Assembly: GCA_951406725.2 (NCBI GenBank)
Contig: OX597833.1
Coordinates: 27,900,001 to 27,964,000, forward strand
DNA: 64,000 nucleotides
Source of the DNA: Octopus vulgaris
Taxonomy: Eukaryota
Direction: 5' to 3'
The notes beneath the pieces are model-generated. The model was not told where the DNA came from, searched no databases, and saw only the letters and a program-made list of their open reading frames with translations. Shown here piece by piece: positions 1-64,000 of this stretch (positions within the stretch are counted from its first letter, which is position 1; each line of letters begins with the position of its first letter). The translations under genes were made by a program, and so were the position numbers.

Positions 1-682
1 AAATCCGACCGAGGTCGACTTTGCCTTTAATCTTTTCGGCATCGATGAAATAGATACCAGTTGAGCATTGGGGTCGATGTAATCGACTTATTCTCCTCCT
101 TTGAACATGTTAGTCTTGTGCCAAAATTTGAAACTATTTTTATTTTTATGAAAGCAGGTTTAGACCGTTGGGCTAAATGTCTTGCAATATGTACTGAGTG
201 GAAATTCTGCCGAGGTTAACTTTGCTTTTCATGCTTTCGGAAAAGATCAATTAAAATACCAGTCATGAACTGGAGTCCTTGGTATCGACTTATTCTTCTA
301 CCTCAAATTCACTTGTCTTCTACCTGTATGAGAAACAATTTTCATCAATACGATCATCATGATCATGATCATCATTACCATAACTATCATCATCATCAGC
401 AGCAGCAGCAGCAGCATCAACAACGACATCAACAGTGTCATCATCACCTCCATCATCATGGGGTCAACTTTGCTTTTCATCTTTTAGTATCGATTAAATA
501 TGTAACCAGTCAAATAATGAATTATAGCATTCTCGCAAATTATTAAGTCCTTGATTCTGTATTAAATATCATTATCATTGGCGGCGGTTGTGCTGGTGGT
601 GGTGGTAGTGGTGGCTGTAATAGGAGGAGGAGGGGATGAGCAGGAGGAGGACGAGGAGCAAAAGCAGCAGCAGTAGTGCTGA

Positions 683-747
<65 letters not shown>

Positions 748-1028
748 CGTCTTCAATCAAAGTTTGATACATTTAAGAAGAAATCATGTTGATTAATTAG
801 TAATTTTTAATCAACTTTATTGTTATTTTACTCTAATAAATTCCAACATGATTTAATTAAAATTCATTAAATTTATTTATTTATTTAATTATTTTCAAAA
901 TTTTCTGTTTCAATAAGATTGACATAGCTTAATTATCTCCCTTCGTTTTAATATTACTGATAACACAGAAAAGGACTTTCACAGATTTGGAGGCGGTGTG
1001 TAATTATATATATACATATGATGTGTGT

Positions 1029-1076
<48 letters not shown>

Positions 1077-1848
1077 ATCTATACAATAATATATATATAT
1101 ATATATATTATATGTATGTATATATGTATGCATATATGTATGTCTGTGTGTTTGTGTGTGTGTATGTATATATGTGTGCATATATGTATGCATATATGTA
1201 TGTGTGTGTGTGTGTATGTAGTCATTCTCTCAAATTTTGCCATAAGACCACCACTTTGAGGGGAAAGGGTTACTCGATTAAATCGACCTGCTGCTTGTTA
1301 TTGATACTCTATTCTATCGACTTCGAAAAGATAAAAGGCGACGTTGACCTCGGCGGAATATGCATTCAAAACAGAAAACAGCCGGAAGAAATACTGCTAA
1401 GCATTTCGTCCGACGCGTTAACGACTCTGCCAAGTATCCACGTTTACATATACGCGCGAACACATTTTCATGCGTAAATGTTTGTATGTAGGGGGACATA
1501 TGTGTCAATGTATGTTTGTATGTAGGGTGACATATGTGTCAATGTATCTCTGGGTTTACGATCAAATGGGGATATCACTGAGTAAAGTAATCAAATGTAA
1601 ATATTTGCTGCAATGTCGATATAAAACTGTTACAGTTGAGAGTTTCTCGACGGTCGCTGATCACGTAACTGATTTCGGTGTTTAAACTTATATTTATAAA
1701 AAAAAACATTTTGATGGGCTTAACTCAATATGAATACAGGAAGAAGAAATAGGAAAAATTAAAGAACATAGATATATAATTATATATAAGAAAAAGAGTA
1801 TATAAATTTGTCCAAGTATAAGTATATTAGATAGAGAGAGAGAGATTA

Positions 1849-1939
<91 letters not shown>

Positions 1940-2077
1940 TGTAGGTAGATAGATATGTAGGTAGATAGATAGATAGGTAGATAGATAGACAGACAGCTAA
2001 ATAAGTATATATATATATGTGTGTGTGTGTGTGCGTGTGTGTGTGTAGATATATGTGTATGTAAGAGTGTGAGCGAG

Positions 2078-2172
<95 letters not shown>

Positions 2173-2176
2173 CTAA

Positions 2177-2220
<44 letters not shown>

Positions 2221-2272
2221 GTGTATGTAAGAGTGTGTGTTTGAGCGAGTATATATATATATATATATATAT

Positions 2273-2311
<39 letters not shown>

Positions 2312-2353
2312 CATACATACATACATACATACATACATACATACATACATACA

Positions 2354-2385
<32 letters not shown>

Positions 2386-3082
2386 GATATAGATATATAT
2401 GTATGTGTGTAAGTATACACACATGCATATATATATGCAAACGTATGCACTTGCACCAATTTCAATGAAAAGGCCCACATGCATACGCACACACGCACAG
2501 ATACACACGCAATATTGGTATTTTTGTTTTTAATATTTTTTCTTAACCTAGGATGAAATCTATTTCCTGCAATTTGGACGTATATTACTCTATATATACA
2601 TGCATGTACGTTTGCATGTATGTATGTATGTATGTATGTATGTATGTATGTATGTATGTATGTATCTATGTATCTATGTATTTATGCATAAGTTTACAGA
2701 CGTATGTATTTATGTGTGTTCGTGTGTATCTGTTCAACAATTTATCGCTAACTATTTACATTAATGTATCTTTTATTTACCAATTAGTTCACCCGTACAC
2801 TTCATCATCTACATATGCATATACACATCTATTATATTATATACCTTCACATAAATACATATATAACACACACACACACGTATATAAATGTCTCTATATA
2901 AATATATATATACATGCGTATACGTACCACAATATGTATAACCATACGCAAGTAGATGCAAACGTGTGAACTGAAAATGTACACAAATACTTCAAAATGC
3001 ACACGCGTGAATATATTTTAGCTATCTTTTTTGTGTTTTAGTAGGTATGTCTATGAAAATTAGCTTCATATAGCTGTGTATG

Positions 3083-3525
<443 letters not shown>

Positions 3526-3723
3526 ATTATTATTATTATTATTATTATTATGGTAGTTTTGACTTTAAGAGTCCCTCCTAGCGTGAGGCATTTATGTATA
3601 GTAATGCCCTTAACATAAATAAATATATTTAAAGGGAAGAATTAATCAATTTTTACCTTATGAGGTTTTTCACGCTAACTACCTGATAAATTCTTATAAA
3701 GATTTCAGCCTATTTTTAAATTA

Positions 3724-3735
3724 CATATATATATG

Positions 3736-3791
<56 letters not shown>

Positions 3792-3832
3792 TATACATAC
3801 ATGTGTATATATGTATATATATATGTATATAA

Positions 3833-3898
<66 letters not shown>

Positions 3899-4186
3899 TA
3901 TATACATATATATATACATATATACACATGTATGTATATATATGTATATATATATATACATATACACATTAAATATATATATATATATATATATACATAT
4001 ACACACATATATATGTATGTATATAGACATGTAATGTGTGTATATGTATGAGTATAAATATATATATATATACATGCACATACGTACATGTATACATGCA
4101 TACATAAATATATATACAAACATACATTTATATATATATATATATACATACGTACATGTATACATGCATACATAAATATATATACA

Positions 4187-4256
<70 letters not shown>

Positions 4257-4265
4257 ATATGTATG
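3724..4265. repeat. Compound (TA)n/(TACA)n microsatellite (representative of dozens of TA, TG, GATA, TACA and ATT arrays)
   Basis: Read directly; these arrays explain most ORFs in the track. Confidence 0.95.
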
Positions 4266-4498
4266 TAATAGAAATATGTTACAAAACGAAAATAGAAACT
4301 ACACGTGGAAATGTAAAGGGAAAGGAGCTGGCCGTACGGTTAAGAAGATCATTTTGTAGCTATTTGGTTTTGAGTTAAGTTCCATTATGCGATACCCTGG
4401 GCAAGTGTCATTTACTATAACCCCGATCGATGAAAACCTGGTGAAGGAATTTCGTAAACAGAAATCTCGATGTATAGATAGATGAATAGATAGATAGG

Positions 4499-4600
<102 letters not shown>

Positions 4601-4652
4601 TAGATAGATACATACATACATACATACATACATACATACATACATACATACA

Positions 4653-4684
<32 letters not shown>

Positions 4685-5005
4685 GATATAGATATATGTG
4701 TGTGTCTATGTATGTATGCATGAGTGTGTGTCTTTGTGTTTGTGTTTGTCGTCATAAACATCGCTTGACCACCGGTGCAAGTTTATTTGCAGCCACGGCT
4801 CTGCAGAGACCGATAGAATAGGTACCAGATCGAAGCGAAAATAAATACAGGTATCGATTTGTTCGACCAAACCTTTCAAGGCACTGCCAATAATGTTCAA
4901 ACTGCAACAATGAGTGAAAGAAGTAATATATATAAAATCCAGGAATTGGTTATCCAAGGCAGTCGGAAGGCTGTGTTTTCTCTTTGTGTTTTCATGTTTG
5001 GATCA

Positions 5006-5059
<54 letters not shown>

Positions 5060-5154
5060 CATACAAATATACATATATATAAGTGTTTGTGCATGTATAT
5101 GAGTGTATATGTATATATGTGTGTATGTATATATATACATACATATATATATAT

Positions 5155-5412
5155 GTTCTTGAGCAAAGCACTTTATTTCACGTTGCTCCAGTTCACTCAG
5201 CTGTAGAAATGACTTGCGACGTCACTGGAGCCAAGCTGTATCGACCTTTGTCTTTCCCTTGGATAACACTGGTGGCGTGGAGAGGGGAGGCTGGTATGCA
5301 TGGGCGACTGCTGGTCTTCCATAAACAACCTTGCCCGGACTTGTGTCTAGGAGGGTAACTTTCTAGGTGCAATCCCATGGTCATTCATGACCGAAGGGGG
5401 TCTTTACCCTTT
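5155..5412 (+). mobile_element. SINE-like element of a third family, 5'-truncated
   Basis: GTTCTTGAGCAAAGCACTT core typical of SINE central domains; GC-rich island between TA arrays. A related type lies on the minus strand at about 10590-10880. Confidence 0.55.
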
Positions 5413-5444
5413 ATTATGTATATATATGTATGTATATATATGTA

Positions 5445-5510
<66 letters not shown>

Positions 5511-5517
<7 letters not shown>

Positions 5518-6437
5518 AAGGGTTATTTGCAACAAGTTGCTTAAACCACATACCGAAAATATTAGAAATAGCAGCCAAATAGGTTACCATTACTATTACT
5601 ACAAAAATAAGTCTCCATAAAAAACAGAATTTGTAACCCGTATATGGTAAAAAAGAAGGAAGACAACGAAATCACACAGTCTACTTTGGATCAATTATGG
5701 ACGAATTTCCATATCAACATAATATTTCCTATAAATCTAGAAATGCTAGGAAAAAAATCACCAATTATATTAATTCGATCAGGCGACATCGAACGATATA
5801 ACAGTCTGCCAGCATCTCCACATTTATATAGACAAGCGAATTCGTATCTCCCTCCAAAATTTCACCACGTGAGTTACAAAAACAGTACCACCGAAACGAA
5901 GTTTCGCAGATTCATTGTAAGGGAGTAATAGTATTCGATACATATAAAGGGTGAAATATAATTAATTTAATAAAATTAATAAATTTCACCTAGTAGTTTT
6001 TTCGGTATGGAAAGGACCATATTCGGTAAAAATCTTTATATATAAAAATGAAGTTGTGTGTGTGTCTGTCTACTCCGATTTAGATTCCTAACTACTCCCA
6101 CACTTTGCGGTGCAGTTTAACCAAAAGCTGGTATCTTATAGTCGTGATTCATATCGAGCCCTTCTGAGTATTAGCGCGCGTCTACGATGAGTCTACGATT
6201 TAAAAAAGAATTTACTATCATTTTTCCGCATTTTTAATGATTTTCGCTCGGTTTAAATAAGGGAAGTAATTCTCTAAAAATGCTTATATAGTTATTTCCC
6301 TTACAAACCCGAGCAACGCCGGGCGATACTGCTAGTTATATATAATTATAATAAAGGGTTATTTGCAACAAGTTGCTTAAACCACATACCGAAAATATTA
6401 GAAATGGCAGCCAAATAGGTTACCATTACTATTACTA
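5511..6437. mobile_element. TA-flanked non-coding element with 91-bp terminal direct repeat (PLE/retrozyme-like), interrupted by a Helitron
   Basis: 5511-5601 equals 6347-6437 with one mismatch; (TA)n on both sides. The family assignment is inference. Confidence 0.6.
6033..6335 (+). mobile_element. Non-autonomous Helitron (303 bp)
   Basis: 5' TCTTTATATATAAAA; 3' hairpin CCCGAGCAACGCCGGG followed by CTAG; inserted between A and T with no TSD. Confidence 0.85.
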
Positions 6438-6740
6438 TATATATATATATATAAACACACATACATATATATAGACAGATATGCTTTATTAATAAGTAGC
6501 AAAAATCTCACATCACAAACATAGATAGATATATTTCTTTACTACCCACAAGGGGCTAAACATAGAGGGGACAAGCAAGGACAGACAAAGGTATTAAGTC
6601 GATTACATCGACCCCAGTGCGTAACTGGTACTTAATTTATTGACCCCGAAAGGATGAAAGGCAAAGTCGACCTCGACGGAATTTGAACCCAGAACGTAAC
6701 GGCAGACGAAATACGGCTACGCATTTTGCCCGGCGTGCTA

Positions 6741-6780
<40 letters not shown>

Positions 6781-6876
6781 GGACGGACGGACGGACGGAC
6801 GGACGGACAGACAGACAGACAGACGGACAGACAGACAGACGGACGGACGGACGGACAGACAGACAGACAGACAGCC

Positions 6877-6960
<84 letters not shown>

Positions 6961-7320
6961 TGACAGATGAAATCTTATTACTAGTTCAAATATGTTTGAG
7001 GCACGTCTAGGCTCGTAAACAAGCCATCCACTGGGTTTTGTCATGGAGATGTGTTTAAATCTGTGTTTTCAAACCCAAACGATGTAAGTTATTAAAAATG
7101 AATAACACAGATCGATAGCTAGAACTGTTTCCAGTTATTTCAGTATTTCGGGGGTTAGGACCCCTTCATCAAACGGTCCCTGTATAAAGTCTGAATAAGG
7201 ATGTTGAACAAAACACCCATGTTTCCAGAAGTGAATTATTCCTGTCACTACATGGCTACGATGCTCTCCCACTACTTCTGGCCGTAATACGAGATGCACA
7301 TATCGTCAACCACCGAAGAA

Positions 7321-7375
<55 letters not shown>

Positions 7376-7393
7376 GTTATTATTATTATTATT

Positions 7394-7436
<43 letters not shown>

Positions 7437-7437
7437 A

Positions 7438-7612
7438 GGCGGCGAGCTGGCAGAACCGTTAGCATGCCGGGCGAAATGCTTAGCGGTATTTCGTCTGCCG
7501 TTACGTTCTGAGTTCAAATTCCGCCGAGGTCGACTTTGCCTTTCATCCTTTCGGGGTCGATAAATTAAGTACCAGTTACGCACTGGGGTCGATGTAATCG
7601 ACTTGATCCCTT
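7438..7612 (+). mobile_element. tRNA-type SINE family A (representative copy)
   Basis: GGCGGCGAGCTGGCAGAA...GAGTTCAAATTCCGCC (B box)...GGGGTCGAT. Other copies at about 1-320, 1240-1430(-), 6545-6740(-), 7660-8003, 20990-21140, 24725-24945, 27025-27235, 31830-32470(-, three copies) and 39440-39650(-). Confidence 0.85.
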
Positions 7613-8002
7613 CCCTCCTATAAAAAGGCTTACTATTATTATTATTATTATTACCACCAAGGCGACGAGCTGGCAGAATCGTTAGCATGCCAGGCGAAAT
7701 GCTTAGCTGAATTATGTCTATCTTCAAGTTCTGGGTTCAAATTTCGCCCAGTCGACATTACTGCTCATCCTTTCGAAGTCGATTAATTAAGTACTAAAGA
7801 AATACTGGGGTCGATGTGATCGACTACTCCGCTGCCTCCGCCCATTTTCAGGCTTTCTGCTTATAGTAGAAAGGATTATTATTATAATCATTATTATTAG
7901 CGGAGGTTGACTTTGCCTTTCCTCCTTTTGGGGTCGATAAAATAAGTACCAGTCGACTCATCCCCTTTCCCAAGATTGCTGCCCTTGTGGAAAAATTTGA
8001 AA

Positions 8003-8084
<82 letters not shown>

Positions 8085-8125
8085 CGTTGTTGTTGTTGTT
8101 ATTATTATTGTTATTATTTTTATTA

Positions 8126-8174
<49 letters not shown>

Positions 8175-8175
8175 A

Positions 8176-8660
8176 TGAAAACTCAGAGCTTATTTTGCTG
8201 GGTATGATGGAAAATGTCAGTTGTCCACAGACAGCAGATTAAGGTGACGTTTGTTTACTGGTCATGCTTCAAGAGTCTTGCGAAGAATTCTTGCAGTTCC
8301 AAGCAATGCTGATTTTTGTATGTGTTCTACCTTCACACTTGCAACAATCTTTTTCAGCCATTTTGGTGGCTGTGTGATGATGCTTCAAGTGCACCAATTA
8401 CTATTGATATCACGTCTACTCTCTTCATTGACCAAAACCTTCGTATTTCCCACTTCAAATCGTCATAATTGTTTATTTTTTTCTTCTTCTTTCACATTGA
8501 TCCTGTTGCCACCGGGGCATGCTATGTCGATTATCATGCATGTTGTTTCTTTTTATTCTCCACAATAATGTCCGCTTTCCAATGTTTGATCGGGTGATTG
8601 CACAGGATCGTTGCATCCCACAGAATTTTGTAATTCTCATTTTCGGTGAATCTCATATCA
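8176..8660 (-). mobile_element. R4/Dong-clade LINE 3' fragment
   Basis: KILWD...IIDIACPGGNRI...IVIGAL...QKSALLGTARILRKTLEA*; the 3' end abuts (ATT)n. Confidence 0.8.
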
Positions 8661-9006
8661 AGATAAACAGCGCATGACCTAGCAGGTGAGGCCCATTTAA
8701 AATCTCCTGCACGTCGAGTAACCCATCCCGCTCAAAAGGTCCCTGAATAAGGTTTGTTTAAGGACGTTGAACAAAACACCCCAAATAATTCCTCCCAACA
8801 CATGACTATAATGCTCCCCCACTACGTCTGCTCATGATCAGAGATGCACATATCATGAGTCACTAAGGGACATGCTGAACTGGTTAAGGTCAAGCAAGTG
8901 ACAAGCAAATCTGTGGTATTGAGCAGAAAATTTGCTGTAGCTCATCTTTTGATAACACTTTCAATCACTTAAGACCAGAAGCCATGAGAACCACCGCCTT
9001 GTACTG

Positions 9007-9075
<69 letters not shown>

Positions 9076-9209
9076 CATCATTATTATTATTATTATTATA
9101 GTCAATAATCTACATCAGTAACTGAAGGGCTTAAAATTTCGTACTGAAGTGTTTGCCAAATTTTATAGGCTGATTTTTGTATGCTTCGCATATATAAACG
9201 TGGTGTCTA

Positions 9210-10097
9210 CGTGGTCTGATCAATAGTTTCCGGACTGTTGCAGTAATAACGAAGCTAAAGCACACAGAGTGAAACTGCTTGGCTCAGATTGACCTTCAAT
9301 TTTGCTGTGCATGCGCACTAAGTTTTAACGTTCTAGCTCACTTTCGCTGTTTACAACAATGCTTGGAAGGAAAGTGTGTTGTGTGTGATCGTCGCATTGA
9401 CCATGATAGAGAAAGTTGAGCAGAGCATATGCATCACATTTTGCCAAATGCTTGGCAATACCTGCTCAGAGGCCTCCGCAAAGTTTTCAAAACGTTTTCA
9501 TCATTCTCGACACAATCAAGATCTTGTGCAATTGAAACCCGAGTATTTTTGGTCAATTGAAAGCATTTTTGACACAAACTTGGCGGACATGCATTTCATA
9601 TCCAAATCTTCATTGATAATGAACTGAACTGAACCATAACTAATCTGCACATCTTCTGATAACTCATGGATGGTAATTCGACGATTTTCCCTCAGAGTGC
9701 ACGCACATCTACGATGTTTTTCTCAGTTCTGCTGTATCCGGGTCTTTCAGAATGTTCGTCAATATCGACAATTTTTCGGTCATCTTGGAAACGTCTGAAC
9801 CACTCGTACACTTGTATGTGTCTCATACACTCCTCCCCATAAACTTTCTGCAACTTCGCGCAGGCCTCTGAGCGGGTATCGCCATGAGAACGTCCTTTGT
9901 CATGGTCAAAGCGACGATCACACACTACACACCTTCCTTCCAAGCACTGCTGAGAAGAGCGAAAGTGAGCTAGAACGTTAAAACTTAATGAGCATGCACA
10001 GCAGGGTTCACAGTCATTTTCTTCCAACCAGTTTTACTCTGCATGCTTTAGTTCCGCTACTATGGCAACAGTCCGGATACTTATTGATCAGACATCG
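9210..10097 (-). mobile_element. Non-autonomous mariner element with expanded inverted arms
   Basis: TA-flanked TIRs CGTGGTCTGATCAATA / TATTGATCAGACATCG. Transposase N-terminal remnant (VYGEECM...VYEWFRRFQD...SERP). Inverted similarity extends about 270 bp. Confidence 0.85.
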
Positions 10098-10207
10098 TAT
10101 GATACACACACTGATAGTGTTCTTATTTAAATACTTTGATCCTATTGGATCAGGCAAATAATTAATTATTTACTTTAAATATACTTTTTATACATGTATG
10201 TATACAC

Positions 10208-10288
<81 letters not shown>

Positions 10289-11810
10289 GATATACGAGTA
10301 ATGCAGAGTTCCAACCTTGTTGCTTGTACCACCCAGATTCTACCTCACGAATGCATTAAGTGCAGACGTACCTTTGAAATACTCAGCCATTTACCACAAT
10401 TATTTCACAAATAGAAAATCACCACTTTCGACAACTGAATGCCCGTCGTCAAAGACAATGAAGAATCTATGGAGTATAAATATAGAGTATAAATACTCTA
10501 TATTTTTATCGATTCCACAACTGTACTCCATGTTCTGCCTATTATCTAACTTTACTCTGTATACTAAGCTCTTACACTCTTTCCGGCACGGTTCCAGTTG
10601 ATCCGATGAACGGAACAGCCTGCTGTGAAATGAACGGGCAAGTGGATGAGCACTCCACAGATCTACGTACCCATAACCTAGATTCAGGGAGATTCAGCGA
10701 AACACAGAACGTGACAAGGTTGGTCCTTTGAAAAACCGGTGCAACTAATTTTTGTCAGCTGGGTGGAATAGAGCAGCATGGAATAAATGGCCTTGCCCAA
10801 GGACACAACGCGCTACCGGGAATCGAAATCATAACCTTACGATCGTGAGTTGAATACTGCTAACCTTCAGCCTAGCCCATATGCATTTTTGCTCTATATT
10901 CTCTGTTCTCTAACTTTACTCCACATTATACACATTACGTAATATTTCTACAACTAAAACGTCTTCCCCTATAAACACATAAATGACAAAAATATTAGTA
11001 GCTATTATTTCCAATTGATAATCATTTTTCCTTTACACCCTTCAGTAACCGACGCATTAATTCATACGAAAATAAAAATAACGATTGTTATTAATGGCCA
11101 TAAAGATCGAAGGACGTTGGAAGCGGCACAAGAGTGAAATCGATAAAAATGAACGTCAACATAAATAAACGACGACATGGGATCTAGTTAACCAGATCAA
11201 CAGAACGGCGTACTCGTGAAATTAACGTGCAAGTGGCTGAGCACTCCACAAACACGCGTACCCTTAAAGTGGTTCTCAGGGAGAGAGTGAAATCAAAGGT
11301 AATTCTCAGTAAGAGAGTGAAATCAAATGTAAGGATTTCTAACATAGGTACAATACCGAGATAAAGAGAAGAATGGATAAAAAGACCTCAGCGCTTGGCT
11401 AGTGTTTTACTTTATCGACCCCGGGTGGATAAAAGGCAAAGTTGACCCAGGAAGGATTCGAAATCATTTTAAAGTTGTTCAAGTCCCAGCCAAGCCATTT
11501 TTAGCTTCCAAATTCGCCGGCATGATGAGTATTACAAATTTTTAAATAGGTACATGGACACTTGGCAAGGGAACAGTTGACTACAACGACCCCAGAACTT
11601 GAGGGATGCTTTATCGTATCGATCCAGGGTGGGGGAAGAGGAACGAAAAGCAAATTCGACCTCAGGGCACAAACTTCAACTATCCTGGGTTTTTCATTTA
11701 ACACCCATACCCACACAAATACGCATACATACAGGTGTGCATGTATATGTAATCTATGTATATATGTAACATTTGTTTGTATATATACATATATATGTGT
11801 GTGTGTACGC

Positions 11811-11857
<47 letters not shown>

Positions 11858-11889
11858 TATGTAATGTATGTATTGTGTCTATGTATATT

Positions 11890-12113
11890 CAGGGTTGACC
11901 AAAAGTCACCCACAGTAAATCAAAATTCCATAAATACTTAATGTTCAATCTTATTTATTCTTTCCAATTATGAATATTTAATAATTGAATGCTGTGAGTT
12001 TAAATTGCTGTTTCTTTCAACATTTGTCTATTTATTAGCGAAGTCTCGTAGAAAATAATTTTTTGGAATTACATGGTTTTGATTTACTGTCTGGTGACTT
12101 TTGGCCAACCCTG
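11890..12113. mobile_element. Tc1/mariner-type MITE
   Basis: About 40-bp TIRs CAGGGTTGACCAAAAGTCACC / GGTGACTTTTGGCCAACCCTG; TA at the right end. Confidence 0.8.
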
Positions 12114-12233
12114 TATATACACGCACACACACATACATACACCCACACATATGTATATATATACATATATATATTATAAATAATATATATATATATGTAT
12201 GCATGTATGTATGTATGTATATATATTATAAAT

Positions 12234-12297
<64 letters not shown>

Positions 12298-12314
12298 GTG
12301 TGTATGTGTGTGTG

Positions 12315-12750
12315 TACAGGACGTTACCAACAGTAAACAACATGAAATATGAAAACAAATGAGTTAAATACGCAAATAACGAGAGAAGAAAAGGACAAGT
12401 AATACAAAGAATGGCCCTTCATCAGTTGTTTGCTGTCTGTCTACTCCCCATTTCGAACAATCAACGACAATATGAGTCTTTGAAGACAGTTGCTCCCATA
12501 AATACGAAAATAAAATTTTGGATTTATGGAGGGTCAAAGTTAAAAACAAAAAAAGTGACAGTGGAGACATACAAGGAAACCGAACGAAAACAAACATGAA
12601 AGATCGTTAGACCCGAACGAGGGGAAAATAGTGAACGCTGAGAGAAATATTTTCTTTGAAAAGAAAAAAAAATAGAAAATAGAGATAGGGTACGTCCAGT
12701 CCTTTGAACGTCCATAATATTATTATTTAATTGAACACCATATATTTCCA
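12315..12750 (-). mobile_element. TA-flanked non-coding element, probable PLE derivative
   Basis: Colinear similarity to 61210-61790 (CCCTTCATC...TTTCGA...GTTGCTC...GGAGGGT); inverted partial copy at 13186-13279. Confidence 0.55.
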
Positions 12751-12757
12751 TATATTT

Positions 12758-12891
<134 letters not shown>

Positions 12892-13276
12892 GTGTATGTA
12901 TGTATGCATGTACATACGTATGTATGTTTGTATGTGTGTTTGCATGTATGTAATGTATGTATGTATATTTGCATGTATGGGTGTATGTATGTAACTATGT
13001 ATGTACATATGTATGTTTGTATGTGTGAGTATGTATGTAATGTATGTATGTATATACGTATGTATGTATGTATGTATACATGTATGTATGTTCTGGGTAC
13101 GACATGAAATTGCATCAAGAGATGAGACTCCAGTTCAGGAGTCCTGAAGTCACCTCTTAATTACCATTGCTCCCAAAGCCCTGATCATTCTTTGTATTAT
13201 TTGTCCTTTTTTCTCTCGTTATTTGCTTTTTTAACTCATTTGTTTTCGTATTTTTGTTGTTTACTCTTGGTGACGT

Positions 13277-13338
<62 letters not shown>

Positions 13339-13373
13339 ATATTATTATTTAATTGAACGGCACGCATCCATTT

Positions 13374-13430
<57 letters not shown>

Positions 13431-13431
<1 letters not shown>

Positions 13432-13690
13432 TGTTGTGTCTGGGGAGAGTCATTTTCTTTTTGTGCTTTATAATTTAACACACTCACCGGTAAAATTTTC
13501 ACTTATTTGTTATATACCTAAAATTTTCGTTGCGTCTTGCAACCTTTCCAGTAGTCTTCACTATTGAAAGGGTTGCAAGACGCAACAAAAATTTTAGGAA
13601 AGTAAAAATAAGAAGTAAGTGGAAATTTTACCGGTGAGTGTGTTAAATTATAAGGCACAAAAAGAAAATGACTCTCCCCAGATACAACAG
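13431..13690. repeat. Fold-back inverted repeat (about 125-bp arms, 4-nt loop), probably PLE-derived
   Basis: CTGTTGTGTCTGGGGAGAGTCATTTTC... versus ...GAAAATGACTCTCCCCAGATACAACAG; begins directly after (TA)n. Confidence 0.85.
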
Positions 13691-13746
13691 AATATGCTTC
13701 AACACATAAACTCACATAAATCTTGCAAACCAAATCCCAAAACGAA

Positions 13747-13796
<50 letters not shown>

Positions 13797-14864
13797 ATAT
13801 ATATATGTATGTCCTGGATATGACATGAAGCTGCATCTAGATGAGGCTCCAGTTCGGGAGTCCTGAAGTTGCGGGGGGGGGGGGCATGGAGTCACCCCTT
13901 AATTACCATTACTCCCAAGGCCCGTTCTCACTCAGAACGATAGTACCTGTCAGAGTCCCATCCATGAGTTAAATATATTTCCAAGCGGTAGAGGAGGTTC
14001 CAGTTATTTTTGACAAAGTCGTGGGGAAGGCTACTCTTTTACGAGAAAGTTACTCTGATATAAAACTTGCAGTCAAAATAATACCAGTCACCTTGCAATG
14101 AAACCTACTATGGCGACTGAGAGAGAGACAAAAGTATTGTACAAGCTTTTGTCGCTTAAATCCGATGACATACAGATGTCTAGTTATCTAATGTGAGACA
14201 GCTATCATCTGACAAGATGAGATAATCACATGTATATACTTCAATGAAATAAAAGAACATCAGACAGTACATTTTTAAAAGAAATTTAAGTTACTGATCT
14301 TCTACAATAAATTATATTCAGTTCAAACAGTATTTCGGCATGAAAAGTGCCATTTTCAAAGCTTTAAAGTTTAAAAGAAAAATACAAAACAAAATTTAAT
14401 CTTAACGTAGTGTCAAATGTTCTCAAAATGTCATTTTTCACTAAAAAACGTCTCCTTGACATCACATAATCACTCCCCTCTTCCTTTCTTTCTTTCTCTC
14501 CCTTTTTTATTTCTGCTACTTTCTCCCCCTCTCTCTTCTTTTCTCCCTTTTTCTCTCTCCCTTTCATTCAGTCAGGCTTCCGTGTGATGAAAATCTCTAA
14601 ACTGGGATGAGATTATACAAAATGAGGAGGTAGTTAAATCAATGGAGCAACTGCACGCTCATCATTGAAACTGACGGAAATCCACAAACTTATTTGTTTA
14701 TTTATTTCACTCACGTCTTTGCTGACTTAAACTGAATGTAATGATATATCTGTATTATATGTATTTTACGAGTGTCTTTCTGTATATGTAAACATGCATG
14801 CTGACACAAACAGGTCATAGACAAACACGCATACATACACAAGCACAATTACAAACATGTGTAT

Positions 14865-14897
<33 letters not shown>

Positions 14898-16429
14898 TGT
14901 CTGTGCGTGCGCGCGTGAGGGAGGGTGTATAAATTTGTAGTATAAGATATGAACTTAGAAAATCGTGTGGCTGTCACAGAGAGCTCCTCTGACGGACTCG
15001 ACTAACAGATCACATAGTAATCCAATATATAGGCGTATTGTGCAAAAAGTCCATACGGCTGAAATCTAGATCTGAACGATTAAATTATTTCATGTGAATT
15101 ATATAAACCATAAAAAGTCATGAGGTATGAGAGCTATATTTATTTAGTCACTTGACATCCTTAGGGTTACGGCCATTTCTCAGCCTTCTTCCTGTAGTAA
15201 TAATTTCATGGTGGAGCAAATTATGGTCATATGTTTACATTAGTATGCATGCTTCACATTATACAATAGAACCGTATATTCTTAAATCAGTACAGATAAA
15301 GAAAGCCAACTCAGATCACCACAGCATTATGATTAGACCGACGAGTCAACTCTAAGAAAACATAAAAACTTTTTTTAATATATACAATGTGTACATCACT
15401 GAAGTTTATCTAGTATCAGTTTTCTATATATTGTATATATAAAGAGAAAATTTTGCGTGTATTCTTAGAGTTGAATCGTTGGTGTAACTATGATGATCTG
15501 ATGAGCTAGCTTTTATAATTTATATTGATTTGTTAATATACAATTGTATTATATAATGCTGAGTATGTATATTGATGCATACATGTAAACATAATTCATT
15601 CTACATTGAAATTATTACTACATGAAGGAGGCTGCGAAACAGCCGTAATCTTAAGGATGTCAAATAGTTAAATAAATGTATTCACTTCTCATACCTCCTG
15701 ACTTTTTAAGGTTTATGTGTGTAGTATATATCTATATAACTTTGTGTCTTTGATTTTTCCCTACCACTGCTTGACAAGCCAAGGTGTGTTTACGTACCGT
15801 AACTTGGCGGTTCAGCCAGAGGCCAATAGGTTGAGCAAAAGAGGCCAATAAGTACTAGGGTCGATTCGTTCAACTAAAAATTCTTCAGGGCGGTGCCCCA
15901 GCATGGCCACAGTCTAGTGACTGAAACAAGTAAACGATGAAAGATGTGTATATATTTATGCATCTACACACACACACACGCACACATAGACATACACAAA
16001 CATATATATTTATATACGTGAGTGTATATATACACACATACGCATATATATACATATGCATATATATACATATGCATATATACACACACACACACACACA
16101 CACAGACACACATATATATATATCACGTGATCACGTGACCGACCAGGCTATCAGATTTTGTAACACATCGCATTTGCATTGTTTTAGCCTTCAAATGATG
16201 CTTGAAAGGGGAACGTGAAATGAAGTGTTTTGCTCAAGAACACCACGCACCACCCACTCAAGGAATCGAATCCACGATCGTGAGCGCAACAGCCTAACCA
16301 CTAGGCCACGCGCCTTCGCATATATAGCTATGTATATACATGTATGTTTATACATGTATGTTTATATATGTATGTTTATATATATACGTGTATACATATA
16401 TGTATGTGTATATTAAAACACACGCACGC

Positions 16430-16479
<50 letters not shown>

Positions 16480-17377
16480 AGCGAGCGAGAGATTTATAAA
16501 CACCTAAATAAAATGCCGTAAGCGTGCATATTACCTTCCAGAGGCCACCGATGCAAAACTCGTTTTCAATTTAATTCTCAATATGGCAGACAAAGAATTT
16601 CATAGCCATCCATTTTGGAAAATTTTATGAATAACTTGGTTTATAAAATCGCGTCTTTATTTTTCTTTTAAACACCTCAATATGAACATTTCACCAAAAA
16701 CAAGCCACAATGCCACAAAGCCATTGCAAGTCATATTTAATCCTGCAGTTATATTTGACCAGGTTCTGCCAATAATAACTGCTTTATTACTTATTCTTCA
16801 ATCGAACTTTTATTCTGAGCTGATTCTTTGAAAAGATTTAATGGCGCTTGTACATTTCCCGTTTCCGGAGTGACTGGCTATTCTCACGCGTGTCGACTTC
16901 CGTTTTCAAATCTGGCTTGGAATCATTGCCGTTTCAAGCGAACCGCTTTTTCAACACTTCTGTTCGTTTGACAATATTTCATATATTATCTGTCTGTCCT
17001 TAGGCATTTGTTGAGAAGTGGTGAACTGTTTCGGTTGATATTCCATGCAAGTTTGATAACATTTAAATGCGTAACACGCTACTGGCATTCATGAGTGCAA
17101 TGGTCTCCATGTATATGTATGTGTTTGTGTGTATATGTGTGGGTGAGTGAATATGTGTATGAGTGTGTGTGCGTGTACGCTTGGGTGTATGTATGTATTT
17201 ATATATGCATTCATATATGTGTGCTTGTGTGATTGCATATGCATTTGTCTGTATGAATGTTATTGTAAGTATACGGATATATCAACATATATACGTGTTG
17301 TATAACTTACCTCCTTTCCTGAATGCCTACTTACATATCTATTTACCTAATTATATAATAAACATCCTGTGTAACTG

Positions 17378-17416
<39 letters not shown>

Positions 17417-17677
17417 GTCTGTCTGTCTGTCTATCTATCTGCATGTATGTATGTATGTCTATATAGGTAGCTCTTTAATTGCACGTCTGTTTATGTATCA
17501 CTCTGACTCTTCTATATCTATATAACTTTCAATATATCTCTATCTATCTGTATACACACTTTTTCTAACTACATCTCTGTCGATATATCTTTCTACTGAT
17601 GCATTATCTACCTGTATATTTACATATCCACATGACTCTTTATCGATCAATATATCTTATTACCCATCAGTGTTTAT

Positions 17678-18604
17678 ATTATGGCCTATCAGAAAGTTAC
17701 CATTGGTTTCACGTCTACCATTGCACTTGGCAACATAAGCAAGCCATTAGAATTGCTGGCCGAAGGCACATAACCTCTTTCCTAATTGACGTAAAAGTAC
17801 AAAATGGTCAATTTGGAGGTGATAAAGGATATTAGTGAACACCCCAAAATCCTGTGCAGAGGCAGGATACTCATGTAGGATTAGCAGTGAATGTTCAGTA
17901 GACGCCAGAAGCAAATCTGAAGATGTGATCTACGAAGCAGAAGCGGTGTCCAACAGCAGTAGCAACAACAACAGCGGCGGCAGCAACAACAACGTAACGA
18001 CATACACAGAAATATGTTGGAGCAACAGAAGGCCTCTTTAAGACCAGATTAAGTAACCATAGGTCCTCTTTTAAGATCCCAGAGAGGTACATCGTTGCGA
18101 CATTAGCCAACTATATAGAGAGTTTAAAAGATGAGGAAACGCTATAGAGAATTAACTGAGAAACTAGTAGAACAACCTTCAGCGGAGTCAGGCGGTGCAA
18201 CTTTGTTTGGACGAGAGGACAATGATCCTAAAAATTTCGTCCAATACAGATGCCTTCTTGAATTCAAAAGTGAAATTCTAGTCTGTACCCCGTGATAGAA
18301 AATTTAGTCTGGGAACGTGGTCTTCCCCGTTTGCGGACTAGTGAAACGTACGCGAACTAACCCATTTCGGACACAGCTGGAATAGTTCAAAGGGAAGTAA
18401 CTCTGTTTCTCCCAGAATGGGCAATTTAGTTTAGGGTATTTGTTCATTTCAAGGGTGTCTTTCACTACTAAACTGACCAAGACTGTATTTTTACCTTTAT
18501 TAGTAAAGAGATTATTCTCCGGCCAGCGGGTCTGATGGATCGTTTATATTGTCAAGTGCAATAGTAGACGTGAAACCAATGGAAACTTTCTGACTAGCCA
18601 TAAT
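17678..18604 (+). mobile_element. 5'-truncated Penelope-like retroelement: degraded GIY-YIG endonuclease, 3' pLTR and inverted upstream pLTR copy
   Basis: About 17870-18320 reads, with frameshifts, ...EDVIYEAE...KYVGATEGLFKTRLSNHRSSFK...TLANYIESLK...RRCN.CLDERTMIL...LNSK. 17678-17841 is an inverted copy of 18441-18604. Degenerate hammerhead at 18528-18588. Confidence 0.85.
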
Positions 18605-19214
18605 CAAGGATATACTACTCAACAATATAAAATATAGCCGCTCAAACAATTTTTATATCAAAAATATGTGGTCGTCTACTTAAATTTGGTTGACGTAAAC
18701 TTTGCAAAAACCCGTCGGTCTACGGTACTTAACGTTGGGGGTAGCTTTAATTTGTCACCCATTTTCACACAACCGCCAGGTCCTTGGGTACTGTAAGTGA
18801 AAACCACAATATTACAATCATTCAAATAAGGCTGGTAATTCATTTTGTCAGTGCCGGATGACCCACAAATAAGTCATTGATACTGCTTAACTTTTCATTC
18901 AGTATATATAACCGAGCCTCCGAAAGTCACATAAAACAACAGATCTACGCCTGGTCAGATGTGATATTCCAGTTGATATTCGGTTGATATTCCAGTTGAT
19001 ATTCGGTTGATATTCCAGTAGATGCCCATGCATGCAAGTTAAAATAAGATACCAGCCAAGTACCGTGGTCGGTTTTTGCTTACTTTTCCCAGGGCTCCGA
19101 CGATTATTGATACTACTGCTACCTTTTTCATCAACCACAACTGCTTAACTTCCCAAGCTAACCTGTCATATCTCGCGACATCATTACTATAATAATAATT
19201 ATTATTATTTTATT

Positions 19215-20925
19215 GTCATTGCACAGCTTCTAACGCTGGAGATGTACTGCGGTGTCAGTTGTTCACAACCAGTGAACTAAAATAACACCTCTTATTTTTC
19301 GAGCACCTTCCGGAGTATTTGGGCGGTTCCAAGCAGTGCTGTTTTCTGCAAGTGCTCCACCCTTATTACAGCCCCTATTTGTTCCACGTACTTCTCAAGA
19401 TTTTACTCACTGTTCCCAGGGCTCCGACAATTATTAGTATTACTACCACCTTTTTCAGCGACCATAACTGCTTAACCTTCCAAGCTAACCTGTTATATCT
19501 ATCAACATTTCTTTCATCCTTTTCCCATACCTTGTTGTCAGATGGGCATGCTATATCTATGATCCAGCATCGTTTGCTTTCTTTCTCAATTAACACTATG
19601 GCTGGTTATCTATTCTCTTTCTCATGGTCACACTGAATCATAAAGTCCCATAGGATCTTTGCATTATTATTTTCGAAGATGCCTTCGGGTTTATGTCCAT
19701 ACTATTTTTTTGCTCTGTCAAGTCGATACTTGTTGAAAAGTGTCCAATGGAAAATCCTGGCTATGTTGTCATGACATCTCTTATATTCTTTCAGGGCTAG
19801 TGGCGTACATTGACAGGTAATATGCCATACGGTTTAATCATTTTGTCCACAAATTCTGCGCTTATCACTTTCTGATGTGTTGTCTATTCTGTATTTGATG
19901 TAATTCGTTCTTAGTGCTTCCTCTTGGGCAGCACAGATTAGAGACTCTGTTTCCGATTTTAAATCACTCTTAGTCATCCATAGCCATCTTTTTCCTCTGT
20001 CTGTCTTACCTTTAACATCTCGATGAAATTATCCATACATTCTTTTCTTTATCCACCTATTTTCAATTTCATTCATTCTCAAGTGCTTGTACAGTGCTTT
20101 ATCTTTGCAATCTTCCATCCTGCACAAGCCTGACCTTACTTCCAATAATAGTGGTTCCGTGGCATTTTTTACATGCCATACTATGTTGTTGTTTTTCTGT
20201 TCTAATGCTGTGTTTGCATCCAATCAGTCCTCTTCCCTCTTTTTCTTGGTACATACAGTCTGTCCGTGTCAATTTTTGGGTGGAGTATCCTATATCTAGT
20301 CAGCAACTTTCTTGTCTTACTGTCTAAGCTGTTTAGTTCGTCTACTGTCCATACGATTACCCCTGCTCCATATATAAGGAGTGAAACCACCCAGGTTTTG
20401 ATAGCTTCAATCTTATTCCGTCCGTTTAATTTCGACTTAAAGATCAGTCTCAGTCTGCTCAAGTACTCCACCTTAAATTTTTCTGTCATTCCTTTCTTCA
20501 TCAGTTTATCCATTTCCAATATCCCCTAGTACTTATAGCCCGTCTCTTCTATCTGCTTCATAACCTCCCCCGACGGTATCGCTAGCCCGTCCATACATTT
20601 GATTTTGCTTCTCTTCAAGTCTAACGCACCACACTTTTTCAGTCCGAACTCCATTCTGATATCAGCACTGATACACTGTATCAACAAGGCAACTAACTTG
20701 GGATTTATCTTTACCATAAAGTTTGAGGTCAGCCATACATAACATGAGGTTGACTTTTCGTTGACGGCTTTTGAATACATACCCAGCCTTTGCTTTCCTC
20801 AGAATCAGTGTTAGTGGTATCATGCACAGTACAAAGATCAGTGGAGACAGGCAGTCTCCTTGGAAGATGCCTCTCCTGATTTCTATTGTCCATAAACTTT
20901 TTCCATATGCTGTCAGTTCCGTTTA
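19215..20925 (-). mobile_element. R4/Dong-clade non-LTR retrotransposon, 5'-truncated and decayed
   Basis: RT C-terminal part (KTRKLLTRYRILHPKIDTDRLYVPRKRG), zinc-knuckle remnant and restriction-like endonuclease (WIIDIACPSD...IIVGALGTV...LQKTALLGTAQILRKVL*). Flanked by (ATT)n on both sides. Confidence 0.85.
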
Positions 20926-20928
20926 TCA

Positions 20929-20981
<53 letters not shown>

Positions 20982-21678
20982 GCCATTATTTCGTCCATCT
21001 TCACGTTCTAAGTTGAAATTCCTTGGAAGTCGACTTTGCCTTTAATCCTTTCGGGGTCGATAAAGTGCGAACATTGAGGTCGATTTAATCGATTTACCTA
21101 CTCCCACAAAATTTCAGGCTTTATACATATAGTAGAAAGGTTTGTCACCATTAATTGCTGGTGATATTCACCACTGCGCCGCCACCACCACAACCGATTC
21201 GCCACCCAGCAATCAAGCTTAATTACTAAATATCTCACATCACTTTAACAACGCTTTTCATCACTCTGTCAACATGAAATGACTTGCACATCCATACATA
21301 ATCCACCATTTATATGTCATACACATTAACACACAAACATACATCACACACATACACACATGCATACGTACGTACGTACATACATACAAACATACATACA
21401 TACATACATACACACATACATACATACATACATACATACATACATACATACATACATACATACATGCATACATACATACATACATACATACATACATACA
21501 TACATACATACGTTTCTACGCATGTTCCTACGCACCTCAACACACTCCAGTGGGAATCACATGCTCAATAAAAAGGGGCCAGATACCACGAGAATTCCTT
21601 AAGAAATTTAGATCTATTTTATTGTATTATAACGGTTATTGGTGGTTGAGGTGGGGGAGGACAGCGTTGTTGTTATTG

Positions 21679-21696
<18 letters not shown>

Positions 21697-21710
<14 letters not shown>

Positions 21711-21825
21711 GGTGGTGGTGGTGGTAATGTGGTGGTGGTGGTGGTAATGTGGTGGTGGTGGTGGTAATGTGGTGGTGGTGGTGGTAATGTGGTGGTGGTG
21801 GTGGTGGTGGTGGTAATGTGGTAGT
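21697..21825. repeat. (GGT)n array with a 20-bp higher-order unit GTAATGTGGTGGTGGTGGTG
   Basis: GTAATGT recurs every 20 bp from about 21724 to 21790. Confidence 0.85.
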
Positions 21826-22128
21826 GAGGTTACGGAATTATGGTAGTGATGAGTAATGGGATGGTGTGGCGGTCGGTGGCTGAGGGAATTTGTTGTTTTT
21901 GGTTGATGTTCAAAGAAAGCAAAAGGTGTTAGTTTGGGTAGACAGTGGTGATTTGTGAGAGCTGGCTGTGGGATTTTGTGGTTTGGGAGATGGAGGACTG
22001 CCGGACGACTGGTGGTGGTGGTGGTGGTAGTGGTAGTGGTAGTGGTGTCAAGTGTAAAATAAGATGATCGTACTTGTGTGAAAAGATTTCTACATGTGAG
22101 TCGGAGAGTTCCCTGCATATATATATAT

Positions 22129-22211
<83 letters not shown>

Positions 22212-22300
22212 TATACATATATCTAATGACTGACAAGGGAGACAAGCTCTCTACAGCAAGCAAGTTACTATATATTATGTGTATGTGTATGTGTGTGTTC

Positions 22301-22335
<35 letters not shown>

Positions 22336-22515
22336 TATATATATTAATGGACATAACCATAATGCAGAGAATGTGTACAGGCATGCATGAAAGCTGGTGT
22401 GCGTGCGTTATATATGCATTGGGGTATTTGTGTATGAGTGTGTGTGTGTGTGTGTGGCTGCATGCGAGCGATTTCCCAGCTTATGAGAAATATATCTTTG
22501 TAAGTGTGCATGTGT

Positions 22516-22556
<41 letters not shown>

Positions 22557-22840
22557 TGTGTGTCTGTGTGTGTTTGTGTATTTACCAGCCATTTAGCAAT
22601 GTTGCAAATATTTAAAATTTGTTTAGAGATAAATAATACAAAGGATCAAATTGAACGTTCGTAATTCTCTCATTTCTGGTTTGTATACACAGGAGGGTGG
22701 GTGTTGTAGGAGGGAAGTGAGAGATGGCAAGTGGGAGGTAGGAGATGGCGGAGTTGTCATTGAATTTCTGTGTCTTTTGTGTAAATATATTAATATACTA
22801 CGCATTGCACACACGCACTCTCAACACACACCTTCATATA

Positions 22841-22889
<49 letters not shown>

Positions 22890-23830
22890 ATATGTATATG
22901 TATGTATACATATACACACACACACATACATACATACATACATACATACATACATACATACATACATACATACATACATGCATATATATATATATATATA
23001 TATACTTACATACATATATACATACATACATAAACATACACATTTATGTATATACTTGTACATTCATGTAAATGTATGTGTGCGTGCATGTGTGTGTTTG
23101 TGAATGCCTTATAAACATATATATTTATAAATATCGGGGTAGTGGAATCGTGTCGCACCAGATTCTCTCATTTATCTTCCTGCGATCTCAAGTGAGTTAG
23201 TCTTTGTGTTAGCGAAGCTAATTTTTCTTTTGGAAAAGAAAAATAATATAGGCACTTGTGTTTCAAGGTTCAATTCTAGGTTAAAGTAAGAATATATTGA
23301 ATTTTAATTGGTGAACTTACAGATTGTTAAGTAAACTATAAATGGATTTCTTTAGAATTTGATTTGAACGAAAACTGAAGGAAGACGGCATCAACAACCT
23401 TGACATTGTATTATAGAGAAGAGAAGTTTAATGGGCGCAGATATGGTTGCCTGGTTGAGAATGTTGTTGAGTAATCACGTGATTATGAATTGGATCCCAC
23501 TGCACGAACAAACAACAGTCCTTTGCATTAGCCTTGTGTATGGCCATTGTGTGGAAGCTTCCCTCTGTGTGTGTGTGAGTGCGTGTGTGTGTGAATTGTG
23601 TGTGCGTGTGTATGTGTATTGTGTGTGTATTGTGTGTGTGTGTATACCTGCGCGCGCGTGTCTTTGCAACCTGTCCATACATACGTACAACCATACATAC
23701 ATATACACACAAATTACATATATATATACATACATACATACATACATACATACATACACACACACATACATACATACATACATACATACATACATACATA
23801 CATACATACATACATACATACATACATACA

Positions 23831-23878
<48 letters not shown>

Positions 23879-24459
23879 ATGCATAAAAAGAGTCTGAAAG
23901 ATTGCCTTAAGATACATGCCGGATTTTATAAATATGCCTGTTCAAGTATCACGATAGCATGAAACTTTTAGTACATCTTTCGGTTGTGTAGCTAAATTGA
24001 TGTGTGTGTGTGTGTGTATGTATGTGTGTGTATGTATGTATGCATGCATGCATGCATGTATGTATGTATGTATGTATGCATACATGTATGTATGTATGCA
24101 TGTATGTATGTATGTATGTATGTATGTATGTATGCATGTGTGTATGTATGTATGTATGTATGTATGTATGTATGTATGTATGTATGTATGTATGTATGTA
24201 TGTGTGTATGTATGTATCTGCATATGTATTGTGTTTATGTGTCTATGTTTGTCCTCGACCACCGCTTGACAGTCTGTGCTGGTGTGATTACGCTTCTGTA
24301 ACTTAGCAGTTCTACAAAAGAGAACGATAGATAAGTACTAGGCTTTAAAAAAATAAGTCTTGGGGTCGATTTGTCAGACTAGAAAACTCCTCCGAGGGGG
24401 TGCCCCTGCATGGCCACAGTCAAAATGATTGTAACAATAAAAGATATGAGTCACTATAT

Positions 24460-26250
24460 TTCTTGGGTGTCAGTGTTCTTTTCCATTCTGATATCAATTG
24501 TAGAACTTCTTCAGTCATTTACGCTTGATCTTTCTCTTTTTCTTTGGCAAGCTACTCACCCCATGCGTCACGCTGTCTCTGAGGATTTCCCATTTTCTAT
24601 CAAGTTTTCCCATTGGGTGTTTCTTAATATTGTTCAAAGCCTTCATTCCTGAACATTTATTGTTCACTTCAATGTTGTATTTCCGTTTTACATCTGCTAA
24701 TCTCGGCCAATAACATAAGCTTTCCTTAAGGTGGTAAGCTGGCAGAATCTTTAAAACGCCGAGCAAAATGCTTAACGGTATTTCATCCGTTTTTTATGTT
24801 CTGAGTTCTAATTCTGCCGAGGTCGACTTTGCCTTTCATCCTTTCGGGATCGATAAATTAAGTACGAGCACTGGGGTCGATGAAATCGACTTATCCCCTC
24901 CCCCGAAATGGCTGCCCTTGTGCCAAAATTTGAAACCAATATCATAAGCCTTCCTTGTTTCGGTTTCCAGGGTGGGTACTTTTGCGCTTACAAGGTTATG
25001 ATCCGAAAAGATGTCTGCCCCCGGTATGTTTTGCACAGTTTGATGCTGTTGTCGAATCGGTTATATTGGGACCGAAAGCAGTCATCAAAATAGAGCAGGT
25101 ATTGTCAGAACCAGAAGAGATCAAAAGAGGTATAAGACAAGGATGTGTGTTACCCCATACCTATTTCATATCTATTCAGGGAGTCAAACAAGATCAAAGA
25201 ACTCATATTTAATGGCGTGAGCATAAGCAATATAAGATATGCTGATAATACAGCGTTATTTACAGGCAACAATGAAAAGTTACAAGAAGCTGTTGATGCT
25301 GTAAAGAAAGAAGTAAAACGAGAAACACAATGGTTATTATTAAGAGAGTGAATATAATGGATGTGAATATAAAGACAGATGGACAGAAGCTTGAGCAGAC
25401 GAAAAATAAACCAAGATTGCTGTTAAGAAGAATAAATAAGAATTAAGCAGCATTTATATGAAATTAAAGATATTCGCCTCTAAAACAAAAGACATAACAT
25501 CAAGGCCAAATTATGACCCTTGAGGACCTAAGCACATTAACAATGTTGGTGTCCCTTAATGTAATTAAAAATATATATAATAATAAGCCATAAAATAAAT
25601 GTTTATCTCTCAAAATGAAACAAAATTAACAGTAAGATGGAAAATAATGTTTATTTTTGTATACTTCCACTTTATTTATATTTGAAAAGTTTTCTCCTAC
25701 GTTTTTTATACTGTTTGATCAGATCCTCACTGTAACACCATGAACACTTTGAGATTATATTACCGATCATAGAAACTACTTAGAATATTATTTTAGCAAG
25801 CTTAAAGAGATTTCTTTTGTGCTGTAAACCTTTTACTCCTTCTGTGGTGACCCCCTCCCCTTGATGCCCTAAACACGTGCTTATTTTACTTAATGGCTAA
25901 CTTAGCGCGGCATAACATGTAGAGAAACACTGAGGTTAGCAAATTGCTGCATCATGCCAATTGTCTTCTACAAGACAGAAACTTGGATAATGCATACAGC
26001 TTTGGAGAAAAAGGTAGAAGCATTTGAGACACGAGCTTCCCCAGATTCGACAGGATCAACTGGAAAGCACTAGGAAAACTGAAAGTCCAAAGATAGTAAG
26101 CAAGCATCAAGTTCACAAAGTTAATATATTTTGAACACACAATGCGCCACGAGTCATTGCTTAAGACCATCGTTACAGGAAGTATGGAGAGAAAGAGAGC
26201 AAAAGACGGCCAACGACGTTTGGGGACTGACAACGACAAAAATGCACTGG
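24460..26250. mobile_element. RTE-clade LINE fragments in opposite orientations, interrupted by a SINE and a MITE-like insert
   Basis: Plus strand from 25075: KRGIRQGCVL...NIRYADNTAL, and 3' region 25920-26250. Minus strand 24460-25070: APE end GADIFSDHNLV plus linker. Confidence 0.7.
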
Positions 26251-27300
26251 AAACAATAACATGCTTAATTGTATGCTTGCAGCACACCACACAAGGGGAA
26301 AAAAGGCTCTTGGCTGACCACAGAATGCAGGGAGGGCTCCTGGCCGATGATAGTGATTTTATTATACAGTTTTCCATATGTCGTATGTGTGAGTACACCA
26401 TATGAGATCATCAGAGATTGTGAGGTCCATGATTTACGGCGGCTTTGCAGGTTTCAGTTGTATTTTAGTCAAGATCGAAAAGCACAAAAGTGTTTCATTG
26501 ACGTGTATAATCACTGTGTGTTTATGTCGTCGAAAACTCCAGATTGCTATGTCCCCTTCTAAGGATGTTGTTCTTAGTATTTGTTCTTGGAAGTTGTGCA
26601 GGTCTGCGATGAGGCGTTCCAGGGGAATGTGTATGACGCTTGTATATAGAAGGCTTAAAGATGTGAAGAGTAAAATGCTATGAACTGTGGATAAACGGGG
26701 GTTCATAGAAGAAACAAGTAGAAACAGCATTGGTAGTCATTGAAGTGGAAGATAAACTAAAAGAGAGATGAAGCACGGGGTTATATACAACTCCTTCTAT
26801 TAACCCTTAGTTTTTTGGGAATGGAGGTGATAGGACAGTAGTTGTCAAGATGGAAGATTATGTTTTTTGTGGGAAAATAAGCCACATCATAGCACTGTTT
26901 TAATATACAGAATAATGGGGAAACAGAATTATTGTAGAGTTTGTTGAGAATACAAACTAATCCAAGAATATGCTTAAATATACGTCGATATATGGAAACA
27001 TACATCAATATATCAAATATGCTGAAGACGGTGAACTAGCAGAATCATTACCGTGCCGGGCAAAATGTTTAGCAGCATTTCGTCTTTCTTAACGTTCTGA
27101 GTTCAAATTCCACCATAGTCGACTTTGCCATTTATTATTTAGGGGTCAATAAAATAAGTACCAGTCAAACACTGTGGGTTTATGTAATCGACTTAACCCA
27201 CCCCCATAATTGCTGGCCAAAATTTGAAGCCAATATATTAAGCATAGACACACACACACACACATTTATATATATATGTATACACACGCGTGGTGTATAC

Positions 27301-27349
<49 letters not shown>

Positions 27350-27350
27350 C

Positions 27351-27409
<59 letters not shown>

Positions 27410-27699
27410 AGAGTTGATTTTCTGTTTCTCTTTATCCGGCTTTCTGTCTCCCCGATTTTCTGGGTTCGGGAAGAAATCGGCCTTGCTAAGATCTTGAGAA
27501 GGACTGGCTCTACCAGATCTAAATATGCCTAAAGCACGCTGTATGCCACAACGGCACCCTACGACTTTATCTGGGAGTTGAGGACTCAAGGAAGGGCATG
27601 TGTGTATGTATGTGTGCATGCACACACACATACATACATATGCTATGTATGTGCGTAATTATTTGTGTATATTATGTATATATATACATACATACATAC

Positions 27700-27732
<33 letters not shown>

Positions 27733-27775
27733 TGTATGTATGCATACATGCATGCATGTATGTATGTATGTATGT

Positions 27776-27947
27776 AGAAGAAGAAGAAGAAGAAGAAGAA
27801 GAAGAAGAAGAAGAAGAAGAAGAAGAAGAAGAAGAAGAAGAAGAAGAAGAAGAAGAAGAAGAAGAAGAAGAAGAAGAAGAAGAAGAAGAAGAAGAAGAAG
27901 AAGAAGAAGAAGAAGAAGAAGAAGAAGAAGAAGAAGAAGAAGAAGAA
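27776..27947. repeat. Pure (GAA)n array, about 57 units
   Basis: Read directly from the sequence. Confidence 0.97.
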
Positions 27948-28349
27948 AGACGATGATGATGATGATCACGATGAGCATGATGATTGCTGTTAAATACCAG
28001 AACCAATATCTACTGGAACGGATATCCGACAGAAGCTTCAAACGGCAAACAAAATCAGATGAGAGACTGATTTTACAGGAAACAAGCTGTGAATTAATTC
28101 CTTGTTTTGTGTTGTAGTGTTTGCGTTTGTAATATTTTTGCCGTTGTATTTGTTTGATTTTAAAGTGGTTTAGAGTAGAATTTGTTGTTGCTTTTCTTCT
28201 CATGTTTGATTTTTGTTGTTATATTCGTATTATTGTTGTTGTTGTTGTTGTTTTGAATGAGGTATTTGTAAGTTGTGTTTGATCGTCGTCTTGTTTGTGT
28301 CTTTTTTATTTGTTTGTTGCTATGTTTTTTTATTATTATTATCATTATC

Positions 28350-28419
<70 letters not shown>

Positions 28420-29868
28420 CTCGCCTGTTTTTAAGAGAGAATGAAACTTTGCCAAAAACTGCGATTTTGCTGTTTCCCTTGGCGGTGTGTAAGAGAGGAG
28501 ATACGGCATAGATAGTGAATATAGCGTATATAGTGAACGGGGAGAGGATAGAGAAAGAGAGAAGAGGATGGGAGTGAGGGTGAAGAGGATAGAGTAGGAG
28601 GAAGGGACTAGAGGAAAGGAAGGAGAGGAGCAGGTGCGGGGCGAGTATACAAGGATAAGAAGGGAAAGAAAAGTAGTATGGTATTGAGGTTCCGAAGTTT
28701 TGTGGTGTTGGGTAGTTGATAAATGTAATGGCGGTAGTAGCATTTGATGTTGGTGGCGTTGTCAGTGGTGTTGCTGATGGTGGTTTTTATAGCGACGGCA
28801 GTGGTGGTGGCGGTGACGGTGGTGGTAGTGGTTGTGGTCTTGGTGGTGGTGTTGGTGGTAGCGGGCGTGTAGTAATTGGTAGTATCAGTGGTGATGATGA
28901 TGATAATGCTGCTACTGCTGCTTCTGCTGTTGCTGCTGCTGCCGCTGCTGCTGCTGCAACTACTGTCACTTCTGGTATTTATGTGAATTTCTTGATTGAG
29001 GGGAGGGATAATGATAGCGATGATAGTAGTTTGGATGATATTCATGACGACGACGATGATGAAGAAGATAATAATGATGATGATGACGGACATATTGATA
29101 ATATAGACACAAATACTGGTTTGTAACAAAGCCACTTTCTCTTTAGTGTTAGTCGATGATAAGTCGTTCCCAATATTTACTGATACTCATTTTGTGGTCC
29201 CTGAAGGTTGGAAAATGGAAGTCAGAGAAGATTTATTTAAACACGTGAAAAATAAAATAATTACAACTGGAAATCTGAAACAAAATTTTAGGAATCGCAC
29301 CCCAAGATAAGTAAGGAACCTCATAGATATTGGGTCGCCGCGACCGCCAAGGGTGCTACAGGGAGACATTTCTTTCCTATTTGTTCGCTCCGTCCTACAG
29401 GCACCAGCTTAAAGTAGGCCCATTCAGTCGAGCCAACTTCACTATATTCGCTTTCAACAAATTTACTTCGGAAGGTGCAGCGCCCCATTCTCTACCCTCA
29501 CCTTCTGTCTCAATCTTTTCTCTTTAATCTTCTTGTTTCAGACATTTGATTACAGCCATGCTTGGGCACCGCCTTGAAGAGTTTTAGTCGAACAAATGGA
29601 ACCCAGGACTTTTCTTAAGCCTGGTACTTATTCTATCGTTCTCTTTGGTCGAACCGCTAAGTTACGGGGATGAAAACATACCAACACCGGTTGTTAAGCA
29701 GTAGTGGAGGACAAATACAGACACAAAGATACACACAAACACAAACACACACACACGCACACATAATATAATTAAAGGATAAAATCATTAAAATTAATGA
29801 ATTTTATCAATGACCAGTATATAGGCATGGAAGCTTGTGTCCTTAGTTATAATTGTATTCTTCACAAT

Positions 29869-29959
<91 letters not shown>

Positions 29960-29978
29960 ATGTATTATGTATGTATGC

Positions 29979-30072
<94 letters not shown>

Positions 30073-30085
30073 TATGTATGTATGC

Positions 30086-30129
<44 letters not shown>

Positions 30130-31429
30130 TAATATATATATACATACATACATACATACATATACATACACCCACACACATACATATATACATACATATA
30201 CCAAGTCCACTCACAAGGCTTTGGTTGGCCCGAGGCTATAGTAGAAGACTCTTACCCAAGGTGTCACACAGTGGGGCTGAACCAGAACTATGTGGTGGGA
30301 AGCAAGCTTCTTAACACAGCGGAAGTTCAAAATTGTCTATCTTCAGTCCTTTCGGCCTTGTTCACTGGGAGATCTGGACCAATCCAGACCCCGAGCAATT
30401 GATGTTGGTGTTATGCTGTTGCTGTCTTGACGATTTATGATGCGGTTGTAGTTGTCATTGTTACTATTGCTAACAGTAATCCAGAGTAGTGTCATTGTAG
30501 CTTTTGGATGTCAGCAACAATGAGGGGAAACAGCAGAGCTTTCAGACCAGTGCTTGTTTACACTTGAACAGGAATCGGACAATCGACTTTCTTTGTACGC
30601 CTCGAGACTTTTCTAGGATCATCTTACTGATTAGTGTTTTTAGGTGATTGAAATACGATCTCGGACGCACGCAAAGATCAGCTTCGAGTAGGTAATAGGA
30701 GAGTTGGTTGTGCAAGCCTCAAAAGCCTTCTCAAGCACTTCCGACTGCTTGACAAGCTTCGCCAGGCATCGCACGCGGTCAAGTTGCAGTGAGTCATCCA
30801 GGTTATAAATGAAGAACCATGTCGGTGACGTTGTACACATATTCTGACACGGCTTTCTTGCGTCTCAGTTTGAAGGGCTTAGCCCTCTACACTTTTAGCT
30901 TCTGGATCCTAGAACTAGTTGGTGTCTTCAAGAATCCTCCCAGTTTTCTACACAGCAGCTGCAAACAGCATCATCTCTTGAGTCTGTTATTTTCGTTACT
31001 GCTTCTGCTCTTGTCGCCCTCTAGCTTCCTCCTTATTCTGCTTTTGCAGTTCCGAAAGAAAGTCCTTAAGTGTTCCTCACACATATGTAGCAACTTCGTT
31101 TTCTGCCCTACACCACCAGTCGGATCGATCTCCTCTCTGCTCTTCAATGGGGAGTAGCTTCGGATCATCTAGTATTCCTCGTGAGATCATCAGGACCGGG
31201 ATGTTTACGTGAACTTCACTCAACCTGGTGTTATAAAGGACACCGAGCAATACACTTTTGTGCTACAAGTGGTGCTGCTGCTGCTGATGCTGCTGTTTAA
31301 GTTTGCTCTTTTGCACCATTTTCTCTCATTTTGTGTTTTCCATCTTGTAACTGTTTTTATATGTGTAACTATTTATTGAACAGTCATTTCTTTTTATTCT
31401 CATCTGTTTATGGGCTTTCAAACATTTAG

Positions 31430-31710
31430 ACGGGGAGGGGCGGGATTCCTATTCATTACTGCCATCATTTGTGGCTAGCACCGCTCACGTGCTGTTATAC
31501 ACGCGTCCATTTTGAATCACCAATAAACAAAGCAAAACACATTTGTGTGCATAATGTATACAATAAAATATCTGAGGACGAATCAGTTTTCTTGTTTTTT
31601 TGTTCTTTTTTTATGGTTTTAATCTCACGAAGTCAGGATGAACGTCAAATTATTGGGAAAAAAGAAGTTATCTTTTATGTTTTTGCTTTTCTTTTCTTTT
31701 TATTGTGAGT
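31430..31710 (+). promoter_or_regulatory. Candidate Bsx promoter / non-coding first exon
   Basis: Repeat-free island with a GC box (GGGCGGG), E-box CACGTG, CCAAT and forkhead-like TAAACAAA. Possible donor GTGAGT at 31705; acceptor-like TTTCAG ends at 32601, just upstream of the ATG. Motif inference only. Confidence 0.35.
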
Positions 31711-32491
31711 AATCTAGAAAGAAAATATTTTTAAAGCAAAGTTTTGTGAAAAATAATCGTTCACGTAAAACAATGACGACGACAAAATCAGCAACGAAAA
31801 ACAGTTACAACAACAACTTCTGGTTTTAAACACAAGGAGGGGATTAGCTGACACAATCGACCTCAGTGCTTCACTGGTACTTTATTTTATGGACTCTGAA
31901 AGTTGATCTCAGCGGGATTTGAAATCAAAATATAAAGAGCCGGAACAAATACCGCAAGCTATTTTTCTGACACTCTAGCGATTCTTTCAGCTCGTCGCGT
32001 TAACAATAACAACAATAACGAAGATAATATTTCCTACTATAGGCACAAAGCCTGAAATTTGGGATAGGGGCTAGTCGATTAGATTGATTCCAGCACTTGA
32101 ATAGTACTTATTTTGTCGACCCCGAAAGGTTGAAAGACAACGTCGGTCTCGGCGAAATTTGAACTCAAAACATAAAGACGAAATGCTACTAACCATTTCG
32201 GCCGGCCTGCTAACGATTCTGCCAGCTCGTCGCCTTAATAATAACAATAATAATCCTTTTTACTTAAGGCACAAGGTCTGAAATTTTGAAGGGGAGGAGT
32301 AGTCGATTACATGGACGCCTGTATTTCACTGGTATTTAATTTATCGACTCCAAAAGGATGAAGAGAAAGGTCGACCTTGGCGGAATTTGAACTCAGAACA
32401 TAGCGACGGGTGAAATACCGCTAAGCATTTCGTCCAGCGAATAACTAACGATTCCTCCGGCACACCGCCTTAAATTATGATAATAATGATA

Positions 32492-32577
<86 letters not shown>

Positions 32578-32610
32578 TAGCAATGTGCTGTGTCATTTCA
32601 GAGAGCTCCA

Positions 32611-32926
32611 ATGATGAACCTAAGTTCCTATTCCGACCCACACAACAACCGACATACATCGTTCTTCATAGAGGATATTCTATTGAACAAACCAAAGCGT
32701 CTGCAGGTTCGAGATTACCAGAATTTGGGATTGGGTCGGTCACATTTCTCGGACTATGGTACGGCGGCAGCAGCAGCGGCGGCGGCAGCAGCAGCTTACC
32801 CATATTCAGTACATCATGCTGCGGCCGCCGCTGCTGCTCTGTTACCGCACCAAGTGATCGCTGCACAGAACCAACTTTATATACCGCGGGCCGCAACTGA
32901 GCAGAGTTTCTTGGTTCCTACAACAG
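32611..32926 (+). CDS. Bsx: Brain-specific homeobox protein, coding exon 1
   Basis: Reads MMNLSSYSDPHNNRHTSFFIEDILLNKP...; TSFFIEDILL is the eh1/TN motif of BSX proteins. Contains poly-Ala tracts (A11, A7). Ends at a phase-1 donor CAG|GTAAGT (GT at 32927). Confidence 0.93.
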
Positions 32927-33135
32927 GTAAGTGTAAGCTGAGCAATAGAGAGACGCCATTGGTCTCTCTGTTAGATGTTTCCTTGTCTGATTTTACTTAT
33001 AAAGATGTCTAAATATATTTATATATATTTAGGCATTTTTATACAGACACACACACACATAAATAAATACATGCATACATACATACATACATACATACAT
33101 ACATGCATGCATGCATGCATGCATACATACATACA

Positions 33136-33207
<72 letters not shown>

Positions 33208-33814
33208 CTTTGTGAGTTGATTTGGTGGACGGAAAGAAGCCCGTCATATGTGTGTGGACGTGTGTTTTTGTGCTCGTACTTGTCACTTCATCCACCACTT
33301 GACAACCAGCGTTGGTGTGTTTACGTCCCGGTAACTTAGCGGTTCGGCAAAGGAAATCCGATTGAATATGTACCAGGCTTTAAAAATATAAGTCCTGGTG
33401 TAGATTCATTCGACCAAAAATACTTCAAGACGGTGCCCCAGCATGGCCACAGTCTGACTGAAACAGGTAAATGATATAAACACACACACACATACACGTG
33501 TGTGTGTGTGTGTGTGTGTATTCTTTAACAAGAATAGTATTGACATTGATTTTGAAGTTTCGGCCAGTTAAGCTGTCATTGGACAGTTGTGCATTTGTTC
33601 ATTTAAGTTCATCCTGGTTTTGTGTAGTCTTTGTTAAGATAAAAATTTTCCAAGGATAACTGAGCTCTGTTGAATGGTAATTATGCTGTGTGGAAGTTAC
33701 CCAAATTTAATTAATAAAGGAATTCTTAATACTGTCTAGCCTCAATTTAATGTAAAATTGGTTGTTATTATAACGTAAAAACATCTATACACACAGGTGT
33801 GTGTGTGTGAGTGT

Positions 33815-33888
<74 letters not shown>

Positions 33889-33897
33889 GGATAGATG

Positions 33898-33986
<89 letters not shown>

Positions 33987-34363
33987 CTATAGATATCGAT
34001 ATATGACTGGGTATGTATGAATAAAAACGTATGCATGTATATACGTATGTTTATATACAAAAAAAACATTTGTATAAGAGTAAGAAATTGTTAAGACGTC
34101 ACAAGACCTGTAGAGATTCGTCACATTTATTGGTAGACACAGGTTTCGTGAGCGTCAGTCTGATAATAATTACTGGTATCTTTATATTATATTATATATG
34201 TAAAGTATAATATGTTATACATGTATGTATTTTGTTGTAATTGTCATTTTGGTAAATAAATAAATAAATAAATTGACATAATATAATGCCTAAAAAAATG
34301 TTGAATACCACCTATTAATCCCCTCCATTTTCTTATTGCTGTATATATATATATATATATAAA

Positions 34364-35654
34364 TAGGGTCCAGCAAAAAATTTATACTCGCTTCAGAGAA
34401 AGAAAAACGTGTAGAAATATTTTAATACTGAGTTTATTCAAGCATCACGGTATTAACACAAGTTACATTTAACCTTTTTTGCCTTTTCGCGGTGCTTTTT
34501 CAGTGTGGCTAGCTTTTAAGATCTCTTTCTTTTTTTCATTTCAATGAATAATTTTCAAAAATTTTTTTCATTTTAAAAATATCATATTTTTTACCCTTGG
34601 TTGAGGTTTGATACTGAAAAAGTTAGGTTGGACTTGGTCAGTTGTTGACGTATGAAATAGTCAATGTTCATTGCTTTGAGATTTTAAATAATTGAATCTT
34701 TCTAAGGACATGTTGATGTTATTGTAAACAGCTGTGACAAAATGGTAGAGGGAGATTGTCGTTTAAGGGACGTAAATCCTTTTTTAAAGTGGTCTTACAA
34801 ATTTGAGAATGTTCCTTTTAAAGTTCAACGGCAATGGCGACGCGAGTTTGGAACCTTCAACATGCCTGACAATTTCATGAGCTCGTGATGAGTTCGAAAC
34901 ACATGGTACTCTGTGTGATGTGCAGTAGGGAAAATCCAGTAGATTTCGTACAGTTACAATTGCTGCTTCCTCGGTTATGGTGTTGGAACATTTCACACGC
35001 TCGCGGCAGACGTCTACTGAACAATATAGATGTTAGTACAAATTACAGCGTATTCTTAAAAGAGCTAAGTTGAAACTTTACATATTAATATTATTCCATG
35101 TACTTGACGAAGAAATGAGTTTTGTGAGCGATTTCAACACATAATTGACAAGAATTAAGAGTTTGTGAGGCGAATTGTGTTGTCTGGCAATTACTGGGTA
35201 CCAGAAAATATTTGCTTATATGTGGATAAAGAAGTCAATACATCGGGAGTCAGTATCTGGTGTGGAGTGTCAGCAAGAGGTTTAATAGGACCATTTTTCT
35301 TTTGACGGTACTGTTACTAGTCAAGTGTACTTAGACATCTTACGCACGTCCATCTTACCTGCCATACATGCACTTTATGGAAATGATGAACTTTCCTTTC
35401 AACAAGACGGCGCACCTCCACACCACTGCCGAGACCTGTGTGCAGCAATCCCACTGGACACTTTGACCAACATCGCCCAAGAAGCAGCTCGTCGTGCAGA
35501 TAAATGTCTTGAAGCTAATGGTCACCACTTTGAGCACCTATTGTAGAAATTTAAGATAACTTGTATTGATCCCGTGATGTCTAAATACATTTAGTATTAA
35601 AATATTTCTACACATTTTGCATTTCTTGCAGGGAGTATAGATTTTTTTTGACGA

Positions 35655-35660
<6 letters not shown>
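34364..35660 (+). mobile_element. Decayed Tc1-like DNA transposon (Bsx intron 1)
   Basis: About 100-bp imperfect TIRs; transposase remnants FQQDGAPPH and KCLEANGHHFEHLL. Confidence 0.8.
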
Positions 35661-35700
<40 letters not shown>

Positions 35701-35807
35701 TGTGTCTGTGTGTCTGTGTATGTGTGTGTATGTGTGTGTATGTGTGTGTGTGCGTGTGTATTATGTATGTATATACCTCTGTACGCACGTTCGTGCTTAT
35801 GCATACA

Positions 35808-37473
35808 CAGATACACAATTTCTTATCTGAAATTCCTAAAACTGAAAGTTTTTTCACAGACGTTGTCTGCCCTCCAATGCTCGCACTTGGCACTAAATAT
35901 GACCAGATACGTCCCACACTCAACCCCCATCGTTTGTGTCTCAGCGCTCTTCCTTTTATATGTGCCTCTGATGCACGTTGATCTCTTTTTAATGTTTTGT
36001 GATTTTTATAACGTTGAGGACTGTGAAAATTTTCCTGTAGTTTCCTGTAAGTAAAAGTGGGGCGTCTTATATAGTCGATAGCACTGAAAACAGAGTTACC
36101 GTAGAAGTTTGATCATGGTGTAACTGAGCGGTGTTTTACAGAAGATTTTGGTGCGGGAATTACCTCAGGATATGATGACATAAAGAAGCAGAGATTAGTT
36201 GTTGAAGTTTTGCCGTGATAGTGATGGATAGAAGATAATGAAAAATCAGAAAACATTGCATAGGGAAAACATTGAAGATCTTGACCCTGTGCTGAACTGC
36301 ATGTTTGATACTGCTGACAGAGTTTTAAGGATACTATTTATGTATATGTTAATGCTGAGAAAAAAAAAGAGATTACTAAATCAACATTAAAGCATACTCG
36401 GCACAAACTTGACCTACGACTTTGTTCGAAAAGAATGAACCTTTAGATGAAGAATTCTATGAGACTAGCGAGAAGATATCATATTTCATTGCCTATGCCA
36501 AAAATGTGTCCACTGAATATGTAACTAATTTAGAGGCAGCAGATCGAAGAAGTGCTGAACATCGACACTGATGAACTAGTGCATTCCTTGAGTAATGAAG
36601 AAATAACTAAAATGGTGTTGAATGAAGTACGAGATTAGTTGTGATGATGCTTATGACATTGCGAAAAGAAGTGAAAAAATTCCCATAGAGAATATGGTGA
36701 AAATGTGTGATTAGTTAATTGCTGGCATAAAACTAGGTGACTATATTAATGAGCGTGAGGCTATGGCGATTTACTCAATTAAAGATCGACATTGCTTAGA
36801 CAGAAATCTATGTTAATGTGACAGATGACACTGGAAGAACTCTTTTAAAATGTTGTCTCTCGTGGTTCTGCTGAACTTGAGATTCCAGTTCCTGTCTGTC
36901 CATCAAAGGTTTAATACCAACTTGAAGATGACGGTAACCATGACAGTGATGACGACATTCATGTTACCCCTTCTCAAGAATATTCATGCTAGGTGTAATA
37001 TACATTTGCTACAAGCTTACATAAATATGTTTGGCTTAATTTGAGCTTGTTCGTGTTTTATTCCCATTCATTTACCAGTTTATTACTATACAAATAAATT
37101 ATATTATTCAAAGTCTCTATCCCACTCAGCGTAAATATTCATAACACTAGGCGTTTGGTACGTAGGTGTTTTGTTAAATGTGTAGTTTTACATCATCCTA
37201 ATCTAACCAGTGATATTTTCTTCAAAATTCTGCTAAGTTAGCAAAACTTTCAACATGCCCTACTCACCAAGACCTACAAATACTTTAAATGCACTGTAAT
37301 AGTATCCTCTATGGTCTGAAAAGTTAAGGTCAACTTATGATCGACACATACAAATCAGAATTTTGCTTACAGAGTTGGTGGGCATACTGTGCTACCATTT
37401 CCAAATTCCGAACAATTCAAAATTTCGAAATATACCGTGTCCCAAGGGTTTCAGATAAGAGATTGTGTATCAG
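35808..37473 (+). mobile_element. Decayed pogo/Tigger-like DNA transposon (Bsx intron 1)
   Basis: TIRs CAGATACACAATTTCTTATCTGAAA / TTTCAGATAAGAGATTGTGTATCAG. Broken coding remnants resemble the CENP-B-type HTH and Tigger C-terminus (RKTLHRENIEDLDPVL; QMTLEELF). Confidence 0.65.
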
Positions 37474-37890
37474 TGTGTGTGTGTGTGTGAGTGAAAGTCT
37501 ATGAGAATTACCTAATAAGTTTTGAAGTTTAAAGGTAATGTTATTTTTTTAAATTGTTTTTTAAAAATGTTTCCTAGTATGTGGGCGCTTTATATATATA
37601 TCTATGTATGTATGTATGTATATATATATATATATAAAAATAGTAATGCAATAAGAGAGTATTGCTTTCCAGTAAAGAATAGCCCGTGAGGGAAAATTAT
37701 ACATAGAAGTAAATATATGGCACAACGAAGTACCGATATTTACTGGAAAATAGCGAACGTAATAAATACGACGCTAATGTATAGCTTCACCGCGTATGTA
37801 CCAGCAAAAATGCGTGTGTGCAACAAACTTGAAAAAATTGTCTTACCTCCAGGGAGAACATCTGAAAGATGAAATACCTAGATAGGGATA

Positions 37891-37963
37891 ATGTGGGACC
37901 GGTTTCAGATTTTTCAAGATATGTCTGCACACATATACTTGATTTATCTTCATCAGCCAACAT
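37891..37963 (-). ncRNA. Mirror copy of the hammerhead ribozyme on the minus strand
   Basis: Exact reverse complement of 38086-38158, in the left arm of the palindrome. Confidence 0.85.
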
Positions 37964-38085
37964 ATACCCGACAACATTTCAGATGTTGCCACATCAATGC
38001 CAATACACTCGTTCTGTCAGCGTTTTGGCGTTTCAGTCGAGTGTATTGGCATTGATGTGGCAACATCTGAAATGTTGTCGGGTAT

Positions 38086-38158
38086 ATGTTGGCTGATGAA
38101 GATAAATCAAGTATATGTGTGCAGACATATCTTGAAAAATCTGAAACCGGTCCCACAT
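38086..38158 (+). ncRNA. Minimal type-I hammerhead ribozyme (Penelope-type), intact core
   Basis: Helix I ATGT(T)GG/CCACAT; CTGATGA 38093-38099; helix II AGAT/ATCT extended by TCAAG-ATATGT/ACATAT-CTTGA; GAAA 38143-38146; palindromic helix III ACCGGT; predicted cleavage after GTC (38152). Confidence 0.85.
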
Positions 38159-38543
38159 TATCCCTATCTAGGTATTTCATCTTTCAGATGTTCTCCCTGG
38201 AGGTAAGACAATTTTTTTCAAGTTTGTTGCACACACGCATTTTTGCTGGTACATACGCGGTGAAGCTATATATTAGCGTCGTATTTATTACGTTCGCTAT
38301 TTTCCAGTAAATATCGGTACTTCGTTGTGCCATATATTTACTTATATATATACTTTTAGTTGAGCAAATCTTTTAGTTGAGCAAATCGACCCGAGAGCTT
38401 CTTCTGTGTAAGCCTAGTACTTATTCTATCTGTCTCTTTTGCCGAACCGCTAAGTTACGGGACGTAAACACATCATAATCGGTTGTCAAGCGATGCTGGG
38501 GGGACAAACACAGACACACAAACATATACACACATACATACAC

Positions 38544-38605
<62 letters not shown>

Positions 38606-40431
38606 GACGGGCTTCTTCCAGTTTCCGTCTACAAAATCTACTCACAAGGCTTTGGTCGGCCCGAGGCTATAGTAGAAGACACTTGCCCAAGGTGCTACGC
38701 AGTGGGACTGAACCCATGATAAGCAAGCTACTTACCACACAGCCACTCCTGTACATGCATATTTCAGGAGTTATAGCACCTTCTACAGCATTACATGGTT
38801 AATGGATTCAGTAACAATCCACGAAAACATTGTTTAAATAGCTACCAGATATAACATAGCTGGGTGGGCGGTAGGGGCGGCCCGCCTAGGCAACACTTTT
38901 AAAGAGGCGGCACTTTTGGGTCTGCTGTAATCAATATGTGTTTTTTCATGGAGTCCGAGAGCAGCAAACGGAAGGGCCGCCCTGGATAGCACACACTCTA
39001 GCTACGCTAGTGGGTGTAACACAACTGGATTTTACAAAATGAAACACATTCCTGGCAACTGGTGCGAACATATTAATTGCTGGCTGGAACGCCGTATTCC
39101 ATTATGTAACCATAATATACCAAGTAAATTAATGGCTTATCAGTCAATACTGTACCCCACCTGTGTTAGTGGTGGAATTAAATCATTTTTTAAAAGTTAT
39201 TTCTATAGTTTTGTATTGAAATTACAGCCAGTGCTGAAAGTTACGACGTTTCGTAAACGAATACGTCCATGTAAGCAATGTGCTCGAAGACAGAAACATA
39301 GGTAACGGATGTACATGCACATTTCAGTTCTTACTCCTTCTTCAGCACCACATCCAACCCATTAACCATCCAGTAGCTCATTGCTTAAACAGCCATTCAA
39401 TTTAACGGTGTGATACAATTGGATATACCAATTTTACGCATTGGTTTCAAATTTTGTCACAAGGCCAGAAATTCCGGGAAGGGGTTAAGTCGATTACATT
39501 GATCCCAGTGCTCGACTGGTACTAATTTTATCGATCTCGAAAGGTTGAAAGGAAAAGTCGGCGTTGCCAGAATTTTAATTCAGAACCTAAAAACGGACGA
39601 AATGCGGCAAAGCCTTTTTTTCCGGTTTACTAACGATACTGCTAGCTCAACACCCGACTAATTTTACATATTAAACACATTCCTAGCACTACTACCATCA
39701 AAACACCCTCTCGCCGCTACCTTCACAACTGCTACCATAACAATTACAAAAATACCATCATCCTTGGCCACCAACACCGCCAATCCCACCACATCCATTA
39801 AAACTACCACCTTGGCAATCGTCACAAGTATCACCAATGACCATCACCACCACCTCCAAAACCATCATTGCTACTACAACCGGTAATGCCACGAGCGGTC
39901 ATCTATATAGTCACACAGCAAGCTAGAAATATCAACCAAATCTCCACAAATCACTCTTTACTCTGAAAAATATATGGAACGACACATTAAATATTGTTTA
40001 TCTCCACTTAAACGTGGATGTTCTGTTAAAACAAACTATACTGCGGTAGATGCCATGAGAGAAACTCCCGTATTGGCTTTTGGTGCAAAATGCACTCTTT
40101 TTTATATCGCTAGTGGGGATATAAATCTCCACCCGCTCCAACGTAATGACCGATATAACCTTAAATATACGGGTGGTTACGGATGGAACGCCTTTGAATT
40201 TACTTCTGCTCTGTCACGGCGGATCAGGGATTAAACAGCAACATTAACTCATCACAACGACGACCACTACTAATACCACCATCTCTACTATCACTGCCAC
40301 CATCACCATCATCACAACCACAACCATCACCGTTATCTAATTGATATTCTTTCTCACTCTCTCTCTCTCTCTCTTTTCTCTTTCTCACTCTCTCTCTCTC
40401 TTTTCTCTTTCTCCTCCTCCTACCACTACAG

Positions 40432-40619
40432 GGTTCCCGTTGCCGCCATTATTCCAACATGACGTAAACGGAGGAAAACAGTGTAGACGGAGGAAAGCTA
40501 GGACTGTCTTCAGTGACCAGCAGCTGAATGGCCTGGAGAAGAGGTTCGAAGCCCAGCGGTACCTGTCCACACCAGAGAGAGTGGAACTCGCTTCGCAGCT
40601 CAGTTTGTCGGAAACCCAG
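40432..40619 (+). CDS. Bsx: Brain-specific homeobox protein, coding exon 2 (homeodomain residues 1-44)
   Basis: Long polypyrimidine tract then CTACAG| acceptor; phase 1 matches exon 1 (G+GG=Gly). Encodes [62 protein letters not shown]. Phase-0 donor CAG|GTATGT. Confidence 0.96.
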
Positions 40620-40627
40620 GTATGTTT

Positions 40628-40698
<71 letters not shown>

Positions 40699-40760
40699 TA
40701 TCATCATTATCATCATCATCATCATCATCATCATCCTCATCATCATCATCATCATCATCA
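40628..40760. repeat. (ATC)n microsatellite just inside Bsx intron 2
   Basis: Starts about 8 nt into the intron, after the exon 2 donor. Confidence 0.95.
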
Positions 40761-42610
40761 CCAACACCTCCACCATCACTACCATCATCGTCATTGCTAT
40801 CATCTTCATTATCGAAACTATCACCACTACCAACACCAGCATCATCATCTTTATTATTCCTAACCTTACCTATAATTCTATTATATACCAACTAAACGAC
40901 AACAACAATATCAACAATATAGTCCTGCGTCACTCTGCGCACAAGAAAAGCGACGAGATGGTCACGGTTGGAATATCTTTGATCATAGGTCTGCTCATTT
41001 AGTGCAGACTTGAGGCAAAACAACAACAGTAACAACACTGCGATCCAACGAGTAAGCGTCTATGTAGCTGCTTGATCAGTTAGAAATAGCAGTCAACACC
41101 CTCTCAAATTACACATAGTAATGGTGCCTTAGATATACAATGTCTGGATAAAAGGCGAGATAGACATGGCTGTAATACTTTTGTCCACGGGTTTACTAGG
41201 TCAGGGTTGACCAGGAGCTAAACAACTACAACGGTACCACTACGCAACAACATTGTATATAAATACAAGTGAAAACACTACACTATGCTCAATACAATAA
41301 AACACTACCACCACCGCTATACATACTCCACTACTACAATATAACCCTACGGATTATACAAAATCAGTAATACCTAATACAAGACTACCAACAATGCTAC
41401 TACATCTACCACCTCCTACCCCAAATGATCCAATCGGTGAACCTCTATGCGCTCATTCGATCTACTAAAACTAATGGCTACCGTCTTAAAGAGAATCTTA
41501 TTGTTAAACTCAATATTACATATCCTAGAAAGACGAGACGATCAGAACTGGAATGGCGGTTGAACGGGGGTAAGTCACCAAAAACACCAATTTTCTCCCA
41601 CTGCATACATAAATGGATAAATAGAAAAGGACAAAATTCTTAGACACCAACTTAAAACACCAGAAAATTTACACAAATAAAAACACAGTTCTAAAATGTC
41701 ACCTTAACTCACTCCAAATCACAATATCCAGCAACAACCGACGTAGCAAGTGTACACACTACAACATTAAAATTACGTAACCATACTGACACGTTTATAC
41801 CAAATTGACACGTTTCATCATCAGGCATTGCAAAAACTCACCAAACAATTAACTTATAAGCCATTAATTATAAATTATACGTTGATACGATAGAACAAAC
41901 CAAACTATGCTGTGGGCCTCATAAGTTATATAAACTTTTACATTTTGTACATAGCAAAAACCACCTTAGAATCTTATGGATCACAACATTATACTGGAAA
42001 TGCCAAAAGTCAACAAAGACGCAAGCATCATGAATGACATTAATATAATAAACATAGAGATACCAGCATCAACCTTACCAAATATCTCACGAGGCTAAGA
42101 TGTATGATAACCGAACATATTCACAAATATCATTACTAGGAATGACTCCAATGCAAACAACACATCCTGGTGTTAAAACAAAACTGACAACATATGAGTG
42201 ACATTTTATCTAGGATTCGATTATTTTTAGATTCTAAACATAATAACCTCAAATAACATTACCCAACATCCCGACAGGAAGCAAACACCTTATCAGACAG
42301 TCTTCTAACATCAGGCCAATGTTCTACCTCACTCCAACCAAACCATGTAAAAACAAAATCCTGAAACCCTTCAAACCAAGATTCGTTGAGCCCGAAAAAG
42401 TAGTCAATATGGGCACAATTGGGATGTCTCTTATGAAAAGTCGGTTCGAATCAGGACTGTTCATGGTTAACAACAAATAACAAGTATCACTAACACACTA
42501 CAAAACCAACACTATCACCACTAAAAAAAACTAGCTCTTCCCACTTTACCCCCATCATTCTTCATCACATCTATCACCATCCTTATTAGTTTCTGTGTTG
42601 TTGTTTGCAG

Positions 42611-42931
42611 GTGAAAACATGGTTCCAGAACAGGAGAATGAAACACAAAAAGATGCAGAGAAAAGTGCACGAGGATCACGAGATGCGCAAAACTTCGAAA
42701 TCAACAGAACCGGGTAACCACACGGCTACATCGAGTTGCAACCGGAAGCAGTCGGGTCTCGATGACTTGACATTGGTTTCGGTGGATGCTGAAGTGGACG
42801 TTGATTCGGAAATGGATAGTTCCCGGGAACTCAGCCACCATGGGGATCCTTGTTCAGACATTGATACCGTTGAAATCAACGTAGTGGACACGGACGCAGC
42901 TCGCTACCGGAGAGCCCTCTTAAATAGCTGA
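42611..42931 (+). CDS. Bsx: Brain-specific homeobox protein, coding exon 3 (homeodomain helix 3 and acidic C-terminus)
   Basis: Acceptor TTTGCAG|; reads VKTWFQNRRMKHKKMQ... to TGA at 42929-42931. The joined homeodomain is nearly identical to BSX/bsh (T47, Q50; intron between residues 44 and 45). Spliced CDS is 825 nt = 274 aa. Confidence 0.96.
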   Translation: MKTWFQNRRMKHKKMQRKVHEDHEMRKTSKSTEPGNHTATSSCNRKQSGLDDLTLVSVDAEVDVDSEMDSSRELSHHGDPCSDIDTVEINVVDTDAARYRRALLNS

Positions 42932-43243
42932 TTCTACTGGCCTTGCTGTGTTGGCTTGGCGGCACACATCAGCGACAAACATAACGAAAAGAGAAACAAT
43001 GTGACAGAGGCGGAAAGAGAGAAGGGGAGATTGAAAAGACAGAGAAAGAGACAGGAGAGAGAGACAGACAGACAAACAGACAGATTGACATGCAGACATA
43101 CAGACATCAGACAGACAAACTGATAAACTGAGAAAACAAAAGTGAGAGAGAGGGTATAGAGAAGAGTAAGTGAGAGATAATCAGAGAAAAAGGAGGAAAG
43201 CAAGACAAAAGAAAGAAAATAAGAAAGTGATAGAAATGAAGAC

Positions 43244-43294
<51 letters not shown>

Positions 43295-43484
43295 GACTAC
43301 CACCACCCCCACCACTATAATTACTATTATTTATCTTTATTAATATTATTCTGTGCTCAAATAGAGTCAAGAAACAATCTTTTGTTTTACATTCTTTTAT
43401 TCTTTCTGAGGAAGGGTTGGAAACTATGGAACCAGTAAAACACTAGAGTCGATTCTAATGACTTTACTTGGTTTCATTATACAT

Positions 43485-43515
<31 letters not shown>

Positions 43516-43791
43516 TATATTTATTATATATGGACAAAAAGAAAACTAAATTGGTTTTGTACCAAAAATATTATATATTATTATTATTATTATTATCATT
43601 TTAACATCAATTCATTATTATTCTGGTGCATGCGCAGTGGTGCGGCGGTAAGTTCTGAACAAAAAAGTAACAACACTGTACCTTGCGTTCGCAAAACAAA
43701 AAATGCTCTCGGTGGGTGAAAGGGAAAAATTATAGAAACACATCACATAAAGTTTGCGAGCGCAGTTAAGCATGAACATCATTAAATCTCA

Positions 43792-43844
<53 letters not shown>

Positions 43845-44081
43845 TCCATATTTTATTAACCTCAAGGGTCTTGTGCCTACATATTAAAGAAAACATGATT
43901 TTTTTTAAAAATCAAACGAGAAACTATAAGAAATTATATGTAAAGACATATTTCCAAGCAGTCGAGGCAGCGTCACATTTTCCATTCTCGATTGAAACCA
44001 TTTCACATCACATGTGTAACTAATGCTTCTTTTGTTCGTTTCTGTCCTTGTTTGTTTATTTCTATGTTTGCGTGTGTGCGC

Positions 44082-44133
<52 letters not shown>

Positions 44134-44715
44134 GTGTGTGTTTTTGTTGTTTTGGTGAGCGGGGAAAGTTGAAAGCATTGAACTCTACAACATCACGAAT
44201 CCCACTCAAAACGAGGCCTTTTTATGCCTCGACCAGTGAAAGGAAGAAAAGAAGAACAAACAGCAGCCGTTTTCATTTTGAAACTTAAAATTGAATGAAA
44301 AATAATTAATCAAATAAATAAAAACCGATATAAAACTGAAATAGAACCGAAATAAAAGCGAAATAAAGACAATGGAAAACCAATTTGGGGAAACTTCAAC
44401 AAAAATGACTCCCAAAAATCTTTGTTTTGTATTTTGTTTTTATGAAAAATATGTTGCTATTGAACCTCGACTACGAGGTTAAAGATTGCTTACTACACAC
44501 GCACACACACTCACACATGCACAACCACATACAAATTTACATACATATATATATGTGTGAATATATATACACACACATATGTATTCATACTTATATATAT
44601 ATAAATATTTTGCGTAATAAGATTAAAAAAACCCAGGCTGTATAGATATTAGAGCATTTACATACATATATATATATATGCGTAAATATATATATACACA
44701 CATACGTTTTCATAC

Positions 44716-44763
<48 letters not shown>

Positions 44764-44774
44764 TATATAAAACA

Positions 44775-45158
44775 TTTTGCGTAATAAGATAAAAAAACCA
44801 AGGATGTATAGATATTAGAGCATTTATAGATAGAAGGGCTTACAGCTGTTTCTAGGATATTAATTAATAATATCCCTTCATTGGAGTTAAGTCATAGTTA
44901 GTTTAGATTTGATACAAAACAGGGAGTGAGGATTAACAACTTCAATACCCATACATATCTTGCATCTATTTTCTTTCCTCCACCTCACTCTCTATTTTGT
45001 ATCAAATCTAAACTAACTGTGACTTAACTATCCTCTCACACCGTCTCCGATGAAAGGATATTATTAATAAATATCCTAGAAACAGCTGTAAGACCTTCTA
45101 TCTATAAATGCTCTAATATCTATACAGCCTTGGTTTTTTTTTATCTTATTACGCAAAA
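44775..45158. mobile_element. Penelope-type fold-back element with hammerhead
   Basis: Imperfect inverted arms (about 44775-44931 and 44983-45158). A third partial direct copy lies at about 44603-44660. TA microsatellite on the left. Confidence 0.75.
45043..45094 (+). ncRNA. Minimal type-I hammerhead ribozyme variant (U4C)
   Basis: GTCT-CCGATGA-A-AGGATATT...AATATCCT-A-GAAA-CAGCTG-TA-AGAC. Helix I GTCT/AGAC, palindromic helix III, predicted cleavage after 45090. Confidence 0.7.
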
Positions 45159-45423
45159 AGTCCTCATATACACACGCTGACATAGAATCAAAGTTGAACC
45201 CTTTAATTGCAATATTACCGAATCTGAAACTTAACTATGGTCTGTCTATAGAACTTATTCAGCATTACCTGACACCTTTAGGTCTCAATGACACCAGTGT
45301 GTACGTATGTGTGTATATATGTATATAAGAGATATATAAACGTGCACATGTGTACTATGTGTATATGTATTACATATATACATTATAAGAGATATATAAT
45401 CGTGCACATATATATGTGTACTA

Positions 45424-45469
<46 letters not shown>

Positions 45470-45499
45470 CAATACCATCATGAGATATATATATATGTG

Positions 45500-45530
<31 letters not shown>

Positions 45531-45691
45531 ATGTTTGTGCATGTATACACGCGTGTGTGCGCGCACGAACGTAATAACAAAAATATCAACACAGTGCTTG
45601 TTAATGTATGTTTAGTATGTTTAATAATCAAATATTTAGTTAAATTATTGGTTCGTTAACAGTGTTACGTTTCATTGCTATGCTGTGCTAC

Positions 45692-45737
<46 letters not shown>

Positions 45738-46399
45738 CCAAAACTAAATGTATATGTGGCCGAAAACAACTTGTTTGAAGATAAAATATTTTCGTGGAAA
45801 GAAAAACTAGATCTGGGCCAATATTTCTTCTGACGGATATATATTACATAGAGACGAGTTGCAACACTGCGAAAATATCATCCGTACTAATGGCACAAAA
45901 AACTTCAGCTGTTTCGTATATATTTAACATTAATCAGCAATCACATCATCTTTCAACTGCTGATATTCGTCAGACACTTTTCTCTTTGAAGAATCGAAGC
46001 TCCTCTGGTTTGTCCACAGATTAAATGTCATAGTGAGAGAAAAAGATAAGTTTATCAAAAATACCGTATATGATTTACATATACGTATTTACATGCATGT
46101 ATTATCATTATTATTTTTCGCGTTATCCATTCGGGGCCTTAGGATATAGATACGCCACATTTTAAAAAATTTATACGTGTCAAATTTTTCTCTGAGTTTA
46201 CCCTTAACAGGAGTTTGTCTTTCATAGAAAGCAACAGGAATTTCAATTGAGAGTTGTCAAATCAAGACAAGCATATACATATGTGCATGCATTTGTCAGG
46301 TGTGTGTGACGATGTGTGCGTGTATGTGTGCGTGTGCGTACGTGCGTGCGTGCGTGCGTCAAAACATCACTTCAATGCTGGAATTCTTCAAACGAACAG

Positions 46400-46980
46400 A
46401 CTGCAATCAGAATACACAGAATCAAGGTAGAGGTTGCAACTCCAGAATTATAATCAGTGTCTGATCCGGGAGTGAATATGAATAATGAAATATTATTCCA
46501 TGTGCATATTACAAAGATGGCAACAATATGCGGGTGACAAGCTGGGTGGATTCTGAGATCATTCAGAACAAAGAAAAGATTAAAAAATAAAACAGGACAC
46601 TTGGATTACTGCTCCCAATTATGGTCACCACAAAGTGTTAAACAAACGGCGGTTTCTGAGTCAATCCGACGCTGTTATACCGGGAAGATTGTACAACAGA
46701 TAAGCTACTGGGAGACGCTAAAAGAACCAATGATCTACTCCCTAGAACGAAAACATGAAAATTTGCAGTTACCTTTATAAATATGTAGATTAATTTTGGA
46801 AACTCTAGCACCAAACCTAGGGTCTGAATGCTATACCAACTCCAAAACTGGACGACACTGCATGGTAAAAAAGGTCTGCCCGATCCAGCTAGAGCAACAC
46901 TCGATGTTATAACAGTTTATGATTCAAAGGACAGCAATTATTCAATACTTTACCTAAAAACCTAAGATGTTTATGTTCAC
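46400..46980 (+). mobile_element. CR1/L2-like LINE 3' fragment
   Basis: Decayed motifs GWILRSFRT, HLDYCSQLWSP, SYWETLKE, YSLERK. Confidence 0.65.
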
Positions 46981-46989
46981 ATTTACACC

Positions 46990-47560
46990 TCAAAGACATA
47001 AATACATCCATTCAGTCATCTTCTCCATCCACTATGTCTGGGTGGGGTGTCCTCAGGCACTTCTTCCAAAATGTCCCGTCGAAGCAACCGTCATTACACT
47101 TTCCAGATGAATTCTCAAACATGACCAACTGAGATTATGGATATTATTTAATCATCATGTTCTGACTCTACCGCTACCTATTCTACGGGCGCGGATCGAA
47201 GAATCCATTTTGAGATTCTTTCCTGTGACATTCTAATCACATGTCCGTAGTACTAGACCTGTGACCTCTCAGTGCAGAGAAGTAGTGACTTCGTCTGGAG
47301 AAACTCCCTGGTTTCCGAACTGCGCACCCCGTCAAATAACGTTACTCCAGGGATCTTTCAGAAGAATCCCATTTCGGCCGTTTGTATTCATGATCGAAAT
47401 CTTTCGAACATTATGCAATATTCCTGACCATTGGTGGAAGATAAGCACGAAAACTGAACTGAAGATATAATGTTTGGCGTTTTTAGAGCAACCTCTCCTA
47501 TTTTGAAGATCGAATGCGAAACATGAGAAATTACCATTCCAGCACATTCAGTTCTTGTAT
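46990..47560 (-). mobile_element. RTE-like LINE 3' fragment
   Basis: Minus strand remnants YYGHVIRM...GSVMTVASTGHFG. Confidence 0.5.
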
Positions 47561-48057
47561 ACAATTCAACCTGCTGCTTCCCATCACATAAATGTAGATT
47601 TATTAAAAAAAAACACACATAGACATCCTTTTACCTGTGATTCCAGGTGAACCTGTGTTACCCTAAGAAATACAAATGACAACGGCGATATCCATAGAAG
47701 GAAATAAATAAAAATTAAGACCAATATCTGTGCTCGGGTATGACCACAGCCAGTGAGTGGAAAAGGAAAAAAAGAGTAAAGGTATAAAAGAGTAGAGGGA
47801 ATATTTTTGTTTACTGGTTTCTGTCGCTGAACTGTGGTCATGCTGCAGCACCGATCTTAATACTTTATAATCATTCATATCAACACTTGCGTTTCAACCA
47901 GGTCCTATATTTGTCGCTATCATATATGTGTGTGTGTGCGTGTGTGCGTATGTGCGTGTGTGCGTATGTGCATGTGTGTGTTTATGTATATACGCATATA
48001 TATTGTGTGTGTGTGTGTATGTGTATGAGTGTATGCATGTACATGTGTGTGTGTATA

Positions 48058-48948
48058 CACTGGGTGTTCGGGCTAAATTTGATGACTTTTATGTCTCCTT
48101 TCTCAGGAATATCTTGATGTATTGGTGAACAGTAAACGGCACTGAAGAGTATAAAGATTAAAGTTGTAGCTGAGAAAAAGTTAGCTGAGGACTGGAAGCC
48201 ATCTGAATATTGGAAAAGAGTTACCTGTACGATGGTGATTCGCGCCGGCTATCAAAACGTCGACACGATGACTGCTGCTCAGTGCTTTGTAAACATTGTA
48301 AGAGCTGTAGGACATGAAATGGCAACCATGAAAAGCAATTTCTCTCAAACTGTAATGGTCTTTGGGTATGTTTCCAGTGAAGGTGACGTCATGCCGCTCC
48401 ACGTTTTTGAACAGGGCCTTAGGCTCAATTCAGCCGACTAATGTGAAGCTACTGGAGATTGTGGTCAATCCCAGGCTAGAGACGGTTGCTGCTGGAATGC
48501 CATGTGTAGCAGCAGGATCCGACTCCTTTCCATACCTCTGGAAAGAATCAGAAGTGGTTTCCATATAATTCCTACGACTTCATTAGACCCGATTTCTGGC
48601 CTCCTAATTCCCTCAATGTAAACCCATGCGCTACTATGTGTGAGGGGGCGGCGCGATTGAGAAAGACACCGACCATTCTGCCAGCAACACCAAGGCCGAG
48701 CTGGTGACCGAGATCAATGAAATGATCGATCTTCCCAGAGACACAGTGAGAAACGCATGCGCCAGGTTCCGGAGCTGTGTTGAGGCCATGGCAGAAACCG
48801 AGGGCAGCTACTTTGAGTAAACTGTTATCTCCCAGCCATAATCTAGTTGATATTTTTTGATTTTTTCAAATACTTTTATCTTTGGATGGGACATTTTTCT
48901 TTCTTCTCCTTTTATACAAACTATCGAATTTAGACCGAACACACTGAA
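48058..48948 (+). mobile_element. Decayed Tc1/maT-like DNA transposon
   Basis: TIRs GGGTGTTCGGGCTAAATTTGAT / ATCGAATTTAGACCGAACACAC; transposase remnants TVMVFGYVSSEGDVMP...QQD...FWPPNS. Confidence 0.8.
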
Positions 48949-49469
48949 TAAACATAACTTTAGTGAACGAAATTATTTCCGCATTCTTTAGTTTTGTACG
49001 TTTCTTCACATGACGCGCAGGCGTTGTTAAGTGTACTTCCCAACTACATGGTTCTGGATTCAATCCCAATGCGTAACAATATGAGTAATATCTTCTACTA
49101 CAGCACCGGGCCAACCAAAGCCTTGATTGGATTTGATTGATAGAAACTGAAAAAAGTAAGTGGTACATGTGTGTGAGTGTTTGTGTTTGTGTGTGTCTGT
49201 GTTTTTGTTTGTCCTCCAGCACCACTTGACAACTAGTGTTGATTTGTTTACGACTCCGTGAGCTAGCGGTTAGGCAAAAGAAAACCGATAGAATAGGAAC
49301 CAGGCTTTAAAAATAAGAAGTACTGGGCTCTATTCGCTCGACTAAAACCTTTCAAGGTGGTGTCCAAGCATGGCCGCAGCACAATAACTGAAGCAAGTGA
49401 AAGATAAGACAAGAGATTAATGAAGCGTACTTCCCAACGAACTTTGATTAACAAGAACAACAATATCAC

Positions 49470-49509
<40 letters not shown>

Positions 49510-49733
49510 TCTTTTATTCTTTTATTTATTTCAGTCATATGACTGCGGCCATACTGCAGCGCCGCCTTACAGGGTTTCTAGTAGAAGAAATCGCCCTCAG
49601 GACTTATTCTTTGTGAGCCTAGTACTTATTCTATCGGTCTCATTGACGAGCCGCCATATTATTGGGAGATATATACATCAGCAACGGTTGTCAAGCGGTG
49701 GCAGGGCACAAACACAGACACACACACGCAAAT

Positions 49734-49764
<31 letters not shown>

Positions 49765-49854
49765 CATATGGGCTTCTTCTAGTTTCCGTCCACCAAATCC
49801 ACTCACACGGCTTTGGTCAGCCCGAGGCCATAGTAGAGGACACTTGCCCAAGAT

Positions 49855-49953
<99 letters not shown>

Positions 49954-50496
49954 CATACATAGATAGATACATAGATACATAGATATATAGATAGATACAT
50001 ATATATATATAGACACACACACACACACGAACACAATCATGATAATTTGTTGGCAACAAAATCAGGCAAATAAATGAAATGAATACCATTTATACCAAAA
50101 GAGTCACACGACTTACCGTAGAAATGGGACATAAACATCATAACATACAATTAAAAAATACCAATTGGAGAATGTAAACCTGTCATGGTCACAGAAGTGT
50201 GACGAAAATTTCAAGGAATATCACCAAAGAGCAAAAAGTGAATCAACCAGATAGTGAGTATGATATAGGCTTTAACGCGACTCTGCAAGATGAGTATAAA
50301 ATTGGATTCGACACGGTCGCAGATCAATAATTCTTGAAAAACACATTAAAAAATTACATAATATGTCTGTGTGTGTGCGTGTGTGATACAGATGAACAGT
50401 GCAATTGAAGTAATGCAACGTGTATGTGTCTGCATGTGAAAGTGATGAGGTGTGAGTGAAATGATGAAGTCTAAGAAGGTAATTAGAGACACCCAG

Positions 50497-50552
<56 letters not shown>

Positions 50553-50556
<4 letters not shown>

Positions 50557-50590
50557 CAGAGATACCCGGCCTTGCTCCGAATTAAAATAG
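50553..50590 (-). mobile_element. Helitron 3'-terminus remnant
   Basis: Minus strand reads CGGAGCAAGGCCGGGTATCTCTGCTAA|T, resembling the hairpin plus CTRR end of the element at 6033-6335. Confidence 0.5.
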
Positions 50591-50901
50591 CATAGTTTTT
50601 TTTTTATCGTTTCACTTGTTTCAGTCATGTGACTGCAGCCATGCTGGAGCACCGACATTACTCGAACAAATCGACCACAGGTTTCATTCTTTGTAAACAT
50701 AGTACTTATGCTATTAGTGTCTTTTACCGAACCGCTAAGTTACGGGAATGTAAACACAGCAACATCGGTTGTTAAGCAATTGTGGGGGTACAAACACAGA
50801 TGCAGACACAGACACACACAAATATACACATATATACGACTTACTTCTTTCAGTTTCCGTGCACGAAATCCACTCACAAGGCTTTGGTCACCCTGAGGCT
50901 G

Positions 50902-50955
<54 letters not shown>

Positions 50956-51431
50956 TATACATTTATGATATACATATATAAAGGTGTAGGCGTAGGAGTG
51001 ACTGTGTGATAATTAGCTTGCTTACCAACCACATGGTTCTGGGTTCAGTCCCTCTGTGTGGCACCTTGGGCAAAAGAGACCTCGGACCGACCAAAGCCTT
51101 GTGAGTGGATTTGGTAGAGGAAAACTAAAAAAAGCCCATCGTATATATATGTATATATATGCGTGTGTGTGTGTGTGTGTGTTTGTTTGTCCCCCCCAAC
51201 ATCGCTTGACAACCGATGCTAGTCTGTTTACGTCCCCAGTTTCTATCGGTTTGTTTTGCCGAACCGCTGTTCGGCAAAAGAAACCGATAGAATAAGTATT
51301 AGGATTGCAAAGAATAAGACCTGAGGTCGATTTGCTCGACTAAAAGGCGGTACTCCTGCATGGCCACAGTCAAATGACCGAAACAAGTAAAAGAGTAAAA
51401 GAGTATATATATATATATATAAATACATACA

Positions 51432-51471
<40 letters not shown>

Positions 51472-51472
51472 G

Positions 51473-51546
<74 letters not shown>

Positions 51547-51550
51547 AATA

Positions 51551-51613
<63 letters not shown>

Positions 51614-51633
51614 TATATAAACATATATATATA

Positions 51634-51668
<35 letters not shown>

Positions 51669-51893
51669 GCATATATATATATATACATACATATACATAT
51701 ATATATACATATATATATATATATACACACACACAGACGTCTTTCAGTTTCCGTCAGCAAAATCCACTGACATGGTTTTAGTCCGCGGAAGGATATATTA
51801 GAAGACACTTGCCGAAGGTGCTACGTAGTGGGACTAAACCCAGAATCATATGGTTCGGATGCAAGCTTCTTAGCACACAGCCATGTATGTATA

Positions 51894-51928
<35 letters not shown>

Positions 51929-52205
51929 TTACACATGCATCTATGTGTGTATGACCATAGATACTTATATATGTATCTACGTATTCATCTTTGTATGCAT
52001 GTATGCCTACATTTATGTTTGTATGTATGTGTGTATGCATTCATGCATGTTTTTCTTTGTAATTTCTCTAAGATTTTTGCAGAATTCAAGCCGGTCACTA
52101 GCAAAGCACAAGGCATTATTTCTCATTTTTCGAGCAAAGACGTTTGCTCCTTTGCAATGAATCTTCTCAGTAGCGCCAATTGATTGAAGACAGACAGACA
52201 GACAT

Positions 52206-52297
<92 letters not shown>

Positions 52298-52458
52298 GTA
52301 GATAGATATATAGATAGATAGATAGACAAATAGATACATACATAAATATATATATACATACATAGGCAGACAAATAGACAAACAGGCAGACAGACAGACA
52401 GACAGACAGTCAGACAGAGAGATAGCTAGAGGACAGACAGACAGACAGACAGACAGAC

Positions 52459-52535
<77 letters not shown>

Positions 52536-52838
52536 TCGATCACATTCAGAATTATTGTTGTGTAAGTAGGTGTAGTAACATTGTTGTAATTTTCAAGCAG
52601 AATCAGAGTGAGGCAGTGTGATAAGGCCGAACTTTCGAAGTACAGGTTCAATCAATACAACAGCTTTCCATGCCATTTCAATCTAACAAATTTTATTCTC
52701 AAGGCATGGGCCGACCATATAAATAACACTAATCCAAGATGGTATATATTGATATTGAACTTGGAATGTCATAATGATAATTCAGCCTTACTGCGCCTAC
52801 ATTAGATGTACTCAAATGTGTGTGTGTGTGTGCGTGTG

Positions 52839-52913
<75 letters not shown>

Positions 52914-52924
52914 TATACATTATA

Positions 52925-54010
52925 CAGGGTGCGTAAGATATTTGAGGACAGATTTATGTTTATAAAAAAACAGATATATAATAACAGATAATAACTTTAT
53001 TTATCAAAAAATGCTATGAGGATAAAAATAAACTTTCTTTTCTATAATGTTAATCAATAAAGCCATCTTCAGCTTCAACAACTGCTTCTATATAAGAGCT
53101 AAATCATCTACATGCTTGAATAAAGTAGTCCTGCTTCATTTTAGACATTACTCTGACTATGGTAGTTTTCAAAGAATCTTTGATGTTATGGGCGTATTCA
53201 TTGAACTCTCAACAACGCCCCACATGTAATAGTCCAATGGATTGAGATCTAGGGAATTAGGAGGCCAAATGTTAGACGGTTATGCGATCATGAAAATTTT
53301 CGGCCATCCTTTCCTGTGTTACTAGATCCATATGTGATAGCGCAGAGTCCTACTGAAAGACATGGCCTTGTGGAAAGAAATAAGGAGGCATCACATGACT
53401 TTCATTGCTGACAACCCCTAAAACCATGACAGTTGCAGGAAATTTTGTATGCATAACGCTTAGAACTTCAGAAGGGTCTGCACATAACCATCTGTCATTT
53501 CTTCTGTTAACGTTTGATCTTGGTCGAAGTTTTTCTCGTTTGAGAAAGATCAAATCAAATCTTCTGCTGGAATTTTCAGTTTCTTTGAGAACCTTTTAGA
53601 TCTAATATAGTGATTTTCTCTTGCTTTTTCTGACAAATTGACCTTTCCTCATCAATATACCTGATGTTTTCGAGGACAAGATTTCTAACGATTCCTTCTG
53701 ACACATGGAGATCTTTTGCAATTGACCTCATGGACTTTCTGGAATTGTAATCAATGATCTATTGAACTTGCTGGATAAATTCAGGTGTTCTGATGATTTC
53801 AGGGCGTTTAGAATGCTTTTGATGCTTGATACTGGTGATATGCTTCCATCTTCAGTCTCTAGCTCCTTACAAACTTTGTAGACGAAAGATCTAGCAACTT
53901 TTAAAAATCATGATATTTCTATATCGCTATGCTTACGCTTTATAACCGCAAAAATAGCATACCTCTTCATTTCTTGAGTATGTTGAGGGTCTGCCTTTAT
54001 TATTTTCTGA
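52925..54010 (-). mobile_element. Decayed Tc1/maT-like DNA transposon
   Basis: Begins TA|CAGGGTG. Minus strand reads NRRNDRWLCADPSEV...TKFPATVMVLGVVSNESHVMPP and WPPNSLDLNPLDYY. Right boundary approximate. Confidence 0.75.
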
Positions 54011-54072
54011 AACAAAGATTATACAGAGTTAGCAAAAAATGCAGCAATGAACTATATGTATGTGTGTGTATG

Positions 54073-54234
<162 letters not shown>

Positions 54235-54732
54235 AATATACGAAAATACATATATGTATATACGTATATACATATATATCATATATATAGACATATATGC
54301 ATGTACGTATGTATGTATGTATGTACGTACGTATGTATGTATGTATGCGTGTATGTATGTATGTATGTATGTATGTATTATGTATGTATGTATGTATGTA
54401 TGTATGCATTCCTGAGACTTCGACCCATATTGCCACTGGATATCTTGCCCTGGCTTATCTCTGGATCGTGTTAGTAGGGTGGAGGGGGTTTCTGAGGTAA
54501 TGTCGAAGCCTTATTGGACCTATCATTTTAAGTTGTGCAATCGCCGGCGAGGCAACTATTCGATTCCCGGTTGAGTAGGAGGGCGCCGCGCCGTGCATGG
54601 AAGCCGAGGACACAAACCCAGATGAAGCCGACTGCTGGTGCAATAACCGCTTACACTGACATTTTGCATGAGAAATGGACAGCGATGGCCCTCTTCGGTC
54701 ACGACTGGACAGCCATTATCCTCGTATATATG

Positions 54733-54775
<43 letters not shown>

Positions 54776-55247
54776 GTGTGAGCATATATATATATATAAT
54801 TAATCAAAAAAGAAAGGAAAAATAAAACAAGAAAAAACAGCAACGCAAGGACGTGTTGCAAGCAAAGTATTAGCAGACGCACAGGGAAGAGAAGAAAAGC
54901 AGTTTTACGTTTCAAGAAAAGTTCATCGTCAGAAACAGGAGACGGAGGAAAGTCCAAGTGAAAAGGAAGACGGAGGAAAAAATTGCCGACGATCCATTTG
55001 TGGTTACGTTTTGAAAATATATATATGTGTATATATTCTTCTATTCTTTTATTTGTTTCAGTCATTTTAGTTAAGCCATGCTGGAGCACCGCCTTTGGTC
55101 GAACAAATCGACCCCAAGACTTATTCTTTGTAAGCCTAGTATTTATTCTATCGATCTCTTTTACTGAACCGCTAAGTTACAGGGACGTAAACACAACAAC
55201 ATCGGTTGTCAAGCGTCGGTGGAGGGACAGGCACAGACTCACAAAGA

Positions 55248-55302
<55 letters not shown>

Positions 55303-55466
55303 GACGGACTTCTTTCAGTTTCCGTCTACCAAATCCACTCACAAGGTTTTGTTCGGCCCGTGGCTATAGTAGAAAACACTTGCCTAAGGTGCCACCCAGT
55401 GGGACTGAACCCGGAGCCATGTGACTGGGAAGCAAGCTTCTTACGACACAGCTACGCCTGCGCCTG

Positions 55467-55559
<93 letters not shown>

Positions 55560-55663
55560 GGATGGATGGATGGATGGATGGATGGATGGATGGATGGATG
55601 AATGGGTGGATACAGCCACGCCTGCGCCAATACATGTATCTATATACTTATATATATATATAT

Positions 55664-55722
<59 letters not shown>

Positions 55723-55757
55723 TATATACATATATATATACTTATATATATATATAA

Positions 55758-56003
55758 TGAAAGTGACGAAGGAGCATATTTGGCATATTGTGCTTTATGA
55801 GTTCGATAACAATGCAACGGAAAGTGAGAGGAATATTAATGCAGTATATGGGAATCGGACAATAAGCGTAAGCCAGTTTCAACCTAGGTTCCAGAAATTC
55901 CGAGTCGGAGAGTACAGTCTAGAAGACGAGCCTCGTTCTGAAACATCTGTAGAACTCGATGAGGACGTCCTGCAAAACTTGAGGCAACAAAATCTCAGAG
56001 TAA

Positions 56004-56004
<1 letters not shown>
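55758..56004 (+). mobile_element. Mariner transposase N-terminal fragment
   Basis: [16 protein letters not shown]...NINAVYG...[17 protein letters not shown], lying between TA arrays. Confidence 0.75.
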
Positions 56005-56091
<87 letters not shown>

Positions 56092-56404
56092 TGTCTATAT
56101 ATATATGCATGCATACCTACATAGACCCTGTTCTATTTAACATTATCCCGAAAGAAATCAAACAAGAAAAACATCCCATTACCTCATATATATAAATATA
56201 TATATATATTGTTGTGACGGATACCCCCAAGTGAGAAGTGGGCTGTTCCATCCATCCATCTATCTATCTATCTACAGGCGCAGGCGTAGCTGTGTCGTAA
56301 GAAGCTTGCTTCCCAGTCACATGGCTCCGGGTTCAGTCCCACTGGGTGGCACCTTAGGCAAGTGTTTTCTACTATAGCCACGGGCCGACCAAAGCCACAT
56401 ATAT

Positions 56405-58110
56405 ACAGTGGACAGACACAGCTGTGTCACTCAGCGAGACAATTTTATTGGTGTGAAATCATTTTTGATTCCGATTTTGACGTAAGTCGTGTTAAACTTT
56501 GTTGTATCTTCTCCCCGCATGAATGAACCATGGTTTGTTGAATTTGTGAAACACCGTTGCTGTTTTGCCTGCAGGCCTGTTAAATTTTGTGTTTTTCATC
56601 TTCCCTATTTTGGGGCGATGTAACTGAAAAACGGAAAAAATGAAGTGTGAACCAGTTCCAGCACAAGCCGGGAGTTATGCTTCAGCAGCTGGGAAAGAAG
56701 CGCGAGAAATTCAAATTGAACAAAGGAAGCTGAAGGAATACTACAGAGTAATTCAGAAGGAGGGATCCAGTCTGAAACTGACTCCAGAAGAAGTGACAAC
56801 AAGTACCAAGAAAAAAGCAGTGGTGTACAGAACACTATCTACAACCACAAAGGAAATAGAGATAGCTAGGGAAGAAGTAATTGAAGAATGTCTGAAGGAA
56901 ATTAAGCACCTAACAACTTTCTATACAAGAGGCAGAAAATACAGCAAAGTGGAAGTGAGATTTGCCAACGAACAGGAGGCAAGAAATCACTCCACTGTGA
57001 CGCTGAAGTCGGAAAAATAGGTACTCCTACCTACCTACTGCGGCAAAAGGGTCGCCTGAGTGAAAATAGGCAGAGTACCACCAAAAATAAAAGAAGCTTG
57101 GCCGGTGGCTGCCGTAATGCACAAAACCGAGGAGGACACCAAAATTCTAAAGGTGACACAGACAAAAAAGGTAAATTGATGGGGATACAAACTACAAATG
57201 GTCATCCAGGCTGGACAACAAGATCTAAATGAAATTGCTGAAGAAATAATACTACCGGAGGACATAAGGTTGAGAGTGGTGGTAGAAGGAAAGCCACTAT
57301 CTTGCTATCAATGTAGCGAAAAAGGACATATTAAAGTAAAGTGTCTCCAGAGAGAAAATAAAATCGAGGAAAGCCAACAGGAGTAGAATGCCAAAGTGGC
57401 GGACCTAGAAAATGAAAAGTGCACGAAAGAAGCGGAAGAACCATTTACGGAGGTAACCAAAGGAAAAAGAAAAGGAAACCATCGCAGACAACCCAACTGC
57501 ACTACATGTACGAACAGTCAAAAGACCCGGGAAAAACAAATAGCATATGGTAACATATACAAAAAGCACAGACGTAGAAGGAAAAATCACCAAATTTAAA
57601 TCGGTGATAAGAGTTAAATTATCACCGGAACATTACCCAGAAAGTACAAAAGCCATAGTAATAGACAAAGCAAGATATGAGAAATTGAAGAAATGGTTTG
57701 GAAACAAAATAGACCCAATGGAAGTGAGGGTGGAGTTTGACGACCTACCGCCAGTTATAGATTACGACGACTTGTTGCCATATATAAAATGGTAAAGCGT
57801 GAGTAAGCTTTTAAGATTTTAAAGACTACACATGCGATACTAAAAGAAAAAAAGAAGAAAAAATTATATAAAAACTTTGCATTAAAACATTTAAACGGTA
57901 CTGCTTGAGAGTGTAGTTCAAGCAGCCATTACATCCTCATTTAATTATTATCCCTCTCTCATTCATTCGTTTTATGTTTTTTGTCCCCACTGTGGTGTTC
58001 TGTTTGTCCTTGTACCCCCCCCCCCGTGTCATGGCCTGTGTGCCGAATAAAGAAAAACAGTCGGCGAGGTACGCTGTACAGGCCAGTCACGCAGACGACT
58101 AAATACGTCG
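56405..58110 (+). mobile_element. ORF1-only (HAL1-like) non-LTR element with decayed CCHC gag-like ORF
   Basis: Coding-like frame 56640-57795 broken by stops and a frameshift; zinc knuckle CYQCSEKGHIKVKC. Followed by a 3' UTR with a poly-C run and AATAAA; no ORF2. Confidence 0.6.
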
Positions 58111-58143
58111 TTATAATGCGGGACAAATCATATATATTATATA

Positions 58144-58274
<131 letters not shown>

Positions 58275-58433
58275 CGTAGGAGTGGCTGTGTGGTAAGTAG
58301 TTTGCTTACGAACCACATGGTTCCGGGTTCAGTCCCACTGCATGGCACCTTGGGCAAGTGTCTTCTACTGTAGCCTCGAGTCGACCAAGGCTTTGTGAGT
58401 GGATTTGGTAGACGGAAGCTGAAAAAAACCGTC

Positions 58434-58489
<56 letters not shown>

Positions 58490-58995
58490 GGGTGTGTGTG
58501 ATTGTGTATAGAAGAATATATTAATAAAAGGAATTCCAACCTTGTCTGATTTTCACGTTTTATTTACAATCTTATAATGATATAATATAATATATATAAT
58601 ATATATAATATAATATGATAAAATAAAATAAAATAAAATAATAGAATGTTAAATGTTCATTCTGATTGAACTAGTACTTTCATGCATTAAATTATGCAAT
58701 TTTCAGGTTCATGTAGTAGTGGTGAAAGTCATGCTTCACAACCGATGCTGGTGTGTTTACATCCCCCATAACTTAGCGGTTCGGCAAAAGAGATCGATAG
58801 AATAAGTACTAAGCTTACAAAGAATAAGCCCTGGTGTCGACTAAGGGCGGTGCTCCAGCATGGCCACAGTCAAATGATTGAAACAAGTAAAAGAGTAAAG
58901 AGTATAATTAAAATTCAGTTGAATTAGGTACTTAAATTGAGACACCAAGCCAGTTCGGTATAATCCATGCTGCTCAAAGTTAGGTGAACATAATT

Positions 58996-59209
58996 CAAAT
59001 AAGTAACAAAGATGTCCAGGTATCAATGAATTACAGCCGTTTCAAGTGGCCCCATTTAATTGATCAATGAAAATTTAACATCAATTTGAAAGAAATCTGA
59101 GGAGGGCGGATTCTTTCAATTTGATGTAATGTTTTCATTGATCGATTAAACGGGGCCGCTTGAAACGGCCGTAAGGCATTGATACCTGGACAACCTTGTT
59201 ACTTATTTG
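58996..59209. mobile_element. Penelope-type fold-back element with hammerhead core
   Basis: About 100-bp imperfect inverted arms. CTGAGGA 59097-59103, helix II GGGCGG/CCGCTT, GAAA-CGGCCG-TA 59162-59173. Confidence 0.7.
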
Positions 59210-59612
59210 CATGTACTCTTTTGCATACATCAGTCATTAGACAGCGGCTGTACTTGTTATTCTTCACATTGTAGGTGCATCTAGTTGAAGAAATCGACCC
59301 TAGCACTTATCTTTAATTCTGGTAATTATTCTATAAGTACAAGGCTTTACTCAAGCAGCTATGTTACGGGACGTAAACAAAGTATAAGTTGTCGTGCAGT
59401 TGGAGCGGGACACACACACACACACACACGACGGGCTTCCTTACAGTTTTTGTCTACCAAATTCACTGATAAAGGCTACTGTAGTAGAAAACCCTTGGTC
59501 AATTGTCCCACGCAGTTGAGTTCAACTCGAAACCACGTGATTGCAGAACTAACTTCTTAGCGATTCAGCCATATTTGCGCCTATGTGTGTGTGTATGTAT
59601 GTGTGTGTTTGT

Positions 59613-59679
<67 letters not shown>

Positions 59680-60082
59680 CGTGTGTGCTTCAGTTATTTG
59701 ACTGCAGCGATGCTGGAGCACCGCCTTGAAAGGTTTTAGTCGAACAAATCGGCCTCGGGGCTTATTTTCGTTAAGCCTAGTACTTATGCTATCAGTCTCT
59801 TTGCTGAACAGCTAACTTGCGGGTACGTAAACACACCTACACCAGTTGGGAGTACAAGTGGTGATGGGGGTACAAGCACAGACACAAAGACACGCACACA
59901 AATATGTACATTTATATATATATACGTACGACGGGCTTCTTTCGGTTTCCGTCTACCATATCTACTCACAAGGCTTTGGTCGGCTCGAGACTATAAGACA
60001 CTTGCCCAAGGTGCCGCGCAGTAGGACTAAACACTGAACCGAAAGCAATCTTTCGTACCACACAGCTATGTTTGAGTGTGTG

Positions 60083-60180
<98 letters not shown>

Positions 60181-60184
60181 CTAG

Positions 60185-61078
60185 TTGTGATCAATAAGTA
60201 TCCGGACTGGTACTATAAAACAAAACAACACGTACCAATTTAACAAAACGTCACAGTCGTTCTCCTTGTTTACTGTCTGACCAGTTGGAGCATATTCATC
60301 ATGAACAATCCCCTTGTAGCTGAAGAACATGGTCAACTGTCTTCACATGCTTCGACTGACTCGTGCTCTCTTCGGTTTCGGAGAGATTGGGGTCTTCCAT
60401 TGAGAAGACTGAGCTTTTGTTTCAGGGTCATAGCTATAGACCCACGATCCATCACCCGTTATGACCTTTTTCAAAAAGTCTTCATCGTACTCCACACAAT
60501 CAAAGAGATTTTATACAACTGAAACCCGAGTGTCTTTTTGGTCAGCTGAAAGCAGTTTTGGCACAAACTTGGCAGACACGCGTCTCATACCCAAATCTTC
60601 AGTGATAATGGAGTGAACTGAACCGCAGCTAATCTGCATATCCTCTGATAACTCAGGGTTGGTGATTCAACGATTTCCCCTCACAGCTGTATGCACATCT
60701 GCGATGTTTTCCTCAATTCTGCTGATTGCGAGTCTCCCAGAACGTTCGTCACTATCGACATTTTTTCGGCCATCTTCGGAACGTCTGAAGCACTTTCTGG
60801 ATCTTTGCGTAGGCCTCTGAGCAGGTATTGCCAGGCATTTGGCAAAATTTGATGCAGATTCTCTGCTCAACTTTCTCTGTGATGGTCAATGCGACTATCA
60901 CACGCTACATACGTTCCTTCCTAGCACTGCTGTAAACAGTAGAAGTGAGCTAGAACGTTAACACTTAGTACACATGCACAGCAAATTTCAAGGTTAATCT
61001 GTGCCCAGCGACATTGCTCTGCGTGCCTTAGTTTCATTACTATGGCAACAGTCTGGATATTTATTGATCAGACCACGT
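60185..61078 (-). mobile_element. Mariner element, same family as 9210-10097, internally deleted
   Basis: Same TIR core (TGATCAATAAGTATCCGGACTG / CAGTCTGGATATTTATTGATCAGACCACG). Transposase remnants: DSDERSGR and a degraded TGDESW-like motif. Confidence 0.8.
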
Positions 61079-61085
61079 ATATATA

Positions 61086-61152
<67 letters not shown>

Positions 61153-61209
61153 GATACATACGTATATGTATATACTTACCTATATACGTATATACATATT
61201 CATATGTGG

Positions 61210-61790
61210 GTAGAGAACGTCTCAGAAAGTAAACGACAAAAAATACGAAAATATGGAATACGAAATACGAATACATGGAATACGAAATTTTTTTACGAAC
61301 AACGAAGGGAAAAAATCGAAAACAAGACACGCAACATAAAGAGCGACCCTTCATCTGTCAGCTGTTTTTCTAATCCGTATTTCGAGCATTTCATGACAAG
61401 ATAAACGATTAGAAAGTTGCTCTCGCAAAGGAAATTAAATAAATTTTGAGATTTGCGGAGGGTGATAATTGGTAACAAAAACAGGACAGGGAAAACAAAC
61501 AGGAAGGGCTGCTAAGCCTAAACGAAGAGAGGTAGTGAACTCGAAGAAGGAAGCTTGGACAGGAGAAAGACAAGAATACGTCTGATTCGTCCAGCTGTGT
61601 CAGGAAAAAAGAAAGAAACACAAAGAAAGAAAGATGAACGGTGGTCACGTGGGAGCCACGAGAGAGCAATAGAGGAAGAGTGAGAGAATAACGAGAGGGG
61701 GGAAGAGGAGATAAAAATAATTGGAGAGAAGAGAGAAAAACGAAAGAGTGATAGAATAATAGAGTAACAGAAGAGAGAAAACATTATGTT
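61210..61790 (-). mobile_element. TA-flanked non-coding element related to 12315-12750
   Basis: Shared ordered motifs with 12315-12750; purine-rich + strand. Confidence 0.5.
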
Positions 61791-61794
61791 ATAA

Positions 61795-62093
61795 GCGCAG
61801 AAGTGGATGTGTGGTAAGTAGCTTGCTTACCAGACACATGGTTCTGGGTTCAGTCCCACTGCGTGGCACCTTCGGTAAGTGTCTTCTACTATAGCCTCGA
61901 GCCGACCAAAGCCTTGTGAGTGGATTTGGTAGACGGAAACTGAAAAAGTAGTTCTCCTTGTTTACTGTCTGGCCATGACGAACAATCCCCTTCTGGTCGA
62001 AGAAAACTGTCAACCGTGTTTTCTCATTGCTTCGACTCATTCGTGCTTTCTTCTATCTCGGAGAGGTTAGGATCTTCCACACACATATATATA

Positions 62094-62155
<62 letters not shown>

Positions 62156-62372
62156 TGTGTGTGTGTCTGTGTCTGTGTCTGTCCCCTCCACCATCGCTTG
62201 GCAACCAATGTTGGTGTATTTACGTCCCCGTAACCTAGTTGTTCGGCAAAAGAGACCGATAGAATAAGTACTAGGCTTACAAAGAATAAGTCCTGGGGCC
62301 GATCTTTTCGACTAAAGGCGGTGCTCCAGCATAGCCGCAGTCAAATGACTGAAATAGTAAAAGAATAAAAGA
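61795..62372 (+). mobile_element. tRNA-type SINE family B with internal microsatellite (representative copy; contains a mariner fragment)
   Basis: GCGCAG.AGTGG.TGTGTGGTAAG...GGGTTCAGTCCC (B box)...GACTGAAA 3' end. Other copies at about 4320-4920, 15770-15935, 24250-24440, 29530-30320(-), 33205-33475, 38370-38750(-), 49010-49410, 49510-49850(-), 50605-50900(-), 50985-51400, 55040-55465(-), 58273-58900 and 59230-60070(-). Confidence 0.85.
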
Positions 62373-62422
62373 ATATATATGTGAGTGTGTGTGTATGTAT
62401 ATATATATATATATATATATAT

Positions 62423-62500
<78 letters not shown>

Positions 62501-62503
62501 CAT

Positions 62504-62869
62504 AGTAAAAATTATTTCCCAACGTAACGTGGCAGTCCCGGTTGGGACGAATTTTACTGTTATTTAGCCCAACGAAACGTCGTCTCCAGCAGGCTATACG
62601 ACACATTATCTGTGTCCTTATATCGAACAGTTGAGTTTAGCATCCCCACTCAGCACAAAGCAATATCTATGGACCACGGTTTCTGGGTTATTTCTCTTCC
62701 TCAGCAGAGGATAACTGCTTGGTTAGAGATGCCGCTACTAAATTCCTACTATAAGAACACAGATAGTGTGTTGTATACTCCAGCTGGAGATGATGTTTCC
62801 TGCGGCTAAATAATAGTAACATTTGTCCTAACCGGGACTGTCAGATTATGTTGGTAAATAATCTTTACT
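62504..62869. mobile_element. MITE with about 118-bp imperfect TIRs
   Basis: AGTAAAAATTATTTCCCAAC...GTGTCCTTATA versus TATAAGAACAC...GTTGGTAAATAATCTTTACT. Confidence 0.75.
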
Positions 62870-63283
62870 TTAGAGTACTGTTACGTTGAGAGATTTAGAA
62901 ATAATAATGCTTCTATTGATATATATACATATATATATATATATGTATATATGCATATATATATACATATAGACATATGTTCTCACATAAAAAATGTATA
63001 TATGTGTATATATACGTACATACATACGTACAAACATACATACATACACTCACAGACATACACACGCACACATATGCAAACATACATACATACATACATA
63101 CATACATACATACATACATACATACATACATACATACATACATACATACATACATACATACATACATACTATACACGCACTGGATAGATGAATTTGTATT
63201 TGTTCTGGAGAACAATTAACTACAAAATTTTTTTTAAGAAATCAATGCGGCATTATATCTATCCATTCATCTATCTATATATT

Positions 63284-64000
63284 GTGTGCGCTTTCCCGCA
63301 GCTCGTCTCCATGACCGAACTGCAGTCGTGGATCAAAAAGAGGCCGAGGAAGGGCGAATGGCACCGCGAGTGTCGCGTTGCTCTCAAGCAACTCTGCCGT
63401 CCTGGGTCGACCTTAAGTGACTTCAACACAACCAAAGCATTCTATAGGGGTTTAGTGGAGGGGAGGTACGACGACGAGCTCGGGGCGAACCTGGACGTCG
63501 ACGAGGAGTACCTGACCCGCCTGTTCAGGACGACTTTCGGGCCAGGGCCCATGGACAACTTCCAGAGATCCCTGGCCTGGCAGTGCTACCGAGAAGCGCT
63601 ACCCGTTCGGGATAAGCTCTACAGACACGGCTCGAGAAACACGGGGCCGACCTGCCCGAGATGCGGTCAGAGCGACGAAACCGTTCTGCACGCACTCGTT
63701 CAGTGTCCAACAATTTCCGACCTGTGGGCTTGTGTCGAACAACTGCTGTCACGTGTGGGACGAGTCGGTTTATCAGCTGAGTCTATCGTCAATATTGTCA
63801 CGCCTCCTTCCTTCAAACGGGAAGGAAGAGCTATTTTCATCATCCTTGTGGCTATGGCGAAAGAATGTATCTGGTGGACGCGTCTGAAAGGATTGGAGAC
63901 AAACACTTTCCTCTCTGGTCAATCTCTCATCAACTTCTTCAAGTACCACTTGAAAAGGAAAGTGAGAGTAGAGAGGCAAGTTTTGTCTAGCGAATGTTTT
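63284..64000 (+). mobile_element. L1/Tx1-clade LINE ORF2 C-terminus, 5'-truncated, runs off the window
   Basis: Uninterrupted frame of 239 codons: SLAWQCYREALPVRDKL...CPRCGQSDETVLHALVQC...LW (zf-RVT-like) ...KECIWWTR; GC-rich. Confidence 0.85.

Follow-up and report, generated by a model that had tools for sequence, protein, structure and literature searches.

The window analysed here, a 64,000-nt stretch of Octopus vulgaris DNA to which all positions below refer, carries on its forward strand a homeobox gene whose first intron holds a near-perfect palindrome with a predicted hammerhead motif on each strand. The gene has three coding exons, of which exon 2 codes for the homeodomain, and the nearest solved structures of this domain are BarH-like. 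Of the earlier placement in intron 1 of Bsx, the location in the first intron of a homeobox gene holds, and the homeodomain sequence suggests the name Bsx. By aligning the two halves of the palindrome, near-identical arms of 305 nt (37707-38011) and 306 nt (38038-38343) were obtained, differing at two sites as originally predicted, namely an indel of one nucleotide within a T run and a substitution at 38271. The element is larger than the palindrome, and its left arm extends to about 37636. Likewise, the 26 nt between the arms have the length reported for them but are not a spacer, since 38012-38037 belongs to the right arm, at its 5′ end. The features of the locus are as follows.

32611-32926, 40432-40619 and 42611-42931 (+): the three coding exons of the host gene
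32927-40431 (+): intron 1 of the host Bsx-type homeobox gene, with exon joins placed from GT/AG signals and reading frame
37591-37635: left (TA)n-rich target tract
37636-38011 (−): left arm, a 5′-truncated copy covering unit positions 27 to ~403 and ending at the tailed 3′ site
37636-37697 (−): tail of ~62 nt, present on the left arm only and lying beyond the palindrome
37891-37963 (−): mirror hammerhead motif of the left arm, predicted cut after 37897
38008-38011: 4-nt microhomology at the head-to-head junction, compatible with both arms
38012-38343 (+): right arm, a 5′-truncated copy covering unit positions 1 to ~332 and ending at the short 3′ site
38012-38037 (+): the former 26-nt "spacer", element sequence belonging to the right arm only
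38086-38158 (+): type I hammerhead motif of the right arm, predicted from sequence and covariation
38086-38092 with 38153-38158 (+): helix I of this motif, followed by core 38093-38099 and the long helix II 38100-38142
38143-38146 (+): GAAA of this motif, followed by the palindromic helix III 38146-38151 and the predicted cut after 38152
38344-38352: right (TA)n target remnant

The left arm is 98.7% identical to the 427-nt unit of a dispersed repeat family, with a BLAST edge at 37634, inside the TA tract, and the final bases of the right arm at its short 3′ site merge into (TA)n. The palindrome is one young insertion of this family between (TA)n tracts, in a microsatellite-rich genome of 2.8 billion bases. 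Adjoining the insertion, a 17-bp tandem duplication was found at the start of another dispersed repeat (38353-38780), and sequence like this repeat also occurs in the flanks of several family loci. The sense arm (+) has, between 38200 and 38310, a splice donor close to consensus (AG/GTAAG near 38203, within a conserved stem) and a pyrimidine-rich acceptor near 38308. The contigs of four presumed-RNA runs cover the unit, but family-wide rather than locus-specifically, and contained no joint at this GT-AG pair.

A full hammerhead core was found on each strand, as had been claimed, with CUGAUGA starting at 38093 (+) and 37956 (−), and placement of the GAAA-CCGG-UC string puts the predicted cuts at the position first proposed on the plus strand and at its mirror on the minus strand. 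The core, the three helices and an open helix I agree with the proposed type I hammerhead of the Penelope-like kind with a palindromic helix III. Position 10.1-11.1 is A-U where the usual pair is G-C, and both GUC and GUA occur as the cut-site triplet across the family. The suggested check against the Rfam hammerhead models gave no gathering-level match in the window and none at E≤10 in 37600-38450, where only generic microRNA hairpin models appeared below threshold. In 26 hand-picked related copies, 97.7% of the cells in the hammerhead helices were paired, compared with 28-41% in slid controls, and two-sided changes occurred at 6 of 22 helix pairs, these being inherited and reflecting few independent events; an older subfamily adds a further helix I/II set. 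The predicted hammerhead is thus supported by covariation.

The helix III palindrome measures 6, 10 or 12 nt, according to subfamily, and a perfect palindrome of one of these lengths was present in 58 of the 85 parsed distinct motifs (of 91, three mis-parsed rows being set aside). At loci such as L071, L072, L085, L096 and L105, the 6-nt form is lengthened to 10 and 12 nt, and these longer forms may be able to fold as single-copy ribozymes. By analogy, the palindromic helix III points to cleavage as a dimer: a short helix III of this type hinders cleavage of the single motif, and a dimer completes the helix, according to the available text of PMC4209133, and in PMC7229834 animal retrozymes are described whose cleavage depends on dimers and whose monomers are circular, with Penelope-like elements given as the likely helpers. 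Of nine dimers assayed in a further account, just one was cleaved (bioRxiv 10.64898/2026.07.22.740005). Because such a helix III points to cleavage with a dimer partner, a lone copy would likely be near-silent even without an antisense arm. When the lone motif is folded computationally, the best structure is mispaired (−19.6 kcal/mol, compared with −6.2 kcal/mol for the hand-drawn hammerhead), to which little weight was given since fold energy models do not score the hammerhead core. A further CUGAUGA-U-GAAA string in intron 2 (41775-41840, −) has no helix II and a non-palindromic helix III, and is probably due to chance.

Searching the genome with the hammerhead core pattern returned 333 matches, and with the 3′ 20-mer 714 matches, with no match for either control. 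The right arm gave many matches of 96-99% identity among the 40 scored of 1721 candidates. The unit, defined from tandem copies, is 427 nt long and non-coding, and no match to a Penelope-type protein was found in the window. For counting, the loci of the first 100 listed among the 333 core matches were taken in genome order (87 loci), and 37 loci chosen by similarity or 3′ pattern were added to give 124, with 22 duplicate loci dropped. Two cores were found in 4 of 173 arms, and about 10 two-core tandems but no three-core chain were found genome-wide with the exact pattern, long arrays possibly being collapsed in the assembly; tandem hammerhead units thus exist at the family level only, and none is in tandem at the palindrome locus. 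Folded as a circle, the unit reached −125 kcal/mol, compared with −84.6 ± 4.5 kcal/mol for 60 shuffles (z about −9). Other tandem repeats with CTGATGAAGA regularly spaced were seen at G000:C14:65112361, C28:4368294-4368966, C31:11435994, C51:46064 and C54:47453, of which at least C14:65112361 looks like a separate hammerhead family. This 427-nt family was not found in the literature searched on octopus hammerheads and on inverted, twin-primed or non-autonomous microsatellite-associated Penelope copies, and repeat libraries and supplements may hold it.

The geometry of the palindrome proved common in this family. Among the 87 genome-order loci, 45 are head-to-head and none is tail-to-tail, and 42 carry a single orientation (34 short-ended, 6 tailed and 2 broken); across all 124 loci, 65 are head-to-head, with other arm lengths. 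Two alternative 3′ ends were found, one short and one carrying the additional tail, each listed end being followed with few exceptions by a TA-type microsatellite, and the older subfamily, of about 75% identity, has the same two ends. One short end was paired with one tailed end in all 35 intact pairs of the 87 loci and in all 51 intact pairs of the 124, where 14 further pairs have a broken end. In the 49 pairs with directly adjoining arms, the short arm reached further 5′ in 30 and the tailed arm in 19, arm lengths showed little correlation (rho −0.18, p 0.22), and in 6 pairs the tailed arm extended little beyond the tail itself. Near-symmetric pairs numbered 6 of 49, against 6.5 expected by permutation, so the palindrome in the Bsx-type gene is a symmetric draw from the common landing pattern of the family.

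At the head-to-head junctions, microhomologies of 2-6 nt were found, and an overlap of at least 2 bases was seen in 24 of the 41 junctions that could be measured among the 65 (24 could not), compared with 16% for random breaks, the best-of-pool method inflating the overlap slightly. 5′ truncations were most frequent at unit positions 281-300 (20 of 173 arms), where a predicted hairpin close to the 3′ end has its base. At 13 of the 87 loci the hammerhead is included in both arms, and 9 head-to-head core pairs occur among the first 100 listed core matches. Double-ribozyme palindromes are not enriched: 11 were seen in 32 pairs, against 14 by permutation, in a test biased low by the selection of loci for holding a core.

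The near identity of the arms had been ascribed to recent origin or homogenisation, and the first of these stands. Over 40 loci the mean arm-to-arm divergence was 2.1%, compared with 2.3% to the ten nearest other copies, and 56 private variants were found on one arm against 3 common to both, so that homogenisation of the arms is not needed and was rejected. Because the two arms of a locus differ as much from one another as from other copies, their identity reflects youth, and with arms differing by 0.3% the palindrome is among the youngest insertions. A rare G present in both arms here (38248/37802), seen at 2 of 117 loci, is expected if both arms came from one donor but also fits one conversion event.

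Taken together, we put at roughly 0.8 the probability that this is a non-coding, 427-nt hammerhead repeat family that lands as back-to-back arms in (TA)n and is likely mobilised in trans by the reverse transcriptase and GIY-YIG endonuclease of a Penelope-like element. The palindrome is best read as a non-autonomous Penelope-like insertion, of a non-LTR retrozyme, made by two primings, one on each target strand. In such an insertion, the Penelope-like endonuclease would nick both strands of a (TA)n tract, and from each nick the element RNA would be reverse transcribed, starting at the short site in one case and ~62 nt further, with the tail included, in the other. The two cDNAs would stop independently and then be joined 5′ to 5′ by microhomology, and where both had passed the hammerhead to similar lengths, a palindrome would result. 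Published work gives several of these steps a precedent: PMC8557442 describes an inverted truncated copy in Penelope-like insertions, a tail often at one end and a (TA)n bias, calling the mechanism unresolved, and a purified element cuts and extends both strands, with two internal RNA start sites that delimit the tail (PMC11167929). The same study, as far as its available text goes, reports start sites that did not differ between the strands in vitro and finds ribozyme cleavage dispensable for insertion. Against the two-priming model, the 42 of 87 single-orientation loci would need a very short or lost second arm, and few show such stubs.

As to the template, arms of up to 833 nt run across the predicted cut site, and no pile-up was found there. 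A cleaved linear monomer was rejected: starts at unit positions 138-150 were seen in 5 of 173 arms, close to the number expected under uniformity, and 122 of 173 extend across the motif. A circular RNA template is a weaker inference, since arms exceeding one unit could also arise from uncleaved read-through RNA or from template jumps. More speculatively, the rare two-unit copies might be transcribed, their double hammerheads might cut and ligation might yield a 427-nt circle, around which the enzyme might run and so renew the two-unit donors. A more specific version of the model, in which the family would be a natural, genome-wide record of Penelope-type integration and an enzyme dimer primes both (TA)n strands at strictly one fixed RNA site per strand on circular retrozyme RNA, with microhomology joining, is tentative, and we hold it at somewhat worse than even odds. 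Were it true, antisense self-priming would be replaced as the origin of Penelope inverted repeats, animal retrozyme circles would be tied to the Penelope machinery by an insertion footprint, and a hammerhead would be seen to pass, within one genome, from dimer-only to monomer-capable forms as its palindromic helix III lengthens.

The second arm could instead come from self-priming by fold-back, with either an antisense template or the first cDNA being copied, rather than from a second target priming, which we consider improbable. Self-priming on an antisense template has been proposed for head-to-head Penelope structures (PMC3846280), the junction microhomologies fit it too, and so would the rare variant in both arms here. 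Under a fold-back of single polarity, however, the longer 5′ reach should always fall to the same arm, and both orders were observed (30 and 19 of 49); moreover, the loops are not short, 6 of the 49 pairs have a tailed arm that barely exceeds its tail, and the strict one-tail rule would require an additional trimming step. With no consistent nesting of one arm within the other, two primings at one site per strand fit better than fold-back.

The original prediction further saw the palindrome as a ribozyme with its own cis lock. A read-through transcript is indeed predicted to pair the core within one long hairpin of −572 kcal/mol, with 119 of 123 right-arm bases already paired to the left arm once the ribozyme is finished, so the antisense arm would lock the motif; a special device with its own lock is not borne out by the counts, given 45 of 87 head-to-head loci, 13 of 87 with both arms across the hammerhead, and near-symmetric pairs at the permutation expectation. 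A selected switch, in which the antisense arm blocks an intronic ribozyme in Bsx pre-mRNA or frees it on a signal, or, in a purifying version, in which unlocked sense copies disappear from introns, is very unlikely in our estimate. In favour of such a switch are the modelled pairing of the whole core, also co-transcriptionally, and the host being a developmental homeobox gene; against it, head-to-head is the family default, symmetric pairs are at chance level, the insertion is among the youngest, poor cleavage is reported for single copies of hammerheads whose helix III is of this kind (PMC4209133 and PMC7229834, in their available text), and a hairpin of this stability leaves no plausible switching range. 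No sign of selection for the lock or for a host-gene role was found in the family counts, where the geometry is common to every such insertion and not enriched. The locked ribozyme is likely a by-product, not a gene-control device; under the two-priming reading, the insertion would form a hairpin of ~305 bp in Bsx pre-mRNA, stay uncut and leave with the intron at splicing, with no selected role. That the palindrome arose as an artefact of assembly or of a fold-back read has next to no credibility: DNA contigs break at the microsatellite and none spans the locus, but each arm has natural family sequence absent from the other, the arms differ at two sites, the flanks are unmirrored, and the same geometry recurs in 65 of 124 loci with other arm lengths.

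Elements of the helper class are present in the genome, with reverse transcriptase plus GIY-YIG frames of 781 and 574 aa, and coding Penelope-like families end in (TA)n. One coding Penelope-like copy (L168:1760-5000) has an identical inverted arm of 766 nt, a tail of ~30 nt on one side only, and both ends in (TA)n. In a young coding Penelope-like family (L162-L167, L169 and L170), the 781-aa reverse transcriptase plus GIY-YIG frame lies downstream of another long frame, and the termini are direct repeats. This family also has a hammerhead-like motif whose core is of the U3-A8 type and whose helix III is a different palindrome. No sequence common to the unit and an autonomous element was found in 25 GIY-YIG loci (150 scored of 6136 candidates), nor was any sequence in common with the unit found in 19 loci of the family next to L201. 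A parent element was not among the other hammerhead loci or in the older subfamily, and a Penelope remnant near L112 was rejected as the parent, being old and about 240 nt away. At L201:1150-1510, an old unit copy is joined directly, head-to-head, to a GIY-YIG fragment from a different Penelope-like family; this junction is possibly a chimeric insertion, and that family has no sequence in common with the unit. As no examined autonomous element matches the unit sequence, we infer the Penelope-like helper from the insertion footprint only. For vertebrates, a link between retrozymes and Penelope-like elements has been argued from distribution and phylogeny (bioRxiv 10.64898/2026.07.22.740005).

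A short, young and countable family offers a test of how Penelope-like elements come to have inverted repeats and a tail on one side, a point left without a settled mechanism in the available text of PMC8557442, and its strict short-plus-tail pairing and non-nested arms discriminate between published models. The 427-nt unit is also a ready template for in vitro work with purified Penelope protein. For Bsx the insertion probably matters little, and the interest lies in the family-wide short-plus-tail pairing rule, not in the palindrome locus. In such genomes, long perfect palindromes with paired ribozymes are routine transposon footprints, and each would form long double-stranded RNA in intronic transcripts, a likely substrate for editing or small-RNA pathways.

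Among known systems, LINE-1 twin priming involves two nicks, two primings and an inverted 5′ join by microhomology, as in the octopus model. In LINE-1 inversions, however, the 3′ end is not duplicated and the second site is not fixed, whereas the octopus arms end at fixed sites and overlap. Likenesses are also found in the insertions of Penelope-like elements, which, as described in the available texts, have a head-to-head inverted copy and a one-ended tail, lie in AT-rich or (TA)n targets, form partial tandems, are joined at microhomologies and carry a type I hammerhead in the terminal repeat (PMC8557442, PMC3846280, PMC11167929). Unlike them, the octopus unit has no coding frame and no parent element was found for it, its tail measures ~62 nt against the 30-40 nt given there, and the one-tail rule is strict by count (51 of 51). 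The animal non-LTR retrozymes, so far as described in PMC7229834 and bioRxiv 10.64898/2026.07.22.740005, share with the octopus family a proposed Penelope helper and a GC-poor, strongly folded, non-coding unit that is a few hundred bases long and has a single type I hammerhead, while the octopus copies are mostly dispersed, single or inverted, are known here from DNA copies, and have a unit slightly above the quoted 170-400 nt. In Schistosoma mansoni, opposite-strand hammerheads 100-700 bp apart have been read as truncated Penelope-like elements (PMC4209133); the motifs described there are minimal, whereas the octopus helix II is long and contains an internal loop.
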